Shown: positions 1-64,000 of the stretch, piece after piece | Numbering within the stretch: position 1 is the first letter of the stretch | How the letters are laid out: each line of letters begins with the position of its first letter | DNA from: a virus | Direction: 5' to 3' (one strand) | Virus record (IMG/VR): IMGVR_UViG_3300025018_000105 | Length of the DNA: 64,000 nt | Translations under genes and position numbers: made by a program | Notes under the pieces: model-generated | Told to the model about the DNA's origin: nothing | Seen by the model: the letters and a program-made list of their open reading frames with translations, nothing else | Database searches by the model: none

Positions 1-146
1 TCATGGGTCCGCCTGTGATTCCCTATCCCAACGAAAACGATCACCAGCGCATCAACATCCGAGACGTGATTCCGGATTTCCGTGTGTGGTCGGCTGCCGA
101 AGCAAAAGAGCGTTACATCGCTCGTTACGAGGGGCTTGCCGCGTGA
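1..146 (+). CDS. 3' end of an upstream gene (partial), hypothetical
   Basis: Open frame from base 3 to TGA 144-146, overlapping the GTG start of the next gene (GTGA coupling). Confidence 0.5.
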   Translation, partial: MGPPVIPYPNENDHQRINIRDVIPDFRVWSAAEAKERYIARYEGLAA

Positions 147-613
147 ACGAACCGACCCTTGCAGAAATCCGCGCCCGTCAGGACAAGTGGGATCGCTTTT
201 ATTTGGGAATGGCCGAGTATGTCTCGTCAGCCTCCAAGGACCCATCAACCAAGACCGGCGCTGTGATTGTGCGGCCTGACCTGACCGTTGCCAGCATGGG
301 CTTCAATGGCTTTGCTCGCAACATGAACGATGCACCCGAACTTTACGCGAACCGCGATGAGAAATACTCGCGGATCATTCACGCTGAGATCAACGCAATC
401 GTGAACTCCCATGGACCAGTGGATGGATGCACCATGTATGTCACCCTCGCTCCGTGCGACCGCTGCGCCGTCGTGATCGCCCAATCGGGCATCAAGCGCG
501 TCGTGGCCTACGCCACCCCTCCCGCACTTGCTGAGCGTTGGGAAGGGCTTTTGTCCCGTGCTTCCGGTTACTTCGAAGAAGCTGGCATCGAACTCAAGAT
601 TCTGGACCGCTGA
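143..613 (+). CDS. dCMP deaminase (cytidine/deoxycytidylate deaminase family)
   Basis: HAEINA and PCDRC zinc-binding motifs, SKDPSTKTGAVIV N-terminal motif; GTG start at 143 chosen from overlap with the upstream stop. Confidence 0.9.
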   Translation: MNEPTLAEIRARQDKWDRFYLGMAEYVSSASKDPSTKTGAVIVRPDLTVASMGFNGFARNMNDAPELYANRDEKYSRIIHAEINAIVNSHGPVDGCTMYVTLAPCDRCAVVIAQSGIKRVVAYATPPALAERWEGLLSRASGYFEEAGIELKILDR

Positions 614-614
614 T

Positions 615-926
615 ATGGAACTCCGAAACGCCGCCCCGCTCACCTTTTCCAAGCTCGATGACATCTGGCGCGAATACGACTACGCCATGCCGAACGGCAC
701 GATCGCCACGATCGGCATTGAAGAACCCCGCTTCCTGAACGTCAATCCCGTCCACGGCGCTCACCGCATCGTCGATGCCGAGGGCGTCGTCCACTACATG
801 CCGGGCCACTTCATCGCGCTGCGGTGGTATGTTAAGGAGGGCACGCCGCACTTCCATACGACTGTCCACCAGCCTGATGGCACCGTGCAACAGATCACGT
901 TCGGCGAGGCGTCCGAAGCCGCATGA
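615..926 (+). CDS. hypothetical phage protein
   Basis: ATG directly after the deaminase stop; typical codon usage; overlaps next start. Confidence 0.7.
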   Translation: MELRNAAPLTFSKLDDIWREYDYAMPNGTIATIGIEEPRFLNVNPVHGAHRIVDAEGVVHYMPGHFIALRWYVKEGTPHFHTTVHQPDGTVQQITFGEASEAA

Positions 927-1666
927 CCGACGCAGCCGAAGACGCGACGCTGGGAATGACAAAGGGCCGCAAGGCCGCTCTCAAGGACGCCGCGATGATC
1001 GGGGATTCCGGCTACGACCGGATCGAAGCCGATCACTACAACACCCCTCCTGAAAATCTCGACTGCTTACTCCAGCACGTATCGCTCCACACCAACGTGT
1101 GGGAGCCCGCCGTCGGGATCGGGAACCTCGCAACCCGAATGCACGAGATGGGTTACACCGTCTGGTCCAGCGACATCATCAACTACGGCTATGATGAACG
1201 CTTTACCCAAAGCGACTTCTTTGCCCAGACTAAGATGCCTGACCCGCTGGTTCACTCGATTGTGTCGAACCCGCCCTACGAGACCGTTAAGCTTAACGAT
1301 CCGAACTGGGCGCACCTCAAGCCCCTTGCCGAGAAATATGGCATCACAGGCAACTCGGTCAGTCTAGCCGAACTCTTTTGCCGCCACGCGGTCGAACTGA
1401 CCCGAGCCTGTGAGGGCCAAGTCGCGATGTTCCTGCGAAACGAGTTCGACTGCTCGAAGGGGCGCATGGACCTGTTCTCGAACCGACCATTCTACAAGAA
1501 GATCGTTGTGTCCAAGCGCCCGCGCTGGGTCGAAGGATCGACCGGCTCCCCGCGCCACAATTATTCGTGGTTCGTGTGGGACTGGAGTCTTTCTGAAGGA
1601 GAAGGTCAGATCGCTTACTCGCACCCAGCACTGGCCAAGCTGGCAACTACCGAGGAATACGAATGA
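923..1666 (+). CDS. N6-adenine (amino) DNA methyltransferase, phage type
   Basis: HYNTP, WEPAVGIG (SAM-binding motif I), SSDI, SNPPY (motif IV), WFVWD. Confidence 0.8.
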   Translation: MTDAAEDATLGMTKGRKAALKDAAMIGDSGYDRIEADHYNTPPENLDCLLQHVSLHTNVWEPAVGIGNLATRMHEMGYTVWSSDIINYGYDERFTQSDFFAQTKMPDPLVHSIVSNPPYETVKLNDPNWAHLKPLAEKYGITGNSVSLAELFCRHAVELTRACEGQVAMFLRNEFDCSKGRMDLFSNRPFYKKIVVSKRPRWVEGSTGSPRHNYSWFVWDWSLSEGEGQIAYSHPALAKLATTEEYE

Positions 1667-3309
1667 GCACCGACATCTCGATTGACGAAATCCGGGAAGC
1701 TATAGCGATCTATGGCGGCATCCGCCCAGCCGGGCGAGAGCTTGGTATGGCAGAATCGTCGATCCGCTACCGGCTTAAGAGCGACCTTGCCGAGACGCTG
1801 ACCCAAGAATCAGCCGACGATCCCGAGTTCAAGTCATACCGGGCCCCGAAGCCTATCATTTTCGATACGATCTCGACTCACAATCGCTATTTTATCTTCA
1901 CCGCCGCGCAGGACGGCTCTGAAATCCACGAGGACTTCTGGAACTGCCTCCACGTCTATTCGGAATGGCTAGAGAACTGTGAGATCATCGTCTCGGGCTT
2001 CACCTATTCGAAGAAGCTGTTTGAAGAACACGACAAGCGTGCCAAGGGTGTTCACTTCCACCCAGACATCGATCCATTCGTCCTGCACGATCGCATCCGC
2101 TGCGGTGATGAAGTCGAGTTCTGCGGCGAGATGAACACGCTGCCGACCGCTGTCACACCGCTGTCCGGCTTCTCGACCTACACTCGTGGGCGCTGGGGTA
2201 TCTTCCCACACCCGAAGGTCCAGTTGGAATCGATCGCCACCATGAAGCATGAGCGAGCCAAGCAGCTTATGACGACCGGCGCGGTCACCATGCCCAACTA
2301 CATCCGCAAGAAGGCTGGCATCAAGGCGATGTTCCACCACCAGATCGGCGCTGTTCTCGTCGAGATGCGCCCGGACGGTTCGACCTATTGCCGCCACCTG
2401 CTGGCCACCGATCTCGAAGACGGGTCATTCTACGACCTTGATCGCCACATCACCAACAAAGGCGTCACCGAAGGTCACCGGATCGAAGCGATCAGCTACG
2501 GAGACATCCACCACGAAAAGCTCGATCCGAAGCTGGCCATGGCGACGTGGGCTTACGATGTGGAATCGCAAACCGTGGACGAGGACTACACCAGCCTCCA
2601 CGGCGAGCTTCCGCTTCGCGACTTCCTGCATCCGGTCTACGAGTTCTATCACGACCTGTCGGACTTTAGCCCGCGAAACCACCACAACATCAAGGACCAC
2701 CACTTCCGGTTCGCCGCTCATGTTCGAGGAGGGCAGGACAATAACGTGGACGGTGCCTTGCAGGGATGTGCAAAGTTCCTGCGGGTGATCCAGCGCGAAG
2801 ACATTATGTCGGTCGTGATTGAATCGAACCACGATCAAGCACTGCTCAAGTGGCTCAAGCAGGCTGACTATCGCGAAGACCCCGAAAACGCGATCTTCTT
2901 TCTGTTCTGTCAACTCTGGATTTACCAGATGCTTGAGCAAGGCATCGCCGACCCAGACGTGTTCCAGTATGTCCTGCGTCATATGGGCGTGCCGGACGAT
3001 GTGGTGTTCGTCAACGAAGACGAGTCCTTCGTCATCTGCGATGACATCGAATGCGGTATGCATGGCCACCTTGGGCCTAACGGGGCTCGTGGTTCGCCTC
3101 TATCAATCAGCCGAGCGGGCATGAAGTCCAACACCGGGCACACCCACTCGCCTGCGATCCGTGACGGAGCCTACGTCGGCGGCGTTAGCGCCACGCTCGA
3201 CCTTGGTTACAACAAGGGCCCATCCTCGTGGTCGCAATCGCACATCATCACTTACCCGAACGGTAAGCGGACCATCATCACATTCCACAATGGAAGGTAT
3301 TACGCATGA
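1663..3309 (+). CDS. calcineurin-like metallophosphoesterase with N-terminal HTH-like segment
   Basis: GDIHH, HDLSD, ESNHD, MHGH and GHTHS metal-binding motifs in canonical order. Confidence 0.8.
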   Translation: MSTDISIDEIREAIAIYGGIRPAGRELGMAESSIRYRLKSDLAETLTQESADDPEFKSYRAPKPIIFDTISTHNRYFIFTAAQDGSEIHEDFWNCLHVYSEWLENCEIIVSGFTYSKKLFEEHDKRAKGVHFHPDIDPFVLHDRIRCGDEVEFCGEMNTLPTAVTPLSGFSTYTRGRWGIFPHPKVQLESIATMKHERAKQLMTTGAVTMPNYIRKKAGIKAMFHHQIGAVLVEMRPDGSTYCRHLLATDLEDGSFYDLDRHITNKGVTEGHRIEAISYGDIHHEKLDPKLAMATWAYDVESQTVDEDYTSLHGELPLRDFLHPVYEFYHDLSDFSPRNHHNIKDHHFRFAAHVRGGQDNNVDGALQGCAKFLRVIQREDIMSVVIESNHDQALLKWLKQADYREDPENAIFFLFCQLWIYQMLEQGIADPDVFQYVLRHMGVPDDVVFVNEDESFVICDDIECGMHGHLGPNGARGSPLSISRAGMKSNTGHTHSPAIRDGAYVGGVSATLDLGYNKGPSSWSQSHIITYPNGKRTIITFHNGRYYA

Positions 3310-3497
3310 TGGTGACCATCGAAATGAAAAATGGCCTAATTGGCTATGTCGCGATCGACGAAATGCTCCTTGATCTGATGTATGACCCAATCGAGGGTGT
3401 GATCAACCATACGAGGCCGCTGCTGGAAGACTGCGTGAAACGCCGCAACCAGAAACGACCTAGGGTGGCAAGCGGAATTGAGGACACTACAGAATGA
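3306..3497 (+). CDS. hypothetical protein
   Basis: ATGA overlaps at both ends. Confidence 0.6.
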   Translation: MMVTIEMKNGLIGYVAIDEMLLDLMYDPIEGVINHTRPLLEDCVKRRNQKRPRVASGIEDTTE

Positions 3498-3829
3498 CCG
3501 CTTTTAGCTACCCATCACTCGAAATGGACGATGGCTTCTTCCAATCCGCGCTTGCTGGTTCGGTAACTGCCACAATCCGTATTGGTGAGCGCCCAGCTAT
3601 CATTGCGCCGGGCGCTCTCGTATTTGTCTCGCCGACCGCACGGTTCCTGCCGATGATCGTCAACGTTGATTTAGTGATCCGGACCACGTGGCTGGGAATT
3701 AATGACTATGATGCCCAGCTTGCCGGTTACATAGACGGTGACAATGCTCGCTCCGACATGGCGATCCGCTATCCAGAGGCCAGTCCCGACACGCCATTTA
3801 CCGTAATCCGTTTCTCAAGGCCTGCATAA
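3494..3829 (+). CDS. ASCH/PUA-like domain protein
   Basis: G-x-x-T-A-T-I-R-x-G-x-R motif, DAQLAGY and RYP...FTVIRF pattern typical of ASCH. Confidence 0.6.
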   Translation: MTAFSYPSLEMDDGFFQSALAGSVTATIRIGERPAIIAPGALVFVSPTARFLPMIVNVDLVIRTTWLGINDYDAQLAGYIDGDNARSDMAIRYPEASPDTPFTVIRFSRPA

Positions 3830-4374
3830 TGCCCGCGATCTTTGATGAAGTGCAACAACTCAAGAACTGCGTGCTTGAGCTTTTTGTAGGTATTGATCCT
3901 ATTGGCGAGGGTAACTCTCGCCGGGTTTATACCCTGACGCGTGACGACAGCCTCGTGCTTAAGATCGAATACACTGGAAAGACGTTTCACAATCCAGTCG
4001 AGTGGTTGGTGTGGAACGAAGTCAAGGATTGGCCGATCAACGACTGGTTCGCACCTTGTATTGCAATCGATAGCTGGGGCTCTGCTCTATTACAGCGCCG
4101 GACACAGCCTTTTGAGTCGGAGAAAGACTTTAATGAGGCGCTACGCCGCACACGTGGTGGGCGTCTTCCGGAGATATTAGCCGACACGCATTACCACAAT
4201 TTCGGCCTCCTGAACGACCAAGTGGTCTGCCACGATTATGGCTACCACCGTTTCTTGCGTCAAGGCGCTCAAGCAATGTGCCAAGAGCTTGGTTATCTGC
4301 AATTTGACGAGCCTGCTGACACAGTGAAAACGCACCGCTTCAACCAAGAAGGACAACTTCACTTTGATCTCTGA
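3829..4374 (+). CDS. minimal Ser/Thr protein-kinase-like protein
   Basis: GEGNSRRV glycine loop, VLK lysine, N-x-x-E, D-T-H-x-x-N catalytic loop, HDYG (DFG equivalent). Confidence 0.7.
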   Translation: MPAIFDEVQQLKNCVLELFVGIDPIGEGNSRRVYTLTRDDSLVLKIEYTGKTFHNPVEWLVWNEVKDWPINDWFAPCIAIDSWGSALLQRRTQPFESEKDFNEALRRTRGGRLPEILADTHYHNFGLLNDQVVCHDYGYHRFLRQGAQAMCQELGYLQFDEPADTVKTHRFNQEGQLHFDL

Positions 4375-4513
4375 TCTTACCGTTAACGGACTTATCTGGG
4401 TTATTGCCCTTGGCGTGCTGATGGGCGAAGTCATAATGCTCCTGTTTACAATCACCGTGGAGCTACTCACAGGTGACGATGAAGATGATGATGACGAGGA
4501 CCTGTATGTCTGA
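4364..4513 (+). CDS. small membrane peptide with acidic tail (49 aa, not in ORF track)
   Basis: TTG start after GAAGGA; hydrophobic stretch followed by DDEDDDDED; overlaps both neighbours. Confidence 0.45.
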   Translation: MISDLTVNGLIWVIALGVLMGEVIMLLFTITVELLTGDDEDDDDEDLYV

Positions 4514-4763
4514 GGCAGAAGAAGAGTTCGATCTGGATGTGCCTCTGCTAGATCAGGATGCGATCCTGACTGCAATGGTCGAGGCGGCTTATGGAGCGCC
4601 CAGTCCGATCGTCGAGATCATTTCCGTCGAAAGTGTGGGAAGCCCACAAGACCCTGTGATCAGGGCTGCTGGCATCGTCTCTGTTGGGGAAAACTCCTTC
4701 TACTTCGAGATCGAAGACGGTAGCTGGAACGGCACGGTCTTGCTTCATTGGGGAGCAAATTGA
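4506..4763 (+). CDS. acidic hypothetical protein
   Basis: ATG at 4506 (MSEAEEEF), in frame with the listed ORF. Confidence 0.6.
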   Translation: MSEAEEEFDLDVPLLDQDAILTAMVEAAYGAPSPIVEIISVESVGSPQDPVIRAAGIVSVGENSFYFEIEDGSWNGTVLLHWGAN

Positions 4764-4765
4764 GC

Positions 4766-4792
4766 TTGACACCAAGCGCAATTTTTATATAC
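4766..4792 (+). promoter_or_regulatory. sigma70-like promoter of the DNA polymerase operon, with GCGCAATTTTT in the spacer
   Basis: TTGACA-ccaagcgcaattttta-TATACA. Confidence 0.65.
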
Positions 4793-4818
4793 ACCAGTCT
4801 CCCGACTGAGAGAAATAC

Positions 4819-7146
4819 GTGAAGCTCAAGCCCAAAACCCACCGGCGTTTAGTATTTGACGCAGAAACGGACGGTCTCCTCCACCAAGTGACGGTCTGTC
4901 ACTGTGTGGCTGTGCGTGACTATGATACGGGCCAGCGCTGGGTGTTCCGTCGCAATAAGCGCGAGAACACCATCAAAGGGCTGTTCAAGCTCCTAGATGA
5001 TGCAGAAGAAATCTGGGGGCACAACATTGTCGGCTACGACATTCCGATGCTCGAAATCCTCTTTGGATGGACGCCGACAGCCCGCATCCGCGATACTCTC
5101 GTTCTCGCTCGTCTCCTGTTCCCCGACCAGAAGGACAAGGATTTTCGTCTATTTGAAGCGGGCAAGCTCGATGGTGTCAACATCGGCAAGCACACTCTCG
5201 ACTCGTGGGGTCAGCGTCTTGGTCTCTACAAGGGAGATTACAAGGCCACTCGGACCGCCCAAGGCCTAGCCAAGGGAATCGAGAAGGACTCCGAGGAAAT
5301 GCGCTTCTTTGTTTGGGGCACATGGACTCAGGGCCTCGAAGACTACTGCGTAAACGACGTGGACGTGACCACGCTGCTGATCAAGATGATCGACAGCCGC
5401 GAGCAATCTCCCGACGCGATCTACGTCCAGCATCGCCTCGCCGATCTCATGGCGCGTCAGCAAGAGAATGGTTTCCCATTCGACAGGCCGCGAGCTAAGA
5501 TTCTGGCGGGAGAACTGAGCGTCGAGCAAGCGCGTCTTGAGGCTGAACTGGCTGTCGAGTTCCCCGGCCGGTTTATTCCTAAGAAGCGTATGGAAACACC
5601 ACCTGTCGGTCGCGACGTGAACGGAGGCCAGTTTCCCAATTTCTACCTGATCGAAGACACCGAGATCGATCCATCACTCCCAGCGCGGGAAGCGATTGCA
5701 GCCAAGAACGACGCAATGTATACGGTCGTCCCGGAGCGCCGCTGGTATGGTTATCCGGAACAAAAGAACACCAAGAAAGACAGCCCGAAGTGGAAGGACA
5801 CAATGCGTCCTCGCTACGACAAGGGCTCGTGGTTCACGCCCGTCAAATGGCAAGAGTTCAAGGCGACATCACGTCCACAGATCACCGACCGTCTGCAAGA
5901 GATGGGTTGGGAGCCTGACGACGAGGATTACACCGAGAAGGGCAACATCAAAGCGAACGACGTGATCCTGCGTCGGATCGTGCAGGACTTCCCGGTTGCT
6001 GAGAAGCTGGCAGACCTGCTCGCGATCCGCAAGCTTATGGGCCAGTTGCAGGACGGCAATCAAGCGTGGCTCAAGGTCTACGACGAAGAGACCGGGTGTA
6101 TCCACGGCTACGTCAATCCCTGCGGCGCTGTTACCACGCGTGCGACCCACGCCTTTCCGAACTTGGCACAGGTTCCGGCTGTTAGAAAAAAGAAGGCACT
6201 TTTCTCACAGCTTACGCAGATCGCCAATCCGCGCGGCATCATCCGACCCAATGCCATGTTCGAGAATGGGCCGGTGCTGGTGCTCTACAAAGGCCAGCGC
6301 TGTGATGACTGGCATAAGATGCCATGTCACTACAGCGTTGGTGATTGGGAGGTCGAGAAGGACAAGGCCGAGGCAGGTGACGAACGCGAGTTCCAAGTCG
6401 TTATTCTGGGCCTCAAGGGCGGCTGGGGTTATGAGTGTCGCTCTCTGTTTACAGTATGGGAGGACTGGAAGCTTGTCGGGTCCGACTTGGCCGGTATTGA
6501 GCTTCGTTGCCTTGCTCATGAAATGGCCAAGTATGATGGCGGCGAGTATGGGCGTATCCTTCTCGAAGGTGACATCCACTCGGAAAACCAGCGTCGTGCA
6601 GGTCTGGAGACACGCGACCTCGCGAAGACCTTTATCTACGCCTTCCTCTACGGCGCTGGTGACGAAAAGATTGGCAACATTGTTTCGCCGCTTTCTTCTC
6701 CGCCCCAGCAAGCGAAGATTGGTAAAGAACTCAAGGCACGATTCCTCAAAGAGCTTCCGGCTCTAAACCGCGTTATCCGCGATGTTCAGCGCCAAGCCTC
6801 GCGTAAGTTCCTCACCGGGCTGGATGGGCGTCGCCTGTTTGTCCGTTCCAAGCACTCTGCACTGAACACAGACCTCCAAGGTATGGGAGCCACGATCGCT
6901 AATTGGTGGCTGATCCTGATCGAAGACATGCTCTACGACGAGGGACTCACCTACGGCTGGGATGGCGACTTTGTGTTCTGTGCTTGGGTCCACGACGAAG
7001 TTCAGATCGCGTGTCGTGCAGGCCTTGAAGAGACCGTGGAAGGCATCTGCATTCAAGCGGCTGCTGAGGCCGGTAAGCGACTGGGCTTTGCCCTTCCTGT
7101 AGAGGCGTCAGCTTCTAACGGCTATGCATGGCACGAGACACACTGA
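4819..7146 (+). CDS. polA: T7-like family A DNA polymerase with 3'-5' exonuclease
   Basis: VFDAETDG exo I, GHNIVGYD exo II, YCVNDV exo III, GSDLAGIELR motif A, AKTFIYAFLYGAG motif B (Tyr, as in T7), WVHDEVQ motif C. Confidence 0.95.
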   Translation: MKLKPKTHRRLVFDAETDGLLHQVTVCHCVAVRDYDTGQRWVFRRNKRENTIKGLFKLLDDAEEIWGHNIVGYDIPMLEILFGWTPTARIRDTLVLARLLFPDQKDKDFRLFEAGKLDGVNIGKHTLDSWGQRLGLYKGDYKATRTAQGLAKGIEKDSEEMRFFVWGTWTQGLEDYCVNDVDVTTLLIKMIDSREQSPDAIYVQHRLADLMARQQENGFPFDRPRAKILAGELSVEQARLEAELAVEFPGRFIPKKRMETPPVGRDVNGGQFPNFYLIEDTEIDPSLPAREAIAAKNDAMYTVVPERRWYGYPEQKNTKKDSPKWKDTMRPRYDKGSWFTPVKWQEFKATSRPQITDRLQEMGWEPDDEDYTEKGNIKANDVILRRIVQDFPVAEKLADLLAIRKLMGQLQDGNQAWLKVYDEETGCIHGYVNPCGAVTTRATHAFPNLAQVPAVRKKKALFSQLTQIANPRGIIRPNAMFENGPVLVLYKGQRCDDWHKMPCHYSVGDWEVEKDKAEAGDEREFQVVILGLKGGWGYECRSLFTVWEDWKLVGSDLAGIELRCLAHEMAKYDGGEYGRILLEGDIHSENQRRAGLETRDLAKTFIYAFLYGAGDEKIGNIVSPLSSPPQQAKIGKELKARFLKELPALNRVIRDVQRQASRKFLTGLDGRRLFVRSKHSALNTDLQGMGATIANWWLILIEDMLYDEGLTYGWDGDFVFCAWVHDEVQIACRAGLEETVEGICIQAAAEAGKRLGFALPVEASASNGYAWHETH

Positions 7147-7343
7147 TGGAAATTCACTATATCTTTTTCGTGGTTTGGTTACTCTTCGTAGGCACAGTAG
7201 GTTGGTTCATAGGGCGCGTCGAGACCCCACCAAACCCAGAAGGCGGTAGTTACGGAGATTCCATGGTTTACGAAGACATAATGGGAGTGCAAGCTGACGC
7301 CAACTCCCAAGGTTACTCACAAAAGGAAAGCGACAGGCTGTGA
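7146..7343 (+). CDS. small membrane protein
   Basis: TGATG coupling to the polymerase; N-terminal hydrophobic helix. Confidence 0.6.
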   Translation: MEIHYIFFVVWLLFVGTVGWFIGRVETPPNPEGGSYGDSMVYEDIMGVQADANSQGYSQKESDRL

Positions 7344-7639
7344 ACTACCTGATTGATCCTGAGAACGTCATTGACTTCGCCCGCACTGACGCCGAACTTG
7401 AACTGTGGTGGCTCTTCTCCTGTGTCGTCGCTGGGAAGACCGCACGCACGCAGGCCAAGTTGCTTGACGCGATGCTGAGCAAGCTCGAAGGCGAAACGCC
7501 GTTCGAAAAGTTCCGCAAGCTGAGCTACAACCGAGAACTGGAGGAAGCTTTCATCGCGCTGGATGACAAATCTGGTGAAGAGATCGCTGACTACGACCTC
7601 TCTGTCTGGAAACAATACGCGAAGAAGGAAGCTGCCTAA
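7340..7639 (+). pseudogene. probable internally deleted HhH-GPD/endonuclease III-like DNA glycosylase homologue
   Basis: N-terminus (IDP-N...RTDAELE.WWLFS.VVAGKTA..QA) and C-terminus (ELE..F.....G...A..DL.VW..Y) resemble a ~190-aa phage family; the central HhH core is missing. Confidence 0.45.
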
Positions 7640-7863
7640 TGGACATCAATATCCAACATCACCTGACTGTATTCGGAGTCAACGGTGGTGACTACGAATA
7701 TGGAATTAAGCTCGACGGGGACGGCATGGTAGAGCTTAGCTATAGCGAACCTGACCGTCCCGAAGTCACGAGCACCTTGACTATCGCGCCTGATGATCTC
7801 CCGACGTTCATCAAGGCGCTGACAGTCTTCGCTAAGTTTAACAATTTCACAGGAGAGGAATGA
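7639..7863 (+). CDS. hypothetical protein
   Basis: TAATG coupling. Confidence 0.6.
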   Translation: MDINIQHHLTVFGVNGGDYEYGIKLDGDGMVELSYSEPDRPEVTSTLTIAPDDLPTFIKALTVFAKFNNFTGEE

Positions 7864-7952
7864 TGGATTTTCACACTATCCTCATCGGAGCGGCGTTCGT
7901 TTTGATCGCCTCCTTCGTTGGCATTGTCATCCGCCACCGTAATACGCGTTAA
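7863..7952 (+). CDS. 29-aa single-TM peptide MDFHTILIGAAFVLIASFVGIVIRHRNTR
   Basis: TGATG coupling, GGAGAGG RBS upstream, TM helix with basic tail. Confidence 0.5.
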   Translation: MDFHTILIGAAFVLIASFVGIVIRHRNTR

Positions 7953-7994
7953 GCGCAATTTTTTCTTGACATTGTTGAGAAGATTGGTTAATAC
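7951..7994 (+). promoter_or_regulatory. promoter with upstream GCGCAATTTTT element
   Basis: aagcgcaattttttc-TTGACA-17 nt-TAATAC. Confidence 0.7.
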
Positions 7995-8033
7995 ATAGCC
8001 ATCACTCGGCAACGTCCGACAAGAAAGTCTCCC

Positions 8034-8387
8034 ATGGAAAAAGAAAAACTTCCGCTGCCTTACCCGTATGCGGAAAACAGCCGTGCTGGTTCCCTGCGCT
8101 TTTACATCCTGTCGGCGGGTGTGACTTCCCTCTTGCTCATTGCAAAGCTCTTCGGCGGCGAGATGCCATGGTGGGTCGTTCTGGCTCCCGGAGCCCTTGT
8201 CGGTTTTCGTGTCGTGCTCTTCGATACGATCCGCAACGCAACACACGAGGCCCTTCGGCATGCGGCGGCCGACAACCGGCTCGATCACTTCATCGAAAAC
8301 GGCGTGCTCTACGCCAAGCAGAAAGGCATGGGCCCGGACGAGCTTGTTCACGAAATGGAGACGGTCGCGAAGGAGTGTGACATCTGA
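8034..8387 (+). CDS. membrane protein, hypothetical
   Basis: Two hydrophobic segments; coupled to the next gene. Confidence 0.6.
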   Translation: MEKEKLPLPYPYAENSRAGSLRFYILSAGVTSLLLIAKLFGGEMPWWVVLAPGALVGFRVVLFDTIRNATHEALRHAAADNRLDHFIENGVLYAKQKGMGPDELVHEMETVAKECDI

Positions 8388-9073
8388 TGCGTGTCTGCTA
8401 CTTCGATACGGAAACGACGGGCCTGCCCACGAACAAGTATCCTCCTGATTCCGATCAACAGCCGCACATAACGCAGCTTGGTATGCTGCTGGAAATCAAT
8501 GGTATTGACGTGATGCGTCTCGATGCATTTATCAAGCCGGATAACTGGCGCATTCACCCATGCTCCGGGACCGGCATCTCGAAGAAATCCACTGAACTTA
8601 CGGGTATCACTCAGGAGATGTGCGAGGAAAGTGGCATCCCGATCGCTGACGCGCTTGAGATGTTCATGATCGCAACCGAACAAGCGGACGCCATCGTCTG
8701 CCACAACACCGCGTTCGATACCAAGATTATCGGCTTCGAATACGCCCGCCTTCGGCCCGGTGCCGGGCCGCGTGAAATCCTCAACGGCAAGCCACGCCTC
8801 TGCACGATGAAGGCGGCGACGCCGATCTGCCAGCTTCCGCAGAAGGGCCGCAGAACCACCTTCAAATGGCCCAAGCTCGAAGAGGCCATGCGTTTCTTCT
8901 ACGACGAAGCCCTTGAAGGCGCGCACTCAGCCATCGTTGACATTCTTGCGACACGTCGCCTGTTCCACACCCTTCTGGACGAAGGCGCGTTTGATCAGGA
9001 AATCTTCGACCTCAAGGCGGTCGGTAAGCTGCCCAAGGACTTCGCTTCGGAGTTTATTCCAGACAATGGGTGA
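8387..9073 (+). CDS. DEDDh 3'-5' exonuclease (DnaQ/epsilon-like)
   Basis: FDTETTGL, CHNTAFD and AHSAIVD motifs. Confidence 0.9.
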   Translation: MRVCYFDTETTGLPTNKYPPDSDQQPHITQLGMLLEINGIDVMRLDAFIKPDNWRIHPCSGTGISKKSTELTGITQEMCEESGIPIADALEMFMIATEQADAIVCHNTAFDTKIIGFEYARLRPGAGPREILNGKPRLCTMKAATPICQLPQKGRRTTFKWPKLEEAMRFFYDEALEGAHSAIVDILATRRLFHTLLDEGAFDQEIFDLKAVGKLPKDFASEFIPDNG

Positions 9074-9269
9074 ACTCCTTTCCCTCCGCCCGGCCTGTCA
9101 TTTCGGGTTCGATATGCCTTTCCAGATCAGGGATGGCTTCAACGGACCGAAGCGCGGGACATGGTGGGTCCGCTCTAAGAAGGACGGAGTAATCGTCGGC
9201 CCCTTCCATTCGTGGCAGATGTGTCGGCTCGCCCAAAAATCAGAAGACACGAAGCTTGGATACTCATGA
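9066..9269 (+). CDS. hypothetical protein
   Basis: ATG at 9066 overlapping the exonuclease stop; ATGA overlap with the next gene. Confidence 0.5.
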   Translation: MGELLSLRPACHFGFDMPFQIRDGFNGPKRGTWWVRSKKDGVIVGPFHSWQMCRLAQKSEDTKLGYS

Positions 9270-9751
9270 GCACCCTATTCTTTTCCAAAACAGTCCCCTC
9301 AGCGGATCGGCCGGGATCGCCGTTCCTGTATTTCTGCGACAACGGGGACTGGGACATCGCCTTCGCCGGTGACCTACCCTACATCGAAGACTACACCAGC
9401 GCCTACGTCGGCGGTGTATCAGTTATTGCGATTTTCGACGAACTCGCCGAGATGAACGACCAAGAAGAGATGGATGACGACGGTGAGGTCGTCCACCTTC
9501 TGGCCACGATCGAGGTGCCGGACGATGACGACATGGAATCGCCCGTGCTCGAACTGAGCTTTGATGGGACATGCACTCCATCGGATCGCTGGCTTGCCGA
9601 AAAGTCCATCATGTCGCCCGTATTCGAATCATTCAATTTCATCCCACTCGCCGACTTCTTCGAAGAGCTTGCTCGCTTCATCGCGAACAATAAGCGCAAT
9701 ATGTTCGACGACCGAGAGATGGACCCACCCTACCGCCTTGAGGAGGATTAG
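9266..9751 (+). CDS. acidic hypothetical protein
   Basis: ATG at 9266 (MSTLFF); typical codon usage. Confidence 0.65.
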   Translation: MSTLFFSKTVPSADRPGSPFLYFCDNGDWDIAFAGDLPYIEDYTSAYVGGVSVIAIFDELAEMNDQEEMDDDGEVVHLLATIEVPDDDDMESPVLELSFDGTCTPSDRWLAEKSIMSPVFESFNFIPLADFFEELARFIANNKRNMFDDREMDPPYRLEED

Positions 9752-9753
9752 TG

Positions 9754-10287
9754 ATGCCAACCTATTATCGGACTTTGCGCGAAGCAAACAAAGAACGTCA
9801 GATCGAATGGGATAAAAACGACGTAACTACTGCTACGTATGCTGGAAATGAACTCGCCGGAGAAATGGGAGAGGCGCTGTATGCCTGTTTCCTAGGTGAC
9901 AAAGCCCCTGATGAAATCGCAGATGAACTTGCTGACGTGGCAATCTGTCTTGACCTAGTTGCTCTCCGGTTCGGTATACCCCTACCAGTTCGGGCTATCC
10001 GGGAAGATCAGCGCATTGCGCCATCGATGATGCAGGGATTCTGCCTCGGTTTGGCAGTCGGCGCTATCTGCAATAGCGTCAAGAAACTCGAACGTGCCAA
10101 GCTTGGTATGGTTGGGTCAACTTCATCTGTCGATGACCTTGCCGTTCCGCTTCGCAATGCGATGTTTCTATGCGCTCAATTGGCGGATAGCTTTGGAGTC
10201 GATCTCAACAAGGCAATCGCGGCCAAATTCAACAAGACAAGCATGGCGAATGGCCTGACTATATTCATGGAACACTGTGATGGCTGA
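9754..10287 (+). CDS. MazG-like NTP pyrophosphohydrolase (apparent tandem domains)
   Basis: ELAGEMGE...IADELADV and a C-terminal AIAAKFNKTS pattern. Confidence 0.7.
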   Translation: MPTYYRTLREANKERQIEWDKNDVTTATYAGNELAGEMGEALYACFLGDKAPDEIADELADVAICLDLVALRFGIPLPVRAIREDQRIAPSMMQGFCLGLAVGAICNSVKKLERAKLGMVGSTSSVDDLAVPLRNAMFLCAQLADSFGVDLNKAIAAKFNKTSMANGLTIFMEHCDG

Positions 10288-11341
10288 ACTAGACTTCAAG
10301 GGAATGTTCGCGGCCTTCGAAGCCGCTGACGAAAAAGAGTGGCGCTACGACCGCAACGCGTCCGTTGGTGCCTCCGAAGCATTCGACTGCCACCGCAAGA
10401 CCTTCTTCAAGAAGTGGGGCTATGCGCCGGACGATGGGCACGAGCAAGACTGGGGTGCTGCCAAACGCGGTGACCTCATCGAAAACTACTTCGCGGTGCC
10501 CGCCACCAAGGCAATTCTGCCAGAGGGAGCGCAACTGCTTTACGCTGGTGATGAGCAAGACACGCTCAAGTCCGGTCGTTTGACCGCAACACCGGATGGT
10601 CTGGCGATCGGGCTGGCGCGTGACGCGCTCAAGCAGCTTGGTATTGAGGACATCCAGTCCGATTGCGTCGTGATCGAATACAAGTCTTTCGATCCGCGCG
10701 CCACGATCAACGAAGAGAAGGCAATTCACGCTGGTCAGACGCAGGTCCAGATGGGGCTGTTCCACGAAAAAACTGACTACCGGCCCGAGTATGCAGTTAT
10801 CATCTATTTCAATGCGTCGTGGCTCTCCGACATTCGCCCCTTCGTTGTTAAGCGTGATCCGAAAATCTACGAAGCGGCCAAGGAGCGCGCCGCCGCCGTC
10901 TTTGCCAAGGACCCGCAGCCGATCGATTTCATGGCCGAGGGCAAGCTTTCAGGCGCGTGCTCGCTGTGCGAGTTCACCGAAGAGTGTGCCTATTCCACCG
11001 GTGAAGCGGCTCCAAAGGTAAAGCGCAACATCGAGGACGCAGAAGTCCGCGAGCGACTGGCTCTACTTGCAGCACGCCAGAAGAAACACGCCGAAGCTCA
11101 GAAGGAGGAAAAGCGCGAGAAGAATCTGATCGACGAAGAGATCAAGCAACTTCTCCGCGAACACAAGACCAAGGACCACACTGATGACTCGTGTTCGATC
11201 TCGCTGTCGTGGCGCGCTGGTAAGAAGTCACTCGACATGACGCTTCTGGCTGCTGATCTGGAAGAAGCCGGGCTCGACATCGCCGACTACCAGAAGGAAG
11301 GCTCGGGCTACGAACGCCTAACCGTCAAGCTCAAGGAGTGA
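10280..11341 (+). CDS. Cas4/AddB-like PD-(D/E)xK exonuclease with Fe-S cysteines and C-terminal coiled coil
   Basis: ASEAFDCHRK, TPDG, IEYK, QTQVQM and C-x2-C-x5-C motifs. Confidence 0.8.
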   Translation: MAELDFKGMFAAFEAADEKEWRYDRNASVGASEAFDCHRKTFFKKWGYAPDDGHEQDWGAAKRGDLIENYFAVPATKAILPEGAQLLYAGDEQDTLKSGRLTATPDGLAIGLARDALKQLGIEDIQSDCVVIEYKSFDPRATINEEKAIHAGQTQVQMGLFHEKTDYRPEYAVIIYFNASWLSDIRPFVVKRDPKIYEAAKERAAAVFAKDPQPIDFMAEGKLSGACSLCEFTEECAYSTGEAAPKVKRNIEDAEVRERLALLAARQKKHAEAQKEEKREKNLIDEEIKQLLREHKTKDHTDDSCSISLSWRAGKKSLDMTLLAADLEEAGLDIADYQKEGSGYERLTVKLKE

Positions 11342-11348
11342 GCGTAAC

Positions 11349-11405
11349 TTAAATTTGCATTAATGGTAATTTTTGCTTGACATTAACCTTACCATTGTGT
11401 AACAC
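11349..11405 (+). promoter_or_regulatory. full CtrA box (TTAA-N7-TTAA) upstream of a sigma70-like promoter
   Basis: TTAAatttgcaTTAA at 11349-11363; gtaatttttgc-TTGACA(11377)-17 nt-TAACAC. Confidence 0.6.
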
Positions 11406-11451
11406 ATCAACCATCGATTGACCCGACAAATCTTAAACGGAACCTCTTACC

Positions 11452-11810
11452 ATGAACCTCGACTCCCTGATTTTCCGCTGGATTGCCCGCTCCTCGGACG
11501 CTCTGGTCCGTTTCGTCATCGCACTGGACGCCCGGCTCGCTAAGTTCCTTGAGAAGGCCGACGCGGCTGTCGCCGGATTCGAGGACAGCATCGGTGACCT
11601 GTTCCGCCGCGAGGAAGACGAAAAGGCCGCCATCGAAGCCACGAAGGCGGATGCGATCCGTCGCGTCGAAGAAGACGCCGCCCGGCGCGCTTCGGAAGCT
11701 GAGGCCGCGCCGCAGTAGAAAAGGCCGAACTCGAAGACAAGCTGGCCGAGACCAAGCGCAGCCGCGCCATTCTCGCCCAGATGAAGCAATCGCTGCCGAC
11801 CGGCGAATAA
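11452..11810 (+). pseudogene. coiled-coil protein split by an apparent 1-nt deletion near 11708
   Basis: Frame stops at 11716-11718; restoring one C (GCCGCCGCC) reads through AVEKAELEDKLAETKRSRAILAQMKQSLPTGE to TAA 11808-11810. Confidence 0.55.
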
Positions 11811-11867
11811 GCGATACCTTTGTGGAGAGGGTTTCTCCACGCTCCCCTCAAGTAATCTGGAGATAAT

Positions 11868-12908
11868 ATGGCAAACGATGTTGCCACGCAGGGCTCACGT
11901 GCCCTTGACGCCGGTGCCAACCCGTGGGCGGAAGCCGCCCGTGGTGTGGAAACCGGCACCTACCTCAAGTTCAACGGCAACGATGGTCGTTGGTCTTTCG
12001 GACAGGATGATGACGATCTGCCGGAAGGCTCCCGCGTCGTCATGGACATGCAAACGCTGGCCTTCGGCTGGATTTGTTGGGTCGAAGGAGCGGTCGAAGA
12101 AGAGAAGCTGGTCATGGTCTTGGACGGCAAGCCGCCCCGCGAAGAAGACCTGACCGACTACGGCCCTTACGAAGAAGATGATGGCTGGCGCGAAGCGTCG
12201 TCCATCTCCATGGTCCTCGAAAGCTACGGCGACGATGATCAGGACGAAGCAGTCGGCACGCCGCTGCTCTGGAAAACCTCGACCGGTGGTCAGGTTCGCC
12301 AGATTCGCAAACTGGCTGGTGCCTACGGTCGCGTCTTTTCCCAGCATCCCAGCGAGTTTCCGATCGTCGAACTCGGTGAAGAGAGCTACGAGCCCCGCAA
12401 CAAGCGCTACGGCAAGAAGAAGTTCTCGCCGGTGATGAAGATCGTCGGCTGGATGACCGCCGCTGAACTCGAAGGTCTGACCGGAGAGCCCGTGGATGAC
12501 GAGCCGGAAGACGAGCCCGCTCCCAAGAAGGCTCGCGGTCGCAAGATCGCCGACGAGGATGCTGACGAGAAACGCGCACGTGGTCGCGGCCGCAAAGCCA
12601 AGGAACCCGAGCCGGAACCCGAGCCGGAACCCGAGCCGGAACCGGAGCCGGAGGAGGACTGCGACGACGAACCCGAAGAGGAGGAAGAAAAGACTGCTCG
12701 CGGTCGTCGTCGGCGAGCCGAACCCGAGCCGGAAGAAGACGAGCCGGAGGAGGACGCCGCCCCTCCCGCCCGTGGCCGCACGCGTGGCCGCAAGGCCGCC
12801 AAGGAAGAAGAGCCGGAAGATGATGACGATGGCGGTGAGGAAGAACCTACCCCTCCTCGCCGTGGTCGTGCTCGTGGCGGCAACCGCCGCCTTCGCAACT
12901 TCGACTAA
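11868..12908 (+). CDS. putative ssDNA-binding/annealing protein with long charged disordered C-terminal tail
   Basis: YLKFNGNDGRWSFG...WICW globular domain next to the Cas4-like nuclease and helicase; (EP)n and RGR-rich tail. Confidence 0.55.
   Translation: MANDVATQGSRALDAGANPWAEAARGVETGTYLKFNGNDGRWSFGQDDDDLPEGSRVVMDMQTLAFGWICWVEGAVEEEKLVMVLDGKPPREEDLTDYGPYEEDDGWREASSISMVLESYGDDDQDEAVGTPLLWKTSTGGQVRQIRKLAGAYGRVFSQHPSEFPIVELGEESYEPRNKRYGKKKFSPVMKIVGWMTAAELEGLTGEPVDDEPEDEPAPKKARGRKIADEDADEKRARGRGRKAKEPEPEPEPEPEPEPEPEEDCDDEPEEEEEKTARGRRRRAEPEPEEDEPEEDAAPPARGRTRGRKAAKEEEPEDDDDGGEEEPTPPRRGRARGGNRRLRNFD
12603..12655 (+). repeat. 12-bp tandem repeat (GAACCCGAGCCG)x~4 encoding (EP)n
   Basis: Visible directly in the sequence. 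Confidence 0.9.
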
Positions 12909-12979
12909 GCGCGCCTAGTGACCGGGGCGGGGTTTTCCTCCGTTTTGCCCGCCCCGGTTACAACCTCAGGAGACACAAT

Positions 12980-13327
12980 ATGAACAATCACAATCCCTTT
13001 GCATTTCTCGCCCGCCTGCCAGAAGCCCACATGAGCGGCGTCGTGGACAAGGCTCCGGGCGTTCAAATCGACGGCGCATGGGCTGGTGACCACGCACTGG
13101 TCAATTGCCTGTTCGGTGAGAAGATGCCCCAGCCCACCTACACGATCGGTATCACCGGACGCGGAACGCTCCAGATGGGTGAACAGGAGTTTCGCGATCT
13201 GCTGTCGGCGATGCTCGCCGTTTTCGAATCGCGCTCGCCGGGCTTCGCCGCCAAGGGCGGTCCGACTTCACCGTCGGCCGCTGGCTTGCCGCTCATGCCT
13301 GACGTGCTAAAAAACGCATCTTCGTAA
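12980..13327 (+). CDS. hypothetical protein
   Basis: AGGAG RBS; follows a GC hairpin at ~12920-12958. Confidence 0.65.
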   Translation: MNNHNPFAFLARLPEAHMSGVVDKAPGVQIDGAWAGDHALVNCLFGEKMPQPTYTIGITGRGTLQMGEQEFRDLLSAMLAVFESRSPGFAAKGGPTSPSAAGLPLMPDVLKNASS

Positions 13328-13362
13328 GGATAGCACGCTCTCAAGAGCAAACGGAGGCGCGT

Positions 13363-14700
13363 ATGATTACTCTCTCACCGCAACAGGAAAAAGCGGTCAG
13401 GGACATTGGTGAGTGGTATCGCCACGAATCTGAACACAAGAAGACCTTTACGCTTGGTGGCTTTGCCGGGACCGGTAAGTCCACGATCCTGCCCGACATC
13501 ATCGAGGCGACTGGCCTGTCGCCGTCGGCTATTGCGTTCGCGGCACCGACCGGTAAGGCCGCCAAGGTCATGGGCGAAAAGCTCAAGCAACAAGGCATCA
13601 GCAAGGTGCCGACCACGATCCACAAGCTCATCTATCTGCCCAAAATGCAGAAGGCCGAAGTGCTGGAACGTGATCTCCAGAACCTCGAAAAAGAGATCGC
13701 CATGGTTAAGGAGGGCACAATTGCGCCTCCCTATACCGGTGACCGCGATCACGATCTCAAGGAGATGGAGAAGAAGGCTCAGGTCATCGCCAAGGACCTC
13801 GATCGTGCCTACGACATAAATGATCTTCGATTCAGCCTGAACCCAGACTCACTTCTGGTCAAGGAAGCAATCCAGTTAATCATTCTGGACGAAGGTTCGA
13901 TGGTTGGCAAGGAAGTGTCCGAAGACCTACTCGACTTCGACATCCCGATCCTCGTCATGGGTGATCCCGGCCAGCTTCCGCCTGTGGGCGATAAGCCCGG
14001 CTTCTTCATCCCCGGTGAACTGCCTGACGCGTTTCTCACCGAGGTCCATCGTCAGGCGCAAGACAACCCGATCATCTACCTCGCAACCATGGTCCGCAAG
14101 GGTAAGCGGTGCGATTTCGGTGACTATGGTAACGGCGTGCTAATCGTGCCCCGCAAGAAGGACATCTACACGCTCGACCTCGATCGAGATTGTCAGGTGA
14201 TCGTGGGCACTAACAAGAACCGCTGGAAGCAGACAGCCCGTATGCGCCGTGAAGGCGATCTTCTGGATGAACTGCCGATGGCTGGCGAGCCGCTGATCAT
14301 CTGCAAGAACCACAAGGAGCACCAGGCGCTTGTCAACGGCACGCAGGTCTTCGCCACCGAAGACCACGGCAATGCCGTAGAGGGGCGCGATCGTTTCATC
14401 GCGAACATCGAAACCGAGGAGGGCGGACGCTACAACGTGTTCACCTACCAAGGGCTCTTCGAGGAGCACATCAAGCGGGAGAAGAACTTTGCCACCGCAG
14501 CCAAACAGGCCGCGTTCCGCTCTCGCATTCGCGATGCCCACATCGACTTCGGCTGGGCCATCACATGCCACAAGTCTCAGGGCTCGCAGTGGGATGAGGT
14601 GATCGTTCACGACGAATCAATGGTCTTCCGAGACGACGCCGATAAGTGGCTTTACACCGCAATCACGCGAGCCGCCCAGCGTTTGGTGATCGTAGCCTGA
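13363..14700 (+). CDS. RecD/Dda-like SF1B DNA helicase
   Basis: GFAGTGKST, DEGSMV, GDPGQLPP, AITCHKSQGSQW, YTAITRA. Confidence 0.92.
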   Translation: MITLSPQQEKAVRDIGEWYRHESEHKKTFTLGGFAGTGKSTILPDIIEATGLSPSAIAFAAPTGKAAKVMGEKLKQQGISKVPTTIHKLIYLPKMQKAEVLERDLQNLEKEIAMVKEGTIAPPYTGDRDHDLKEMEKKAQVIAKDLDRAYDINDLRFSLNPDSLLVKEAIQLIILDEGSMVGKEVSEDLLDFDIPILVMGDPGQLPPVGDKPGFFIPGELPDAFLTEVHRQAQDNPIIYLATMVRKGKRCDFGDYGNGVLIVPRKKDIYTLDLDRDCQVIVGTNKNRWKQTARMRREGDLLDELPMAGEPLIICKNHKEHQALVNGTQVFATEDHGNAVEGRDRFIANIETEEGGRYNVFTYQGLFEEHIKREKNFATAAKQAAFRSRIRDAHIDFGWAITCHKSQGSQWDEVIVHDESMVFRDDADKWLYTAITRAAQRLVIVA

Positions 14701-14812
14701 AAATTTAGGGAACAGACATATACGCTTGTCACCGAGGGAACGTTCCTCAACTCATCACGCGTAAGGCACGGTTCGTCTTTCCCACTGGACTTGTAGGAAT
14801 TGGATAAGCAAA

Positions 14813-15409
14813 GTGAAGAAACTTCCTCGAATCATTGGCCTTACGGGGCGAAAGGGGGCGGGAAAGGACACCGGCGCAAAGGCGCTGATGTTGCAGGGCT
14901 ACGAGAACATGAAGTTCGCCGGAGCCTTGAAAGATATGCTCCGAACCCTGTTGTTCTATCAGGGTGCAGATAATATCGCGATCGAGCGGATGATCGAGGG
15001 TGATTTGAAAGAGCAACCCACCGATTACCTGAACGGTCAAACCCCGAGGCACGCGATGCAAACCTTGGGGACTGAGTGGGGTCGCAAGCTTATCGACGAC
15101 GGCATCTGGGTGTCGGCGACGATGAAGCGAGCGGTCAACGGTGGTAAGGTCGTTATCACCGATGTCCGCTTCCCCAATGAGAAGGCGGCGATCGAGAAGG
15201 TCGGTGGCGTCGTGATTGGAATCACGGCTGACTGGATCACGCCGAAAGAGGGAGAGCACGAGTCCGAAGCCTTGATCGATGACATGATTGCAAATCTGCA
15301 TCCGGGCCAGATGGTCACGAACCACTGGGCCGAGGGGGAAGAGCAACTGCTGGCGATCCAAGACTTTCGCTCACGTTTTCTCGCTCAACTAAGTGCGCTG
15401 GCGGATTAG
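14813..15409 (+). CDS. deoxynucleoside monophosphate kinase
   Basis: GLTGRKGAGKDT P-loop, PRHAMQTLGTEWGR, ITDVRFPNE. Confidence 0.9.
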   Translation: MKKLPRIIGLTGRKGAGKDTGAKALMLQGYENMKFAGALKDMLRTLLFYQGADNIAIERMIEGDLKEQPTDYLNGQTPRHAMQTLGTEWGRKLIDDGIWVSATMKRAVNGGKVVITDVRFPNEKAAIEKVGGVVIGITADWITPKEGEHESEALIDDMIANLHPGQMVTNHWAEGEEQLLAIQDFRSRFLAQLSALAD

Positions 15410-15453
15410 CCGCTCAGTGAGATCGAACACGACATAATAAACGGAGCCTCACT

Positions 15454-15990
15454 ATGTCGAAAATTACCATCACTATCCAAGACCTTGACCTCGAAACCGG
15501 CACCTATTCGGTAGACTTCGATGCAGAAGGCGCGCAAATCGATCAGGGGATCGCGACTGCTGCCTACTTCACCGGATATTACCTCTACACGCTTATCGAG
15601 GATGATGGTTTCATCGACGCGGTAGTAAAGTTTTCGCACGAGATTGCGAAAAATATGGAGGAGAACACGGACTCGCCGTGTCTCTCGGCTACCGAACCGG
15701 TGGTTGCCCGTCTCACTCTGGTGGACAAAGACATCAACACCGGGCGTTATCTTCCGCACCTTGAGTTCATGGGAGGCGATCCGGAAGGGCAGTATCTTCC
15801 GACGACGGCTCAGTGCGTTGGACTTTACATGCGTGCTCTGATGAGCGACACCAATTTCCAGCAAGCGTGCTGGGACTTTGCCGAAAAGCTGACGAAAGAC
15901 ACCGATGGGGCTGTCATCGTCAATGCCGAACACGCACTGGCAGACAACGATTCGGGCGAAGCTCCGGTCCGTATCGCAAACGAAGGATGA
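15454..15990 (+). CDS. hypothetical protein with internal duplication
   Basis: Two repeats of (I/L)T(I/L)xDxDxxTGxY...(AT/PT)(A/T)A..xG.Y. Confidence 0.65.
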   Translation: MSKITITIQDLDLETGTYSVDFDAEGAQIDQGIATAAYFTGYYLYTLIEDDGFIDAVVKFSHEIAKNMEENTDSPCLSATEPVVARLTLVDKDINTGRYLPHLEFMGGDPEGQYLPTTAQCVGLYMRALMSDTNFQQACWDFAEKLTKDTDGAVIVNAEHALADNDSGEAPVRIANEG

Positions 15991-15992
15991 AT

Positions 15993-16583
15993 ATGAAAGA
16001 CCAAATCAACCACGCGGACATGGTGGCCGGGCTCATGAAGCCCGGCCCGGAAATCCTCCAGAACCTCACGGCGGAAGAAGCCGACCTGTGGCATGGTGCC
16101 ACCGGTGTCGCCGGTGAAACCACCGAAGTCCTCGAAGCCATCACCCAGATGTTCATTACGGGCTCGCTCGATGTTCAGAACATGGTCGAAGAGCTTGGCG
16201 ACATCGAGTTCTACATGGAGGCTGTCCGTCAGAATATCGGCACCGCGCGCGATGAGATCATGCAGTTCCAAACCGAAAAGCATTTTACGATTGCCAATGA
16301 ACCGCTCGAATGTGCCTCGCTGCTGGCGATCGCAGGGGGCCAGCTTCTCGATACGGTCAAGAAGCATGTCGTATACAAGAAGCCGCTCGATCGCGAAGGC
16401 ATCCAATACAACCTCGCTAACCTTGAGGTTTGCGTCGGTGTCATCCGGCAAGCCATCCAAGTCACTCGCGAGGAAACGCTGGAAGCCAATATCGCCAAGC
16501 TGTCGGTCCGCTACAAGGGCCTGCAATACTCCGACAAGGCCGCTCAGGAGCGCGCTGACAAGGCGGAGGGCAATGGAGCGTGA
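15993..16583 (+). CDS. MazG-like NTP pyrophosphohydrolase
   Basis: GVAGETTE, VEELGDIEFY, VKKHVVY, EANIAKLSVRY, YSDKAAQERADK. Confidence 0.8.
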   Translation: MKDQINHADMVAGLMKPGPEILQNLTAEEADLWHGATGVAGETTEVLEAITQMFITGSLDVQNMVEELGDIEFYMEAVRQNIGTARDEIMQFQTEKHFTIANEPLECASLLAIAGGQLLDTVKKHVVYKKPLDREGIQYNLANLEVCVGVIRQAIQVTREETLEANIAKLSVRYKGLQYSDKAAQERADKAEGNGA

Positions 16584-16816
16584 TCAGTTTCATCCGCCTC
16601 GAAGTTGATGGCCTCGGCGTTGCTTTCATCGATCCCCAGAGGATCATGGCAGTTACGGCGGACCCTTCCCACCCCACACGTTCGGTTATTGTATACGACA
16701 ACGCATCAAGGGCCCCGGAGCTTCTTCCGATCGACAGCGAGCCTGATGAATTGATGCAGGAGATCGAACGCGTCGTCCCCGGAGCGAAGTCGTTTCATCT
16801 TCGCGGTTTTCCTTGA
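16580..16816 (+). CDS. hypothetical protein
   Basis: GTGA coupling. Confidence 0.55.
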   Translation: MISFIRLEVDGLGVAFIDPQRIMAVTADPSHPTRSVIVYDNASRAPELLPIDSEPDELMQEIERVVPGAKSFHLRGFP

Positions 16817-16841
16817 CATGAGCCGCAATTTTTAATATAAG
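16813..16841 (+). promoter_or_regulatory. promoter with CCGCAATTTTT in the spacer
   Basis: TTGACA-tgagccgcaatttttaa-TATAAG, 17-nt spacer. Confidence 0.75.
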
Positions 16842-16851
16842 AGAGGACGTT

Positions 16852-16944
16852 ATGGTAACCGAAATAAACCTTAAGGTAATGGGAACAGCCTGTGCATTCT
16901 GCTTGGCCATGCTCCTGTTGGTGAACTACGCTCTGACAAGCTGA
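16852..16944 (+). CDS. 30-aa hydrophobic peptide (not in ORF track)
   Basis: GAGAGG RBS right after the promoter; TGATG coupling to the next ORF. Confidence 0.5.
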   Translation: MVTEINLKVMGTACAFCLAMLLLVNYALTS

Positions 16945-17168
16945 TGGCTCGCCTGAGAATACGCGACGCGATCTACATCGACGACATGGACCCGAACGAC
17001 ACCCCCACACCTACCGCGTCCACAACCGAGCTTACCGCATTCGATGGTGAGAACTGGGTCGTAACGCGTGAAGAAGACCCCTACGCAGGACTTAACCGGG
17101 GCCAGCGCCGTAAGGCCATGGCCGTTGAATCTCGCGCTCATCGAAAGGCAAAACGTGGCCGAATCTGA
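16944..17168 (+). CDS. hypothetical protein, basic C-terminus
   Basis: Coupled start. Confidence 0.6.
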   Translation: MARLRIRDAIYIDDMDPNDTPTPTASTTELTAFDGENWVVTREEDPYAGLNRGQRRKAMAVESRAHRKAKRGRI

Positions 17169-17445
17169 TACACCCCATGGTTACCACATCGCCAAAATCG
17201 CTCGCGGCGTCTATGGCGAAGACTCCAAGATTTACGAAGAGATCGATGAGTTCGTTGACGCTCTTGATCAAGGCGTCGCGATCATGGCTCTGGTAGAACT
17301 TTCAGACGTGATCGGGGCCATCAAGGGCTGGTTGGTCAAGAACCATCCGTCCATCACTCTCGACGATCTCATTGCCATGTCTGCGGTGACCGACCGGGCC
17401 TTCGAAAGCGGGGCCCGCAAGCCCAAAGTCGTGGAGGATGAGTGA
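17153..17445 (+). CDS. small MazG-like (all-alpha NTP-PPase) protein
   Basis: GYHIAKIARG..G..SKIYEEIDEFVDA...LVELSDVIGA: EE-x2-E...E-x2-D metal-binding pattern; GTG start. Confidence 0.6.
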
Positions 17446-17618
17446 TGGACGGCTGGTGGGATGACGGCGGCTTTGATGATTTTGATGACCGGGCTGAGTG
17501 CCCGTGTTGTGGTGAAGTCGTCCCGCTTGATCATCTCGATACGGACAGCGGTGATTGTATCGGATGCGAAGACCGTCGCGAGCAAGAGGAATGGGAACAG
17601 TATGACGCCGAAGATTGA
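17445..17618 (+). CDS. 57-aa acidic zinc-ribbon peptide (not in ORF track)
   Basis: CPCC...CIGC; TGATG coupling; overlaps the next start. Confidence 0.6.
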   Translation: MDGWWDDGGFDDFDDRAECPCCGEVVPLDHLDTDSGDCIGCEDRREQEEWEQYDAED

Positions 17619-18207
17619 TTACCCGCTGCTGGGGCAGGCTGTCTCAGAATACGTCAAGCGTGGCTACCGCTACGTTGAAGTTCCGTGGCTGGTGAAACCC
17701 CACGACATCTACGCGACGCTGGACGAACGGGCCGCCTGTATTCGGACCGGGTTTCAGGTTGATCTTGCGGGGCGTAAGGAGATGCACCCTTGGCGCGAAG
17801 AGAAAGGCAACTGTCTCGTCGGTTCGGCCGAGCAAGGTTTCCTGTCTATGAACCTCCCACCTGACGCTTACGTCGGCGTAACGCCATGCTTCCGTTGGGA
17901 AAACAAGACCGATCTCCTGACACGCGACTACTTCATGAAGGTCGAGCTTTTCGTCACGAGTGAAGAGGCTGACCTTTCTCGGGTGATGGACGATGCACAC
18001 GAAGTGATGCAGATCATTGGCGAGGCGAATGAGCCCAAGTTCACCATCGACGTTGAAGAGACTCGTGATGGATTCGATTTCATGCTTGCAGGCATTGAAA
18101 TTGGTTCATACGGTGAACGCGCCACTTCAAACCAAGCGTGGATTTACGGAACCGGCTTGGCATTGCCGCGTTTCAGCGTGGCCAAGGCATTGGCCAGAAT
18201 AACCTAA
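17602..18207 (+). CDS. stand-alone class II aminoacyl-tRNA-synthetase-like catalytic domain (SerRS/AsnA-like)
   Basis: Motif 1-like GYRYVEVPWLV, LVGSAEQ, motif 2 TPCFRWE...FMKVEL, motif 3 GTGLALPR; only 201 aa with no tRNA-binding domain. Confidence 0.75.
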   Translation: MTPKIDYPLLGQAVSEYVKRGYRYVEVPWLVKPHDIYATLDERAACIRTGFQVDLAGRKEMHPWREEKGNCLVGSAEQGFLSMNLPPDAYVGVTPCFRWENKTDLLTRDYFMKVELFVTSEEADLSRVMDDAHEVMQIIGEANEPKFTIDVEETRDGFDFMLAGIEIGSYGERATSNQAWIYGTGLALPRFSVAKALARIT

Positions 18208-18250
18208 GTTCTGTCAAGGTTAAAATTTGCAGGCAGAGTAAATTCATTCC

Positions 18251-18279
18251 TTGAAGTGAACCGCAATTTTTAGTATACT
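18251..18279 (+). promoter_or_regulatory. nrdA promoter with CCGCAATTTTT in the spacer
   Basis: TTGAAG-tgaaccgcaatttttag-TATACT, 17-nt spacer. Confidence 0.7.
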
Positions 18280-18322
18280 GATAGACCTTTCACGGTTCAC
18301 TCCAGCTACGGATAAAAACACT

Positions 18323-20089
18323 ATGCCAGTCTCCCCGAACGAGGTCGCTATTGACCTCGGGCGCGACGCCCTGCTGTCCGCTCACGCCATTGAAACCCTC
18401 CGAGATCGTTACCTCGTGGAGGGAGAGACCAGCCCCCAGCAAGCATTCGCACGAGCCGCTGCTGCCTTCGCAGACGACGCGGCACACGCGCAGCGTCTTT
18501 ACGACTATGCGAGCAAAGGCTGGTTCATGTTCGCCACACCGCTGCTTTCGAATGGCGGAACATCGCGCGGGCTGCCGATTTCCTGCTATCTCAATTACAT
18601 GGCCGACAGCCGCGCAGGTATCAACCAACACTACGAAGAGACCTCTTGGCTCTCCAGCCTTGGTGGTGGCGTTGGTGGCTATATCGGTGCCCGAGGACCA
18701 GAAGCCACGTCGCGTGGCTCGGCGTCCAGTGGTGCCATCCCGTTCATCGCTGTTCTCGATCGCATGATGCTCGCCTTCTCGCAGGGTAAGACGCGTCGTG
18801 GTTCCTATGCGGCCTACCTCGACATCTCGCACCCTGAGATCGATGAGTTCCTTGAAATCCGCAAGCCGTCGGGAGGGGATGCAAACCGCAAGGCGCTCAA
18901 CCTCCACCACGCCGTGGTTATCACCGACGAGTTCATGCACGCCTGCATCAACGACGAGGATTGGGAACTCAAGAGTCCAAAGACCGGACACGTCAAGAAG
19001 GTCGTCAGCGCTCGTGGTCTTATGCGTAAGATCGTCGAAACGCGTCACCAGACCGGCGAGCCCTTCATTCTGTTTAAGGATACAGCCCAACGGGCCCTGC
19101 CGGAGCCGTTGAAGGCCAAGGGCCTTACGATCAATCAGTCCAACCTCTGCACCGAAATTATGCTGCCCACGTCGGCTGATCGCACTGCCGTGTGTTGCCT
19201 GTCAAGCACCAACCTCACCAAGTTCGATGAGTGGAAGGACGATCCTCTGTTCATCGAAGACCTCATGCGGATGCTCGACAACACGCTTGACGACTTCATC
19301 GCAAAGGCTCCTCCTGAGCTTTGGCGTGCCGTCAACTCAGCGCGAAATGAGCGCTCGGTCGGATTGGGGGCGATGGGTCTACAAACCTACCTGCAAGACA
19401 AGATGCTTGTCTGGGGCGGTGACACAGCGCGTGCCTACAACGTGATGATCTTTGAGCACCTACAAGCCAAGACCGTCGAAGCCTCACTTAAGCTAGGACG
19501 TGAGCGTGGGGAAGCGCCGGACATGGAAGGAACAGGGCACCGCTTCTCGCACCGCATGGCCGTTGCTCCGAACGCTTCGTCGTCAATCTTCGTGCCAGAC
19601 GGTCCTATCTCGCCGTCAATCGAACAGTTTCCCGAAAACATCTTTATCCACAAAACACTTTCGGGATCACACAAGGTTTACAACCCGGCGCTCAAAAATC
19701 TGCTGGCCAGCAAGGGCAAGGACGAGTCGAAAGTCTGGAAGTCGATCCTCGCCAACGACGGATCGGTGCAGCATCTCGACTTTCTTTCGGATCACGAAAA
19801 GCGTGTCTTCCTCACGGCTTTCGAGACAGACCAGCGCCTCACCATCCAGATGGCAAACGATCGCGCTGGCTTCGTGGATCAGGGGGTTAGCCTGAACCTG
19901 TCGTTCCCGGCCTACGTCGATGCTGATTACCTTCTCGAATGTCACTTCATGGCGTGGGCTGGTGGCACCAAAAGCCTCTACTACGTCCGTTCGAAGACGT
20001 TGAAGAAGGCAGAGAACATGAACACCAAAGTGGCACAGATGGAACTCATTGCGCCCGAACCAGAGGAGTGCCTTGCCTGTGAAGGATGA
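18323..20089 (+). CDS. nrdA: ribonucleotide reductase class Ia alpha subunit (no ATP cone)
   Basis: ATPLLSNGG, PISCYL, NLCTEI, VAPNASSS, KSLYYVRS, C-terminal CLACEG. Confidence 0.95.
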   Translation: MPVSPNEVAIDLGRDALLSAHAIETLRDRYLVEGETSPQQAFARAAAAFADDAAHAQRLYDYASKGWFMFATPLLSNGGTSRGLPISCYLNYMADSRAGINQHYEETSWLSSLGGGVGGYIGARGPEATSRGSASSGAIPFIAVLDRMMLAFSQGKTRRGSYAAYLDISHPEIDEFLEIRKPSGGDANRKALNLHHAVVITDEFMHACINDEDWELKSPKTGHVKKVVSARGLMRKIVETRHQTGEPFILFKDTAQRALPEPLKAKGLTINQSNLCTEIMLPTSADRTAVCCLSSTNLTKFDEWKDDPLFIEDLMRMLDNTLDDFIAKAPPELWRAVNSARNERSVGLGAMGLQTYLQDKMLVWGGDTARAYNVMIFEHLQAKTVEASLKLGRERGEAPDMEGTGHRFSHRMAVAPNASSSIFVPDGPISPSIEQFPENIFIHKTLSGSHKVYNPALKNLLASKGKDESKVWKSILANDGSVQHLDFLSDHEKRVFLTAFETDQRLTIQMANDRAGFVDQGVSLNLSFPAYVDADYLLECHFMAWAGGTKSLYYVRSKTLKKAENMNTKVAQMELIAPEPEECLACEG

Positions 20090-20501
20090 TCCAGATTTTC
20101 AGCCTGTTGTCGGTGACATCGTTGAATTAGCTCACGAAGAGGACTGCATTGTCCCGGCTGGAGAATACGAGGTGACGCAGGTCAACCCGGATGGCACTTT
20201 CCACGTCGGTGGAAACACGGCTGTTCACCCGCGTCGCGTCATGGCGCGTTGGCACGAACACCTAGCGGTTCGCCTGAGTGGTCGGGTCATAGGACTCGAA
20301 TACGAGTATGAGCTTGACCCGTCTCAATACGATGAAGGCGATCCCACTACTACCACCCGTCTCGTTTGGGGTCGGGTTATCGACGGCGGCTACGGCGACT
20401 GGGGTGAAGAAATCGTCTTCGTCGAAAACATCCACATCAAGGGCGAAATATGGGCTGCCGCCCCAGACGCCATTCACACAATTATGCCGGAGAACTATTG
20501 A
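20079..20501 (+). CDS. hypothetical protein inserted between nrdA and nrdB
   Basis: GAGGAG RBS and GTG start; overlaps both neighbours. Confidence 0.6.
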   Translation: MKDDPDFQPVVGDIVELAHEEDCIVPAGEYEVTQVNPDGTFHVGGNTAVHPRRVMARWHEHLAVRLSGRVIGLEYEYELDPSQYDEGDPTTTTRLVWGRVIDGGYGDWGEEIVFVENIHIKGEIWAAAPDAIHTIMPENY

Positions 20502-21532
20502 TGTCCCTTTTCGAAAAAGCAAAGGCTTACAAGCCATTTCAATACCCGTGGGCGTTCCAAGCCTACCAAACCATGCAGCAAATTCACTGGCTTCCGGAAG
20601 AGGTGCCATTCCAAGAGGACGTGCATGACTGGAACACAAAAATGACACCATCGGAGATCAATCTGCTGACGCAGCTTTTCCGCTTCTTCACCAAGGGTGA
20701 TGAAGACATCGGTCACGGCTACATCGACAAGTATCAGACCACGTTCAAGCCGACTGAGGTCCGCATGATGCTATCAGCCTTCACGACCTCGGAATGCAAC
20801 CACATCCACTCCTACTCGCAACTGATCGACACGCTGGGGCTGCCGGAGTCCGAATACGAAGCGTTCGCCGAGTTTGCCGAGATGCGTGACAAGCATGATT
20901 ATATGTTCGAAGATCGCACCAGCCACGCAGATGGTGTGCCGCGATCAGAACTGGAGAAGCTGGCACTCGATGTGGCCGTCTTCTCGGCATTCGGAGAAGG
21001 GATGCAACTCTTCTCCAGCTTTGCCGTGCTTCTGTCGTTCAAGCGTCGCGGCCTGATGAAGGGCATGTCCACGATCGTGGAATGGTCGCTGCGTGACGAG
21101 AGCCACCACGTGGAATGCATGATCAAGCTATTCCACACCATGATCAAGGAGAACCCGGAAGTCTGGACAAAGCGCCTAAAGGAAGACATCAAGCAGACCT
21201 GCATCGAAATGGTCGGCCTCGAAGATCGCTTCATCGATCTGATGTTCTCCATGGGTGAGATCGCAGGCATCACTCCCGAGGAGGTCAAGACCTACATCCG
21301 CTACACGGCGGATCGCCGCATGATCCAACTTGGGCTCAAGCCGATCTATGGCGTGAGCGACCACCCACTCGACTGGATCGACGAGATGATGACGGCCCAC
21401 ACGCACACCAACTTTTTCGAGGGCCGCGCTACCGAATACTCAAAGGGCGGTGTCAAGGGCTGGGGAGGAGGCGCTTGGGACTTCGCCAATAATCTGAAAC
21501 TGGCAGGGAACAATCCATGTCCGGTGTCGTAG
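20501..21532 (+). CDS. nrdB: ribonucleotide reductase class Ia beta subunit
   Basis: HWLPEEV, FFTKGD, ECNHIHSY (radical Tyr present), EGMQLFSSF, RDESHH, NFFEGRATEY. Confidence 0.95.
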   Translation: MSLFEKAKAYKPFQYPWAFQAYQTMQQIHWLPEEVPFQEDVHDWNTKMTPSEINLLTQLFRFFTKGDEDIGHGYIDKYQTTFKPTEVRMMLSAFTTSECNHIHSYSQLIDTLGLPESEYEAFAEFAEMRDKHDYMFEDRTSHADGVPRSELEKLALDVAVFSAFGEGMQLFSSFAVLLSFKRRGLMKGMSTIVEWSLRDESHHVECMIKLFHTMIKENPEVWTKRLKEDIKQTCIEMVGLEDRFIDLMFSMGEIAGITPEEVKTYIRYTADRRMIQLGLKPIYGVSDHPLDWIDEMMTAHTHTNFFEGRATEYSKGGVKGWGGGAWDFANNLKLAGNNPCPVS

Positions 21533-21783
21533 TCTACTCTAAGGCAGGGTGCCCGTTTTGCTCCTTGCTCAAAATGGAGATGAAAAAGCGTGGTATCGAG
21601 TTCGATGAAATCGATCTCAGCAACGATGCGAATCGGCAGGCTTTCTACGATCGAGTCGGTGTCAACACCGTGCCACAGGTTTTCCTCAGCGACGAAAACC
21701 ACTCGATCACGAATCCTTCGGGACAGCGCTTGGGCGGCTGGACGGAAGTCTCGACCAACTGGGAAGCCTTTGATACAGCGTAA
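21517..21783 (+). CDS. glutaredoxin
   Basis: CPFC active site and TVPQVF. Confidence 0.9.
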   Translation: MSGVVVYSKAGCPFCSLLKMEMKKRGIEFDEIDLSNDANRQAFYDRVGVNTVPQVFLSDENHSITNPSGQRLGGWTEVSTNWEAFDTA

Positions 21784-21852
21784 CTTTTCGCTAATTTACA
21801 ACAGAAGATGTCGCTAGGGTAGCGGTGAGGGTAACGTCTGGTTGCCCTCACC

Positions 21853-21892
21853 GCTATTTTTATTGACAAACCCACACATTGACCGGTATATG
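21853..21892 (+). promoter_or_regulatory. promoter of the XRE regulator gene
   Basis: cgctattttta-TTGACA...TATATG; variant of the shared upstream element. Confidence 0.5.
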
Positions 21893-21922
21893 GATTTACC
21901 GAAACCGTAAAGGAGTAAATAA

Positions 21923-22735
21923 ATGGGTGCTATCGAAACCACGAACAAGGGCCCGCTCCGCACCAGTGAAACTCGTAAGGAACGGGCCAAGGCCAAGACC
22001 AAGGCTTTGAAGCCCAAGAAAGTGACGCACAAGGGCAAGCCTCAGCTTGTCAAGACCGCATCGAAAACCGGGCAGATCGGCGGTATTGCCCGCCGCTCAG
22101 ACGTTGCTGGTTCGGATGCCAATCTGGACCTGAACACGTTCGGCGGCCGTCTGACCTACCTGCGTTTGAACCGCGATCTATCCCAGACAGAAGTGGCTCG
22201 TTGGATTGGCGCGACCCGTCAGTCCGTTCGCAACTACGAGTCCGGAATCAACTTCGCGCCGTATGACAAGATCGAGATCATGGCCAAGCGCTTCGGCGTC
22301 GCTGCGACCTATCTCGCATTCGGTGAGCACGCGGTCAAGGTGACCAAGCCCGATCTGGTCGTCACCGTCGATGAAGTCAGCCTGTCCAAGTCAGGTCGTC
22401 GAATCACCGGTGGCTTCGTGATCCCGCGTGCGCTGGCCGAAAGTTACGTCGAAGACATCCGCAATCTGCGTGTCTTTGTCATGAGCCACGACGCGGCATT
22501 GTTCAACCTCAAAGCCGAGGATCGCTTATTCCTCGACACTTCGGTTGACCGTATGTCGATCGAGCGTGACATCTATGCGATCGAGATCGGCGGCGAGCTT
22601 GACGTGGTGCGTTACGTGCCTTCGGCCGACAAGGAGAAGGTGACGTTCACCAATGCCCACAACCAGAAGCGCACCGTTCCGATCGGTGACATCAAGGTTC
22701 TGGGCGCGCTGGTCTCGGTTCTCTCACGCTACTGA
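21923..22735 (+). CDS. XRE-family HTH regulator with degenerate S24-like C-terminal domain and basic N-terminal arm
   Basis: FGGRLTYLRLNRDLSQTEVARWIGATRQSVRNYESG helix-turn-helix; S24-like beta domain. Confidence 0.8.
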   Translation: MGAIETTNKGPLRTSETRKERAKAKTKALKPKKVTHKGKPQLVKTASKTGQIGGIARRSDVAGSDANLDLNTFGGRLTYLRLNRDLSQTEVARWIGATRQSVRNYESGINFAPYDKIEIMAKRFGVAATYLAFGEHAVKVTKPDLVVTVDEVSLSKSGRRITGGFVIPRALAESYVEDIRNLRVFVMSHDAALFNLKAEDRLFLDTSVDRMSIERDIYAIEIGGELDVVRYVPSADKEKVTFTNAHNQKRTVPIGDIKVLGALVSVLSRY

Positions 22736-23350
22736 TCAAAAGCCCAAGCGTTCTCGACGAGCGCGCTTTGCATCCTCCATACATTTCGGCCATACGACCT
22801 CGACGATCTCAAGATTGGGATCGCCGAGGTTTTTGGCTGCTTGGATGTGGTATTCGGAATCCTCGAAATAGACGAACGGACGGTCAGGCCAATCGTTACG
22901 CAGGTGCTCGAACAGAATCGCTTTGCTCATGCGGCCGAGACAGAAAGTCTCCTGAGGGTATAGCTCCCACTGCTGGCAGAACTGGATCATGCGCTGAACA
23001 GCCCAGAAGCCGCTACGGGCCGTCACGATGAAATAAGGCTGCCGTGTGGTCGTCAGGTGTCGTGCGAACTTCACGGCCGCCAGATGCGGCTTGATAGGCT
23101 CCCCAAAGGCATTCGCCTGATAGATCAGGTGGCGCAGATACCGGGTCGAGTGGTAGAGCGACGCATCGATCCCGTTGAGCTTCCCGATCGCTTCGAGATG
23201 AGCGCGCTCCTTCCCACTCTCCGGCAGCCGATAGACCTTCTCCTCCTCCTGATCAGCAAGCACGCCATCGAAGTCGAAGAAGAAGATCGAGTCGGCCGCG
23301 TAGCCGTGGTGATAGAACGCCTCGTTGGCTGTTTGGATTAAATGTGACAT
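22736..23350 (-). CDS. HAD-superfamily phosphatase/nucleotidase
   Basis: FDFDGVL (motif I), IVTAR (II), K, YFEDS (IV). Confidence 0.75.
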   Translation of the reverse strand: MSHLIQTANEAFYHHGYAADSIFFFDFDGVLADQEEEKVYRLPESGKERAHLEAIGKLNGIDASLYHSTRYLRHLIYQANAFGEPIKPHLAAVKFARHLTTTRQPYFIVTARSGFWAVQRMIQFCQQWELYPQETFCLGRMSKAILFEHLRNDWPDRPFVYFEDSEYHIQAAKNLGDPNLEIVEVVWPKCMEDAKRARRERLGF

Positions 23351-23355
23351 GATTT

Positions 23356-25814
<2,459 letters not shown>

Positions 25815-25820
<6 letters not shown>

Positions 25821-26684
25821 GACGATCACTGCGTCGATGTTCTCACCCTCAAGCGTCTTGCGATATTGGCACCAGCCATGGAGATTCCCATGCAGCTTCG
25901 GGTTCATCCACATACCACGGTGGTTGACCTTGAAGTCCGGAGTGGCTTGGTGCTCGGCCGGGCTTGCGTGCTTGGGATCGGATTCGCCCAACATCGCGTG
26001 AAGTGCCAAGTCCTTCTCTGGATCAGTAGCCGACCCGTCGTGGTTATTATAGCTCACGCGGGCGCACCGCGCCGTCGAAATCTTCTTGCACATATCCACC
26101 CCGTGGGTCCCTAGGTCCTCCTCGGTAATGTAGGGCAGGTGCCACTGCCCGGCTTCCAGCTTCTTGGGCGTTGAGGCTTCGCGCGCTTCGGCGATCCTCT
26201 CGGCCAGCGCTGCGATCGTGGGATCGGCAGCGTGGTGGTTTCGCAGGCCATCCCAGTTTTCCCAGTAGACGCTGGTGAGGACGACCTTGATGTGGCTGAA
26301 CGGTTCGCAAATGCGATTGACGACCTGCTTGTGGATGCCCAGCGCATCCATTTCCTCAGCGTGTCGGATCGCATCTTCCATCGCGTTGAGCCAAACGGTT
26401 TGGGCTTGCAAGGCGACTTCTTCCGTGGCATGTTCGTAGCCCTGCATACCGGCTTGGTTCATTCGCCAAGACGCAGGCACGGCAGGGTTCTCCCGGATCA
26501 TACGGAGAGCACGCTTGGTCGGGATCGCTCGTGAACTCGATGCGTTGCGGCTGAAAACGCGGTGCGTCATCAGTTCGCTATGGATGAAGCGTGGGTAAAC
26601 AAGCTCCATCGTAGTCAATCGGACACCCTCAGGTGATACCGAGTCAGCGAGAATGGTTGCACTGATCAGTGGAGAAAGAATCAT
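25815..26684 (-). CDS. thyX: flavin-dependent thymidylate synthase ThyX-like
   Basis: HSELMTHRVFSRNASSSRAIP, HKQVVNR, STARCARVSY, HASPAEH. Confidence 0.8.
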
Positions 26685-27037
26685 TTTTGTCGGGCTTTCT
26701 CATTTGCTGCGTTGATTTCGGCAACGACTTCGTTAAAGGTTTCGAGCTTGATACGGGCGCGGTTGAGGCGTTGACGACAATCTTCACCCGCCTCGTCGAT
26801 CCCGGTCACCCGCTGAGCGACTTGTTCGTTGGTGGCATCAACCGGAAGCTGTCCGGTTGGTGCAGCCATACAGATAAGTTCATCCAGAGGAATCTGCGGT
26901 GTCAGAAACTCGATCCGGGCCGGTTCGGGCGCGTTCCTGCCGCAGGCGGTCAAGCTCATTGAGAGTATCGACAAGGATACGAGGGGCAGGAGCATCGCGC
27001 TCTTCAACCGGCGAAGTGTCGATCTTGTTTCGGACAT
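26681..27037 (-). CDS. o-spanin (Rz1-like lipoprotein)
   Basis: Lipobox LTAC, Pro-rich N-terminus, coiled coil; overlaps the i-spanin. Confidence 0.8.
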   Translation of the reverse strand: MSETRSTLRRLKSAMLLPLVSLSILSMSLTACGRNAPEPARIEFLTPQIPLDELICMAAPTGQLPVDATNEQVAQRVTGIDEAGEDCRQRLNRARIKLETFNEVVAEINAANEKARQK

Positions 27038-27341
27038 TGGTGAAATCCTTCGTGGTTTGCTCGCGGAGTTTGGTGAAATCTCGGTCGATTTTCTGGGTGC
27101 GCTCTTGGGCCGTTGTCTGCGCTTCGAGCGACTGAATAGTTGCTACCTGATCAGCCTGTTTGGTCGCCTGTTCTGTCGCTTGCTCGACAGCTTCCGCCTT
27201 GTCGTTCTTGAGATACCAACCAGTGCCCACCGCGATCGCAATGAACACCAGTGCGGCGTAGAACCACGGACTGGAGAACAGCTTACCGAAGAAGCTTTTG
27301 ACCTTGAGTAAGAAAGAAATTTCGGCGAGACCTAGTGCCAT
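26880..27341 (-). CDS. i-spanin (Rz-like)
   Basis: N-terminal TM segment, then coiled coil; immediately downstream of the endolysin. Confidence 0.8.
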   Translation of the reverse strand: MALGLAEISFLLKVKSFFGKLFSSPWFYAALVFIAIAVGTGWYLKNDKAEAVEQATEQATKQADQVATIQSLEAQTTAQERTQKIDRDFTKLREQTTKDFTNVRNKIDTSPVEERDAPAPRILVDTLNELDRLRQERARTGPDRVSDTADSSG

Positions 27342-27352
27342 GGTGCTTCTCC

Positions 27353-28195
27353 TTAGGCGAGGTATCCGTCCGCCAGCCAGCCTTCGAGGCCCGGTGCATA
27401 TTGCACGCGACTCCACTTGCCGGTGTCTTCCAGAATGATAACTTCCGATCCGCCCGAAAGCGTGGTCAAAATGCGGCCTCGAACACTGGGCTTATCACGC
27501 ACATTCAAACGGCCGACATTGACGGTCCGACGTTCGTTGGCGCGAGTAAGACCATCGGAACGATCGGTGTCCCGGCCGCCTTGATGATCGTAAAGAAGCA
27601 AGTCCTGAAACTCGCTCATCGGGAAAGCCGGACCCGGATCGCTTTTCCATCCACGAAGGTCCACATCTTGGTGTCCGGTTACTGCATCGATCGACGGATA
27701 GGCGTCGAGGATCGCATCCAGTGAGGCCAGCCCGGCATTGATCTGTGCATCGGTGTAGGCTGGCCACACGAAGGTCCCGGAACCCAGTCGGCTTTGTGGG
27801 CCACGATTGGTCAGTTCAAATTGCTCCAAGCGTCGATCGCTCAGCCGGGTGCCGTAAGCGTCCTCATAGCCGCCGTTGACCTCCTTGAAAAAGCCGGGAT
27901 TGACGAACTCAAAACCGATCGAAAAGTTGTTGACACCGCTTCGGCCCTTAAACGCCGAGCGTCCGGCGTGCCACGCGGCCCGGTTGAAGGGCACAAGCTG
28001 GGTGATCGAACCGTCTGTGTCGATCACAAGATGGGCCGAAACTTTCGATCGACTGCTGGTCAGCGTCGCAATCGCGCTTCGCGCTGTGTAACCTGCTGTA
28101 TAGTGCATAAGAGCCACGGTGGGAGTCATGAAACCAGAGCGGTTCGGTGATTCGACATAAGGGATGCCACGAAGGAGGTGATTTTGGACTTGCAT
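27353..28195 (-). CDS. endolysin: N-acetylmuramoyl-L-alanine amidase (Amidase_2) plus SH3b
   Basis: LMHYTA, SAHLVI, AWHAG, SIGFEFVN, GHQD..GWKSDPGP; LNVRDKPS...GWL SH3b. Confidence 0.9.
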   Translation of the reverse strand: MQVQNHLLRGIPYVESPNRSGFMTPTVALMHYTAGYTARSAIATLTSSRSKVSAHLVIDTDGSITQLVPFNRAAWHAGRSAFKGRSGVNNFSIGFEFVNPGFFKEVNGGYEDAYGTRLSDRRLEQFELTNRGPQSRLGSGTFVWPAYTDAQINAGLASLDAILDAYPSIDAVTGHQDVDLRGWKSDPGPAFPMSEFQDLLLYDHQGGRDTDRSDGLTRANERRTVNVGRLNVRDKPSVRGRILTTLSGGSEVIILEDTGKWSRVQYAPGLEGWLADGYLA

Positions 28196-28217
28196 GTCTA
28201 TCAATCCTTGTTTGCGT

Positions 28218-28236
28218 TGTCAACCAAAAATTGCGG
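28218..28236 (-). promoter_or_regulatory. lysis-cassette promoter with upstream CCGCAATTTTT
   Basis: Reverse complement reads ccgcaatttttggTTGACA. Confidence 0.55.
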
Positions 28237-28244
28237 TTGTCTGA

Positions 28245-29015
28245 TTACGAAATGTTGTATTTACTCAAAAGCTGCGTGCTGAGATCGACCATTTGGGATT
28301 CGGTCAGCCGTTGGAAATTTCGCCACGCGACAAACTCATAGAGGTGACCGCTAAAATGACGGTCAGCGGGCTCTGGCAGGGCAGTCGTCCGTAGGAACGG
28401 CGCACTTGCGCTTGCACTACTGGGTGGGTTTCTGGAGTCGGAGATGCTGAGACGAGCGCCGTTGAAATAGGCCGTGATCCGAGTATCAAACTCTTTGGTC
28501 ATCACGATAACGGTTGGACCAGAGATAGTGCCGAAGCGGAAGTCCTCTTTTTCCCAGTGTATCGCAGCCCCTTCAAAAGGGCGGAAGTAGAAGGTGGTCT
28601 TACTCCCATCGCCGAGTAGCCCGCAGAAGTGGGTGTCCGAAATATTATCGACCACCAGCGCAAAGGATGTCCACTCCTGCCAAGTCAGAGTCCCCAAGCC
28701 TTGCTTAATGGCTTGCAGATTTTCGAAATAAGTAGGCACAGCCCGAATGCCTTCGATATACGGTTTCCCGTTTAGCCCACCTGTGCGGAAGCGAGGGCGT
28801 AATGCTACATCACTTTGAACCGCATTTTCAGCTTCGTTACCTTGGTTCTGCCACCCTGCCACCGTGTCGTTGCTGTCAGCCAAGGTGCCGCCAATAGAGT
28901 CATTAAAGACACCAAAGTCCGCAGCAAAGTGAAAAGCCACGTCGCTTGCCTCGGGAATAATGATGTCCTGCTCCTGATAAATGACAGAGTAGTTGGCTAC
29001 AATACCGCTCAGCAC
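28245..29015 (-). CDS. LamG/ConA-like beta-sandwich tail accessory protein
   Basis: DTVAGWQNQG...AVQ...RP..RTGGLNGKP...FSGHLYEFVAW...LLSKY pattern; atypical codon usage. Confidence 0.65.
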   Translation of the reverse strand: MLSGIVANYSVIYQEQDIIIPEASDVAFHFAADFGVFNDSIGGTLADSNDTVAGWQNQGNEAENAVQSDVALRPRFRTGGLNGKPYIEGIRAVPTYFENLQAIKQGLGTLTWQEWTSFALVVDNISDTHFCGLLGDGSKTTFYFRPFEGAAIHWEKEDFRFGTISGPTVIVMTKEFDTRITAYFNGARLSISDSRNPPSSASASAPFLRTTALPEPADRHFSGHLYEFVAWRNFQRLTESQMVDLSTQLLSKYNIS

Positions 29016-29021
29016 TTCATT

Positions 29022-29288
29022 TTACCTTTCAAATAACGCAAACTTATCGGGCGTAAACTCTTCCGAATCGCTGACTGATAGTAAAGAAGGCGTGCCCTCG
29101 ACATCAACATCGGTGTCGTTGACAATACCCAGTGCCGTCATGTCGTGAGAGTAAAGCGAGTGGTCAGTGAAAACAGTGCTTCCATCAACACCTTCACCCT
29201 CCACCAACAGGACGACATCGTTGTAGAACGGGTCGGCTGTCAGTGGCACGTTGAGCGCCTGTTGAGATAATGTTCCGTATTTAAGCAT
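29022..29288 (-). pseudogene. truncated LamG-type tail protein (N-terminal remnant)
   Basis: DPFYNDVVLLVEGEGVDGSTVFTDHS is a typical LamG tail N-terminus, but the ORF ends after 88 aa. Confidence 0.5.
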
Positions 29289-29302
29289 TACGAAGTAGTT
29301 TG

Positions 29303-32300
29303 TCAAAGGAGGTCGTATTCGTCTTCTGCAACACGCTTGAGTGTGGCTACCATGCCCGGCTCCAGAACGAGACCGCCGCTGGTCGGGACATTAATGGTCA
29401 CACCCGAGCCAGTCAAGATAGTAAGATTACCGCTTGCGGCCCGGTTGGCAATCGTAAACTCCGCGTCTTGAGAGATCGCTTCGGTCGCGTTCGGCTGCAC
29501 CGTCAAGGTCTTCGCCCCTGTTGCAGTCCAGCGCTGGTAGAAGCCAGCGTTGTTGCTCGACAGATTGGCGCTGGTTCCGGTTTCGGTGATTGTCGATCCC
29601 AGAACGGGCGCGCTCTCGTTGAAAAACTGCCACGAAATATGTGATAATTTTTCGTTCGGTGGGTTGGGGTTTGCAGCTTGGATGATCTGCCCACTGCCTT
29701 GGACTTGGCCGTATACTTCGAAGTAATGCCCTTCGCTGACCGGAACAGTCCCAAGCGTCCCACCCTTACCTCCCCAAACAGAAGTGGTGCCGTTGTAAAT
29801 GCGTCGAAGTGCATTACCAGCGCTGTCGAACTGAACAACCGTGTTGAAAACGTCATTCGCTGAAAATATACCGTGGTATAAGAAAAAATCGACTTGAGCA
29901 TGCGTTACGCCCGCAGGCACTACTACACGACTATTCAACGCGTCCCAAGCGCTCTCGGTATCGAATACCGTAACATTTGGTGCTGCTTTTGTTTGGGTAT
30001 TATTTCCGATCGATTGATTAGCGCTCCATTCCATACGTCCGCCCTTAAGGGCGTTCATGAGTGCAGGTGCTACATTTTTACGCCTAAGGACTGTGACACG
30101 CACATATTCGAAGTTGTCAGAGGACGGGTCAACTGCGCTAGGCGAAACAGGGACGCCCGTAATATCAACATGAGTAGTGGCACGGCCTTGTCCCGAGCGT
30201 CGATCAATCCCAAAAATCCCAATAGTGTCGTTCGCTGAATCGTTAAAACGACATTGGACCAGAACTTCATAGTTCGTATCCGAAAAGGCCGTAGTGAAAT
30301 TGATACGATAACGTCCGGTATCTGTTCGCACGACGCTGGCGACGTTGATGCTTCGATCCAACGAAGGGGTGGCTGGCGTGCTAAACTCCGCCATAGCGGC
30401 CACATACAAGACATCTCCGGCGGCTGCCCCAATACCACCAGATGCCTCAACATCTCCCGGAACCCACACGCTGTTAACGTTGTCCCAGAGCAGGGCTTGG
30501 CCATCGGTTGGTGGTGTGGTTGAAGTGTCTACGTCGGTCAGCCCGTTGATTGCACTGGCCCCACTCGCGCCCGAGACTTGGGCGAAGGTGAGAGCCGTCG
30601 TATCAACAGTAATTGGTGCGTCAGTCGTGCAGTTCCAGAATGTATCTTCGTTAATCGTTCCTTCACTGACAAACAGAGCGTAGTTGATGAGTTCGTCTTC
30701 GCTGTCAGCATCCTCGGAACGAATCGCCGCGCCGGTAGCCTGCACGACATAGACACCATTTTCAGCCGGGGCTGTCTGATCTTTGATGAGCACGCGGTCG
30801 CCGGTGACAAGCGTAACTCCATCGAGCGTGTCCCCATTCTCCAGTTCAGTCGCAATGTCTACATTTGCCGTGGACGCAGCGCGGGCGCGGAAGGTCGCAG
30901 AGTTCGTAGGGAGATCAACAAACTCAAGACCATCTTCGGCATTCTTTACGACGACATAACGTCCGGCCTGTCCGGTATAGGCATTCGGGGTGTCATCGAG
31001 ATCATCAAACCCACTTACGGGAGCGGCCCCCGACCCGACTGTGACACCCATCAGGTCGAACGAATCGGTAGCCACTCGCTTAAGCGTGGCCGTGCCACCC
31101 GTGGGAATTGAAAGCGAACCACTCGGAGGCGGCGTGATCGTTACGCCGGTCGCCGGGACGACAGTCAGATTGTTTCCGCCCTCATTGTGAAGATGGAACT
31201 CAGCGTCCGTGTCGATCGCGTGATTCGCATCAGTCCGGACATTCAGAGTTTTGACGTTTCCGCTCGTGAAGCGGATATACTGGGTGTTCTGTGTGTTAGC
31301 GAGATCGGAAGTTTCTGTCGATACGACGACACTCTCGGTAACAACCGAAGCCGGATCGGCCGGTTCCCACACGCTGTCCACATCATTCCAGACAAGAATC
31401 TGTCCAGCGGCGGGGGCCGCCGTAGTCGTGTCAACGTCGGTAAGATCGCCAATCCCTGCAACCGGTGTTCCGGGCTCCCAGCGGCTCGTGTTGTCATTCC
31501 AGACAAGAGTCTGTCCGGCTGTGGGCGGATTTGTGGTGGTGTCCGTATCCGTCAGGGTGGCAATCGACGGAGTGGCACCTGCCACCTCAGCCCATGACAA
31601 AACAGTTGTATCAACCGTGATCGGGGCATCAGTGGTGCATTGAAAGAACTTGTCAGCGTTGACCGCGCCCTCGGCAATGAAGACCGCGTAGCTGATAAGC
31701 TTATCTTGCTCGTCGGCATCTTCGGCACGCACGGCAGCGCCCGAAGCCTGAACGACGTAGATGCCGTTTTCTTCACCAGTTGTTTGGTCCTTGAGAAGCA
31801 CGCGATCGCCAGTGGCCAGCGTCACGCCATCCAGCGCGTCGCCATTTTCAAGCTCGGACGCGAGGACCACGTTCGCTGTGGACGCGGCGCGAGCCTTGAA
31901 CACAGCGCCGGTGGCTTCGGGGTTACGTGGAACCCATTCGCCAGCGTTGTTGTCCCATGCAAGCACCTGTCCTTCGCTTGGAGGTGACGAGGTGGTGTTG
32001 ACATCGGTAAGGTCGTTGATGCTTTGGGCAACGTCGCCCGGTTCCCACAGGCTATCCACAGCATTCCAGATAAGCGTCTGGCCTGCCATGGGAGGGGTGG
32101 CAGCGGTATCAACGTCCGAATGGTCGTTGATTACCGATTGAACCCATGCAGCGCTCTTGCGGACAAACGCCGTGCCGTTGTTTGGCGCTTCCGGAATCGA
32201 AGTGAGCGGTTGGCCGTTGATCTTGAAAGCTTGGCTTGCAACCGGGCCCCACACGGTGGTGGTGCGGGCACCTGCATTGACCCACGAAGCCCCATTCCAA

Positions 32301-33364
32301 TATTCGATTGTGAAGCCAAGAGGCGTAAAGTCCGGGAAATTATTGACCGGGAAAAGGCGCACGGTTCGCGGCGTGACCGGAGTGCCAAAGTCATACTCGA
32401 TCCAGATCGCACCGACGAACGTGTCCTCGGTCAGCCACCCGTTGCCGGGATTAGTGCTGCCGTCAAACGCGAAGCTTGCCTCATTTCCCGTCTCTTCATT
32501 CGACGCCGAGGCGGTGCCCGATCCCACGAGATTGGTGCCGTCCACATCGAGCCACTGAATCTCGCCGAAACCGACTTGAGGGTCCGACCCCGGTGTGTCA
32601 ATGCTCAAGCGCCAGCGTTGGGCGGCAACAAATTCGACCGCTTCCAGATCGGGGAGGTCGATGAACTCGACACCATTCTCCGCGCCGTTGACAACGACGT
32701 AGCGGCCGCCCTGTCCAGTATAGTCGCTTGGTGCATCAGCGAGGCCAAGGAAAGTGGTGACAATGTTAAGGTCAACCCACTCGACGCCATCCTCGCCGCT
32801 GTTGACAACTAGATACTTACCTGCGTTGTCGGTGTAGGCCGGGAACACAGCAGCATCCACGAACTCAAGAGCGTTCTCGGCTAGGTTGGCAGAAAGAAAA
32901 CGACCGGCTTGACCGGTGAGTGTGCCCGGCGTATCATTGAGCGAAACGAAGCTGACGGTCGATTGCGGCTCCGCCGCGACGATAACATCGGTGCCTTCCA
33001 TGGCCGCCAGAAGGCGCGTTTCGTTGTTCGGGATGTCAACGGTCACGCCCGGAGCGCCGTTAAACTGAACTTTCAGCACTTCACCACTGATGTTGCGAAC
33101 TGCAATGATGCGGCTAACCGGGTTCGTGTTGATCGTGGTGGGAAGTTCGAGAGTGGACGAGGCGGTAGCGCCTGTAGCTTCGAAAATGAAAGCCGAAACA
33201 AGCTGGCTGTTGCTGAGAAGCACAGTTGTAGCCGCCGAGAAGTCAACCACCAACTTGGCGTTGGTTGCGTTCTCAAGCGCCCCGATCGCATCGTTGATCG
33301 TGACTTCTTTGTTGTTCTGGCTTGGGGTGACCTGTGTGATCCCAAGGAGGGGAGTAGTTGCCAT
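29303..33364 (-). CDS. modular tail fibre (DUF2793-like N-terminus, discoidin-like module, internal repeats)
   Basis: SQNNKEVTINDA; duplicated RAASTANV...GDRVL.KDQ...ENG.Y module; several L.DVDT..PP..GQ.L.WN repeats. Confidence 0.85.
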   Translation of the reverse strand: MATTPLLGITQVTPSQNNKEVTINDAIGALENATNAKLVVDFSAATTVLLSNSQLVSAFIFEATGATASSTLELPTTINTNPVSRIIAVRNISGEVLKVQFNGAPGVTVDIPNNETRLLAAMEGTDVIVAAEPQSTVSFVSLNDTPGTLTGQAGRFLSANLAENALEFVDAAVFPAYTDNAGKYLVVNSGEDGVEWVDLNIVTTFLGLADAPSDYTGQGGRYVVVNGAENGVEFIDLPDLEAVEFVAAQRWRLSIDTPGSDPQVGFGEIQWLDVDGTNLVGSGTASASNEETGNEASFAFDGSTNPGNGWLTEDTFVGAIWIEYDFGTPVTPRTVRLFPVNNFPDFTPLGFTIEYWNGASWVNAGARTTTVWGPVASQAFKINGQPLTSIPEAPNNGTAFVRKSAAWVQSVINDHSDVDTAATPPMAGQTLIWNAVDSLWEPGDVAQSINDLTDVNTTSSPPSEGQVLAWDNNAGEWVPRNPEATGAVFKARAASTANVVLASELENGDALDGVTLATGDRVLLKDQTTGEENGIYVVQASGAAVRAEDADEQDKLISYAVFIAEGAVNADKFFQCTTDAPITVDTTVLSWAEVAGATPSIATLTDTDTTTNPPTAGQTLVWNDNTSRWEPGTPVAGIGDLTDVDTTTAAPAAGQILVWNDVDSVWEPADPASVVTESVVVSTETSDLANTQNTQYIRFTSGNVKTLNVRTDANHAIDTDAEFHLHNEGGNNLTVVPATGVTITPPPSGSLSIPTGGTATLKRVATDSFDLMGVTVGSGAAPVSGFDDLDDTPNAYTGQAGRYVVVKNAEDGLEFVDLPTNSATFRARAASTANVDIATELENGDTLDGVTLVTGDRVLIKDQTAPAENGVYVVQATGAAIRSEDADSEDELINYALFVSEGTINEDTFWNCTTDAPITVDTTALTFAQVSGASGASAINGLTDVDTSTTPPTDGQALLWDNVNSVWVPGDVEASGGIGAAAGDVLYVAAMAEFSTPATPSLDRSINVASVVRTDTGRYRINFTTAFSDTNYEVLVQCRFNDSANDTIGIFGIDRRSGQGRATTHVDITGVPVSPSAVDPSSDNFEYVRVTVLRRKNVAPALMNALKGGRMEWSANQSIGNNTQTKAAPNVTVFDTESAWDALNSRVVVPAGVTHAQVDFFLYHGIFSANDVFNTVVQFDSAGNALRRIYNGTTSVWGGKGGTLGTVPVSEGHYFEVYGQVQGSGQIIQAANPNPPNEKLSHISWQFFNESAPVLGSTITETGTSANLSSNNAGFYQRWTATGAKTLTVQPNATEAISQDAEFTIANRAASGNLTILTGSGVTINVPTSGGLVLEPGMVATLKRVAEDEYDLL

Positions 33365-33388
33365 TTAGGTCCTCTAAAGTTGACGCAC

Positions 33389-33417
33389 TGTATACTAAAA
33401 ATTGCGCTTCGTGTCAA
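33389..33417 (-). promoter_or_regulatory. tail-fibre promoter with GCGCAATTTTT in the spacer
   Basis: TTGACA-cgaagcgcaatttttag-TATACA, 17-nt spacer. Confidence 0.75.
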
Positions 33418-36400
33418 TACAATTCTGTGATGTTCCAGAGCCCGGTGCCAATACGGGTGGCTTCAAACCACTTGGGAATGCCTGTCACAGCACCTATCTC
33501 AGCCGCATAAACCAGAATGGTGTCTTCACCATCGAGATCAACCAGTGGGAAAGTGAACTCGTTGGGGAGGTCCGCTCCCGAAGAATCGAACAAGCTAAAC
33601 TCACCCGTGATGTCTGGTGTGAACGCAGCGATACCAGCAACATCACTGACCCCGCGCCCAGCCCATACTCGATAAGCGATCTTTGCGCTTGGCTTATCAC
33701 CTTCCCGATAATGAATCGTGCCAACACCATCGGTCAACGGAAACACTACACGCGAACGACGCTGCATTGAGACGGTGACCGTGGTATCATCGTCGGTAAC
33801 TGCCACATCTTCTGGAGAATAGGGCTGGAGGTCGCGTGGTGTGAGGTCGTATGTGCTAGTTTCAGCCTCATCAATCTTGGTTCCGGGCGGAACAGCCTTC
33901 AACTGAATTTGGAGGTTGTAGGCTTCGGGCGGCCGGGCCTGAATAAGGAAGGCATCCGGATCGAGGAGGATGAAGGTCTCGCCTTGAAAATGGTCGTTGA
34001 CAGCATCGTTAGTGCCGCGCCGTCCTCGCAGAAGGCCACGAAGCGTCCACGATCCATCAGCCTCTTGTGTCGCCTCCCGGAACTGAATGATCTCCCGACC
34101 AACAAGTGCGGCGTTCGTTTGAGTGTTCAGCATATCCTCTTGCGTGATCGACTCAAGCATGACAGCCGGGTTCAGGATACGGACGCGGAACTCGGTCGTG
34201 TTGTCTGTCGCCGCCCATGATGTCGTAGGTGGTAGCACAGTTTGGCAGAAACCAGTGACAAGACGATTGTTGATAATCCCGAGATTGGCAAAGTCGAAGC
34301 CGTCATTAATGAAGAGCGCCGCGCCTGAGAAATTGATGGCGTTGGAACCAACCGCCAGATATACCTGAGCGTTCTCGTTTGCATCGTAGTCAATATCCCG
34401 TAGTAAGGGTGTGTTGACCGCATAAGGCGCTGCCGGATAATTAAGCCCCAGTGTCGGGAGCGGAATATCCGAGAAATTTCCAGTCAGGTCCGACTGGTAG
34501 GTGGTTGCCTTTTCGCTCACGGCCTTAATATCGATTGCGAAATTGGCCCCGACCAACGACTCGGTAAAGCGCATCTGGTAGACAGTCCCACTTTCGAGAA
34601 CCACCGTGGCCACATCGCTAGGATCGTATTTCAGGTAGCGCCATGGGAGCGTGAAATCGAAAGCGGTGCGGTTTGCCCAGTGCATCTTGAGAAGCTTGTC
34701 GGCGCACTGCTTGGCTTGGTCTGGTGTCCAAACGATAGGTAGGTCGATAATGTCTTCCTTACGGGAGAGCATTGACGGAACTGGTCCTGAAATACGCTTT
34801 TGCGTCTGTGAGCCTTGTTGGTGATCACGCGAAATGTCGTAGAAGTTCACAGTCATTCGCATCGGCATGTCAAGCTCTTGCGTCACCGTCTCCTTGACGA
34901 CGAGATTGTCGCTGTCGCGTGCAATCCAATCCTCAGGGATAGTTACCTGCGAAGCGTCGCCCCGGCTGCGAAAACGAAGCTTGTAGTCGCTCTCGTATCC
35001 ATCGAACAGAAAGCCTGTTGCAAGCTGCCGCAGGACATCGCGGGCTGAGGTTTCGCGATCGATCAAGTAGCCCGTGATAAGATCGTCGTTAAGCCCGGAT
35101 ACATCGTAATCATCGATACCTAGCACACCTGTTCGATCACAAATATCTGCCACCACATCTGCGATGGTCAGATTGGCGACACCACCGCGAAAGACGATAC
35201 GAATGGCGCGGTTTTCAGTTTTCGTGAGCAAGCTCGCAGTCTCATCATCCCACTGGCTTCCTGAAAAAGCGGAAAATTGATTACCACCGAAGATACCATC
35301 AACGGCGACTTGATTGACAAACTCACCAGTTTGCAGATCGATTTCGAAGATGTGAGGGCGTGTGGCCACACTTGTCTTGTCAATAGCCCAGCCGAAAGTG
35401 CCGCCTGCGATGCGGGAATACTGCATACTATTCGAAGGTAGCTTAATATAACCCACTTCATCTTCGAAATAGATACGAGCAAACTTGTAGGTTCCAGTCG
35501 AGCGCTGGTATTTGAAAGCTGCCACTTCCGATCCCTGCGAACTCGTTACAGTGCCAAGAGTAAAGATGCAATCGTCTGTTTGGTCATACAGGCACACACG
35601 TGGACTGTAGGACCATGCTTCGTCGCGGAACTTTTCACTGGGAGTGCCGAACGCATTGAGGTTTAAGTAGCTTACGCTGTAATCTTCACCTGAGACCCAC
35701 TCAGGTCCGTTTGGTGTATCGCGAACGGAGAAGTTAATACCACCGCTGATATACCACTGTTGAATTTGAAGGCTGCCGCCTGATCCACGCCATCCGATAA
35801 TGTCGCTGTTACCGGTTCCACGTCGTCCCTCGACAAACGCTGAGGGCTCCCAGTCTACACGGAAGCCTCCTGCCATCGGCCACGCCGCTCCTTCACGAAG
35901 AATCCACACATAGCGAGTCCAAGTCACGGTCAGAAAGATATTCGAGCCCCCAGTGCGGCAGAATCCGATCTTTCCAAGGTTCCCCACCCCGTAAGATTCA
36001 CTTTCTCCAAAACCGCTGGCTTGGCTGTTGGCTGAATAACTGACAAATCCGGACGTGCTGTTCGACGTGATACCATAGGTGCCCGTCTTACTCATCGTGA
36101 AAATGTTGTGTTGTTGGATAGGTGCAGAGTTTTGCAGACTTTCGGTTGACAGGAAGATTCCAGTTCCTTGTAGATACTTTCTGCGACGCGAACTATTCCA
36201 CATCCAGTCGAGACTTGCGTTTGCGTTGATTTCCGTCATGGTTTCCAAATCAAACAGAAAAGCGCCATTGGTATCAGCCATGAACACAACGCCCAAATCC
36301 CAGTCCGGAAACCAGCTTCCACCGTTCCCATTCGAATGAAGGTCTTCACCATTCGGCTCTTTGGCTTCTACGTTCGGGAAGTTGCGGTTTGGGTTTCGAG

Positions 36401-37064
36401 TCACCTCAAAGGTTAGTTGAGGAATCCGATTGCCGTAATTTTCCAATTGCATGTTCTCAAACACACAATATGCCAGACCACGGTGGGCCGATACATTTCC
36501 CGCTCCTTTATCAGCCTCGATAAGGGAATCCGGAAGTTGATTTTCGTCGCCGAGATAGATACGGAGCCCGTAGCTCTCATCTTTGCGACGCCCTGTGGTT
36601 ACGGCAGAGACCGTTACCGCGACACGCGATCCTGCCGTTCCGGGAGCACCCGGCGTCCGGGTTGATCCCGAGGTTGTGTCATAAATGAGTTTGCCATCAG
36701 CCCAGATGCGAAGAATGCTATCGATTGGTCCCTTACACATTCCCATCGCGAAGCTGGCATCATACGAATATGTGGTCTGCTTAGGTCCGCCCTTACCGGC
36801 TCTGGTGGTCTCCTTAGTTTCGCGGATGCCTGTTGTCCAGAGCATGTTGCCGCCGATACGAACGGTTCCATAAATCTCTGGGATAGGCTTACCGTATGTG
36901 GAAGCAGAAACCTTAAGATCGTTGAGGCGCGGTCCTTGTGTGGTAGGCCCGAACAAGGACTGACCCACCATTCCACCAAGCGTCATGCCGATAGATGCAC
37001 CAAGTGGTCCACCTACAAGGAAACCTGCGACGCCGCCGACTACTGTTGTTACGAGTTGACCCAT
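33414..37064 (-). CDS. GTA-like tail tip/central fibre (host specificity) protein
   Basis: GPRLNDLKV..STYG.PIP..YGTVRIGGN..W, AHRGLAYCVF...L..YGNRIP.L.FEV, L.GLLRGRRGT. Confidence 0.9.
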   Translation of the reverse strand: MGQLVTTVVGGVAGFLVGGPLGASIGMTLGGMVGQSLFGPTTQGPRLNDLKVSASTYGKPIPEIYGTVRIGGNMLWTTGIRETKETTRAGKGGPKQTTYSYDASFAMGMCKGPIDSILRIWADGKLIYDTTSGSTRTPGAPGTAGSRVAVTVSAVTTGRRKDESYGLRIYLGDENQLPDSLIEADKGAGNVSAHRGLAYCVFENMQLENYGNRIPQLTFEVTRNPNRNFPNVEAKEPNGEDLHSNGNGGSWFPDWDLGVVFMADTNGAFLFDLETMTEINANASLDWMWNSSRRRKYLQGTGIFLSTESLQNSAPIQQHNIFTMSKTGTYGITSNSTSGFVSYSANSQASGFGESESYGVGNLGKIGFCRTGGSNIFLTVTWTRYVWILREGAAWPMAGGFRVDWEPSAFVEGRRGTGNSDIIGWRGSGGSLQIQQWYISGGINFSVRDTPNGPEWVSGEDYSVSYLNLNAFGTPSEKFRDEAWSYSPRVCLYDQTDDCIFTLGTVTSSQGSEVAAFKYQRSTGTYKFARIYFEDEVGYIKLPSNSMQYSRIAGGTFGWAIDKTSVATRPHIFEIDLQTGEFVNQVAVDGIFGGNQFSAFSGSQWDDETASLLTKTENRAIRIVFRGGVANLTIADVVADICDRTGVLGIDDYDVSGLNDDLITGYLIDRETSARDVLRQLATGFLFDGYESDYKLRFRSRGDASQVTIPEDWIARDSDNLVVKETVTQELDMPMRMTVNFYDISRDHQQGSQTQKRISGPVPSMLSRKEDIIDLPIVWTPDQAKQCADKLLKMHWANRTAFDFTLPWRYLKYDPSDVATVVLESGTVYQMRFTESLVGANFAIDIKAVSEKATTYQSDLTGNFSDIPLPTLGLNYPAAPYAVNTPLLRDIDYDANENAQVYLAVGSNAINFSGAALFINDGFDFANLGIINNRLVTGFCQTVLPPTTSWAATDNTTEFRVRILNPAVMLESITQEDMLNTQTNAALVGREIIQFREATQEADGSWTLRGLLRGRRGTNDAVNDHFQGETFILLDPDAFLIQARPPEAYNLQIQLKAVPPGTKIDEAETSTYDLTPRDLQPYSPEDVAVTDDDTTVTVSMQRRSRVVFPLTDGVGTIHYREGDKPSAKIAYRVWAGRGVSDVAGIAAFTPDITGEFSLFDSSGADLPNEFTFPLVDLDGEDTILVYAAEIGAVTGIPKWFEATRIGTGLWNITELY

Positions 37065-37480
37065 TAAACGAGGTCCTTGATCGAGCGAATTGCGAAAAGA
37101 CGACGTGGCCAGTCGTGGATAAAAGGCTCTTCCATGACAATACCTGTCCCAGCGTAGGCGTGGATTAATGTAGTCACACCATTCTTCTCTGCGAAGATGC
37201 CTGCATGACACGGCTGGGTTCCATCACGAAATACGCCAAAGTGTCCCGGCACGGTTTCTGTCTCGGGGTTCGAATTAGCAAAGATGTGGCCAATGAACTT
37301 TTGAGGGTCCGGAGTTCGGCGATAGCCGGGCATATCAGGGATTTCGAGGCCAAGGTCCCGAGCGGCCACGAGAATGAGTCCTACACAGTCAAGACCGTTA
37401 CGAGAACGGCCTTGGTGGACCCAACGGACACCAAGCCAGTTGCGAGCCGAGTTAACATAGTCCTGCTTGCTAGGTTGCAT
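37064..37480 (-). CDS. NlpC/P60 tail-associated peptidase
   Basis: WVHQGR..GLDCVGL (Cys) and CHAGI (His). Confidence 0.9.
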   Translation of the reverse strand: MQPSKQDYVNSARNWLGVRWVHQGRSRNGLDCVGLILVAARDLGLEIPDMPGYRRTPDPQKFIGHIFANSNPETETVPGHFGVFRDGTQPCHAGIFAEKNGVTTLIHAYAGTGIVMEEPFIHDWPRRLFAIRSIKDLV

Positions 37481-38861
37481 CTGGATACCGCATAAATTCA
37501 TCGTTACCGGGGATGTAGTCTTCCGCACGGCGGTTCGCTACATTGTCATAAAGCTTACAGGAGGCGAGTGATCGGTCGCATCCCTGCGCGATGTCGAAAA
37601 GATCACCGGGCTCGATAGTGTAGGACATACCCTCGAAAAGATCGATGGTGTTGGTCTCATCGTCGTAGCCAATAATTTCCACGACCCGACCGGCATTCTT
37701 TCCCGAAAACCAAGTGATCGTGCCACCCACGTAGGTCGAAGCGCCTGTAAAAGGCACTGGGAGGTCTTGCGGTGTCTCAGCGATATTAATCGGACCCTGC
37801 CCGCTTGATCCAAAAGCAAACACGGCTGATTGACCATCAGTGGTGAAATTGAATGCGAAACTGGCGACGGTATTCCAAACCGACCCATTGACAGGTTCGG
37901 TGTCGAGCCACTGAATGTCGAAGGATGACGGGGCCAGTCCGGCTTCTCCCGCGATTACCTCAATCTGGGCAATATCGATCGCGGACCCAAAATCAATCCA
38001 CCAACGAACGTCAGCAATGTCGATGTCCTCATCATCTTCACTTTCGTTATTCCACGCGGAGTTGAAACCCCAAGTGGTGTGGTATTTCCCATCCCGAAGA
38101 CGGCGAGGGCTGTCTGAGTTTAGTCCATCAGGAATGTTATCGAATGCCGTCCCGCCTTGAATGAGGTTACCATCTTGGTCGCGAAACCGGAGTTGCGCAA
38201 GAGCGAACCACGTGCCATTCGGGATGCCGTCCGGCCTGAACGACCAATAACGGTGAGCCCCTTCGCTTGTGCCAACTGTGGGTGCGTCTGGGATGTCCGA
38301 CGCTGTGAACTGCGATCGTCCATCACTGGTGGTCGTTACAGTGCCGCGTCGCGTGTAATCCGCGATGTCTAGCTTGCAGCGGTCATCACAAAAGTCCGCC
38401 CGACACTCGGCCGAGTAAACTTCGATCCAGTTGTGGGTCAGCGCTTGAGCGAGGCCCCGAATTTCCGTAACAAACGTGCCATTATCGAGAAGAGTGACTT
38501 CACCAAACCACCCACGACGAACACGCAAGGCTCCAGTGTCCGGAGCTTGCCAGTTGACGATAAAGACATACACGTCGGCCCGATTGAACAGCCCGGCGCG
38601 GAGTTCTTCATCCCTGATCTTTTCGGAGTCCAAAATGCCAGACACATCGAGGTTAGACACACCAAAGTCCGAAGTCGATTGAACGGCCGTGCGATCGTAG
38701 CTGGCTTCGGCTTCATATAGATTTCCTTCGAAGAGGATGTCCTGATCATGGTCTGTGAAATAAAACTCTTGTCCATCCCGACGCACAATGCGCCAGCACG
38801 AAGCCAAGGTCGTAACCTCTTGATCGAGGTGATCCGAAAGAGCCTGACTGATCGTCTTCAT
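37470..38861 (-). CDS. DUF2163 GTA-like hub/baseplate protein with inserted carbohydrate-binding-like module
   Basis: CWRIVRRDG..FTDHD, CRADFCD..C, GCDRS...C...NVAN.RAE..IPG. Confidence 0.88.
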   Translation of the reverse strand: MKTISQALSDHLDQEVTTLASCWRIVRRDGQEFYFTDHDQDILFEGNLYEAEASYDRTAVQSTSDFGVSNLDVSGILDSEKIRDEELRAGLFNRADVYVFIVNWQAPDTGALRVRRGWFGEVTLLDNGTFVTEIRGLAQALTHNWIEVYSAECRADFCDDRCKLDIADYTRRGTVTTTSDGRSQFTASDIPDAPTVGTSEGAHRYWSFRPDGIPNGTWFALAQLRFRDQDGNLIQGGTAFDNIPDGLNSDSPRRLRDGKYHTTWGFNSAWNNESEDDEDIDIADVRWWIDFGSAIDIAQIEVIAGEAGLAPSSFDIQWLDTEPVNGSVWNTVASFAFNFTTDGQSAVFAFGSSGQGPINIAETPQDLPVPFTGASTYVGGTITWFSGKNAGRVVEIIGYDDETNTIDLFEGMSYTIEPGDLFDIAQGCDRSLASCKLYDNVANRRAEDYIPGNDEFMRYPDAT

Positions 38862-39493
38862 GAGCTACGCGGCTTGAGTTCCACAAGAGGGATGGACGGC
38901 CACGACATGAGTTCCCAGTCGTCGTGGGCGATCTTGATTTCGTCGGTAGCGAAACGCACCGGGACATCAAATTGGCAAGCGATCTCAAACACTGCACCAT
39001 CGTCATCGTTGCTGCGGTTGGTGATGACGCCGGTATTGGTATTAAGACGGGAACTGGTCTGATCGCCGCTAAGGAGGGTTCCATTGCGCCACAAAATTAC
39101 CGTTCCCGGCACGATCTTGAGAATCGGTCTATCGTATGCGTAAGCCGTCAGAGGTTCATATCGTTTGAAGACTTGCAACGTGGAGGTGTTGCCCGCATTG
39201 CCCATAGTCCCGATTGTCTGACGGGGCAGTTCAAAATCCATCCAGTCCTTGAACCGGAAACCATAGGCCTGCCCACGGCGAGCGTAGAAGAAATCGAGCA
39301 CCTGTTCCATCTGTTCGCGTTGCTTGATGCCGTATGAAGCATCATACATAGCGCGAGCCAAGGACCATTCGACGTTGCGCTGCTCATGTCCCGAAGCGAG
39401 TTCAAAGACATTGGTCTTGAAGCCGGGGCCGCCCGAGGAGCCATACGAGATGTCCTCGGGGAACCGCACTTCGTGAAATTGTGCGATGTCCAT
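38858..39493 (-). CDS. DUF2460 distal tail protein (GTA-like)
   Basis: FHEVRFP..IS.GS.GGP, FF.ARRG...GFRFKDW.D, FDVPVRF. Confidence 0.9.
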   Translation of the reverse strand: MDIAQFHEVRFPEDISYGSSGGPGFKTNVFELASGHEQRNVEWSLARAMYDASYGIKQREQMEQVLDFFYARRGQAYGFRFKDWMDFELPRQTIGTMGNAGNTSTLQVFKRYEPLTAYAYDRPILKIVPGTVILWRNGTLLSGDQTSSRLNTNTGVITNRSNDDDGAVFEIACQFDVPVRFATDEIKIAHDDWELMSWPSIPLVELKPRSS

Positions 39494-39520
39494 AACTAAC
39501 CTAATCTGAAATGAGACGAC

Positions 39521-39560
39521 TGGCTACAGAAGATTGCGCCCGGTGTCAAGCGAAAATTAC
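39521..39560 (-). promoter_or_regulatory. tail-tip promoter carrying both upstream and spacer elements
   Basis: gtaattttcgc-TTGACA-ccgggcgcaatcttctg-TAGCCA. Confidence 0.65.
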
Positions 39561-42500
39561 CCCCGGTTGCGGGCAAAGCTGCGCTGAGCCACCATGTGCA
39601 TGTCGGTGACGACCTGCTGACGACTCTTCTTGAAACTGTCTGCATTCGGAGTAGAGATGTTCCAGTTGTTCACGATTGCTTGCCCGTTTCCACCACCGTT
39701 CGGCATCTCGACCGGAATCTTGCGACCACGGCTGAGCGGCACGACTGCTTCGTTGTCGTGAAGGATTGCTGGCATACCGCCTCTGGTATTGGTAGTCCCG
39801 GCCGAGAACTTCGGTGCGTTCCGAAACGCGGCCGGGCTGATAACGGCGGTCGAAACCGGTGAGTTAGAATAACCACCTTCCGAAAACAGTCCTGCCAGCA
39901 CGCCACCAATTCCACCGGCAGCACCACCACCGCCCATGAGCATTTTCTGCATGAGCATGGTGCCAAACATGACGGCCACTTGAGCGATAGGGCTCTTGAA
40001 CGACCCAGCAAATGCAAGGCCAATCATCGGCATCATGCTCGTCATGGTATCGCCAAAGCTTCCGGCTGTGACTTGCGCCGTTTCCTCGATTGCCTGTTGT
40101 GCGCCACCACCCAGCGGGGCGCTGCCGTGGCCGCCGAGGGTAAAGTTGTCGTTCGAGGCTGCGATGCCACCTACGGTGACCGTATTTCCACGACCATCAG
40201 TGAAACCACCCGTGCGTGGGTCGATTGCGATACCGCCGTGAACAAGCTGGACAAACATCGGGAGGCCCGGCGAGGTGCCAAGCGGATCAGCTTGTTCTGC
40301 TTTGAAATCATGTCCAAGCGCTCCTAGAAAATGTCCGGCCATAGTTGGATTGCCGTTCTCAAGTTCATCAGCCGAGAACATCATTTCACCGAAAGCGCGA
40401 GTGATGTCCTGTGCAGCGAAACGAACAAGCCCCTGCTGGATCGTGTCGAAAATCGCTTGGAACGAAAACTGACCCGTTGTGCCGAGGCTGAACAGTTGAT
40501 CTTCAAGGCTCTGGAAGATATTTCGGTCAAGCTCCTGCGCTGCCTGTCCTGCCGTCTGGATGTCGTTAAGGTAGCTGCGAACGCCGTTGTTCTCGAAGAA
40601 CTCCTTGTTACGCTTGAGTTGGTTTGCAAGCTCCTGTTGCTTGATGATCTGCTGTTCGAGGCCGTCGATCATGCCCTGCGTAAGCGGGCCGCCGGGCGAA
40701 CCTGCACGCAGGTAATCGGTTACTGCCTGCTGGAGCATACCATACCGATCGGCAAGCTGGTCGGTCAGGCCAGCCAGCGCCGTCTCGTTGCCGAGTTCGA
40801 AAAGGAGATCGCCACCAAACGTGTTAGCCCGTTCAGCCTCACGCTGAGCAAACGCCGTAGCGTGCCCGGCTGCGCGGATTGCCTCAGCAACCTCTTCGGC
40901 CGAAAGGCCGAGGTTTCTGAGTGCAGCATCGAGAGTAGGAGCCTTACCTGCCAAAGCGAGCACGCGATCGGCAAGGTCTTCCGACGCGTAAGCAGCGTCC
41001 AATGCGCCCGAACGAAGCTCTTCCATGAACTCGGCGAACTGGTCGGTCGGCAGCGCAATCTGGGCGAATGCGGTCATTTGGTCCATGCCATCGGCCATGG
41101 CTTGCAAACGCGGGATAAAGCCGCCCGCAGCGTCGATTACACGCTTGACGTTATCATACTTGAAGTCCAATGCTTCGATCGTCGCGTCCTGAACACTGCG
41201 CTCGTAAGCGGTTTGCTGAGCGACGAGCAAATTGATGATGTCGTGGACGTTGTGGTCATACTGCTCAGTCAGGGTTTTCATGACGCCGGAATCAAGATTC
41301 CCACCGTCCTGCATCGTATCGATCAGCGCCTGAACCGAAACTTGGCCATTAGCGGATTGCGCCTGCACGTTGGTAATGAACTGCTCGTAACCCTTATCAT
41401 TCAACAGGACACGCGACTGTTCGCGAAGGCCGCTGACGAAATCGAAATAGAGCGAGCCTACTGGGTCCACGTCGCGGAACGACTGGAGCAAGCTAGCGAT
41501 CTCACGCTCGATGCGGGTAAGCTCACGGGCGGCGCTGTCAGCGGCGCTGCGGCCACCGCTGCTACCACCACCTTCGTCTTCCTTCGGTTTTTCCGGGCGA
41601 GCGAGACCAGCTATCTTATCGATCTCTTCCTTGGACATCATGGAATAATCGCGGTCCGGCATGGCCCCAGCACCCGTCTGGCTGGCCAGCGCAGCGCGTC
41701 CGGTTGCGCCGAAGCTGTTCAGCATCGAGTTGACGCCGCCCTGAGCGGCAAGGCCGCGTCCGACGTTTGAATAGAACTTGTCGTAATCAGCGCCGCCGAA
41801 GGCGAAGTCACCGAAGGCGACCGAGAAGCTTTTACCAAGGTTGGAACCGAGGTTTGCCGCCGCGTTGTAGGCACCTGTGAAATCTCCGGTGAAGAGCGCG
41901 TAGAGCCCCTTACCGATGTTTCCAAGGATGTTGTAGACTTCACCAGCCAGTGCGATAAAGGCGCGGCCGATCGCTTCAACAGCTTTGTTGAAGGTGTAAG
42001 TCATGCCGATCGCGAAGTGCGCAAACGCCTTGGAAAGGTCTGAGAGATTGATACTAAACAGGCCAAGGAACCAGTTGATCCCCTTGCCAAGCTCAGTCAT
42101 GGCCCACGACCACCACTTAGCGATGCCCTGCGTCGCGCTCAGCCACATGCCGTAGATGATTTCACTGGCGCTGTAGTTGACTTGGACTTGGTTCTTAACC
42201 GAATCATTGGCAGCTTGCGAAGCAGCGGCCCACGCAGCGGACAGGCCCACGCCAATCACACCAGCCAGACGAGCCACAGCCGGAGCCGCGCTCTTTGCTG
42301 CGCTGGCAATTCCGCCGATACCACGCCCAACTGTGAGCACACCGCGCCCGACCGCTGTAGCGTTCAGGACAGCCATGGCATTGCTGAGGCGCGTAACGCC
42401 TGTAACCACAGCCGGGCTGCTAATTTGAGCAAGGCTTGTGTAGAAGCTCGTGAGGTTCGTCGCTGCGAGGGCGCGGCTGGCGAATACGAGATCACGCATG

Positions 42501-44377
42501 TATGGCACCATACGCATCGCAGCGCCGCCCGCACTGATGAGCGGCGAGACTAGGAAGCGCCCGATCTGGAGCGCACCTGTTACAGCCATGTAAGTAGCAA
42601 GAATGCGGACGCCCGTAGCCAGCGGGCCCTTGATGTCATCCCAGTTGTCGCGGACAAAGATGAAAGCTTCCTTGACGCGGTTGAGCGCACGATAAAGTGT
42701 CTCGCCCCACGCTTCGGCAAACTCTTCAACCTTCTCAGGCGAGATGCTGTCAGCGATCTCACGGAACAGTTCAGCAAGGCCTTGGTTAGCCCCAGCCTGT
42801 CCAATCAATTGATAAAGCGTGTTGATGTTCGAGCGCAGACGCGTCATCTGCACATCAGGGCGCTTCATGGCCTCTTCGAGAGCCGGACCATACCGCTCGC
42901 GGAACGTCTTTGCCATAAAGGCCAGAACGCCCTCAGCGTCGATGGCCTTATCCCTGAGGCCTTTTTCCAGAGTCGTGCCGAGGCTCGCGGCATACTCAGC
43001 CGCAATACCCATAGCACCCGGAAGGTGTTCGTTAAGCTGCTGGTTAAGTTCTTCGGCTGCAAGGTAGCCTTTGTTCATGACCTGCTGCATAGCAAGCAGA
43101 ACGTCGTTTTGTCGCTCTGTGGACGTGCCCAGAACGGTCATGGCCGTGCCGAAGCCGGTAAAGATGTCGCGGGTCTGGGCAACCGAAATGCCTGACTGAT
43201 ATGCGGCGACCGACAGGCGGCCGAAGCCTTGGGCTGCGGTCACCGAGTCGATACCAAGACGGTTGGCCGTTTCGTTTACGAATTTAAGCTGTGCGTTGGC
43301 GAACCCAGCCTCGGTCGAGATAACGGCCATCTGCGACTTGAGGCGTTCACCTGCGTTGGCGGCCTTGGAAAAGCTGGTCGCAAGCTCAGCAACGGTCAGA
43401 GCACCGAAAAGGCCACGCAGGGCCGAACCGATCTGGAAGGTAGCCGAGAACGCGTTCTGGAGACCCATCATCTCCACGCGCGCTTGGCGTGCCCGGCGAC
43501 CCGTAGTGCGGAGTCCGCCGTTCAGGCCGCCGAGGCCCCCACGAAGGTGTCGTGTGCTTTGGGATGCGCTATTTGCAGCGCGGGCGATACGCACCAGCGC
43601 TGAGGCGAGTTCGTTCGCGTTGCGAGGCGTCCGCATACGGCCGATCGCATCCACGAAGTTTGAAAGGTTTTTGATCTGGGCCCCTGTAGGTGCCTTGAAG
43701 CCGGAAATTGCCGTGAGCGTCCGCGTCATGCCCGACACGTCGCCGATGCGAGCGCGTCCGAGGCGTCCTAGCCCAGTTGCGAAGAGGCCGAGGTTCTTCG
43801 CTTGGCTGGAGGTTGGAATCTTGATGTTCCGAAGCGCAATGCTGATCGAGGCAAGCTCGTTAGCAATACCCGAGATGCCACGAAGATGGCTAAGAGCCTT
43901 GAAGCCCGGCCCAGCGCGCTGCACGGCGTTGGAGAAGTCACGCAGCCGCTTGGACTGGGCTTGGCTAGGCGCACGAAAGCCTGCCATCGCAGCGGAGAGG
44001 CGGCTGACAGCATTTACCGAGCGAGCGGCGTTCGAAAGGTCTGGGAGACGCCCAAGCGTGCGGAAGAACGCTGCGGAGTTCTTTGTTTGAGCGGCGCTTG
44101 GGGCACGGAACTCACGAAGGGCCTTTGAAAGCGTGCTGAGCTTACGAGCGGACGAAGTGTCGATCTTGACATTGCCGATGTCCTTGATCGCACGCTTGAA
44201 CTTGTTGATCTCCGTCCGGTTGGACGCGGCCTTGTTGACCCCATCCATCGTCTTCTTGACGTGATCCTCGAACTTATCGAGTGAGTTAAAAACGCCTTCG
44301 ACAGCCGAGCGGTAGTCCCGAAAACCTTTCTGGACTTGGCTCGTGTCAACGACAAATTTCATGCCGTGCTGGTCCAC
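39557..44377 (-). CDS. tail tape measure protein
   Basis: 1606 aa, Ala/Gly-rich helical; AEELNQQLNEHLPGA tape-measure motif; position after the chaperones. Confidence 0.92.
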   Translation of the reverse strand: MDQHGMKFVVDTSQVQKGFRDYRSAVEGVFNSLDKFEDHVKKTMDGVNKAASNRTEINKFKRAIKDIGNVKIDTSSARKLSTLSKALREFRAPSAAQTKNSAAFFRTLGRLPDLSNAARSVNAVSRLSAAMAGFRAPSQAQSKRLRDFSNAVQRAGPGFKALSHLRGISGIANELASISIALRNIKIPTSSQAKNLGLFATGLGRLGRARIGDVSGMTRTLTAISGFKAPTGAQIKNLSNFVDAIGRMRTPRNANELASALVRIARAANSASQSTRHLRGGLGGLNGGLRTTGRRARQARVEMMGLQNAFSATFQIGSALRGLFGALTVAELATSFSKAANAGERLKSQMAVISTEAGFANAQLKFVNETANRLGIDSVTAAQGFGRLSVAAYQSGISVAQTRDIFTGFGTAMTVLGTSTERQNDVLLAMQQVMNKGYLAAEELNQQLNEHLPGAMGIAAEYAASLGTTLEKGLRDKAIDAEGVLAFMAKTFRERYGPALEEAMKRPDVQMTRLRSNINTLYQLIGQAGANQGLAELFREIADSISPEKVEEFAEAWGETLYRALNRVKEAFIFVRDNWDDIKGPLATGVRILATYMAVTGALQIGRFLVSPLISAGGAAMRMVPYMRDLVFASRALAATNLTSFYTSLAQISSPAVVTGVTRLSNAMAVLNATAVGRGVLTVGRGIGGIASAAKSAAPAVARLAGVIGVGLSAAWAAASQAANDSVKNQVQVNYSASEIIYGMWLSATQGIAKWWSWAMTELGKGINWFLGLFSINLSDLSKAFAHFAIGMTYTFNKAVEAIGRAFIALAGEVYNILGNIGKGLYALFTGDFTGAYNAAANLGSNLGKSFSVAFGDFAFGGADYDKFYSNVGRGLAAQGGVNSMLNSFGATGRAALASQTGAGAMPDRDYSMMSKEEIDKIAGLARPEKPKEDEGGGSSGGRSAADSAARELTRIEREIASLLQSFRDVDPVGSLYFDFVSGLREQSRVLLNDKGYEQFITNVQAQSANGQVSVQALIDTMQDGGNLDSGVMKTLTEQYDHNVHDIINLLVAQQTAYERSVQDATIEALDFKYDNVKRVIDAAGGFIPRLQAMADGMDQMTAFAQIALPTDQFAEFMEELRSGALDAAYASEDLADRVLALAGKAPTLDAALRNLGLSAEEVAEAIRAAGHATAFAQREAERANTFGGDLLFELGNETALAGLTDQLADRYGMLQQAVTDYLRAGSPGGPLTQGMIDGLEQQIIKQQELANQLKRNKEFFENNGVRSYLNDIQTAGQAAQELDRNIFQSLEDQLFSLGTTGQFSFQAIFDTIQQGLVRFAAQDITRAFGEMMFSADELENGNPTMAGHFLGALGHDFKAEQADPLGTSPGLPMFVQLVHGGIAIDPRTGGFTDGRGNTVTVGGIAASNDNFTLGGHGSAPLGGGAQQAIEETAQVTAGSFGDTMTSMMPMIGLAFAGSFKSPIAQVAVMFGTMLMQKMLMGGGGAAGGIGGVLAGLFSEGGYSNSPVSTAVISPAAFRNAPKFSAGTTNTRGGMPAILHDNEAVVPLSRGRKIPVEMPNGGGNGQAIVNNWNISTPNADSFKKSRQQVVTDMHMVAQRSFARNRG

Positions 44378-44380
44378 GGA

Positions 44381-44821
44381 TTAACTCACTTCTGTTGTCT
44401 GGGATCGGTGCGGACGATGCCTTGGTGGTGAATGTGTTGGTGGAGGTGCTTTACCTTTCCCGGCCATCTTGGCTTGTTCTTTCTTCCGTTCCTCATGGTG
44501 GCGACGCATCCATTCACGATCCAACCGATCGATCATGCGGACAAGGCGCTCCCGCTCGGAGGGGAGGAAAATCTGCTTGAGGCGGCAGTAGGCGTCGATT
44601 TCAGAGAAGGGAATGTAGGTGGCGTCGCCCATACCCACGGCTGGGCGACGCATATTGAGTTCGCAGAACGCTTGCCAAATCCAGTGGAGGTGGCGTCCAA
44701 GAATCGGCTCAGCGGCCAGAGTCTTGGACTTAATCCCAGTGATACCCTCGATTTCCTTGAGCCATTCCTTGTCCTTGACAATGGGCTTGCTCGTCCAATC
44801 GAGGTAGGCGATTAGTTTCCC
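44381..44821 (-). CDS. tail assembly chaperone gpT part (expressed by -1 frameshift)
   Basis: The -1 frame is open from the slippery site (KLIAYLDWTSKP...) through to stop 44381. Confidence 0.75.
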   Translation of the reverse strand, partial: GKLIAYLDWTSKPIVKDKEWLKEIEGITGIKSKTLAAEPILGRHLHWIWQAFCELNMRRPAVGMGDATYIPFSEIDAYCRLKQIFLPSERERLVRMIDRLDREWMRRHHEERKKEQAKMAGKGKAPPPTHSPPRHRPHRSQTTEVS

Positions 44822-45219
44822 ACGTCGTCTTCCTCACGAGCGGCTTCGAACGATGCGTCGTCGGAAGCCATCTTGATGATGAGTAGGAAGAAGCCTTCCA
44901 GCTTCTTTTCGGACAGGAGGGCCTTGGCGGCGTCAACCGAAAACTCGATCTCGTTGCCGTCGGCGTCGGTGATGCCTTCCCAGCCCTTGATGATGTGCTC
45001 GGCAAAGAACCGCACGTTGAGGTTCTTATTCTCCTGATCGGTCAGCTTGCCCCCCGAGTTGAGACGAACTGAATACGGCTCCATCAGTTTCTCGAATGCG
45101 CGCTTGGCCTTTTCACCGCCTGTTGGGGCAAGGGTGATTGATGCGGTGTCTGAGAGCGGGAACTTCTTGGCTTCATCAACGAGGTTGGTGCCAAAGGCTT
45201 CATAGATATTCAGGGACAT
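44812..45219 (-). CDS. tail assembly chaperone gpG
   Basis: Between tail tube and tape measure genes; ends at the slippery site. Confidence 0.8.
   Translation of the reverse strand: MSLNIYEAFGTNLVDEAKKFPLSDTASITLAPTGGEKAKRAFEKLMEPYSVRLNSGGKLTDQENKNLNVRFFAEHIIKGWEGITDADGNEIEFSVDAAKALLSEKKLEGFFLLIIKMASDDASFEAAREEDDVGN
44815..44821 (-). other. programmed -1 frameshift slippery heptamer G-GGA-AAC
   Basis: X-XXY-YYZ in the correct phase immediately before the gpG stop. Confidence 0.8.
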
Positions 45220-45344
45220 TTTTCGGTTTCCTATGTCGGGTAGGGGTGGAGGCGGCTCCCGACAAGCCGCCTCCGCGCCAGCGCAAAATAATAGTCGGGA
45301 TGCTGGGGTTTAGGGGCAGTGTGTCGGTTACCACCCCAATCTGG

Positions 45345-47141
45345 TTAAATCGCGGTAATCGGAGCGGTCGAGGAGAAGCGATCAATCTGCATCATGCACT
45401 CGCTCACCGGGTCGCGGAACGCTGTGAACTCCATGTTCTCCATGACATCCTGATCGATGCCGCCCGGCGCGATCGGGTCCGATGCGATTTTGAACGCCGG
45501 GATCGTGAAGTAGTAGGTGTTCCCGTCGAGGTCGATGATCGGCCACGTCAGGGCAACCGTCTCGTGCTGGAGGAACTGGTCATACTGCTCGCCGTCAGCG
45601 AAGTAGGCTTCGACCGTGCCTGACAGGTTCAGACGGCCCGCTGCGATGCCAACCGGGAACTTCGAGCCCACGGCCTGTTGGTTACGCAGGTTGCCTTCGA
45701 GGCTGAACTGGATCGAACGGATCGCGGTTGCCGCCTGCGTGCCGTTGTAGGTCAAGGAGCCGACGTTTGCGGTGGCTGATACGACCTCCGTAGCCGGGGC
45801 TTCGAGAACCGTGTAGTTGGTCGTGTTGCCCAGCTTGTTAATCGCCGAACGACGAGTCTCACGTCCCATCGTCGTGGTCGAACCGGTGACAATAGCGCCA
45901 GCGGTGATTTCCATCGAAAAAGCACCCATGCGGAGGCCGTCTGCGATGAAATGCTGATCAACGTCGAAGAAACTGGTTTCGATCGAGGCCGACTGCGGTG
46001 TGATCTGCGAAACGTCGCTCGGGTTGCGGAGCATCGAGCCCTTGATCGTGATCGGGGCCGAGGCGATGATCGTCGGAAGATCGCGATCCACAACGATGGT
46101 GTCGTCAGTCAGGGCGGAGATCGTGTAAAAGCCACCCGTGGTAGCGCTTCCGCCGGAGAAGTTCGTGACTGCAAGCGTCGAGTCATCTTGGGTGATCTTG
46201 CCGCCCGTCTTGAAGAGGTTCTTGACGGTAACGACACCCAGAGCCGACGTAGCGAAGCAGTTCAGAGCACCGCTCGGGCGCAGCTTGTTGATCGCGTTGG
46301 CGAGGTTGGTTGCCGTCTCGGTGTCGTCCGCGCCGATCGAGAAATCAGTGTCGGCGACCAGAGTGACGCTTTCAATACCGTCGCTGATCGTGACGCTCTC
46401 CCCGACAAGCACCGTGACTGCGGTGATAGTGCCGGTTTCGTAACCGATACCCTCGACGAAGATGCGCTGGCCTACCTTGAGTTGACCTGCCGCGATGGCC
46501 GAAGCGAACGGGTCGGTGCCGCCACCGTCGATCGTGCGGGCGGTTGCACCGAAGCCGATGTCGGTGTTCTTGAGAATGATAACGTCGTTGGCGTCGGCCA
46601 CGGTCGTATACTGGCTTGCTGCTTCGGTGACGAGCGTGGTTGTCGTGATCGTGATCGTAGTAACACCGGCCAAAAAGGTAACGCTTTCGATCTCGACGTA
46701 ATCATTGTTCTGGATGTTGTTGAAGCCTGAGAGCTTGAGGCGACGCCCAGCCGTGAAGTAGGCCGAAAAATCACCGCCCGAGATGGCGATCGTGTCGTTG
46801 CCGGTGATCGAGACCTGCACGCCACGGAAGAAGTCGAACTCCATTGGACGCGACCATGTGCCCATCAGAACGCGCTGGAGGTCGAGGTCGGTGGTGCCTG
46901 CCGCAAATTCCCAGTTGATTTCACCACCGGACATTGCTGCTGTCTCGATGACCGAGGACACCATGCGATCAGCGCGAATTTCGTCGGAAACAACAGTTTC
47001 CTTGGTCGCAGCAAGCGACGAAGACGTGAAACGACGGTTACGAGTAACGCCGCTCGCCGGGGTTTCGCCCCATGCAGCGTTGCTCTCAATGATTTCGCGA
47101 AGGGAGGCGCGGTTGGATTCGGCGAGAAGCTTGTTTGCCAT
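45345..47141 (-). CDS. major tail tube protein with inserted domain
   Basis: S.EIRADRM...GG.INWE, G..S.SG..EAYF.D; size and position as in phiCbK-like phages. Confidence 0.85.
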   Translation of the reverse strand: MANKLLAESNRASLREIIESNAAWGETPASGVTRNRRFTSSSLAATKETVVSDEIRADRMVSSVIETAAMSGGEINWEFAAGTTDLDLQRVLMGTWSRPMEFDFFRGVQVSITGNDTIAISGGDFSAYFTAGRRLKLSGFNNIQNNDYVEIESVTFLAGVTTITITTTTLVTEAASQYTTVADANDVIILKNTDIGFGATARTIDGGGTDPFASAIAAGQLKVGQRIFVEGIGYETGTITAVTVLVGESVTISDGIESVTLVADTDFSIGADDTETATNLANAINKLRPSGALNCFATSALGVVTVKNLFKTGGKITQDDSTLAVTNFSGGSATTGGFYTISALTDDTIVVDRDLPTIIASAPITIKGSMLRNPSDVSQITPQSASIETSFFDVDQHFIADGLRMGAFSMEITAGAIVTGSTTTMGRETRRSAINKLGNTTNYTVLEAPATEVVSATANVGSLTYNGTQAATAIRSIQFSLEGNLRNQQAVGSKFPVGIAAGRLNLSGTVEAYFADGEQYDQFLQHETVALTWPIIDLDGNTYYFTIPAFKIASDPIAPGGIDQDVMENMEFTAFRDPVSECMMQIDRFSSTAPITAI

Positions 47142-47211
47142 GTTCGGTTAAACCCTCAGTTAGGTGCGTGGAGGCATGGCCCCCGCATTGAGGGCTGGAA
47201 AAGAGATCATA

Positions 47212-47251
47212 ATGGTAAACGAATATGGTCAACTTGTCAAGCAAAAATTAC
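47212..47251 (-). promoter_or_regulatory. tail tube promoter
   Basis: gtaatttttgc-TTGACA-17 nt-TACCAT. Confidence 0.7.
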
Positions 47252-47286
47252 CTTTTACAACCAAGAAAACCATGGTTCCCAATGAA

Positions 47287-47742
47287 TCAGATTGTGATCT
47301 GGACTGGCTCGATCGTGTCGCGTTCGAACGGCACCCGAACCACATAGCAATACCAGCCTGACGACTTTTGCTCCACATCGCCTTCCTCAGCCGCGCCAAA
47401 GCGATAAGACGAACCATCTGCATCGCGCCCCTGACGGAACTGGAACAGGTCTCGGAAAATGTCACCACCCCGTGTCAGGATCGCCGATCCGGAGTTCTTC
47501 GGGGCCCATAACGTAAGCTGCACGAAACCGATATAGCGGACACGCACGCGGCCGCGTCCTTCGCCACCCACGATGATCGGCTTGGGACCTGACTTGATGT
47601 GGAACTCTGCATAGGGTGCGTTCTTGGGAACATTGAACTCTTGGTTCGGATACGCGATCGGGCGGTTCACAAGCGCCGGGTTGGTTTCCGCCTCATTGAA
47701 CATGATTGTCGTGAGGTAAGCGCGTTCTGTTTCTTTGCTCAC
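47287..47742 (-). CDS. tail completion/terminator protein
   Basis: IAYPN..F, G.VQL...PKNSG pattern; GTG overlaps the upstream stop. Confidence 0.65.
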   Translation of the reverse strand: MSKETERAYLTTIMFNEAETNPALVNRPIAYPNQEFNVPKNAPYAEFHIKSGPKPIIVGGEGRGRVRVRYIGFVQLTLWAPKNSGSAILTRGGDIFRDLFQFRQGRDADGSSYRFGAAEEGDVEQKSSGWYCYVVRVPFERDTIEPVQITI

Positions 47743-48233
47743 GAGAGCATTCCTTTCGATCGCACCAAGGCGTTGATATACGAAGACGTGAGTCCGAACA
47801 TGCCACCCGGCGAACGTGAGCGCAAGGGCGGTCCCGGAAGCAGTCCCTTTTCGAGACCAACAATGTCCGGAGAGTTGTTGGTCAGGTAAATTGCGGCGAA
47901 CGGATTGGCGGTCAGCCCTAGCGTTGTAAGGCTCTGGGCTGCGGCCGCTTCGTTCACACCGCGACGTGGTTCTTGGCCAAGCGCCATGGAGTTTGTAGGG
48001 CCGGGCGGGCCGTTGTCGATTGCGTCGTAGGTGATCGAATTTGATGTCCCGATCGTCCAAATATAGTTTCGAACAGCCTGACCAGTGTTGACCGGGGTAA
48101 CCGACTTGATGTGATTGTCGATCTCAGTCACCAGCCAAGAGACACGCTGGGCAAACTTGGCCTCAAGCTTGTCGATCGAGGCCAGCGCGTCACTGCGAGC
48201 CCGCTCCTTGCCGATAATGCCTGTGCGGGCCAC
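47739..48233 (-). CDS. HK97 gp10-like neck/tail completion protein
   Basis: TPVNTG.A..N.., IYLTNN.P.I..LE.G. Confidence 0.8.
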   Translation of the reverse strand: MARTGIIGKERARSDALASIDKLEAKFAQRVSWLVTEIDNHIKSVTPVNTGQAVRNYIWTIGTSNSITYDAIDNGPPGPTNSMALGQEPRRGVNEAAAAQSLTTLGLTANPFAAIYLTNNSPDIVGLEKGLLPGPPLRSRSPGGMFGLTSSYINALVRSKGMLS

Positions 48234-48236
48234 GTC

Positions 48237-48620
48237 TTAGGTCCGGCAGATAAACAGTATCACAAGGCTCCCACCGGGCACCTCAGCACGTTTCTTGATA
48301 GTCCACTCAAGGCCCGATGCTCGAACGACTCGATCAGTGTCGGCTTCCGGGAGCCGTGCGAGAAATTTGCCCGGAATAAGAACCTTGGCTTCCGCTTCCA
48401 TGACCTCATAGTTTCTCACGTCCTGATCAGTAACTTTACAGATGACGATATTCTGGAGAGGCACGTCGTCCTGATCGTTAGTGGTCGTGTCCGTGGCCGG
48501 GTCATAGACCGGCTGGCCGTTGATATAGCGCAGCGTGATGTTCTCGGTAAGCTCACCTTTACCGAGAACATTGGTGAACGCATTCGCCACCTGATCGTCG
48601 AGAAGCTTTTTGAAAGTCAT
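48237..48620 (-). CDS. head closure protein
   Basis: Position; YDPATDT and D.V...G..W.I motifs. Confidence 0.65.
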   Translation of the reverse strand: MTFKKLLDDQVANAFTNVLGKGELTENITLRYINGQPVYDPATDTTTNDQDDVPLQNIVICKVTDQDVRNYEVMEAEAKVLIPGKFLARLPEADTDRVVRASGLEWTIKKRAEVPGGSLVILFICRT

Positions 48621-49135
48621 TAGTGCTTGATGATCCGCTTAGGCCCACCACGGCCCATCGAGACCCAGCCAAGGCCACGCAGAATGAAACCGATCTGATC
48701 CGGGAACTTGTAGGTGGTGGCATACGGATCGAAGCGTAGCGTGATCACGTCGGCCTTGAGCATGGTGAGGTTGTTGTTGGTGTTGACTTCGTTCGGGTTG
48801 AACGTGATAAGGTGATTGGCCAGAATCGCCACCGCCTGCTTCACTGCCAGTGGAACAATGTCCTCGTCAACCGGAAGGTTCTCCCGGTCGGTCACGCCGC
48901 ATCGAGGCCATGCAAGGCCTGATGTCTCATGCATTTTGCGGCCGTCCCACTTGACACGCTGGTCAAGAATTTGGCTGCCCCAGATGATGAGGTTGGCCTT
49001 GGCCACATCGTCCAAGAGTGTCCACGCGCCGTTGGCGCTGGCTTGATATGAGAGGATGTCGTCGATCTCTTCGACAGTCGCGTAGCTGTTGGCTGTCACG
49101 ACGCCGGTGCCATCTTCGACTACGAGAGTTGCCAT
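48620..49135 (-). CDS. head-tail adaptor (DnaT-like annotation family)
   Basis: LVVEDGTG...ANSY, L.WPR.GV, VP..VK.A. Confidence 0.8.
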   Translation of the reverse strand: MATLVVEDGTGVVTANSYATVEEIDDILSYQASANGAWTLLDDVAKANLIIWGSQILDQRVKWDGRKMHETSGLAWPRCGVTDRENLPVDEDIVPLAVKQAVAILANHLITFNPNEVNTNNNLTMLKADVITLRFDPYATTYKFPDQIGFILRGLGWVSMGRGGPKRIIKH

Positions 49136-49211
49136 GTTTTAGCTCCGCTTGCAAAAAGCGCCCGGCAAGCTACCTGCCTGCCGAGCGCTGGGATGTGAAA
49201 GAAGGGATCGC

Positions 49212-49361
49212 TTAGTCGTTACGGCGGCGGCCACGGCGGCGAGAGCCACTGGCGTTGCTCCGCGAACGGTTGTTGCGGTTCGAGCCCATGTTGGAGGCGT
49301 TCTTTGCAGAAACACCGCGCCCACCGCTGGAGCTACCGCCGTATCCCTTGCCTTTAGGCAT
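49212..49361 (-). CDS. 49-aa basic Gly/Ser/Arg-rich peptide (not in ORF track)
   Basis: MPKGKGYGGSSSGGRGVSAKNASNMGSNRNNRSRSNASGSRRRGRRRND; ATG overlaps the upstream stop by 8 nt. Confidence 0.65.
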   Translation of the reverse strand: MPKGKGYGGSSSGGRGVSAKNASNMGSNRNNRSRSNASGSRRRGRRRND

Positions 49362-49731
49362 TGGTCAGTTCGACGATATTTTCGATGATGGTCTCGCGCT
49401 TCGCGAGGTGGTGTGGTTTGCGGCCGAACTTCTCTTCGATGTAAGCGGCGGCAGCATCACGGTCTTCAAGGTGGGCGAAATCTTCGGCGGTCACCGGCGG
49501 CTTGGGTGCATCTTCTGCATCGTCTTCGGTGCCTTCATTCTCGACCGGAGCGTCTTCTGCGGCTGGTTCAACAGCGGCTGGCTCAGCCGGGACTTGAACA
49601 ACCTTTTCGATAATGGTTGGCTTGGTGAAAGTCCAGCCAGCATGTTCGACGAGATCGCGGGCATTCATCTTCGACATCTCAAAGGCATCGCCCTTTGGGT
49701 CGTAGACTGTCGTGGTGTTTGGGTTGCTCAT
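49354..49731 (-). CDS. hypothetical head-associated protein
   Basis: AGGAG RBS; NARDLV...GW; C-terminal HeH-like tail. Confidence 0.65.
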   Translation of the reverse strand: MSNPNTTTVYDPKGDAFEMSKMNARDLVEHAGWTFTKPTIIEKVVQVPAEPAAVEPAAEDAPVENEGTEDDAEDAPKPPVTAEDFAHLEDRDAAAAYIEEKFGRKPHHLAKRETIIENIVELTNA

Positions 49732-49810
49732 TGAAGGGCTCCTTGTCAGGCCGGGAGGAAAAGGGCGGCGGGTTCGGCCGCCGACCAATTCTTATTCAGC
49801 AGAAAACCGC

Positions 49811-50257
49811 TTAGCGGATGATCCCACCCGCGATGAACGCGTGGTAGTCGAGGATCGGTGTGGTGCCGCCCAGAGTCGCAGTGATCTTCATGAACGCAGC
49901 GGTGGACAGGAGACCACGAACCGTGTCGAAATCGACGAGGAGGACGTGCTGGCCCGTGCCAGTGAGGGTGAGCGTGTGCGTCACGGTCGAAGCCGAGAAA
50001 GCAGCGTCGTCACCGAACACGAGGGTAAGCACGTAGGTTTCATCACCGGTTGTGGTGTCGATCGCATCGACGTTCACGACAACAGCGAAAGTCTGGTCGG
50101 CCAGTTCGTTTTCGGTGTTCCAGTAACCGTCAAGCTGTTCGAGGGCGTAGACCTCGGAATCAGCCGTTGCGGTGATTGCGGCAGCCGACTTCGCACGAAG
50201 GGTAATTGCCGGTGCGGCATCGAGCATATACTTGAACTTGCTATTCATCTTCGCCAT
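49811..50257 (-). CDS. minor capsid/decoration protein
   Basis: Directly after the MCP; beta-rich, as in phiCbK-like phages. Confidence 0.7.
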   Translation of the reverse strand: MAKMNSKFKYMLDAAPAITLRAKSAAAITATADSEVYALEQLDGYWNTENELADQTFAVVVNVDAIDTTTGDETYVLTLVFGDDAAFSASTVTHTLTLTGTGQHVLLVDFDTVRGLLSTAAFMKITATLGGTTPILDYHAFIAGGIIR

Positions 50258-50372
50258 TGGAAGATACTCCTTGGATTGGGGTTAGTGGAGGGGGGAAACT
50301 AACCCCCAAGAATCTGATTGAGACGTGCCAGAGGCAAGGATGGGGACGGACGTGAGCCCGTCCCCGTTAACC

Positions 50373-51299
50373 TTACTTCTTGACGGCGGCGTTGGTGATG
50401 CCCCAGATGCGAGCAGCGGCCTTGCCGTGCATGACGGCCATGGCAACCAACCACTCGACGCGGGTGCGGAACACCGGCTGTGCGTCGATCTCGCCGAGGT
50501 CACGGACATCCATGATGCCGTTCTGGAGACCTACGATCTTGCCGTCGCCGAAGCTCACGACATAGATCGACTGAGACACAACACCACCGCCCGGACCGGC
50601 TTCGTTGAAGTCGATGATCTTCTCACCACGCTCGTCGTCCTCGGTTACGAGGATCGGGAGATCGTTGTAGAAGCCGACGCGACGACCGAAGTCGTCCTTG
50701 TCCCACTGGAGGTCACCACCCACGTCGCGGTCCTTCGCGGCCTGCGAGAGCAGGTTACGCATACGCTTCGACATGACGATGTGCGTCGGGTCGTCAACGC
50801 GGTCGATCGCTTCGTCGAGGGTTGCAAGGCTCAGCGCGCCGTTCGCGTTCGGCGAGGACTCGTCAGCGGCGAGAAGCTGGTAGCCACGCACACGCTTGCG
50901 GAGGCCGTCGAAGGAAACGCCGTCGTCGCCATCACCATTGATGAAAGCAGCCGTGATCTTGGCACCCATGGCCTTGATCTGCATGGTTTCCTGACGCGTG
51001 CGGACGCCGACGCCGTGCGTCTTGACGAGCGCGGTGTCAACGTCGAGTTCGCCGCCAGCGATACGCAGGGTCTCGCTCTGCGGGTTCACGACGCCAACAG
51101 ATGCGTCATAACCTTGGTTGTAGCCACGGAAACCGACGCTCGGCAGCTTTGCTTCCTGAGCATAGCTATACGAGTTGCCCGGAATGTCCATGAGCGGAAG
51201 CGCAGCCATGAGGTCCGTGGAGCCAGCGAACATCTCGATGATCGCCTGACGCTTGAGGTCCCCATCAATGAGCTTCGATGCTTCGTGAAGAGTCAGCAT
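50373..51299 (-). CDS. major capsid protein (phiCbK-like)
   Basis: MLTL.EA.K, LP.V.FR..N.GY, GG..DVD..L, FDGL..R, RTRVEW..AMAV. Confidence 0.88.
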   Translation of the reverse strand: MLTLHEASKLIDGDLKRQAIIEMFAGSTDLMAALPLMDIPGNSYSYAQEAKLPSVGFRGYNQGYDASVGVVNPQSETLRIAGGELDVDTALVKTHGVGVRTRQETMQIKAMGAKITAAFINGDGDDGVSFDGLRKRVRGYQLLAADESSPNANGALSLATLDEAIDRVDDPTHIVMSKRMRNLLSQAAKDRDVGGDLQWDKDDFGRRVGFYNDLPILVTEDDERGEKIIDFNEAGPGGGVVSQSIYVVSFGDGKIVGLQNGIMDVRDLGEIDAQPVFRTRVEWLVAMAVMHGKAAARIWGITNAAVKK

Positions 51300-51442
51300 T
51301 GAAAAATATCCTCTTGATTGGAAAGTGATTGTCGTCGGCCGCCATCGACTGGTGGGGTTGATGAGACCCCGACCAGACGGCCATCAGTCGGGGTTAAGCT
51401 TGTTGACAGTGACCGACGACGAACCTTCCAAACGAACTTGGC

Positions 51443-52228
51443 TTACTTCTTCGAAGCGCCCAGCTTGTTGGCCAGTTCGAGACGTTGCTGAGGGGACATC
51501 TCGGAAATCTGCTTGGCGGTGAAACCGCCAGTCTTCTCTTCCTTACCACCACCAGCACCGCCACCGGCGTTGCCTTTGAAATAGTGCGGTGCTTCGTCGC
51601 GGAGCTTTGCGAGCCATTCCGTAACAGTCATCGGGCTTCCGCCGTCAGCACCGTAAATCACGCTTTCGCCCTTCTTCGGAACCAACCCACCGTCTTCCAC
51701 GCGGAAGACTCGGTAGGCACGTTCGAGCACGTCCGGCAGGGCCTCAGTGCGAACGCCGCTTTCCGGAACGATGACCGCCGCAGTGACTTCCTTGTCGATA
51801 TGCGTGCGGTTCAGGCGCTCGGTCAGCGTCTTGGCTTCGTTTTCCTTTTCCGCCAGTTGACGGTGAAGGGCCTTGTTGTTGTCCTCGTAACCGTCCTTGA
51901 GCACCTTGAGGCGATCCTGAACGGCCTGTTCGATCTGGTCGTCGGTCTTGAGTTCGCCGTCCTTCACCCGCTGGGCAATGTCGCGAAGTTCCTTGACCTC
52001 GTTCGTGAAGTGGTCAAAGTCTTCACCGGCGATGTCCTTCACGCGAGCAAGCTGCGGCGTCATCGCTTCGACGGTCTTCGACAGTTCGATGTTCTTGTTG
52101 CGAAACTCTTCGAGCTTCTTGTTCGGAACGACATTGACGGAGACTTCTCCGGTTTCTTCGTTCGTCTGGGCAAACTCTTTCAGACCCTCCGGGACTGCTT
52201 CGAGATTTAGGAAATTGATTACTGGCAT
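51443..52228 (-). CDS. capsid scaffolding protein
   Basis: KLEEFR.KN, coiled coil, EWL..L...APH.F..N.GGGA. Confidence 0.75.
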   Translation of the reverse strand: MPVINFLNLEAVPEGLKEFAQTNEETGEVSVNVVPNKKLEEFRNKNIELSKTVEAMTPQLARVKDIAGEDFDHFTNEVKELRDIAQRVKDGELKTDDQIEQAVQDRLKVLKDGYEDNNKALHRQLAEKENEAKTLTERLNRTHIDKEVTAAVIVPESGVRTEALPDVLERAYRVFRVEDGGLVPKKGESVIYGADGGSPMTVTEWLAKLRDEAPHYFKGNAGGGAGGGKEEKTGGFTAKQISEMSPQQRLELANKLGASKK

Positions 52229-52438
52229 TGAAAAGTTCCTCACCGAGGGACGAAAAAACGTAGGAACACTACGACCTCCGGGACCCTCCCGGAGGATTTT
52301 CATTTTCCACTGCACGCGCTTGCGGACTGCGGTCGAAAACCATGGGGGAATGCTTATGCTGGTTCCCCCGGAACCTTATGTTGGAAAAGTTACCGAGAAC
52401 ACGACGTTGGACCCCAACGCAGTTCTATCGGAAAGATG
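52229..52438 (-). promoter_or_regulatory. ~210-nt structured 5' leader of the scaffold/capsid operon
   Basis: Hairpins at 52361-52375, 52275-52295 (9-bp perfect stem) and 52253-52273 (stem plus U6). Confidence 0.55.
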
Positions 52439-52444
52439 GCATAT

Positions 52445-52490
52445 AGTGTAATAGAAATTATGCTAACTGTCAAGCAAAAATTGCGCTTAA
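52445..52490 (-). promoter_or_regulatory. capsid operon promoter with upstream GCGCAATTTTT
   Basis: ttaagcgcaatttttgc-TTGACA-17 nt-TACACT. Confidence 0.75.
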
Positions 52491-52500
52491 CCGAAAAAAG

Positions 52501-52671
52501 TTACTTACGAGGTTTACGAATCGCCTTACCACGGCGGTGACGACCCATCTCTTCGCTGATCACCTTGTCCAGCGCGTCAGTGTCTTCGCTTCCATCAAAC
52601 TCATCCAGATCGTCGGCCCAAAGACGGTCCCTGATGCGTCGATCCAAATGAAGGTCGTATTCGTCAGACAT
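52501..52671 (-). CDS. 56-aa acidic/basic peptide (not in ORF track)
   Basis: TAATG coupling to the portal stop; MSDEYDLHLDRRIRDRLWADD...RHRRGKAIRKPRK. Confidence 0.6.
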   Translation of the reverse strand: MSDEYDLHLDRRIRDRLWADDLDEFDGSEDTDALDKVISEEMGRHRRGKAIRKPRK

Positions 52672-54434
52672 TATTCGGCTGGTGGCTTGTCTCGGGTCTG
52701 CGCTTGGCGGGCGGCGGCCGGGACAGGTGGGATGTCGGTGTCATCTGGATTGTTGCCTTGCGCCTGCTTCTCTTGCGACTTACGGTTGGCGGCGGCCTGT
52801 CTTTCCTTGGCCTTGATGTCCATTTCGTCGCGCTTGGTCTCATTATCGTCCAGATCGCGCTGGAGTTCATCCTGCCGCTGAGCACGCGAATCCGGGAAGC
52901 CTTCCTGACGGCTCTCGAAGTCCGGTTGGTTCGGGAACTGTGCTTCATCTTCGAGCATCTTCATGAAAATTTCCTTGGTGACGTATTCCGGAATAACGTC
53001 GGCCTTAAGGAAGTATTCGTAGATGATCTCGATCGGTAGAAGGTTCGCCTGATACATCATAGTGATGGCGCGGAACTCACGGGCGGCTGCCTGATCCAGT
53101 AGGAAGTCTTGGTTTACGCGGAACTCAAGGGCTTCGCTGGGCTCTTCGTTCAGCCACATCGACAAGATTTCAGCGAGTTCCGTAAAGTTCTCGTTGAGAA
53201 CCGTGGTGACATTCAAAAGCAGTGATTGCTCGTTGCGGTCTTTAAGCTTCACTTGGTTGTCGGACTGCCCGGCTGTGTTGGAGTCTCCGATAAGGCGACC
53301 GCCAAGTGATGCGACTTGTGTCTCTTTGTGTTCAAGCGCCTTTTCAAGGCTCTTGAGGCCTTGGCCGTTGAACTCGATGATACCGGCTTTTTCGTTAGTG
53401 CCAATTTCCCATACAACGCTCGGGCCGATGTGATATTCGTCATCTTCCGAACCACCGGTGACGTAGTAGACCGGGTTTGCCGTGTAGAAGCGCCCATGCT
53501 CAAGCTGAGCATAGGTCTTGTAGTGCGACATATTAAGCGTGAGAATGTCGAGGATCGGCGGCTTCTCGACCGACGAGAGGCGCGTCGTAGCGTTGAAAAA
53601 GCGGAAGGGGATACGGTCCATCGGCACGCCATAAACCATCGGAGTCGCAACGATTGGCTCTTCGGTCAGGTCAGCGTCTTGTCCCGGATTCTCGTAAAGC
53701 TCCTGCTGATAGACCATACGATCGAAATTTTCGTCCCAAACGAGACGCAGGATGCGATACTTGATGTAGAGGTGGCCGTAATTCGGGTTCGGCTTGGACT
53801 CGTTACCTTCGAACGTCACGATCCGACGGTCGGGCTCGAACTCTCGCAGGAGGATGAAGTCGAACTCGTCTCGGCCATCGATCTCGGCCGTGGACCAGTC
53901 AAGGATATTCTCACAGGTGTAACCTGCCAAATAGGGCCGCACAAACGGTCCATCATTAGCCGATTTGTCAACCAGAACGCCATAGCGACCTACCGACAGC
54001 ATTTCCTGTGCGACGACCTTAGAGAAGACGTTAAAGCTCAGTCCGTCCTTACTGGTGCGACGACTGATCTGCTTGAGGCGAGGCCCGGCGTTGAGCAAAC
54101 GGGCGTCACGACGAAAGATCGAGCCAGTCAGGCCCGTCACCGTCCGATACACCATGTTGTAGAAAACAGCGCGGTCAAGGTAGGCCGAGTATTGCTCTTC
54201 GTCCATACCTTCGGGCTGGGGGAGATACATTTTGCCGTGGCGCTTAATTTCGACTTCGCCGATCATAGCGTGGCGGATCGCAGTCCAGATTTCTCGCCAG
54301 TTGTTGTAGTCCCAGTTTGAGAACTGCGGCGCACGCTCAATAAGCTCTTGACGCGAGCGAAGTGAGGCATAGTGGGCTTGGCGGTTATGAAACCGCTTCA
54401 CTTGGCCTTTAGTCGGGGGAGTATAATCTGGCAT
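52671..54434 (-). CDS. portal protein (DUF4055 family)
   Basis: YLP......Y..YL.RAVFYN...RT..GL.G.IF; LAH/EHG.FYTANP; GGRL. Confidence 0.88.
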   Translation of the reverse strand: MPDYTPPTKGQVKRFHNRQAHYASLRSRQELIERAPQFSNWDYNNWREIWTAIRHAMIGEVEIKRHGKMYLPQPEGMDEEQYSAYLDRAVFYNMVYRTVTGLTGSIFRRDARLLNAGPRLKQISRRTSKDGLSFNVFSKVVAQEMLSVGRYGVLVDKSANDGPFVRPYLAGYTCENILDWSTAEIDGRDEFDFILLREFEPDRRIVTFEGNESKPNPNYGHLYIKYRILRLVWDENFDRMVYQQELYENPGQDADLTEEPIVATPMVYGVPMDRIPFRFFNATTRLSSVEKPPILDILTLNMSHYKTYAQLEHGRFYTANPVYYVTGGSEDDEYHIGPSVVWEIGTNEKAGIIEFNGQGLKSLEKALEHKETQVASLGGRLIGDSNTAGQSDNQVKLKDRNEQSLLLNVTTVLNENFTELAEILSMWLNEEPSEALEFRVNQDFLLDQAAAREFRAITMMYQANLLPIEIIYEYFLKADVIPEYVTKEIFMKMLEDEAQFPNQPDFESRQEGFPDSRAQRQDELQRDLDDNETKRDEMDIKAKERQAAANRKSQEKQAQGNNPDDTDIPPVPAAARQAQTRDKPPAE

Positions 54435-54442
54435 GTAATCTC

Positions 54443-54802
54443 TGAAAAGGCGGCCCCCGGTCCTTATGATACCGGGGGCCTAGTCGGAGGAGACAGGCTG
54501 ATGAAGGGGGCCACCCTATCTGAAACAATCCCCGCGCTTCGATTGGCACATGCGTCCTACCACGCGTGGGACGGGCTCACCCTCTAGGCCCCGCTGGGAC
54601 CGGGCTCGCCGGGACACCATCGCGACAGCTTTTTCTGTCCAGATTGACCGGCAATAAGTTTACCTGTCCCCGCCGTGCTCACTTCCGCTCTCCCCACTTT
54701 GGCAGCCGACCAAAGCCGCTACTCGCCGGGCCGTTGGAGTGAGTGGTCCACGTCGTTTACAGGATAACCACTGATCGATGATGCAAAAGGAATTTCAAGT
54801 TG
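54443..54802 (-). ncRNA. candidate ~360-nt structured RNA / regulatory leader upstream of the portal gene
   Basis: Own promoter; no credible ORF; many local and long-range helices; ends in a 10-bp GC hairpin plus CUUUU. Confidence 0.6.
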
Positions 54803-54808
54803 ATGTTA

Positions 54809-54853
54809 AAGCTAACACAAGACGTTAACTATGTCAAGCAAAAATTGCGCTTA
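54809..54853 (-). promoter_or_regulatory. promoter of the portal leader RNA
   Basis: gtaagcgcaatttttgc-TTGACA-17 nt-TAGCTT. Confidence 0.75.
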
Positions 54854-55390
54854 CTGATCTGATGATTTGCGGGGCTTGATACGCAGAGCCCGTTCGAGCC
54901 TCTGCCAGAACTTGAGCTTTTCGAGTATCGGGTTGAGCCAATCGGTCAGGATGCAGAAGTTCCTGTTCTGCGGGGGCTTGTGGTGAACCGCGTGGCTGCG
55001 GCCAGATTGGATGACGCCGGTCTTCTGAAACACCTCGATCCAGCCGCCTTGGCGCTTGTGCGTCCACAGGTGAACTTCATTCATCATCATCCCACCAAAC
55101 GTGGCGAAGAACCACACGACACTCGGACCGAAGAGCCACAACCAGATAACGCTGATCACCCCGGCCGCGATGAATGTCGTCGAGTTACGCGCCCAGAACG
55201 GTGTTTTAGTGAAGTCCATAGGATCGGTGTGGTGTAGGTCGTTTGGCTCCAGCACCCACTTGTCGATCCACCGGTTTGTCGGCTTACCGATGCGCTCCTC
55301 CCACCAATGCAAAAGCCCGCCGATGAAGTCGGCGAGAAGCCAGCCGCACAGGGCTTGTCCAATGAACGCGAAAAATGCAAAGCTGATCAT
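54851..55390 (-). CDS. TMEM189/CarF/FAD4-family lipid desaturase (Lipid_desat-like)
   Basis: ADFIGGLLHW, LHH, VHLWTH, Q..G......HAVHH, NFCILTDWLNPILE; TM segments; ATGA overlap with the upstream stop. Confidence 0.8.
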   Translation of the reverse strand: MISFAFFAFIGQALCGWLLADFIGGLLHWWEERIGKPTNRWIDKWVLEPNDLHHTDPMDFTKTPFWARNSTTFIAAGVISVIWLWLFGPSVVWFFATFGGMMMNEVHLWTHKRQGGWIEVFQKTGVIQSGRSHAVHHKPPQNRNFCILTDWLNPILEKLKFWQRLERALRIKPRKSSDQ

Positions 55391-55923
55391 CGTGCCTCGC
55401 TCCACTTATCAGCAAAGGTCAGGATGAACTTGCGGTGCTTGTTGAACTGTTCACGAGCGAACGGCTCTTCTTCCCGCATCTGGCGTGTGATCTCTTCGAT
55501 CGGAACACCCTTGAACTGAGGATAGAAGCGCAGCGAGCCTGCTTCGTCCGCTAGCTTCTTCTCGAAATCGGCGTTATAGAGTTCGACCGCAGCAATGACT
55601 TCGCTCATCTTCCCGCGATATTCCACCTCTTGTTTGATGGAAGCCGGGAGCAAAGCGCTGCCAGCCGCAAAAGCAAGCAAAGCGAAAGTCCACGCGATGC
55701 CCGTGTTGACCGGATCACCAGCCGCAAGCAATGAACCAACGCCGCCAATCGTGAAGAAATACGCGAGGCGGAAACCTAGCATGTAACGCCACTCGACAAA
55801 CTCCTGTAACAACGTAGCCAGCGGGTGAACAATCCGCGTGCGCCGGATCACAAGCCAAAACGCATTATGTGATGCGTAGGAACCCTTAGGCTCCTTTAAG
55901 AATACAGGAGGTCTGATAATCAT
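55387..55923 (-). CDS. membrane protein with two TM segments, hypothetical
   Basis: Hydrophobic hairpin in the centre; coupled to the desaturase. Confidence 0.65.
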   Translation of the reverse strand: MIIRPPVFLKEPKGSYASHNAFWLVIRRTRIVHPLATLLQEFVEWRYMLGFRLAYFFTIGGVGSLLAAGDPVNTGIAWTFALLAFAAGSALLPASIKQEVEYRGKMSEVIAAVELYNADFEKKLADEAGSLRFYPQFKGVPIEEITRQMREEEPFAREQFNKHRKFILTFADKWSEAR

Positions 55924-56134
55924 AGTGGTGGTCTCTTGGGGGTTGACATGTTTTCAAGTTATGGTAATGAGGATTCGTCTGCGGCCTCGTAGACAATCCG
56001 AGAGACTGCCCGGCGCGCCCATTAGCCTGAATGCGCCGGGCACCTTTTGGAAAATCGTTGAGGACATTCATCCCCCGAATGACCCTTCGAGTCGTGAGCG
56101 CCGGTGGGGTCCATCCTAGTTCCCCACCGGCGAT

Positions 56135-57076
56135 TTACTCCCCAAACAGATCGAGCACTTCTTCAATGACCGGGTGACGGCAAACGTCATCACGTGTCAA
56201 CTTGACAAGTCCGATACGCTCGTAACGGAGGGCGGTTTCGTAGTCATACGAAGCATCACATGCCACCTCGGCATCGTCATTGTCGTTATTGTCGTCATCT
56301 TGGCCCGTGATGCCTTGCATACCTCCGGTGATGAAACCCGGCAGCGACGGCTGGCGATTGCGCTTGTCTTCAAGACGGTAGATGACATCCCCGAGGCCCA
56401 TCTTACCAATGTGACGGTCATACTGGTTGATGTCGCCCGTGATGATCATGTTACAGCCTTCCCCGATCCGGGTCATGAGCATCTTCATCTGTTCCGGCGT
56501 GGCGTTCTGCATTTCGTCTGCGATCACGACGCAGTTCTTGAAGGTGCGTCCCCGCATGTAAGCCAGCGGTGCGATCTCGATCGTCTCGTTGGTAAGCATC
56601 ATCTGAATCTGGTGCATCTCATAGCACTCGGCAAAGACATCAATGATCGGCCGGGTCCATGGAGCCATCTTCTCGGTTAGGGTGCCCGGCAGGTAGCCTA
56701 GGTCATCACCGGTGGTGACATTGGGACGAGTGATGACGATCTTCGTGATGTCGCCCTTCTGGAAATCGGCGATGGCCTGACGAACCGCCATGTAGGTCTT
56801 ACCAGTTCCGGCTGGTCCTGAAACGATCAGAATATCGTGATGGTGCTGGCGGAGCTTTTTGAGATAGACCTTCTGGTTTCGAGAGTTGGCTTGAAGTTGT
56901 GGAGGACGCTTTTTGGTCATTACCGACATCGGATGATCCCTGTGCGAAGAATAAGGAATGCCTTGATCCTTTGGATATTTGGAAGGGTAGAGAGTTTGCT
57001 TTTTGGCGGGTGTGGTGTTCGCCTTGCGATGGGCTCGCTTTTTGGTGGCACCAGTCCCGCGAGCTTTGCGGGCCAT
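56135..57076 (-). CDS. phoH: PhoH-family ATPase
   Basis: GPAGTGKTY, LGYLPG, IEIAPLAYMRGRTF, ADEMQN, TGD..Q.D, RHPVI. Confidence 0.93.
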   Translation of the reverse strand: MARKARGTGATKKRAHRKANTTPAKKQTLYPSKYPKDQGIPYSSHRDHPMSVMTKKRPPQLQANSRNQKVYLKKLRQHHHDILIVSGPAGTGKTYMAVRQAIADFQKGDITKIVITRPNVTTGDDLGYLPGTLTEKMAPWTRPIIDVFAECYEMHQIQMMLTNETIEIAPLAYMRGRTFKNCVVIADEMQNATPEQMKMLMTRIGEGCNMIITGDINQYDRHIGKMGLGDVIYRLEDKRNRQPSLPGFITGGMQGITGQDDDNNDNDDAEVACDASYDYETALRYERIGLVKLTRDDVCRHPVIEEVLDLFGE

Positions 57077-57186
57077 TGGCTCCCTCTTTGTGTTGTTGTG
57101 TCCGAGAGTGATGCGCCTATGCTATCATAGGTCCTCAACCCAAATAGCGAATCTACCGGAGGCGAAATGGAAATCGATTTTTTCAG

Positions 57187-57482
57187 AAGGGTATACCCCA
57201 TGGGTCCCACCGAGGTGTGACAACTTTGTTGGTGCCCTAGGGGTCTGAACCTGTGGTTACCTTCGTTGAAAAATTGGCGGATGTCGGGGTTACGTTACGG
57301 CATTGTGGCTTTATGCCGAGGGATCACGTGATGCGAGTAGGACGGGGGCGCGTGATGAACAATATCAACTTTTTATGCTGACAAAGGGTATCACAGCTTT
57401 GATGAAAAGTCCACCTATTTTGTGTCAGGTGAGCGCCTAGAGCGCCGCTTTTTGCGACAAAGGGTATACCCTCTTGGGTCCC
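57187..57482. repeat. two copies of AAGGGTATACCC-N3/4-TGGGTCCC plus a partial copy in the late/early junction
   Basis: 57187-57208, 57460-57482, partial 57381-57391; GGGTATACCC is palindromic. Confidence 0.7.
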
Positions 57483-57536
57483 TTGCCCGGTCGAAAAATT
57501 TTTCAAGTTATGGTTAATGAATATTTACGTTAAGCA

Positions 57537-57569
57537 AAAGAAAAGGCGGACCTTTCGGCCCGCCTTTCG
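57537..57569 (-). terminator. intrinsic terminator closing the early region
   Basis: GC stem with GAAA-containing loop followed by a U-tract on the - strand. Confidence 0.8.
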
Positions 57570-57589
57570 TTTTCCCTTGGGGCTAGGCC

Positions 57590-57802
57590 TTAGCGGATCA
57601 CCGCCTTGGCCTGCACCCCCTTGTTGCTTTCCAATCGGTCGGCATCCGAGAGAGCCTTGTTAACCGGAGCCTCAATTTGAAGGCGGCGGTGCGGCCACTT
57701 GGCGCGGGCACGAGCCTTAGCTTGCTTGAGGCTAACGGCGCTAATGTGGCCCATGAAAACCGAATGATTCCAAACCGGGTAAACTGGCATCTGATTTTGC
57801 AT
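57590..57802 (-). CDS. early 70-aa basic protein (paralogue of 60331-60543)
   Basis: AAGGAG RBS in the repeat unit; near-identical paralogue. Confidence 0.75.
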   Translation of the reverse strand: MQNQMPVYPVWNHSVFMGHISAVSLKQAKARARAKWPHRRLQIEAPVNKALSDADRLESNKGVQAKAVIR

Positions 57803-57890
57803 TTCGGTGTCTCCTTGCTTCCGATGACTCAGTAATACCGATTCGGGGTGATTCGGTCAATACCTAAAATCACTTTATTTCGCTTTTTGT

Positions 57891-58040
57891 TTACTCGCTA
57901 TTTACCATAGCTTGTTCCCTTTGGAAGTCAGCGGCTAGGCGTGCAGCCCTGCGCGCCCTCGCCTCGGCGATCGGGCGATCGGGCCAGCGTCCGAGTCGCT
58001 GGCCCTGCACATCGCATTCCCATTGATTGCGACTAGCCAT
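57891..58040 (-). CDS. 49-aa Arg-rich early peptide (not in ORF track)
   Basis: TGATG coupling to the upstream peptide. Confidence 0.5.
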   Translation of the reverse strand: MASRNQWECDVQGQRLGRWPDRPIAEARARRAARLAADFQREQAMVNSE

Positions 58041-58195
58041 CAGGGTAGCTTGTCTAGCGTGTTCTGCACAGCAGCCACAGCAGCGAATAACGTAGCACTA
58101 GCAGTATAGGCAACACATACAGCAGCCACAGCAGCAGCAGCGCGCACAGCAAAGCCGGTGAAGAGAAGTCCTGCAATTCGTTCGAAGCTGTTCAT
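58040..58195 (-). CDS. 51-aa Ala-rich hydrophobic early peptide (not in ORF track)
   Basis: ATG after the repeat RBS; MNSFERIAGLLFTGFAVRAAAAVAAVCVAYTASATLFAAVAAVQNTLDKLP. Confidence 0.65.
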   Translation of the reverse strand: MNSFERIAGLLFTGFAVRAAAAVAAVCVAYTASATLFAAVAAVQNTLDKLP

Positions 58196-58332
58196 CGGTC
58201 TGTCTCCTTAATTCCGATGATTCGTTCATGTCAGAACGAAAGTGATTCGTCAAGCCACTTGTGCGGGGCTCAATTCTCAGGGGCATTCCGGGCCCTGCTA
58301 TGCCAGCAGAGCCCAGAGAAGCCCTTAGGGCG

Positions 58333-58605
58333 CTATTCCAGCGCTTCCACAGGGTAAGCCCGGATCATGGGGCACAAGCGCCCCTCGGCGTTCTCAGGGA
58401 AAAATTCGGTTCGCACAAGGTCGGAAAGCTTGTCAGCATCCGTCCAGCTAGGCGCACTAAAACGAATCGTTTTCGGCTGATTCGACAAGCCTAGGTGATA
58501 GGCGAGTCGGGGATTTTTCAGGCCGTGTTTTTTCGCAGCCGCCAGCAGCGCGGATTCGTCCTGCGAATCACTGATTCCTGTTCCTGTCAATTCAAAGCGT
58601 TTCAT
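58333..58605 (-). CDS. early hypothetical protein
   Basis: Half-copy repeat RBS. Confidence 0.7.
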   Translation of the reverse strand: MKRFELTGTGISDSQDESALLAAAKKHGLKNPRLAYHLGLSNQPKTIRFSAPSWTDADKLSDLVRTEFFPENAEGRLCPMIRAYPVEALE

Positions 58606-58796
58606 CGGTCTGTCTCCTTAATTCCGATGATTCTCTCCTGCCCGAGTTTAAGAGATTCATCAATCCCTAAAACATGGTTAATTTCTAGGCCGTTTTTGTT
58701 AACCATACTTGGTAGGCTCGCGTTAACCTTAACACCGTCTTTCCAAGTATAGTTAACGAAACGGCAGATTTTGTTAACCATAATTTTGCGTAGGAC

Positions 58797-58826
58797 AAAA
58801 AAAAGGGAGGCTTTCGCCTCCCTTTG
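58797..58826 (-). terminator. intrinsic terminator GGGAGGC-GAAA-GCCTCCC-U7
   Basis: Same stem also at ~59730 and ~60307. Confidence 0.85.
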
Positions 58827-58827
58827 C

Positions 58828-59046
58828 TTATTGCGCCCAGTCAGGCGGCTCCTGTCCTGCGATGTAATCGGCATCCCAATCCGCTTGGCAGTTGAGTAGT
58901 TTTCCCGCCTGATAGTCCTGATCCTCAGCGTATCCTAACGGATCGGCCAGAAAAGCAAGTTCATCGTGGTAGAGGTTAACGTGACTATCAAAGAACCCCT
59001 TAAAGGGATAAACGTTGACGATGGTGACGGTTTCGACAGTGGCCAT
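58828..59046 (-). CDS. early acidic hypothetical protein
   Basis: Repeat RBS. Confidence 0.7.
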   Translation of the reverse strand: MATVETVTIVNVYPFKGFFDSHVNLYHDELAFLADPLGYAEDQDYQAGKLLNCQADWDADYIAGQEPPDWAQ

Positions 59047-59108
59047 TTCGTGTCTCCTTGGTTTCGATGATTCGTTTTTGAACGAGTCCAAGTGATTCGT
59101 CAAGCCAT

Positions 59109-59306
59109 TTATTCAAGTTCGAGTCCATCGGCGAGCATTCCGTCAATGATGTCGTCAGCGTAGCGATGTTCGATGTTGAGGATTCGCCCGTTCCACATAT
59201 AGCTAGGCGCATCAACATTTTCGTTGATCCAGTCCTGAGCCGATTCGGTCACAGCGATCACTTGAACGATAGAGCCTGAGTCGATGATTTCAATATCGTG
59301 AGCCAT
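59109..59306 (-). CDS. early hypothetical protein
   Basis: TAATG coupling, GGAAGG RBS. Confidence 0.7.
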   Translation of the reverse strand: MAHDIEIIDSGSIVQVIAVTESAQDWINENVDAPSYMWNGRILNIEHRYADDIIDGMLADGLELE

Positions 59307-59509
59307 TAGCAAGCCTTCCATTTGTTAATTGCAGAGCGGGGGGCGATTTCGCGCCCATGGTGGGTATAGTGTGGCCCGACGTAAGGCGTAATGATCGGCC
59401 TGCGTGCCTGCGTGCCTGCGACCTTGCGAGCGTAGGCGCGAGCGACCAGCAGCGCGCGAGCGCCGAGGAAAACCACGAAAAGGGCGATCAGGGCAATTGC
59501 TTCAATCAT
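59306..59509 (-). CDS. early membrane-anchored peptide
   Basis: Repeat RBS; N-terminal TM segment. Confidence 0.65.
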   Translation of the reverse strand: MIEAIALIALFVVFLGARALLVARAYARKVAGTQARRPIITPYVGPHYTHHGREIAPRSAINKWKAC

Positions 59510-59510
59510 C

Positions 59511-60324
59511 GAATGTCTCCTTGGTTTCGATGATTCGTTTTTGAACGAGTCGAAGTGATTCGTCAACCCCTATAATTCAAAAACTATGGTTAACGCGGGG
59601 AAGTTAATTTGTTAACCATATTTGTGAACCAAGTTTCGTTACGCCGCGTTAACCTTAACACGGCCCTACCAGACATGGTTAACGAATCGGCCGATTTTGT
59701 TAACCATGTTTTCGCAGAGGGCAAAAAATGGGAGGCTTTCGCCTCCCCATTTTTAGGCGTATTCTGCGAGTCGTTGCCCTGTCAGATTCAGGAAAAATGC
59801 AGGATTGAATGGTCCCCAATCCGTCGCCTTAGGGCCATACAGCGCGCCCCCGAGCGAATCGACATATGCAACGCAATCTTGCTCCAGCACCTCACTAAGG
59901 ATTAGCAGCGCGTCACCGTCAAGCCCTGCGGACAATTCGGCGACAAGAGTCGGCTCGCTGTCCGATTCGTGGACAGTGTAACGTTGCACGCGGCCACCGA
60001 GTCGGCGAATCTGCGTGAGAGCACGCGGCACAGAAATAAGGCCGCCTTGATTCGAGTGAAGGCCGATATTGATAAGATCACGCATTGAATGTCTCCGTGG
60101 TTTCGATGATTCGTTTTTGAAGGAGTCCAAGTGATTCGTCAACCCCTATAATTCAAAAACTATGGTTAACGCGGGGAAGTTAATTTGTTAACCATATTTG
60201 TGAACCAAGTTTCGTTACGCCGCGTTAACCTTAACACGGCCCTACCAGACATGGTTAACGAATCGGCCGATTTTGTTAACCATGTTTTCGCAGAGGGCAA
60301 AAAAATGGGAGGCTTTCGCCTCCC
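59511..60324. repeat. ~240-bp near-perfect direct repeat (59511-59747 and 60087-60324), partial third copy at 60545-60628
   Basis: Promoter unit, TTAAC-rich block and terminator duplicated. Confidence 0.9.
59753..60085 (-). CDS. putative SAM lyase (T3 gp0.3-like)
   Basis: SEPTLV and EVLEQDCVAY resemble T3 SAMase EEKTVRV and NEWEQDCVLVY; early location. Confidence 0.5.
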   Translation of the reverse strand: MRDLINIGLHSNQGGLISVPRALTQIRRLGGRVQRYTVHESDSEPTLVAELSAGLDGDALLILSEVLEQDCVAYVDSLGGALYGPKATDWGPFNPAFFLNLTGQRLAEYA

Positions 60325-60330
60325 TTGGAT

Positions 60331-60543
60331 TTAGCGAAGCTTGGCTTTCGCTTGGACTCCGCGATTGCTTTCCAGCCTGTCCGCGTCGGAAAGCGGCTTA
60401 TTTATTGGCGCTTCCAGTTGGAGGCGGCGACCCGGCCAAGCCTTGCGAGCGCGCTCTTTGGCCTGTTTCAGGCTTACCGCGCTGACATGGCCCATGAAAG
60501 ACCGATAGTTCCATACGGGGTAAACAGGCATTTGGTTTTGCAT
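60331..60543 (-). CDS. early 70-aa basic protein (paralogue of 57590-57802)
   Basis: Repeat RBS; sequence identity visible by eye. Confidence 0.75.
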   Translation of the reverse strand: MQNQMPVYPVWNYRSFMGHVSAVSLKQAKERARKAWPGRRLQLEAPINKPLSDADRLESNRGVQAKAKLR

Positions 60544-60674
60544 TGAATGTCTCCTCGGTTTCGATGATTCGTTTTTGAAGGAGTCCAAGTGATTCGTCAA
60601 CCCCTATAATTCAAAAACTATGGTTAACAGCGGATAGCACAAAATTAACCATATTTATGAACCCGGCGTTAACC

Positions 60675-60707
60675 TTAACATGGGGTTAAGAGTTAATTCT
60701 CCGTTAA
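60675..60707. promoter_or_regulatory. two full CtrA boxes (TTAA-N7-TTAA)
   Basis: TTAAcatggggTTAA 60675-60689 and TTAAttctccgTTAA 60693-60707. Confidence 0.65.
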
Positions 60708-61091
60708 CCATATTTGTTGTTTGTTTGTTGTGATTCGGTCTGCTATCAAGAGCAATGGCCACAGGAAGGCGATTCGTCCCATTTTGGGACGGGTCTGGCC
60801 GTGCCATGGTTAACACGTCGGTAACCATTCGGTTGCGATGGTTAACGGATCGGTAACCATGCCCGTTAACCACGGGTAAAATGGGCCTGATCCAAAACCC
60901 CTCCACTCCATAGCAAAATGACCTCGCTCCATAGGAATCGAAAATGAGTCCGCTCCATAGGAATCGAAAACGCGCCGGGTCCATAGCTGGCCCGACGCGT
61001 TTCCGGAGATTCACCCTTAGAAAGGGGCTGCGAACAAAAAGAGCAGCAGGGCGATGAATATCTTCACGATGCCTTCAACCAACTCCATAGG

Positions 61092-61358
61092 CTAGGCCTC
61101 GCTTTCGTAGTCGGGGAGTCCAGCCTCGGCGCGCTCGGCGTCGTAGTGGCGAAGCACCATTGCGAGAAAGTCCGGCGCGTGATTCATCCCACTCTGATCT
61201 GCCAGATGCAATAGGTCCGTTATCATCGCGATACATGCCGTAAGCAGGTCGTCATCGCTTTCTTTATGGGCCTGATACTCGGCAAGGCCCCATTCGGCAA
61301 ACTGGGCGCGGTCGGCCAGTTCGACGCGCTTGTCGCCCTGCGTTACGGCGTTACTCAT
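61092..61358 (-). CDS. early hypothetical protein
   Basis: ITDLLHLAD helical family pattern; GAGGAGGG RBS. Confidence 0.7.
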   Translation of the reverse strand: MSNAVTQGDKRVELADRAQFAEWGLAEYQAHKESDDDLLTACIAMITDLLHLADQSGMNHAPDFLAMVLRHYDAERAEAGLPDYESEA

Positions 61359-61641
61359 GCGGCGACCCCTCTTCGAGGTCTTCGAGAAGCCAGACCTGCG
61401 GGAGGGTAACGCTTTTCTGGATCGTCATCGCGGGCGACAGGCTGAGCGCTGGCATGTCTTCGGAATACGACTCACCAGTCACAACAAGCCCTTCGGCGAC
61501 TTCTTGGCTGCGGCTGGAAAACTCGATCCCAGTCTGTTCGTCTTGCAGCTTGGCGATCTGCACTTTTGCTTCGTCTTCGCTGTCGGCCACCACGTAGACC
61601 GTGGCTGCGATAAGGATTTCTCCTAAGTAAAGTTTCGTCAT
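61351..61641 (-). CDS. early acidic hypothetical protein
   Basis: GGAG RBS after the degenerate repeat. Confidence 0.7.
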   Translation of the reverse strand: MTKLYLGEILIAATVYVVADSEDEAKVQIAKLQDEQTGIEFSSRSQEVAEGLVVTGESYSEDMPALSLSPAMTIQKSVTLPQVWLLEDLEEGSPHE

Positions 61642-61843
61642 TGATGTTTCTCCGTTTCCGCTTGATTGTGGTGATGCCTTTCTGCCTAAGTTCGAATGAT
61701 TCGTCAAGGCCCTATTTCCTCAGCGTTAGGGTCCCCTTAACTGTGAGCGTAGGTTCCCGGCCCTTGTTCTGAGGCTCAGGGTCCCGTTAACCTTAACGCG
61801 GTGGTAACCTCCAAAGAAAAGGCCGGATCGCTCCGGCCTCTTC

Positions 61844-62044
61844 TCATATTTTGAACCAGTCCTGCTCTTCCATGTCGATGACCAGCGTCGCCTCGCCGTG
61901 TGTTGGGTTGTGCCACGTTACCCAAGCTTCCCATTGCGTTAACTCATTGTCCGTGGGCGTGATAGCGTGAACGTCCAACGGGTCGCAGTTGTCGGCGATG
62001 AATTGTAGCACTTCTTCCTGCGATTTTGTTAGCTTGATCTTCAT
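61844..62044 (-). CDS. early hypothetical protein
   Basis: TGATG coupling, AAGGAG RBS. Confidence 0.65.
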   Translation of the reverse strand: MKIKLTKSQEEVLQFIADNCDPLDVHAITPTDNELTQWEAWVTWHNPTHGEATLVIDMEEQDWFKI

Positions 62045-62583
62045 CAACTCTCTCCTTTGTCGTTCAGGTCCACGATGATCGTCGCGCCTTCAAATTGACG
62101 GGCGCTCTCAAGGGCCACATCGAAGCTGTCGAAGTCTTCCGAATAGCCGCGCTCTCCCGGTGGGCCATCAGAAACGCCCCATTCCGTTTTGCCTAGCGAT
62201 TCGGGCGGGAAAACGCCGTCGTCGATCTGGTGCTGTTGGATCGGACTGCCCTCGATCAGATACAGTGTTTTGCTGTCTGCGAGCGGCCCTTTTCTGGTCC
62301 GTGCGGCGGCGAGGGCCAGCGCCTCGTTGACTTGCTTGGAGTCAGCAACACCTTCGCGAAGGGCGTCGCCCAAGGCAGTGCTGGCCTCTTCTTCAATCGG
62401 ATCGATGATCCCTGCCTTGACGCCCAGCAGATATTGCGAGCGCGCCACGAGCCGCAACGCGGCAGTGTGAATAGGGCCGGTCTCGGGGTCGCTTGTTTCG
62501 GTGTCCAGCGTGTTGGTTTCAGCCAGAATCTTGAAGGCATCAATCGCGATGCAAGCGAGCCTACTTAGGTTGTCAGTATGCAT
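62044..62583 (-). CDS. early hypothetical protein
   Basis: GGAGGG RBS; typical codon usage. Confidence 0.7.
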   Translation of the reverse strand: MHTDNLSRLACIAIDAFKILAETNTLDTETSDPETGPIHTAALRLVARSQYLLGVKAGIIDPIEEEASTALGDALREGVADSKQVNEALALAAARTRKGPLADSKTLYLIEGSPIQQHQIDDGVFPPESLGKTEWGVSDGPPGERGYSEDFDSFDVALESARQFEGATIIVDLNDKGES

Positions 62584-62714
62584 GCGTAAGCCCTCCGATG
62601 CTTGGGGTTGCGAGTGTAAGAGCCCTTGCCCTTACGGTTGCGATGCGCCGCACAGCGCGTGATGCGGCCCGAGCGAAGGGCGGCGGCGATAGGGTTGTGT
62701 TTCGCGTTGCTCAT
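62565..62714 (-). CDS. ArfA-like (alternative ribosome-rescue factor A-like) 49-aa peptide
   Basis: NPIAAAL...RNRKGKGSYTRNPKH resembles ArfA NAIEALL...KNKKGKGSYMRKGKH. Confidence 0.7.
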   Translation of the reverse strand: MSNAKHNPIAAALRSGRITRCAAHRNRKGKGSYTRNPKHRRAYACILTT

Positions 62715-62880
62715 CGGTTGTCTCCTTGGTTTCGATGATTCGTTTATGCCATGGTCCAAGTGATTCGTCAATAGCAATTTTCAGAAATAAACACTCAGCC
62801 CTGTTCTGAGGCTTAGGGTTCTATTAACCTTAACGCGGTCATAAGGTTCAGGAAAAGGCGGGGATTGCTCCCCGCCTCCC

Positions 62881-63102
62881 TCAAAACTCGGCGTAGAAGC
62901 CCTCTTCTTCGAGGATTTCCTTGGCCATATCCACGATCTGGCGGTCGGTCCCATCCCAATCTTCGTGGAGGCTGGAATAGTCCTGATCGGGTAGGTCGAG
63001 CACGCCGAGGCCACAGATGCGCGTCAAGGCGTAGTTAATCTTCTTGCCGAAGGACAGGAAGGTTGGGCGGTCGGGGCAGGTGAAGTATTCGATAACGTCC
63101 AT
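62881..63102 (-). CDS. early acidic hypothetical protein
   Basis: Repeat RBS. Confidence 0.7.
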   Translation of the reverse strand: MDVIEYFTCPDRPTFLSFGKKINYALTRICGLGVLDLPDQDYSSLHEDWDGTDRQIVDMAKEILEEEGFYAEF

Positions 63103-63237
63103 CGGTTGTCTCCTTGTTTCCGATGATTCGTTTGTGCCATGGTCAAAGTGATTCGTCAAGCACTATTTTCATCAAGTTTCTATTTCTAAAAGTTAGAGTC
63201 CTGTTAACCTTAACACGGTGGTAAGATTCAAAAACAG

Positions 63238-63252
63238 TTAACAAAAGGTTAA
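63238..63252. promoter_or_regulatory. full CtrA box
   Basis: TTAAcaaaaggTTAA. Confidence 0.6.
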
Positions 63253-63296
63253 GGGCCGGATTTCTCCGGCCCTCTTCCTATTGCTCTTCGCTGGTA

Positions 63297-63995
63297 TCAT
63301 GCTGGCACTGCCTCAATACCCACCTTGTCAAGCAGCGCGTTGTCGGCCTTCTGTTGCTGAATCATGCCCTTGTAAATGGTTTGTGCCTCTTGCTCGCAGT
63401 AGTCCGAGTCGCCAAGGAAGCCCCAGCATGAATCCAGCGTCTCGCCATTCTGGTCTTCGATAGCGAAGCCCCAACAATCGCCGCGAAGATACGAGTCGTA
63501 AGTCGCGACTTCCGCTTCGATAAGGGCTTGCGCCTTCTCCCGCTTGACCTGCGTGAGCAGCTTGCCCCCATACTCGCGAAGGATCGTTTCCTTCGTCATG
63601 AAGGCGAAGCCGACTTGACCGCTATCCCAGCGGCACGAAAAAGGCTCACAGCGCATCGTGATTCCTGAGTGATCGTAGAGAAACAGGGGAAGCGCCACAA
63701 TGTCCGAGCAGCGAAGAATCGCCTTGTAGAGGTCCGGCCCATGAGAAAAGTCCAGAGAATCTTCCGAATAATCATCTTCCCAGCTTTCGCGATAATCACG
63801 GCTGGCACGGATCGCGTCGCGGGCTTTCTCGTGCCCGTCCTCATCGCCTAGGTCATACCGGCCATGATCGCAACACAAGGTGCTGGCTTCGCAGTAGTCC
63901 TTACGCGGGTCGATCGGATCGGGGTCTTGAATAATTTTCAGGATCAAGCCCGTTTCTTCGCATTCCTCTTGATGCGTCACGTATTCGTAGCTCAT
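63297..63995 (-). CDS. conserved early protein of the LYDHSG/WDSGQVG family (function unknown, possibly anti-restriction)
   Basis: LPLFLYDHSGIT...WDSGQVG...E..TY..YL.GDCWGF. Confidence 0.65.
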   Translation of the reverse strand: MSYEYVTHQEECEETGLILKIIQDPDPIDPRKDYCEASTLCCDHGRYDLGDEDGHEKARDAIRASRDYRESWEDDYSEDSLDFSHGPDLYKAILRCSDIVALPLFLYDHSGITMRCEPFSCRWDSGQVGFAFMTKETILREYGGKLLTQVKREKAQALIEAEVATYDSYLRGDCWGFAIEDQNGETLDSCWGFLGDSDYCEQEAQTIYKGMIQQQKADNALLDKVGIEAVPA

Positions 63996-64000
63996 GCCAC

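Follow-up and report, generated by a model that had tools for sequence, protein, structure and literature searches.

A SerRS-like synthetase core and a MazG/HisE-like partner form a conserved two-gene unit in large phages

What does a phage gain from a class II aminoacyl-tRNA synthetase (aaRS) core that has no tRNA-binding arm, and why is that core encoded beside a small MazG-like protein? The question is raised by a locus of five genes, g1 to g5, in a 64-kb stretch of viral DNA, which was analysed as a whole and is referred to here as the window. [quoted passage not shown] The family of g5, the last gene of the locus, is not listed in a review of aaRS paralogues (PMC9437257); we found no functional study of the g3–g5 pair in the literature, and a term search of the main text of the HIDEN-SEQ preprint found no mention of either gene. 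We found the pair to be conserved in a few bacteria and in hundreds of large phages, at times as a fusion.

Organization of the locus

All five open reading frames (ORFs) are present on the plus strand, and the overlaps between them that an earlier note on this DNA had described were confirmed. The first gene, g1 (16852–16944), follows a GAGG ribosome-binding site and encodes a hydrophobic peptide of 30 amino acids (GRAVY 1.39). It shares 1 nt with g2 (16944–17168) in a TGATG junction; g2 encodes a 74-amino-acid protein with a basic C terminus (pI 9.4) and overlaps g3 by 14 nt. From a GTG start, g3 (17155–17445) encodes a 96-amino-acid protein predicted to be a MazG/HisE-like, all-alpha NTP pyrophosphatase. 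A second TGATG joins it to g4 (17445–17618; ATG start, with an alternative GTG at 17442), whose 57-amino-acid product has 22 acidic residues, a pI of 4.05 and a CxxC-x17-CxxC pattern, and is a putative Zn-ribbon. After a 17-nt overlap comes g5 (17602–18207), which encodes a SerRS-like class II aaRS catalytic core of 201 amino acids with motifs 1, 2 and 3 and a TxE-type loop. The GTG start of g3 and the ATG start of g5 match the starts of the homologous genes in Erythrobacter phage vB_EliS-L02 (phage L02).

The earlier note had credited this operon with a consensus promoter of its own. Read from the sequence, a promoter-like site is indeed present at 16813–16841 on the plus strand, with TTGACA (16813–16818), a 17-nt spacer and TATAAG; what does not stand is the full −10 consensus, as the final base is G and not T, which explains why a consensus promoter scanner passed over the site. 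The site holds the phage-specific core CCGCAATTTTTAATATA (16823–16839). The 17-nt core CCGCAATTTTTARTATA is common to the site at 16823, a site ahead of the RNR gene (18261) and one at 33391, giving 3–4 copies against 0.08 expected. The RNR-gene copy belongs to a second promoter-like site (18251–18279, plus strand; TTGAAG, 17 nt, TATACT), which the scanner did call and which bounds the unit on its downstream side. No terminator was predicted at either end of the operon, so calling it self-contained is unsupported. Rfam gave zero matches over positions 15000–20500, and no tRNA gene lies within the 64 kb of the window.

g5 is a SerRS-like class II core

To place g5, we compared it with known proteins by profile, predicted fold and motifs. 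The protein matched PHROG 4806 (E = 8.5e-39). A single-sequence search of the PDB returned only noise; a profile search found SerRS (E = 3e-6), not LysRS, and hhalign aligned g5 to three bacterial SerRS proteins with a probability of 96.7% (E = 5e-10), over SerRS residues 164–401 only. The AF2 model (pLDDT 92.6) has the antiparallel beta-sheet core fold of class II aaRS: Foldseek gave at least 500 matches at E ≤ 0.001, class II aaRS throughout among the matches listed, and VIA-align superposed about 180 of the 201 residues on SerRS structures with Z scores of 17–18.5 and an rmsd of 2.4–2.5 Å. All three lines of comparison mark g5 as a class II synthetase core nearest to bacterial SerRS. The earlier note was correct to describe g5 as a catalytic core of class II reduced to its minimum, its active site intact and its tRNA-binding and anticodon domains missing. 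Among the tRNA-independent paralogues that it named were EpmA and AsnA; profile, hhalign and structure all place g5 closest to SerRS rather than to their LysRS and AspRS lineages.

We examined conservation in 88 unique, diverse homologues with a mean identity of 39%. Twelve residues, T39, S75, E77, Q78, R98, F111, K113, E115, E166, S169, R173 and T184, were found in all 88. Motif 1, a helix and strand with a terminal Pro, retains P28 in 83 of the 88 sequences; motif 2 (fRxE ... F.K.E) includes R98, F111, K113 and E115 from among the twelve, and its E100 position is E or D in 76 sequences; and motif 3 (GxGxGxxR) retains G183-T184-G185...R190, with R190 present in 87. In the hhalign alignment, E77, E115 and T184 fall on SerRS positions that contact serine or ATP, namely the TxE Glu, the F.K.E Glu and the NG(S/T)G Ser/Thr; they probably correspond to the contacts Glu239, Glu279 and Thr380 of the Thermus thermophilus enzyme. 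Judged by these three aligned residues, serine would be the most likely substrate.

The likeness to bacterial SerRS extends to short stretches, with GSAEQ, PCFRxE, FMKVE and GTGLALPR in g5 against PTSEV, PCFRSE, FNKVE and GSGLAVGR in SerRS, whereas the architecture differs. Bacterial SerRS has about 425 amino acids and an N-terminal coiled-coil tRNA arm; g5 has 201 and begins at motif 1. Its motif-2 loop is about six residues shorter (13 residues from Arg to Phe, against 19 in SerRS), and less sequence is inserted between motifs 2 and 3. Seryl_tRNA_N and TIGR00414 did not match g5, nor did any Pfam or NCBIfam family at threshold. It is the smallest SerRS-derived core found in this analysis.

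g3 carries a MazG/HisE-like metal site

The assignment of g3 as MazG-like in the earlier note is supported by its acidic residues and a match to PHROG 6408 (E = 8e-34), with weaker matches to PRA-PH and MazG. Against Pfam PRA-PH, g3 itself scored 13.8 bits, below the 21.3 cut-off; 12 of 30 homologues matched PRA-PH (best E = 4e-4) and 3 of 30 matched MazG, and a profile search of the PDB gave 1vmg at E = 0.12. The metal-binding pattern EExxE(..D) ... ExxD is present on adjacent helices. Among 87 unique sequences, K25, E28, E29 and E32 are invariant, the D35 position is always D or E, and E48 and D51 are each found in 86; Y10 and H11, like K25, are invariant and lie outside the metal site. The superfamily fold is of the four-helix-bundle type; the AF2 model of g3 is a three-helix bundle (pLDDT 87.8), for which MazG and HisE headed the Foldseek list, albeit weakly (E above 1), and VIA-align gave a Z score of 5.6 to HisE (1yvw) amid many unrelated helical matches.

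With the MazG/HisE pyrophosphatases g3, modelled as a helical bundle, shares the acidic EExxE..D ... ExxD pattern, but it is confined to about 85 residues in three helices, and its invariant N-terminal GYH, K25 and C-terminal TxRAF..G.R are absent from the matches. An hhalign comparison of the g3 family with the larger MazG of the window (15990–16583) found nothing. C-terminal extensions of g3 homologues matched no family in a Pfam scan and, except for one pair, are unrelated to one another. In a single case (locus L069), the g3 homologue is fused to a weak RF-1-like domain, which falls below the Pfam threshold and has no GGQ.

g3 and g5 form the conserved unit

The earlier note had staked its proposal on the MazG-like and aaRS-like genes occurring together across phages, and they do. 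Of 98 loci, 97 have a MazG-like gene less than 2 kb from the aaRS-like gene and on its strand; in the sole unlinked locus, the aaRS-like gene is at a contig end. The two genes are at most 60 nt apart or overlap in 45 loci, stand in reversed order in eight and form a single ORF in two. Fusion proteins of the MazG–aaRS type occur in two or three lineages (gp153 of cyanophage MaMV-DH01, L025 and P0274). Searching phage records by tblastn retrieved 270 and 269 records for the two genes, with a matching genus profile, and the distance matrices of the two proteins were correlated (Mantel r = 0.50, against a maximum of 0.13 in 999 permutations). A complex prediction for g5 and g3 with alignments scored 0.00 and gives no verdict either way. 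The linkage and the fusions show g3 to be the obligate partner of g5, and the two most likely function as one unit. We found no third universally conserved gene among the neighbours of the loci; of the five-gene operon of the earlier note, the conserved unit is g3 and g5.

The remaining three genes are, as far as homology searches indicate, probably lineage-specific passengers or accessories. For g1, the only homologue is a 28-amino-acid ORF at the equivalent position in phage L02. The g2 protein has a conserved motif, YxG(L/M)NRxQRRxAxAxExR, and no match in Pfam, PHROG, NCBIfam or PADLOC; in 14 of the 98 loci, each of them from the clade of the window, its gene stands directly ahead of the MazG-like one. 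Both g1 and g2 are specific to this clade. L008 has a g4 homologue with equal Cys spacing, and L014–L017 have acidic, Cys-rich ORFs of an analogous kind; tblastn with g4 gave zero matches in 50,697 phage records. The position of g4 is a variable insertion gap between the two core genes, and a Pfam scan of the ORFs in this gap found no families. In phage L02, the nearest relative, g4 is missing and the stop of the MazG-like gene overlaps the start of the aaRS-like gene. The acidic Zn-ribbon had figured in the earlier note as a candidate acceptor; its absence from L02 and from most carriers means that it is not the general one.

The pair is largely a phage cassette

About 270 isolated phages have both genes, including phages of E. 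coli and Acinetobacter seen in phage-therapy studies, and clustering at 50% identity divides the aaRS-like family into about 1,100 clusters. Chromosomal copies are sporadic and were found in Saccharibacteria and in one Magnetococcales genome. Three bacterial carriers also have a full-length SerRS above the TIGR00414 cut-off, which shows that the aaRS-like protein is no SerRS replacement. In Patescibacteria, a profile search was positive in only 1 of 301 sampled genomes, and in 2 of 14 within the family; a general housekeeping role in CPR bacteria was rejected on these counts.

Bacterial copies lie near genes for peptidyl-tRNA hydrolase (Pth; close to a Magnetococcales copy), a SpoU methylase and ribosomal proteins, and adjoin genes for a Nudix protein, an AAA_28 kinase and NAD(P)HX dehydratase. 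Phage copies adjoin genes for RNR, dNMP kinase and ThyX and, in several phages, helicase or primase genes. RNR was considered as a general functional link and rejected because just 4 of the 69 non-redundant loci have it downstream. All five carrier phages examined have tRNA genes, from 2 to about 30. In CbK-like phages, an RNA polymerase alpha-CTD-like domain is fused to the aaRS-like protein, which suggests that nucleic acid or RNA polymerase is a macromolecular partner.

Precedents for a tRNA-independent core

Other known systems resemble parts of this arrangement. The aa:CP ligases reportedly have a class II core that comes from SerRS, has shed the tRNA-binding domain and acts independently of tRNA; they derive from the zinc-dependent, methanogen-type SerRS and adjoin carrier-protein genes. 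One of them, Bradyrhizobium Bll0957 (PDB 3MEY), matches the g5 model with a Z score of 15.4, and methanogen SerRS matches with 14.5, both weaker than the bacterial-type SerRS. In place of a carrier-protein gene, g5 has a MazG-like partner, and the PP-binding (carrier-protein) family is absent among the 25 commonest of the 29 families represented in 69 downstream neighbours.

The pairing itself recalls HisZ and HisE, which belong to one pathway, histidine biosynthesis, and likewise combine a class II aaRS paralogue lacking an anticodon domain with a small MazG-superfamily pyrophosphatase; HisZ matches g5 with Z scores of 16.8–17.4, and g3 has HisE (1yvw) among its best matches. HisZ, the regulatory subunit of ATP phosphoribosyltransferase, is however a non-catalytic regulator of HisG (PMC9437257), whereas the catalytic residues of g5 are invariant and its sequence is SerRS-like, not HisRS-like; no HisG-type gene was found among the annotated or scanned neighbours. 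EpmA/GenX (PoxA) and AsnA are, as g5 is proposed to be, tRNA-independent class II cores whose aminoacyl- or acyl-adenylate reacts with a different acceptor (a lysine of EF-P and ammonia, respectively), but they descend from LysRS and AspRS, have about 300–330 amino acids and no MazG partner, and match g5 less well (Z 13.7 and 12.9–13.8).

Possible functions of the pair

With about even confidence, we propose that g3 and g5 work as a single enzyme in two parts, independent of tRNA, whose reaction is the adenylation of an amino acid, probably serine. In this scheme, g5 would bind a small alpha-amino acid (L-serine is the likeliest) together with ATP, form an aminoacyl-adenylate, and then most likely hand the aminoacyl group to an acceptor other than tRNA, given that the coiled-coil arm and part of the tRNA-holding motif-2 loop have been lost. 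Its partner g3 would most likely cut a nucleoside triphosphate between its alpha and beta phosphates, whether this triphosphate serves the pathway as substrate, as acceptor or as product; the version that we favour is an aminoacylated or otherwise modified nucleotide. Counting against the scheme are the tRNA genes of all five carrier phages examined, the alpha-CTD-like fusion of CbK-like phages and, for g3, a PRA-PH score below the cut-off together with weak fold matches. More specifically, and only tentatively, the pair may use a free nucleotide as the acceptor for serine, or for another small amino acid like it, and trim the triphosphate of this nucleotide, which would constitute an unrecognised branch of aminoacyl-nucleotide metabolism, spread as a mobile cassette through more than 1,000 large-phage lineages and a few reduced-genome bacteria.

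Alternatively, the pair may act on the 3′ end of tRNA or another RNA, in which case the mini-SerRS would still charge a tRNA of host or phage at its acceptor stem, a partner supplying the binding, and the pyrophosphatase would prepare or repair the end of the RNA or nucleotide, for instance when host toxins have damaged it. The nearest relative of g5 is a genuine tRNA ligase, carriers have tRNA genes of their own, a basic, Arg-rich g2 directly precedes the pair in the clade of the window, and bacterial copies keep company with Pth, SpoU methylase and ribosomal genes; the RF-1-like domain in L069, taken with the peptidyl-tRNA hydrolase neighbour in Magnetococcales, makes a link to tRNA or the ribosome possible. 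We nevertheless consider this unlikely: the arm is missing and the motif-2 loop shortened, and E. coli SerRS without its arm reportedly loses nearly all tRNA charging while still activating serine. In addition, tRNAs are common in large phages anyway and absent from the window, and the RF-1 match is a single one below threshold. A nucleotide signal or counter-defence, which the earlier note had raised, would have the aaRS-like core make a dinucleoside polyphosphate of the Ap4A type or aminoacylate an immune nucleotide signal, with the MazG-like enzyme hydrolysing that signal or a toxic NTP analogue. Synthesis of Ap4A from the aminoacyl-adenylate is established for class II synthetases, MazG-type enzymes remove non-canonical NTPs, and the pair is carried overwhelmingly by phages, as a cassette that moves between unrelated lineages. 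This reading seems to us quite improbable, as it is weakened by the sporadic Saccharibacteria and Magnetococcales copies, which sit among housekeeping genes on the chromosome, and by the lack of any match to PADLOC or to known anti-defence systems; in phages, too, the copies often lie among nucleotide-metabolism and replication genes and not among early anti-defence genes.

Other class II relatives suggest different chemistry. Were g5 an AsnA-like amidoligase, it would adenylate the carboxylate of a nucleotide, cofactor or amino-acid side chain for attack by ammonia or an amine, and the MazG/HisE-like enzyme would process the nucleotide. AsnA does provide a precedent for a tRNA-free class II core, and the nucleotide- and NAD-related neighbours of the pair are in keeping with such a role, but the TxE-loop Glu that binds the alpha-amino group is invariant, the overall pattern is SerRS-like and not AspRS-like, and RNR is an infrequent neighbour, all of which makes an amidoligase very unlikely. 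Transfer of an amino acid to protein in the manner of EpmA/GenX, with invariant K25 of the MazG-like partner, g4 or a host factor as the acceptor, has EpmA/GenX and the aa:CP ligases as precedents, and the obligatory partner does have invariant residues outside its metal site. It is highly improbable all the same, for the partner retains a full catalytic metal site that a mere substrate would not need, g4 is missing from most carriers and no carrier-protein gene is among the commonest downstream families. Finally, the aaRS-like protein could be a non-catalytic ligand sensor or scaffold, of the type of HisZ or the Pol gamma accessory subunit, that controls either the pyrophosphatase or some factor of replication or transcription. 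Among the structures that match g5 best are HisZ chains, HisZ shares a pathway with HisE, the Pol gamma accessory subunit matches with a Z score of 13.8, and the alpha-CTD-like fusion and the adjoining helicase or primase genes would suit such a factor. We find this hardly credible in view of the adenylate-forming residues, which stay invariant through 88 divergent sequences (R190 in 87 of them), when HisZ itself has no adenylation activity (PMC9437257) and no HisG-like partner accompanies g5.

Once found, the product of the pair would allow hundreds of annotations to be corrected and could reveal a new nucleotide or amino-acid modification during infection. Database labels are at present inconsistent, ranging from histidyl-tRNA synthetase and seryl-tRNA synthetase to, even, RNA-polymerase alpha CTD protein.

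Organization of the gene block

The earlier note had described 16813-18207 as a self-contained operon of five coupled genes with its own promoter. We found five ORFs with overlapping ends there, all on the plus strand: g1, a hydrophobic peptide (16852-16944, 30 aa); g2, a basic protein (16944-17168, 74 aa); g3, a MazG/HisE-like protein (17155-17445, 96 aa, GTG start); g4, an acidic CxxC protein (17445-17618, 57 aa); and g5, an aaRS-like class II core (17602-18207, 201 aa). The g1/g2 and g3/g4 junctions read TGATG, the g2/g3 and g4/g5 overlaps are 14 nt and 17 nt, and g3 and g5 start where their homologues do in Erythrobacter phage vB_EliS-L02, the nearest isolate (82-86% identical at the amino-acid level). 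A promoter-like site upstream of g1 was read from the sequence (TTGACA, 17-nt spacer, TATAAG; plus strand); the promoter scanner made no call there because the last base of the -10 hexamer is G. A 17-nt core, CCGCAATTTTTARTATA, covers the spacer and the -10 region in promoter-like sites, with copies at 16823-16839, 18261-18277 (preceding the RNR gene), 33391-33407 (minus strand) and 28220-28236 (minus strand). By chance, 0.08 copies would be expected in place of the 3-4 present, so these sites probably represent one promoter type of the phage. No terminator was predicted on either side. The block is thus a plausible transcription unit; the data support the overlapping ORFs and promoter-like site of the claimed operon, but not its self-containment.

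A 78-aa ORF (16580-16816, plus strand) without a family match ends within the -35 hexamer of the site upstream of g1, and its C terminus (..VPGAKSFHL..) is kept in phage L02. A second, larger MazG-type gene (15990-16583, plus strand; 197 aa; PHROG 229 at E 5e-31) lies 0.6 kb upstream, placing two MazG-superfamily genes close together in this phage, as is also the case in phages L02 and RXM.

Conservation of the aaRS-like and MazG-like pair

Searching phage records with tblastn, we found relatives of g5 in 270 and of g3 in 269, and the two record sets have an identical genus profile (Escherichia, Acinetobacter, Caulobacter, Pectobacterium, Cronobacter, Brevundimonas and others). We then compiled a set of 98 loci from the window, 7 annotated phages, 80 viral contigs and 10 genome contigs. 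In 97 of them the two genes share a strand and a MazG-like gene is no more than 2 kb from the aaRS-like gene; in the sole exception the aaRS-like gene is located at base 2 of the contig. The core genes overlap or are at most 60 nt apart in 45 loci, are separated by 61-700 nt in 46/98 and by more than 700 nt in 4; their order is reversed in 8, and they form a single ORF in 2. In natural fusions (MaMV-DH01 gp153, L025 and P0274), the aaRS-like C terminus runs straight into GYH, where the MazG-like domain starts. The two proteins have correlated distance matrices (Mantel r 0.50), and the aaRS-like family comprises 1,095 clusters at 50% identity (E <= 1e-30). No third gene common to all loci was found, and the genes downstream of the pair are heterogeneous, with RNR next in just 4/69. 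These data bear out the proposed co-occurrence across phages and suggest a two-part enzyme as the conserved unit.

All five genes are present in the window, but g1, g2 and g4 fall outside this conserved unit. Beyond the window, g1 was found only in phage L02. g2, which has a conserved basic C-terminal motif, is directly upstream of the MazG-like gene in 14 loci, solely in the window's clade. g4 had no match in 50,697 phage records and is missing in L02, whose two core genes overlap; locus L008 holds a clear homologue with the same CxxC-x17-CxxC, and L014-L017 have analogous acidic, Cys-rich ORFs. Unrelated small ORFs without Pfam matches occupy the gap between the core genes, which is an insertion hot-spot (for example in L008-L021, L027, L036, L056, L071 and L083).

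The pair is also found on contigs bearing housekeeping genes, near rpsG, rpoC, dnaE and a wHTH-Nudix gene in Saccharibacteria and near Pth and NAD(P)HX dehydratase in a Magnetococcales MAG. Its bacterial distribution is sporadic (1/301 sampled genomes of the phylum Patescibacteria; 2/14 of the family), and all three bacterial carriers searched also encode a full-length SerRS.

g5 resembles the catalytic core of SerRS

g5 had no Pfam match at threshold and matched PHROG 4806 ('histidyl tRNA synthetase') at E 8.5e-39. A 51-sequence g5 profile found SerRS chains in the PDB (best E 2.8e-6), and hhalign of the family against three bacterial SerRS gave a probability of 96.7% (E 5e-10), with coverage limited to SerRS residues 164-401. 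The AF2 model (pLDDT 92.6) matches SerRS with Z 17.1-18.5 and an rmsd of 2.4-2.5 A over ~180/201 residues. The other class II relatives rank lower: HisZ (16.8-17.4), PylRS (16.5), the aa:CP ligase Bll0957 (15.4), the Pol gamma accessory subunit (13.8), GenX (13.7) and AsnA (12.9-13.8).

In the alignment, the TxE loop of SerRS is matched by GSAEQ of g5, motif 2 by PCFRxE and FMKVE, and motif 3 by GTGLALPR. Among 88 unique family members (mean identity 39%), T39, S75, E77, Q78, R98, F111, K113, E115, E166, S169, R173 and T184 are invariant and 87 members have R190, in keeping with the predicted catalytic core with intact motifs 2 and 3. By comparison with T. thermophilus SerRS structures, E77, E115 and T184 would occupy the positions that hold the serine amino group and hydroxyl. 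The predicted lack of a tRNA arm was likewise confirmed, as the SerRS coiled-coil arm is missing from g5 and the alignment stops short of it; the motif-2 loop is also about six residues shorter than in SerRS.

Public labels for the family, which includes PHROG 4806 and the L02 gene (L001:5088-5609; OL955261, UIS25232.1), conflict: 'histidyl tRNA synthetase', 'seryl-tRNA synthetase' and 'RNA polymerase alpha subunit C-terminal domain protein' are all in use. The annotated start of the L02 gene is 29 codons too late. Our literature search on the pair returned nothing beyond genome notes that name the aaRS-like protein SerRS (PMC8953757), and the family is missing from a review of aaRS paralogues (PMC9437257).

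The MazG/HisE-like partner and the reading of the pair

g3 matches PHROG 6408, which has no function label, at E 8e-34, and its family keeps the acidic residues of EExxE..D ... ExxD without variation. PRA-PH was matched by 12/30 homologues and MazG by 3/30, and Atlas neighbours bear one or the other; Sulfolobus MazG 1vmg was found at E 0.12, the first-ranked Foldseek matches are MazG and HisE structures, at E above 1, and HisE 1yvw aligns with the model at Z 5.6. Each piece is weak, and together they are consistent with membership of the MazG/HisE superfamily.

Because the active sites are invariant in both halves, we argue for a catalytic pair, and the SerRS-type residues point to an alpha-amino acid, probably serine, as the substrate of the aaRS-like half. 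The missing tRNA arm speaks against ordinary charging of tRNA, and the strict link to a putative NTP pyrophosphatase suggests that the same pathway includes a nucleotide step.

In CbK-like phages, the aaRS-like N terminus is extended by helix-hairpin-helix domains, one or two in number, that resemble the RNAP alpha-CTD (PF03118; 25.9 bits, cut-off 23.8), which hints at nucleic-acid or RNA-polymerase contact. Such additions occur in CbK-like Caulobacter and Brevundimonas phages, including Caulobacter phage CcrPW (L003:2743-3597), P0095 and P0181. One MazG-like homologue (L069:5309-5989) gives a lone, weak indication of a connection to the ribosome or to tRNA: a C-terminal stretch of it resembles the RF-1 peptidyl-tRNA hydrolase domain (22.8 bits, below the cut-off of 35) but lacks GGQ. 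No tRNA genes were found in the 64-kb window, and 5/5 carrier phages checked have them. In phage L02 (OL955261), ~30 tRNA genes form one cluster at 69.5-75.7 kb, ~30 kb from its pair.

Follow-up and report, generated by a model that had tools for sequence, protein, structure and literature searches.

A Conserved Structured RNA Directly Upstream of the Portal Gene in a Clade of CbK-like Phages

Introduction

Why does an uncultivated phage carry several hundred nucleotides without a conserved ORF directly in front of its portal gene? The question was raised by a stretch of 64,000 nucleotides (IMG/VR record IMGVR_UViG_3300025018_000105, hereafter the window) originating from aquifer metagenomes. 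In the window, a gap of 416 nt without conserved ORF (54435-54850, minus strand) separates a 184-aa ORF from the portal gene. A PhoH-like gene is located upstream, and the scaffold and major head protein genes are located downstream of the portal gene.

54851-55405, minus strand: 184-aa ORF, upstream flank of the gap
52671-54434, minus strand: portal gene (phrog_145, E-value 8e-102)

An initial annotation, made from the letters of the window alone, had described the gap as a densely structured, possibly pseudoknotted RNA placed between a dedicated promoter and the portal gene and ending in a terminator-like element. It could be, according to this annotation, a new riboswitch or attenuator gating head assembly, or a free structural RNA analogous to the phi29 pRNA. 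Phages rarely carry long non-coding RNAs whose complex fold is backed by covariation, and a function is known for few of these.

The closest cultured relative of the window was Erythrobacter phage vB_EliS-L02 (L02 below), a 150-kb CbK-like siphovirus according to its description (PMC9127768), in which a term search returned no mention of the gap. The annotated records of L02 and of phage XM05 show no feature in the gap, and literature searches returned no description of a portal-upstream RNA.

Results

The Promoter

The gap begins with a promoter-like site made of the following elements.

54832-54848, minus strand: A/T-rich upstream element and -35 box TTGACA (GCAATTTTTGCTTGACA); TTGACA itself is at 54832-54837
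54809-54814, minus strand: -10-like hexamer TAGCTT, after a spacer of 17 nt

From the position of this site, a transcript would be predicted to start at about 54801-54803 on the minus strand. The relatives had TAGGTT, TAGTGT or TATAAN as the -10 element at the same spacing. Between L02 and the window, no similarity was seen upstream of the promoter; it started exactly at GCAATTTTTGCTTGACA and continued to the portal start. The identity in the RNA region was 83-90%, which equals or exceeds that of the portal CDS (70-93%) and is well above that of the upstream ORFs (71%). No RNA dataset was listed as containing the window itself. Contigs of one marine metatranscriptome, less than 90% identical to the window, covered positions 54633-54848 and 54300-54414. 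One of them extends 170 nt past the promoter; it may correspond to DNA and is mute on the ends of the transcript.

The presence of a promoter in front of the RNA, as initially annotated, thus stood, but not its dedicated character. The 17-nt promoter element had nine matches in the window with at most three mismatches (mean of 0.2 in shuffled sequences), and these nine copies of a general phage promoter precede replication, ligase, lysis-like and structural genes. Among the nine, only the portal and scaffold promoters were followed by long conserved leaders ending with a hairpin and a U-run. The scaffold leader (52229-52484) was likewise conserved and displayed compensatory changes; it may be a second element built in the same way. 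The scaffold and capsid genes possess their own promoter 2 kb downstream, and terminator-like hairpins were also visible 5′ of the next genes downstream.

Relatives and Distribution

Relatives were fetched via the portal protein from IMG/VR, metagenomes, genomes and a phage collection. The resulting RNA family comprised about 16 sequence variants, with a length of about 350 nt in the window and 260-440 nt in the relatives. Three cultured phages carry it, vB_EliS-L02 (Erythrobacter litoralis), XM05 (Erythrobacter sp. JL475) and Lacusarx (Sphingobium sp. IP1), as does a 144-kb phage-like contig of Sphingobium sp. MK2. The gene located 5′ of the RNA varied among phages (the 184-aa ORF, PhoH, small ORFs, or a 170-nt insertion in L02), and the adjacency of the RNA and the portal gene was unbroken in all variants.

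A homologous upstream element was present for every examined portal with at least 63% protein identity. For portals at 56-62% identity, the element was present in L020, L021 and L050 and absent in RXM and L051, and for those at 44% or less (roseophages, phiCbK) no homologous upstream element was found. The RXM/L051 lineage has a shorter portal leader lacking the U-run, which must therefore be the 5′ UTR of the portal gene.

A covariance model, R1, was built from nine close variants. It spans the central and 3′ domains, from the 3′ strand of helix P1 to an invariant motif; P1, the 5′ domain and the terminator were analysed apart from it. R1 found unseen members with E-values of 1e-5 to 1e-42 and scores of 142 bits (L057), 59 (L050), 38 (L016), 29 (L020), 24 (L021) and 23 (L011). 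There was one match per genome in five complete genomes of 130-176 kb, and exactly one per locus, always just 5′ of the portal gene. Variant L015, missed by R1, showed the same motifs by eye and is a divergent member. Genomes of the host order were sampled as well: Sphingobium sp. MK2 matched through its phage-like contig, and the other 150 had no counterpart. IMG/VR was also scanned with the pattern GTGGTAGG..TCGAAGC, which was too unspecific: among the matches listed, R1 confirmed only an already-known contig. A second pattern scan of IMG/VR yielded no member beyond the portal-linked contigs. The RNA family is specific to the vB_EliS-L02/XM05/Lacusarx clade of CbK-like phages.

The Conserved Core and the 5′ Domain

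The helices and domains preceding the 3′ end were mapped on the window as follows.

54776-54784, minus strand: 5′ strand of P1 (GCAUCAUCG), which pairs with 54614-54622 and closes the 5′ domain, in the MFE fold of the isolated domain
54614-54622, minus strand: 3′ strand of P1 (CGAUGGUGU), partner of 54776-54784
54623-54775, minus strand: variable 5′ domain, which holds GACCAC (54743-54748) and the hexaloop hairpin
54702-54719, minus strand: hexaloop hairpin GCGGCU-UUGGUC-GGCUGC, with a stem covarying in the close group
54574-54610, minus strand: Pa/Pb, an outer helix GGC..GCCC/GGGU..GCC with GA/GA mismatches, enclosing the triloop hairpin GGUCCC-AGC-GGGGCC (mapped R1 pairs)
54529-54571, minus strand: P5 (UCCC-CGCGU/GCGCG-GGGA) with an internal loop and P6 (R1 helix 3)
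54545-54557, minus strand: P6, a hairpin of variable length within the P5 region
54513-54528, minus strand: conserved joining region UUGUUUCA...GGGUG
54496-54512, minus strand: P8 hairpin (GG-C/G-CC, loop with CAUC; R1 helices 5 and 6)

In the 15-sequence alignment made with R1, which is fitted to the model, 94.2% of the cells were paired and 25 of the 30 pairs showed double changes. The covariation score of this alignment was 0.447, compared with 0.157 for shuffles (none of 500 reached the observed value) and at most 0.106 when the partners were slid. An unfitted MAFFT alignment of the close group gave 93.3% of paired cells against at most 57% with slid partners, and seven pairs with double changes against 2.9 in shuffles. 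The comparison of portal-upstream regions of related phages, which the initial annotation had proposed as a check, thus revealed covariation.

The two helices of Pa/Pb (R1 helices 1 and 2) were 97% and 94% paired, with double changes in 12 of 13 pairs. P5 was 98.4% paired, and eight of its nine pairs showed double changes, for example CGCG/CGCG, UGUG/CGCA, CUGC/GCAG and GGAG/CUCC. Its internal loop, GGUA opposite AAUCGAA ((N)UCGAA in the family), was nearly invariant and may resemble a sarcin-ricin or loop-E motif. P8 also covaried, as GGCU/AGCC, GGUU/AACC, GGGCU/AGCCC and CCUUGA/UCAAGG. At the joining region the relatives may have an additional variable hairpin, P7, of up to about 100 nt, which is absent from the window. 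The junction nucleotides of the core were invariant and many unpaired nucleotides were highly conserved. These invariant unpaired positions suggest that the core may bind something. A pseudoknot possibly exists between GAGACCAC and the strands flanking P8. RNAalifold proposed a pseudoknot of GAGAC/GUCUC plus CAC/GUG, of which both sides are invariant and hence can give no covariation signal.

In P1, compared in 13 variants, the outer CAUC/GRUG pairs were conserved and the inner pairs differed by lineage while staying complementary. The length of the 5′ domain ranged from a 42-nt hairpin (L050) to about 170 nt. Its hexaloop stem appeared as GUCC/GGAC, GCCC/GGGC, CGG/CCG or GAAGCU/GGCUUC. RNAalifold found double changes in 18 of 39 pairs of the 5′ domain with a covariation term near zero, and the internal architecture of this domain is only moderately supported.

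The folding energy of the region was not unusual, with an MFE z-score of -1.17 and 12 of 100 shuffles folding as well, so that the description as densely structured was not borne out by energy. The claim that the region is structured more than by chance is made because of the covariation, and this was observed in helices other than those first listed. All the complementary segments of the initial annotation could be found in the window about where it had placed them, but most were not conserved. In the MAFFT alignment of the relatives, whose quality is limited in the 5′ domain and at the terminator, the proportion of paired cells was 52% for GUGGUU/GACCAC, 48% for GACAG/CUGUC and 53% for CGUCC/GGACG, the last of which conflicts with the well-supported P5/P6. 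For CUCACU/AGUGAG it was 55%, but some double changes existed in four of its five pairs. The pairing CUUUGG/CCAAAG occurred only in the subgroup formed by the window, L001 and L019, where it competes with the family-wide hexaloop hairpin.

What survives of the initial proposal is its central part. The conservation and covariation seen in about 16 phage variants strongly support the view that the sequence between promoter and portal gene, with its terminator-like end, encodes a real, conserved, non-coding structured RNA.

The Invariant Motif, the Terminator and the Portal Start

The 3′ end of the RNA contains two elements.

54486-54496, minus strand: CUGUCUCCUCC motif, which holds the anti-Shine-Dalgarno core CCUCC
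54445-54480, minus strand: intrinsic-terminator-like element, made of a 10-bp GC hairpin (54452-54480), GCC and UUUU (54445-54448)

Within the close group, only two variants departed from the CUGUCUCCUCC motif, which could still be recognised in the distant variants. In the window a small stem, GUC-UCCUCC-GAC (54483-54494), can display it in its loop, and in the variants it was often located in a small loop, GUCU-CCUCCC-AGAC, just 5′ of the terminator. The distant members and the RXM leader contained extra UCUCCC/CUCCUCC motifs in loops.

The final 10-bp hairpin and the UUUU run located 10 nt before the portal ATG (54432-54434) were present as initially described, the distance from U-run to start codon being 10-30 nt across variants. 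All 15 variants that were folded ended with a GC-rich hairpin followed 0-3 nt after the stem by U4-5, a layout shared with the window, and their stems were essentially unrelated. The stem is fully compensated between the window (GGCCCCCGG/CCGGGGGCC) and L02 (GGCCCUGACGG/CCGUCAGGGCC). The predicted energy of the segment with hairpin and U-run was -25.9 kcal/mol in the window and -19 to -27 kcal/mol in the 15 variants. With its short and offset U-run, the window copy escaped a simple terminator scan. The portal start codon of the variants was usually UUG or GUG, with no clear Shine-Dalgarno sequence. Between the U-run and the portal gene no promoter was found; the only promoter-like match there would start transcription inside the gene. 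Portal transcription must therefore read through the RNA and the terminator.

Searches for Known Families

No match at the gathering score was obtained in the whole window with the 4227 models of Rfam 15, which include riboswitches, T-box, pRNA, GOLLD, ROOL, 6S and cuckoo-type sRNAs, and ARAGORN found no tRNA or tmRNA gene. The initial annotation, which had recognised neither a tRNA or tmRNA nor a known riboswitch, was correct on these points. When Rfam was run in E-value mode on positions 54300-54950, the best match, and the only notable one, was RF02278, a toxic sRNA family of Betaproteobacteria, with 21.3 bits and an E-value of 0.076, the gathering cut-off being 50. This match covered only the last 50 nt and relied on the CUGUCUCCUCC motif and the terminator, with the internal hairpin of the family reduced to 1 nt. 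Membership in RF02278 was rejected given the score below 50 bits and the missing hairpin. The RNA was also not assigned to the cuckoo/alpha-r14 sRNAs: it has a single CUGUCUCCUCC, in the loop of a stem of 3-4 bp at most, a different architecture and no Rfam match.

Discussion

How would such an RNA serve the phage? The explanation that we favour, to which we attach somewhat less than an even chance as a whole, is an attenuator-type leader that would limit or regulate read-through into the portal gene. It is proposed because portal transcription must cross the terminator. We infer transcription, termination and a regulatory role of the leader as follows. In this model, the RNA would be transcribed from a strong, standard phage promoter of the sigma-70 type and would serve the portal gene as promoter-proximal leader. 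It would consist of the variable 5′ domain closed by P1, of the core formed by Pa/Pb, P5, P6 and P8, and then of CUGUCUCCUCC and the intrinsic terminator. Most transcripts would stop at the terminator, giving rise to a discrete RNA of about 350 nt, and only some of the polymerases, in limited or regulated proportion, would continue into the portal gene. The conserved core would set or sense this read-through by binding some factor. Only 12 copies of the portal protein are needed per head. The model is also in line with the long conserved leaders seen behind only the two head-gene promoters among the nine, with the portal leader of RXM/L051, which must be a 5′ UTR, and with the invariant unpaired nucleotides of the core. 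Several observations speak against an attenuator. No conserved antiterminator or alternative pairing has been demonstrated, and the U-run of the window and L02 is that of a weak terminator, as it has only 4 nt and begins 3 nt after the stem. Trans-acting sRNAs, too, classically combine an invariant seed-like motif with a terminator behind it, and the strict synteny could simply reflect the conserved gene order of phages.

The main rival to the attenuator leader is precisely a trans-acting sRNA, which we consider possible but doubtful. The terminated RNA of about 350 nt would pair via CUGUCUCCUCC with host or phage ribosome-binding sites and block their translation; read-through into the portal gene would be a by-product, and a dual role with the leader is compatible. 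No element of the RNA is more conserved than CUGUCUCCUCC, the stems around it covary freely, and a loop displaying CCUCC followed by a terminator matches the layout of the cuckoo/alpha-r14 sRNAs (PMC4615179) and of RF02278 (PMC4603805). The extra loop motifs of the distant members and of the RXM leader point in the same direction, as do two ribosome-binding sites of early genes (58200-58210 and 58610-58620) that are complementary over 9 nt. However, sites complementary to CUGUCUCCUCC were not enriched in the window, where 17 were found against 18.6 expected, and 350 nt with a complex conserved core far exceed the needs of a seed carrier. The leader that carries the motif in RXM/L051 is devoid of a terminator. 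In addition, the GUCUC part of the motif may be engaged within the RNA by the conserved GAGAC of its 5′ domain, and outside the MK2 phage-like contig R1 detected no counterpart among the sampled host-order genomes. It is rather unlikely that the core is a new sensor RNA, either a phage-specific riboswitch or a fold binding a protein or the ribosome, that would read the progress of infection and set both portal read-through and the release of the anti-Shine-Dalgarno RNA. An aptamer-like core, with 25 of 30 covarying pairs and invariant junction nucleotides, lies directly 5′ of the putative expression platform. The signals suggested are free portal, another head protein or a metabolite.

A put-like element, as in phage HK022, would bind RNA polymerase in cis and make it resist its own terminator and the downstream terminators of the head and tail block. 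The promoter-proximal position where the structural gene block begins, the terminator-like hairpins preceding the next genes and the highly conserved unpaired nucleotides, as expected of a protein-binding RNA, would fit this idea. The own promoter of the scaffold and capsid genes 2 kb downstream implies that long-range antitermination is not required, and HK022 put is presumably about five times smaller than the portal-upstream RNA and does not resemble it. This makes put-like antitermination one of the less likely readings, and an improbable one. The switch of the initial annotation relied on two crossing 9-bp helices, GGGGACAGG/CCUGUCUCC and GGGGCCUAG/CUAGGCCCC, with GGGGCCUAG (54584-54592) competing with the terminator hairpin for CUAGGCCCC (54475-54483); termination would then depend on a ligand. 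Both pairings exist in the window. In a duplex-energy search, the homologue of the Pb 3′ strand came first or second among the partners of the terminator 5′ strand in nine of 15 variants, including the distant L050; the pairing was lost in the other six with no compensatory change, and it may only reflect the presence of GGCCCC-type strands in both hairpins. In the MAFFT alignment, which is poor at the terminator, the crossing helices were paired in 60.5% of the cells against 60.3% in shuffles, with no covariation or compensatory change. In L019 the Pb hairpin has changed (GAUCCC/GGGAUC) and the terminator did not follow, the GGGGCCUAG/CUAGGCCCC pairing is likewise absent in L025, L002, L016, L020 and L021, and the GGGGACAGG/CCUGUCUCC pairing is restricted to the window and L001. 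With the conflict between CGUCC/GGACG and P5/P6 and no match to a riboswitch family, a switch of this kind appears quite improbable.

To our knowledge, packaging motors of the TerS/TerL type use no RNA. A free RNA binding the portal or the procapsid like the phi29 pRNA, the other idea of the initial annotation, is also among the less likely readings and appears highly improbable. It draws only on the position next to the portal gene and the conserved fold, and is contradicted by the lack of any pRNA or other Rfam match and by the annotation of TerS and TerL in vB_EliS-L02, the closest cultured relative (PMC9127768). On these same grounds, membership in the pRNA family, which would call for a motor that uses the RNA and has no small terminase, was rejected. 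That the RNA ends 10 nt before the portal start is more easily understood if it is a leader. The last reading, a small protein gene or a mere GC-rich spacer with chance complementarity, has a probability close to negligible. Several open frames of 30-60 codons occur in the region, as in any GC-rich DNA, and the MFE is unexceptional. No frame was conserved in position or phase or open at homologous positions across the variants, so the conserved small ORF by which the initial annotation could have been overturned did not appear, and a small protein gene was rejected. The indels are not multiples of three, those of 1-2 nt and the variable hairpins shift the frames, and the AUG-led frame of L005/L006 is interrupted in the window by UAG and UGA. 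Substitutions cluster in compensatory pairs.

Among known systems, attenuator leaders and riboswitches show the same order of promoter, structured leader, terminator hairpin with U-run and regulated gene, and the same kind of multi-helix core with many invariant unpaired nucleotides directly before the terminator. The portal RNA differs from them by its size, about 350 nt being larger than most, and by the absence of a match to Rfam riboswitches, T-box or leaders. In phage lambda, transcription from PR′ yields a 194-nt 6S transcript ending at tR′, which is read through after modification by Q. The lambda late leader resembles the present locus in its constitutive-type promoter, its short terminated RNA before late morphogenesis genes and the need for read-through. 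Unlike the fold described here, which is under selection, the lambda leader is not a conserved structured RNA; moreover, no Q-like protein or Q-binding element was identified here, and the next head genes have their own promoter. The cuckoo/alpha-r14 sRNAs (CcsR, NfeR1, SmrC14) are formed of 2-4 adjacent hairpins, each with CCUCCUCCC in its loop (PMC4615179). They share with the portal RNA a C/U-rich, anti-Shine-Dalgarno-like motif in loops, freely covarying stems and alphaproteobacterial hosts, whereas the portal RNA, encoded by phages and always placed 5′ of the portal gene, combines a single CUGUCUCCUCC with a large conserved core. RF02278 has in common with it UGUCUCCUC followed by a terminator hairpin, but it comes from another host class and context, and its internal hairpin has no counterpart here. 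The phi29 pRNA is also a structured phage-encoded RNA of a few hundred nucleotides, conceptually linked to the portal; sequence and structure do not match, and physically the portal RNA belongs to the portal gene, as its leader. GOLLD and ROOL are, similarly, long non-coding phage RNAs with a complex conserved fold. They gave no Rfam match, and the portal RNA is smaller, tied to one gene and provided with a terminator before that gene.

Conclusions

The portal-upstream RNA is best described as a previously undescribed RNA family whose general kind is known, namely that of structured phage leaders or attenuators, and which might also be an sRNA. It constitutes a candidate new family for databases, in a region that current genome annotations leave blank. 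The succession of promoter, core, invariant motif, terminator and gene is a testable layout, and with three cultured phage-host pairs bench tests are possible. If the core were a sensor, head assembly would be coupled to translation control. The RNA would offer a first handle on the control of head-gene expression in CbK-like phages of Alphaproteobacteria.

Promoter class and long leaders

Nine sites in the window are copies of one promoter class, GCAATTTTTGCTTGACA, which combines a -35 hexamer with an A/T-rich element upstream of it; those of the left arm are on the + strand, those of the right arm on the - strand:

4755-4771, +, promoter-class copy, left arm
7955-7971, +, promoter-class copy, left arm
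11366-11382, +, promoter-class copy, left arm
25791-25807, -, promoter-class copy, right arm
28218-28234, -, promoter-class copy, right arm
39544-39560, -, promoter-class copy, right arm
47235-47251, -, promoter-class copy, right arm
52468-52484, -, promoter-class copy, right arm
54832-54848, -, promoter-class copy, right arm

The leaders that follow these copies are mostly just 30-60 nt long. A second long leader, with the same promoter class as the portal-upstream RNA (copy at 52468-52484), precedes the scaffold gene:

52229-52484, -, leader upstream of the scaffold gene

It is 86% identical between the window and phage vB_EliS-L02 (L02), and was also recognisable in five other relatives' loci (L025, L019, L002, L012 and L015) and in the cultured Erythrobacter phage XM05. 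Within it, a perfect hairpin CCUCCGGGA/UCCCGGAGG is followed by a short hairpin, CGUAG/CUACG, and U6, approximately 30 nt upstream of the ATG at 52227. The short hairpin reads CGCAG/CUGUG in L02, which is compensatory relative to the window. The true start of the scaffold gene is probably this ATG rather than the GTG at 52315 proposed by the ORF finder.

Another hairpin lies directly downstream of a promoter-like site and upstream of a ligase-like ORF:

about 25740-25790, -, 12-bp hairpin GGUCCGUCUCCU/AGGAGGCGGGCC, then UUAU10

GUCUCC is also present in its 5' strand.

Surroundings of the portal-upstream RNA

The region upstream of the RNA is variable. In the window it holds two ORFs, neither with a PHROG match and both found in some relatives only (L006, L014 and L001, which is the L02 locus):

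54851-55923, -, two ORFs of 184 and 178 aa

In L02, the RNA promoter is set apart from the upstream ORF by approximately 170 nt of additional, unrelated sequence (L001 2874-3045) that is absent from the window. A relative's contig in a marine metatranscriptome likewise extends 170 nt past the RNA promoter into sequence unlike that of the window.

Downstream, the portal start is UUG or GUG and lacks a clear Shine-Dalgarno sequence in most relatives (L005, L006, L010, L012, L014, L050, L057 and others), with only a weak GGAAG or GAGA 9-13 nt 5' of it, immediately past the terminator U-run.

Two early-gene ribosome-binding sites show a 9-nt complementarity to CUGUCUCCU of the RNA, and sites complementary to CUGUCUCCU were not enriched overall:

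58200-58210, -, ribosome-binding site TAAGGAGACAG
58610-58620, -, ribosome-binding site TAAGGAGACAG

A shorter portal leader

Citromicrobium phage RXM (locus L058) and L051 have a portal leader of only about 240 nt, without the conserved core of the RNA (its central and 3' domain, covariance model R1) and without a U-run:

L058 1195-1435, portal leader of RXM

The 5' hairpin of this type of leader, beginning ACAUCUGG, lies at the predicted transcript start, and further hairpins 3' of it present UUUCCUCUUCUCC and CGCUCCUCCCUG in their loops. The presence of the C/U-rich motif in loops of a leader devoid of the core indicates that the motif is older than the R1 core.

Follow-up and report, generated by a model that had tools for sequence, protein, structure and literature searches.

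We asked what kind of enzyme a tailed phage gains from a gene that, when first read without any database search, looked like a lipid desaturase of the CarF type, and what such an enzyme could do to the host membrane. The gene lies in the window, which here means the whole stretch of 64,000 nucleotides of virus DNA that was analysed (IMG/VR record IMGVR_UViG_3300025018_000105). The sequence-only reading had placed it between phoH and the portal gene and had coupled it to a gene for a protein with two transmembrane helices (2-TM). Both the position and the overlap were confirmed, and two minus-strand ORFs were found within 54851-55923 as first read. The features of the locus are as follows.

56135..57076, minus strand: phoH, the upstream neighbour (PF02562, E 1.1e-65; phrog_170)
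55387..55923, minus strand: 2-TM orphan gene downstream of phoH (P0002, 178 aa, two predicted transmembrane helices)
55387..55390, minus strand: ATGA start/stop overlap of the 2-TM and desaturase genes, preceded by GGAGCGAGG (55403-55395)
54851..55390, minus strand: desaturase gene (P0001, 179 aa), ATG at 55390-55388 and TAA at 54853-54851; PF10520
55307..55309, minus strand: codon of His28 in the first His box, HWWEE, which also holds Glu32
55229..55234, minus strand: codons of His53-His54 in the second box, PNDLHH, with Asn50 three residues before HH
55058..55072, minus strand: codons of His107-His111, HLWTH box (from the motif and the alignment of relatives)
54980..54994, minus strand: codons of His133-His137, HAVHH box (from the motif and the alignment of relatives)
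54932..54955, minus strand: codons of Cys146-Asn153, CILTDWLN, a signature of the Asn-type branch
52671..54434, minus strand: portal gene, the downstream neighbour (phrog_145, E 8.4e-102; DUF4055)

Scaffold and capsid genes lie beyond the portal gene. The desaturase ORF as listed opens at GTG 55405, and ATG 55390 is an alternative start. The start is most likely ATG 55390, which gives a protein of 179 aa, because this codon forms the ATGA overlap with the upstream TGA, follows the Shine-Dalgarno-like sequence listed above and is the start annotated in Erythrobacter phage vB_EliS-L02. This phage is a 150-kb CbK-like siphophage (PMC9127768), its ATGA junction is identical, and its DNA is about 85% identical to the window across the phoH-portal block. 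It is described as lytic in PMC9127768 and listed as temperate in Table 1 of PMC12014285. The window DNA was found in aquifer metagenome runs, and no RNA run was listed among the datasets carrying it. In the minus-strand interval that separates the desaturase stop from the portal start (54435-54850), a TTGACA promoter-like box (54837-54832) is followed by approximately 330 nt of non-coding DNA. When the window is compared with phage L02, this stretch shows visibly higher conservation than the coding regions on either side. An Rfam scan of 54300-56300 gave one hit, which was sub-threshold.

The profile search that the sequence-only reading had proposed gave a clear match of the desaturase to Pfam PF10520 (Lipid_desat; E 4.3e-33, 115.2 bits against a gathering cut-off of 26.4), and this match covers profile positions 1-165 of 175. 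All His boxes described in that reading are present in the translation as H28-W, H53-H54, H107-L-W-T-H111 and H133-A-V-H136-H137, and so is its CILTDWLN motif (C146-N153). PF10520 enzymes need eight His in the pattern H / HH / HxxxH / HxxHH (PMC9131029, PMC8960569), and in an alignment of 22 relatives H28, H53, H54, H107, H111, H133, H136 and H137 were all invariant, as were C146, L148, T149, N153 and P154. The same eight His follow each other in PEDS1/TMEM189 and CarF, the plasmanylethanolamine delta-1' desaturases, which also share the family and an acidic residue at His+4. In the window protein Glu32 stands at His+4, where 253 of 258 aligned relatives, including phage L02, have Asp; P0073 is the only other distinct sequence with Glu in the 258 rows. 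The corresponding Asp of mouse PEDS1 (D100) is essential (PMC8960569), and a carboxylate is retained at this position in the window protein despite the change. Pairwise dN/dS values of 0.13-0.33 within the window lineage indicated purifying selection. Judged from these residues, the desaturase is a PF10520 member with intact catalytic residues, and PHROGs has no family for it or for the 2-TM protein.

The predicted fold agreed with this assignment. An AlphaFold2 model built on the alignment of the 22 relatives (pLDDT 91.6, pTM 0.84) was superposed on seven Swiss-Prot members of the PF10520 family with TM 0.73-0.76, among them human PEDS1 (0.76) and Myxococcus xanthus CarF (0.75), at 27-29% identity, and Arabidopsis FAD4-like 1 (0.76) and FAD4 (0.73), at 24-27% identity; the likeness to the FAD4 proteins is thus no greater than that to PEDS1. 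The next-best matches were di-iron fatty-acid 2-hydroxylases (TM 0.48-0.55), and the nearest structural neighbours outside PF10520 were sphingolipid and ceramide fatty-acyl 2-hydroxylases. A sequence search of the PDB found no relative, and Foldseek against the PDB gave nothing beyond weak hits to the Scs7p hydroxylase (E 0.57), with no solved structure of the PF10520 family. The window protein is about 90-100 residues shorter than PEDS1 and CarF, and its alignment spans residues 76-262 in human PEDS1 and 59-227 in CarF. Hydropathy and the model helices suggest three transmembrane helices, whereas CarF has four (PMC9131029). In the model, the desaturase would be a minimal catalytic core in which the first helix of CarF/PEDS1 is absent and all His are cytoplasmic.

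Whether this core makes plasmalogens depends on two further positions. Plasmalogen makers require a ninth His ten residues past the HH box (CarF H113, mouse H131), and enzymes of this kind are found in animals, myxobacteria and Leptospira, while plant and alphaproteobacterial homologues without it fail to complement carF (PMC9131029). A Phe three residues before HH (mouse F118) is nearly essential, with 6% activity remaining on mutation (PMC8960569). When the window protein was aligned with cellular homologues from genomes, it had Thr63 at the ninth-His position and Asn50 at the Phe position. Among the 258 sequences, the ninth-His column held His in 45, and 36 of these 45 were of the Phe type; the Phe column held Asn in 191 and Phe in 49. 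The motif PF(R)EHH together with a His ten residues past HH was found in Leptospirales, Burkholderiales, Planctomycetota and one deltaproteobacterial MAG, and the presence of both residues in these homologues validates the two columns. In most of the phage-bearing clade the ninth His is missing, and the column is variable there. FastTree analysis of 240 distinct sequences, which included no animal and no plant sequences, put 190 tips in an Asn-type group and set this group apart from the Phe-type sequences (support 97). So the phylogeny that the sequence-only reading had called for placed the window protein away from the CarF-type sequences. Of its CarF-type desaturase, the PF10520 family and the His boxes stood, and the plasmalogen type did not, given Thr63, Asn50 and the separate branch. 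The two residues and the tree position together put the window protein in PF10520 but outside the plasmalogen-making subfamily, and plasmalogen synthesis by it appears unlikely. Because residues needed for plasmalogen synthesis are missing, some other host membrane lipid is probably altered.

FAD4 and the FAD4-like proteins of plant chloroplasts, delta-3-trans desaturases acting on the sn-2 16:0 chain of phosphatidylglycerol, share the family, the His pattern and the lack of a ninth His with the window protein. At the ninth-His position plant homologues usually carry Arg (PMC9131029) and the window protein Thr; the window protein is also far shorter than the plant proteins and lacks a transit peptide. 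A bacterial parallel is the CarF homologue of Bradyrhizobium diazoefficiens, which belongs to PF10520, likewise lacks the ninth His and fails to complement carF (PMC9131029); this failure shows that PF10520 members without the ninth His have another activity.

The explanation that we hold to be probable, on balance, is that the gene encodes an active, minimal PF10520 di-iron desaturase of the Asn type that modifies a host membrane lipid near its polar end. That the chemistry is of the O2-dependent di-iron kind is suggested by the conservation of the metal ligands, by the fold and the purifying selection, and by what the family is known to catalyse. Only two activities are known in the family, one at carbon 1' of the sn-1 alkyl chain and one at carbon 3 of the sn-2 acyl chain (PMC9131029). 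The gene would be transcribed together with phage genes, and expression in lytic growth is the simplest expectation because most layouts place the gene inside a late or structural operon. The product would insert in the host inner membrane with the eight His predicted to face the cytoplasm, where these His and Glu32 would bind two iron atoms. With O2 and presumably an electron donor of the host, it would desaturate a hydrocarbon chain in a membrane lipid of the host, close to the chain's polar end, both the activity and the regiochemistry being predicted, so the infected or lysogenic cell would gain a lipid species that it normally does not make. The phage might benefit through membrane order or packing in virion production, through the envelope at lysis or through the adsorption of competing phages, all of which are only proposals. 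Some points count against this explanation: Glu32 stands in place of the essential Asp at His+4, no electron donor gene was found near the desaturase loci, and the alphaproteobacterial homologue from the literature has no assigned activity (PMC9131029).

To see how such a gene is distributed, relatives were collected from viral and cellular DNA. A word-based search gave 22 clusters of 158-182 aa, and an exhaustive profile search gave 2759 representatives at E ≤ 1e-3, of which 235 reached E ≤ 1e-30; many of the representatives have 160-200 aa. Among 50,697 deposited phage genomes, only vB_EliS-L02, whose homologue (UIS25202) has 72.6% identity and is annotated as hypothetical, and one 595-kb uncultured phage carried the desaturase. 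Pattern scans were then used to collect 41 IMG/VR loci and 45 genome loci, in which ORFs were called, neighbours were clustered and the clusters were named by PHROGs. The desaturase gene (DES) occurred in phages or prophages of at least five layouts that are unrelated to each other:

window lineage, siphophages: PhoH-X-DES-portal
Mu-like: late activator, endolysin, 3-4-TM protein, DES, small and large terminase, portal
P2-like: capsid, small terminase, adaptor, holin, endolysin, lipobox protein, DES, tail completion, baseplate
myovirus type: capsid, adaptor, Neck1, DES, sheath, tube
160-kb phage: muramidase, two small ORFs, DES, NAD-dependent ligase

In three of these phage types (Mu-like, P2-like and 160-kb) DES ends the lysis cassette. 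Prophages of the Mu-like or P2-like type occur, for example, in Citromicrobium bathyomarinum JL1455 and Sphingomonas sp. UV9. Pfam analysis of the immediate neighbours in the other phage types found no electron donor and no lipid enzyme. In one Mu-like metagenomic phage (L007), a gene for a Peptidase_C93 protein (transglutaminase-like cysteine protease; 7384-8004) lies between the endolysin region and the desaturase and overlaps the desaturase start.

All 49 phage-context tips of the FastTree phylogeny fell in a single clade of 88 tips (support 75-90). Its 23 genome-derived members came from Sphingomonadales (19), Caulobacterales (2), an unclassified Pseudomonadota MAG whose record title says Alphaproteobacteria, and a Fibrobacterota MAG, and the neighbours were of phage type in 21 of the 23 and cellular in the other two (L055, L091). 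The bias to Sphingomonadales may be overstated, because the locus patterns were derived from the query family and favour query-like sequences. Members of the sister Asn-type clade are chromosomal genes from Cytophagales and Isosphaerales together with genes on phage-like contigs, in one case next to PhoH and in another with a GpA-type terminase and an integrase. We then looked for the gene in hosts, and only 3 of 401 sampled Sphingomonadales species genomes gave a strong match. A core copy is therefore missing from these hosts, and the gene moves between phages that infect hosts lacking it. This does not fit an auxiliary metabolic gene copied from the host, which should have a close homologue in the host's own gene set. 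Another 8 of the 401 genomes (about 2%) had a divergent chromosomal paralogue of 235-238 aa (E ~1e-10; for example L097:1318-2025 and L098:1019-1735) with motifs of its own, HMVMDY and FKNHHPRP, and with its first His box followed by a long insert. On present sequences, the short Asn-type branch is a distinct one, carried mainly by phages and prophages, here mostly of Sphingomonadales.

Sphingomonadales outer membranes contain glycosphingolipids. The substrate might be the sphingolipids or ceramides of Sphingomonadales and Caulobacterales envelopes, so that the enzyme would alter the outer membrane, for example to block superinfection or to aid release, and we regard this as unlikely although several results agree with it. 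Of the genome-derived clade members, 21 of 23 come from these two orders, the nearest structures outside PF10520 act on sphingolipids and ceramides, and three phage types have DES as the last gene of the lysis cassette; ceramides and glycosphingolipids also change how phages adsorb to Caulobacter (PMC6445935). But the host bias may only mirror gene exchange among phages of related hosts together with the search design, no sphingolipid gene lies near the desaturase, the sister branch has members in Cytophagales, Isosphaerales and phage contigs of unknown host, and PF10520 offers no biochemical precedent. In its stronger form, which we likewise regard as unlikely, the short Asn-type proteins would be a phage-specialised desaturase family for sphingolipid envelopes, acting for example on the sphingoid base or on the amide-linked chain near the head group. 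If this were true, phages would rewrite an outer-membrane lipid of LPS-less hosts, and so exclude competitors or ready the cell for release, as a lipid counterpart of O-antigen conversion.

Related His-box enzymes are able to switch between hydroxylation and desaturation. A di-iron enzyme of other chemistry, such as a hydroxylase acting on a lipid or carotenoid, was therefore considered, and the protein does match PF04116 (FA_hydroxylase) weakly, at E 1.6e-6 and with 29 bits, which is below the cut-off of 31. However, its PF10520 score is four times as high, and both characterised PF10520 activities are desaturations (PMC9131029), which leaves such a chemistry improbable. A reading as the carotene hydroxylase CrtZ was rejected for its poor superposition (TM 0.28).

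That the window protein is nevertheless a true CarF/PEDS1-type plasmanylethanolamine desaturase, which would give the host plasmalogens and perhaps singlet-oxygen handling in bacteriochlorophyll hosts, seems very improbable. PEDS1 and CarF share its Pfam family and fold and are top structural matches, but FAD4-type proteins fit the model equally well, and the Thr63, Asn50 and branch evidence given above stands against it. Nor is the synthesis of alkyl-ether precursors known from Sphingomonadales. Some hosts of related phages are indeed aerobic anoxygenic phototrophs (PMC9127768), but homologues without the ninth His do not complement carF (PMC9131029).

The sequence-only reading had also suggested that the 2-TM protein may be the partner of the desaturase, and this did not hold when the other loci were compared. 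Two stretches of the protein are hydrophobic (approximately residues 48-66 and 76-94). It matches no family in Pfam or PHROGs and has only four close homologues, and no look-alike in the ESM Atlas scored 0.9. Its gene follows phoH in the window, L02 (L001), L008 and L010-L013, and in those loci only. The ATGA overlap with the desaturase gene is limited to the window and L02, since the two genes are separated by a gap of about 170 bp in L010-L013 and by 1.3 kb with two ORFs between them in L008, and L005, L009 and L014 have the desaturase gene without it. In other phage types there is an overlap of 1 or 4 bases between the desaturase start and the stop of whichever gene precedes it, and genes for Neck1, the lipobox protein, the Peptidase_C93 protein and small orphans were all found in this place, although some large gaps in this spacing survey reflect imperfect ORF calls. 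Thus the 2-TM protein is confined to part of one lineage, and its overlap with the desaturase gene is explained by the tight packing of phage operons and is not evidence of partnership. Complex prediction for the two proteins gave a score of 0.00, which is below the mark and is evidence neither way. The 2-TM homologue of vB_EliS-L02 (180 aa, L001:1798-2340 of OL955261.1) is unannotated in the phage record, though it is conserved and has the ATGA overlap with the next gene. It is hardly credible that the desaturase is instead a non-catalytic membrane protein co-opted with its 2-TM neighbour for lysis timing or membrane disruption, as the overlap in the window and the endolysin, holin or spanin-like genes adjoining DES in the Mu-like, P2-like and 160-kb phages might suggest, because the eight metal-binding His are invariant and under purifying selection and would be needless for a structural role, DES lies far from lysis genes in the window lineage and the myovirus type, and the 2-TM ORF is dispensable in sister phages.

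With a desaturase active on a host membrane lipid as the preferred explanation, its place among known phage functions can be considered. Cyanophage vFAD enzymes are members of a different protein family, that of the classical acyl-lipid desaturases. Like the window protein they are phage-encoded membrane di-iron desaturases, and these delta-9 lipid desaturases are thought to remodel host membrane lipids in infection (PMC5776448). This precedent qualifies the earlier view that lipid remodelling is unusual for a tailed phage: phage lipid desaturases as such are already known. In the literature searched we found no paper that combines PF10520 with phages, and the description of vB_EliS-L02 lists 14 auxiliary genes, with the desaturase not among them (PMC9127768). 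The PF10520 enzymes of known activity form either the vinyl-ether bond of plasmalogens or the delta-3-trans bond in the phosphatidylglycerol of chloroplasts (PMC9131029); our results indicate a third, uncharacterised branch of minimal size with intact catalytic residues, mostly carried by several unrelated phage types. The vFAD enzymes copy a host activity (PMC5776448), whereas the window gene has no counterpart in most host genomes and no PHROG family, so if the enzyme is active, infected or lysogenic cells would gain an otherwise missing lipid, while the cyanophage desaturases instead boost what the host already does. The small size of the protein (about 170-180 aa) makes it tractable for work on structure and mechanism in a family without a solved structure, and the cultured phage vB_EliS-L02 with its host Erythrobacter litoralis DSM 8509 makes the question directly testable.

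Genes for PF04116 proteins were seen next to PF10520 genes in some cellular genomes. A 682-aa natural fusion of the order PF10520-PF04116-PF10520 (P0040, L099:5731-7779) adjoins a GDSL lipase gene, and in Burkholderiales (L077, L079, L083, L088) a PF04116 fatty-acid hydroxylase gene directly follows a Phe-type PF10520 gene. In Leadbetterella, an Asn-type gene of the sister clade also lies beside a PF04116 hydroxylase gene at a chromosomal locus. PF04116 was rejected as a gene linked to the window desaturase, because the fusion and the Burkholderiales genes are of the cellular Phe type, the Leadbetterella gene is chromosomal, and none was found in the window or the phage loci. The fusion and the Burkholderiales gene pairs suggest that cellular members of the Phe type, and not those of the phage clade, have a module that oxidises lipids in two steps. 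In Cytophagales (L080:4633-7204, and also L075 and L076), the Asn-type gene stands beside a divergently transcribed gene for a LytTR-domain protein.

Follow-up and report, generated by a model that had tools for sequence, protein, structure and literature searches.

We suggest that a 49-codon open reading frame carried by a tailed phage encodes a true homologue of the ribosome-rescue factor ArfA, and that its product acts as a constitutive, RF2-dependent rescue factor brought to its hosts by mobile elements; we put the probability of this reading, which we draw from sequence comparisons, at about 0.6. Ribosome binding, RF2 dependence, the timing of expression and the benefit to the phage are the parts of it that we infer. 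The window, by which we mean the whole 64,000-nt stretch analysed here, is IMG/VR virus record IMGVR_UViG_3300025018_000105, and all coordinates refer to it unless another genome is named. According to the ORF list and its translation, the coding sequence occupies 62565-62714 on the minus strand, running from an ATG at 62714-62712 to a TAA stop at 62567-62565, and specifies 49 amino acids. A first-pass annotation of this DNA had claimed that the peptide carries the ArfA signature and is about as long as the active, truncated form of ArfA. The signature is present exactly, as N7-x-I9-x-A11-x-L13 followed by K28-G-K-G-S-Y33-x-R35-x-x-K38-H39, and the claim about length also stands: residue 40 of the window protein pairs with residue 46 of E. 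coli ArfA, so that residue 49 corresponds approximately to residue 55, and the active E. coli form is 54-55 aa long (PMC8012679).

The window derives from a tailed phage, with genes for a portal, a tape measure, tail proteins, a DNA polymerase, a Dda-like helicase, a ribonucleotide reductase and an NAD-dependent ligase; searches for tRNAs, tmRNA and Rfam families found none within it. Its portal protein shares 88% identity with the portal of Erythrobacter phage vB_EliS-L02, 72% with that of Erythrobacter phage XM05, 64% with that of Sphingobium phage Lacusarx and 56% with that of Citromicrobium phage RXM. Since vB_EliS-L02 has been described as a CbK-like siphovirus (PMC9127768), these comparisons identify the window as a CbK-like siphophage of the marine Erythrobacter type, close to vB_EliS-L02, and by the same relatives its host is probably a member of the Erythrobacteraceae.

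The ArfA-like identity proposed in the first pass was borne out by a Pfam match above the family cut-off, by matches to solved ArfA chains and by a profile-profile alignment. The window protein scores 27.5 bits against Pfam ArfA (PF03889; E 2.2e-6), a margin of just 2 bits over the gathering cut-off of 25.5, with much of the score coming from the basic motif. The match nevertheless remains significant after allowing for the roughly 2,000 small ORFs of the window, and is thus more than chance. Ten relatives, including those of vB_EliS-L02, Cr30 and Mwe-JY26, also exceed the PF03889 cut-off, and the window protein is matched over residues 4-40 by six different E. coli ArfA sequences of solved structure (E 0.008-0.03). 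Searches of NCBIfam gave no match to the protein, and in PHROGs it had only a weak match, to a family of unknown function. A single-sequence search of 1.84 billion representatives returned only two true relatives; a 49-aa query is underpowered for such a search, which is why a profile search was needed, and this yielded 79 short relatives, nearly all with PF03889. When 30 relatives from phages and mobile elements were aligned with hhalign against nine canonical ArfAs from Pasteurellaceae, the two profiles matched with a probability of 97.8% (E 7e-13) over 49 columns, with a one-residue insertion in the window protein. This alignment pairs A11 with A18, I18 with F25, A23 with V29 (in the beta-strand, residues 27-30) and Y43 with a conserved aromatic residue; at position 23 the window protein has A where most relatives have V. 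Comparison of the window ORF with three phage homologues gave pN/pS ratios of 0.19-0.66, which indicates that the reading frame is under purifying selection at the protein level.

In E. coli ArfA, F25 binds a pocket of RF2 formed by V198 and F217 (for the residue roles see PMC8012679 and PMC6299226), and truncation of the protein to 40 aa abolishes activity (PMC8012679). The element of the window protein that would sit in the mRNA channel, at its C-terminus, is complete (K28-Y33, R35, K38 and H39) and reaches a point that corresponds to about residue 55 of the E. coli protein. These correspondences are consistent with the following mechanism. The basic C-terminal half (KGKGSY-x-R-x-x-KH and the aromatic residue after it) would enter the mRNA entry channel, vacant in a ribosome that has stalled at the 3’ end of a broken message. 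Host RF2 would be recruited and activated by the N-terminal helix and strand (NPIAAAL...I18...). RF2 would then hydrolyse the peptidyl-tRNA, freeing the ribosome and releasing the peptide untagged. The phage mini-ArfA would be made constitutively during infection, and a host class without ArfA, relying on tmRNA and ArfB, would gain a fast and tag-free rescue route. The benefit could be that ribosomes stay free for use while mRNAs of host or phage are being cut or are decaying, or that RNA-cutting defences are countered.

The same residues could be read in another way, with the peptide as a non-productive plug or competitor that fills the mRNA channel or the A site, with or without RF2, and causes no release; it would block tmRNA-SmpB or ArfB or sequester RF2, either for host takeover or to stop the tagging and degradation of phage products. 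The basic tail is indeed the best-conserved part of the protein and the source of most of its Pfam score, and in ArfA the A18T substitution abolishes the activation of RF2, uncoupling binding and RF2 recruitment from hydrolysis (PMC8012679). In the wider clade K, R or G often stands opposite A18 in the alignment, so that the packing of the helix against RF2 may differ there. The window protein has nothing equivalent to the first seven or so residues of E. coli ArfA, which become ordered in the active complex, and the strong promoter and Shine-Dalgarno sequence of the gene suggest a high dosage. However, within its own close clade the N-terminal stretch NPIAAALR-G, A11 included, is as invariant as KGKGSY, and a hydrophobic residue stands at the F25 equivalent; a mere plug would need neither, and trapped ribosomes would hurt the translation of the phage as well. 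Because the part expected to contact RF2 is conserved, we favour true rescue and consider a plug unlikely.

Copies of the gene are found in several other phages. In vB_EliS-L02 it lies at 5841-5969 on the minus strand, encoding 43 aa with 76% identity to the window protein, and is unannotated; in XM05 it is gene 102, annotated as "hypothetical"; and in Citromicrobium phage vB_CbaS-RXM it is gp10, annotated as ‘alternative ribosome-rescue factor A’ and located three genes from ArdA. The 232-aa acidic neighbour upstream of the gene in the window was considered as a possible ArdA-like protein and ruled out on comparison. Diverged copies are present in the T4-like Caulobacter phage Cr30 (1456-1608, plus strand, unannotated), in Microcystis phage Mwe-JY26 and in Roseobacter phage CRP-212 (about 1489-1614, plus strand, unannotated). 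The CRP-212 copy lies in a different frame over the 3’ end of gp38, a sign that gp38 may be over-extended as annotated. No ArfA-like gene was found in Lacusarx, Ruegeria phage RpAliso or Caulobacter phage Ccr34. The tblastn searches of phages and plasmids were insensitive for a family of this kind, since borderline matches at E ~1 proved on inspection to be real members, and the counts of carrier phages are therefore lower bounds. In a pattern scan of IMG/VR, more than 584 stretches matched, of which four were kept after confirmation against the window protein.

Other genes of these phages also touch on translation. XM05 and vB_EliS-L02 contain weak matches to PTH2-type peptidyl-tRNA hydrolases (23.3 and 22.4 bits, respectively, with a cut-off of 23), and the description of vB_EliS-L02 lists an RNA ligase, a nucleotidyltransferase of the CCA-adding type and 29 tRNAs. 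Together with ArfA, the PTH2 match, the ligase, the nucleotidyltransferase and the tRNAs suggest a kit for the maintenance of translation.

Within Alphaproteobacteria, the ArfA family appears to be carried by mobile elements. A survey found arfA in none of 2,376 Alphaproteobacteria and none of 162 cyanobacteria, with arfB common (PMC11633108), and according to reviews and a survey that covered 15,259 genomes, ArfA is restricted to gammaproteobacteria, part of the betaproteobacteria and a few species of Bacillus. In our own sample of alphaproteobacterial genomes, the sole match to PF03889 and to the clade profile came from the genome at the centre of the sample, a MAG whose copy lies on a contig of 3.7 kb, apparently of phage origin; the 400 other genomes gave none. 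Two bacterial copies from Sphingomonadales are both borne on plasmids, one in Erythrobacter aureus (408 kb) and one in Sphingosinicella (347 kb), and both lie among small hypothetical genes. It is the absence from the 400 genomes, the zero of the published survey and the plasmid location, taken together, that point to carriage by mobile elements in this host class. On the E. aureus plasmid (NZ_CP031358.1, 143.9-152.0 kb), arfA is part of a long same-strand run of small hypothetical genes, a layout reminiscent of the early region of a phage or the leading region of a plasmid; the replicon is classed as ‘non-mobilizable’.

An RF2-dependent factor in such hosts would need to work with an RF2 that has not co-evolved with a chromosomal ArfA, which counts against the RF2-dependent reading, as ArfA/RF2 pairs are species-specific (PMC8012679). 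All 24 alphaproteobacterial RF2 proteins sampled have V198 and F217, and 21 of the 24 have W319, but this pocket is probably general to RF2 and so lends weak support to host compatibility. One may therefore ask whether the window protein is a rescue factor with a different partner, either RF1 as well as RF2, as for ArfT, or another factor from host or phage. The lack of a native ArfA-RF2 partnership in the hosts (PMC11633108) would fit such an arrangement, as would the difference between the N-terminal region of the window protein, NPIAAALRSG, and the canonical NAIEALLHDPLF, and ArfT offers the precedent of a small ArfA-like factor able to use either release factor (PMC6299226). The profile alignment, on the other hand, retains equivalents of A18, F25 and the beta-strand residue V29, and the RF2 pocket that these would meet is intact in Alphaproteobacteria. 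Moreover, no gene with a release-factor or Pth domain was found in five ArfA-carrying phage genomes, so that a host factor must be used. We judge a different partner to be quite unlikely, and return to the RF2-dependent rescue factor as the reading to be preferred.

In its mode of synthesis the window gene departs from arfA as it is known. E. coli arfA has 72 codons, a hairpin truncates its mRNA, and the final 17-18 residues are missing from the active product (PMC8012679); in the Pasteurellaceae sampled, canonical arfA ORFs have 61-84 codons. Because canonical arfA is made from a non-stop message, which arises through an internal hairpin, an RNase III site or a terminator, it is repressed by tmRNA. 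The window gene instead has an in-frame TAA where the active form of ArfA would end. An internal hairpin or terminator of the ArfA type was sought and not found: the minus strand showed no terminator-like site within the ORF or downstream of it, no excess of RNA structure was found in the transcript region (MFE z 0.28), and relatives do not keep an 8-bp stem that spans the KGKGSY codons. With an ordinary stop and neither of these elements, the gene cannot be gated by tmRNA through non-stop mRNA. The tail after KGKGSY is 11-12 residues long in 69 of 98 database relatives and usually ends in x-[YFW]-A; the idea that this ending is a degron was dropped, as its aromatic residue has a conserved aromatic counterpart in canonical ArfA.

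The ORF is translationally coupled to the gene that follows it, which encodes 179 aa (62044-62583, minus strand in the ORF list; no match in Pfam or PHROG). The two overlap by 19 nt, and codons 40-41 of the ArfA-like ORF (CGG AGG, 62592-62597, minus strand, read from the sequence) double as the Shine-Dalgarno sequence of the downstream gene. In close relatives, an ATGA stop/start overlap joins the gene to unrelated downstream genes; the window reads ATGC instead (62581-62583), so that the protein gains five residues (CILTT) and the overlap grows to 19 nt. The CGG AGG codons are common to the window, vB_EliS-L02, an IMG/VR contig and the MAG contig, though their downstream genes differ, and in XM05 the ArfA gene is followed by intergenic motifs with no overlapping gene. 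Because the downstream genes vary between phages, promoter and ArfA gene together behave like a leader module that is conserved. That the ORF is just a leader controlling the coupled gene, its peptide functionless, is very improbable: the overlap and the internal Shine-Dalgarno sequence, conserved at the nucleotide level, would suit it, but the protein is under selection while the downstream genes differ, XM05 lacks the overlapping gene altogether, and the homology to ArfA is strong.

The gene is further set apart by the signals upstream of it. A GC-rich hairpin with a T-run at 62852-62877 (minus strand), recognised from a repeat family and by reading the sequence, ends the preceding gene and resembles a terminator called at 57568-57541, making the ArfA-like unit a separate transcription unit. 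It is followed by a sigma-70-like promoter (62743-62771, minus strand, read from the sequence) with a -35 of TTGACG (62771-62766), a 17-nt spacer and a -10-like CATAAA (62748-62743), and by the Shine-Dalgarno sequence AAGGAGA (62721-62727, minus strand, likewise read from the sequence), 6 nt 5’ of the ATG. GANTC sites overlap the -35 and lie just 3’ of the -10. A generic promoter scan did not call this promoter because of its poor -10. It belongs to one of ten aligned cassettes, across which the Shine-Dalgarno sequence is kept. With a normal stop, a strong promoter/Shine-Dalgarno cassette of its own and a coupled next gene, constitutive synthesis would be expected.

These ten near-identical promoter/5’UTR cassettes lie within a block of small genes at 57808-63159 (minus strand), delimited by repeat families, cassette alignment and motif search; each stands 5’ of a small gene, mostly with a terminator after it. 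Their layout is TTGAC-GAATCAC, about 19 nt, an A-rich -10, CGAATCATCG, AAGGAGACA and ATG, and each holds two or three GANTC (CcrM-type) sites. The cassette core TTGACGAATCA occurs in eight exact copies, all on the minus strand and only in 58.2-63.2 kb; with one mismatch allowed there are nine matches against 1.66 expected. The same cassette precedes the ArfA gene of vB_EliS-L02, and the XM05 promoter is similar. A second motif, the 12-mer GTTAACCTTAAC, has 11 matches in the window against 0.03 expected. Seven of them lie in 58.7-63.2 kb, all on the plus strand in one orientation (58722, 59648, 60224, 60668, 61786, 62823 and 63203), and the copies in the block sit between terminators and promoters; the one at 62823-62834, with one mismatch, falls between the terminator and the promoter of the ArfA-like gene. 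Since the motif also occurs near the ArfA gene in vB_EliS-L02, XM05 and RXM, it may be the binding site of a regulator. From the cassette and the gene neighbours, early expression, as the first-pass annotation had it, is plausible, and gp30 of pelagiphage HTVC027P, which is described as having an ArfA domain, is reported to be highly expressed both early and late (PMC12753301).

The block and its surroundings have other features. A 227-nt stretch comprising a cassette and its upstream sequence is duplicated with 97% identity (59502-59728 and 60078-60304, 576 nt apart), which suggests a recent duplication or recombination between cassettes. Direct repeats of 26-27 nt form two pairs, 60802/60834 and 60915/60941 (2.2-2.4 tandem copies), in the region 60800-60990, where no gene is convincing. 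A PhoH-like ATPase is encoded at 56135-57076 (minus strand), in the interval that separates the block from the structural genes.

ArfA has been described as always made from a stop-less message and kept off by tmRNA; the phage and plasmid clade would represent its working core freed of that control. This mini-ArfA circulates on alphaproteobacterial phages and plasmids and on at least one cyanophage, and the published genomes of vB_EliS-L02, Cr30 and CRP-212 carry no annotation for it. If the protein is active, phages supply a ribosome-rescue pathway of their own, which bears on translation during host shut-off or under RNA-cutting defences, and mini-ArfA would be a natural test case for the way in which an ArfA accommodates an RF2 with no earlier ArfA partner. 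The peptide is small and easily synthesised, and is thus directly testable. A bolder proposal, which we regard as rather doubtful, is that the stop-terminated clade is not a housekeeping back-up and that phages and large plasmids deliver it early, to bacteria that lack ArfA, as an anti-defence factor, overriding tmRNA-centred rescue and neutralising defences that cut mRNA or stall ribosomes, such as toxin-antitoxin RNases and abortive-infection nucleases.

Comparison with known systems places the window protein closest to ArfA. ArfT of Francisella and BrfA of Bacillus are also small and basic, detecting a vacant mRNA channel and bringing in a class I release factor (PMC8012679, PMC6299226), and BrfA shares the KH motif; beyond the basic tail, neither has detectable homology to the window protein. 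ArfT uses RF1 or RF2 and has no residue equivalent to F25, and BrfA, like ArfA, is made from non-stop mRNA. Phage-borne ArfA has been published as brief, domain-based mentions, for RXM gp10 (PMC8953757) and HTVC027P gp30 (PMC12753301), both of them PF03889 proteins in phages of Alphaproteobacteria, as here. RXM gp10 sits in the equivalent small-gene block of a related phage and is 31% identical to the window protein in alignment, although the annotated RXM ORF is longer. In the literature searched we found no description of the stop-terminated, coupled design, of confinement to mobile elements in a host class lacking arfA, or of the unannotated copies. ArfA itself (YhdL; PF03889; PDB 5MGP, 5MDV, 5U4I, 5H5U and 7OJ0) is RF2-dependent and encoded on beta- and gammaproteobacterial chromosomes; the window gene, unlike it, belongs to a phage of a host class without arfA on its chromosomes, has 49 rather than 61-84 residues, ends in an ordinary stop and is coupled to a variable downstream gene. 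Nevertheless, the two are homologous over about 45 residues, sharing the N-x-I-x-A-x-L helix, a hydrophobic residue where ArfA has F25 and the KGKGSY-x-R-x-x-KH tail with an aromatic residue after it, and in length the window protein equals the ordered or active part of E. coli ArfA.
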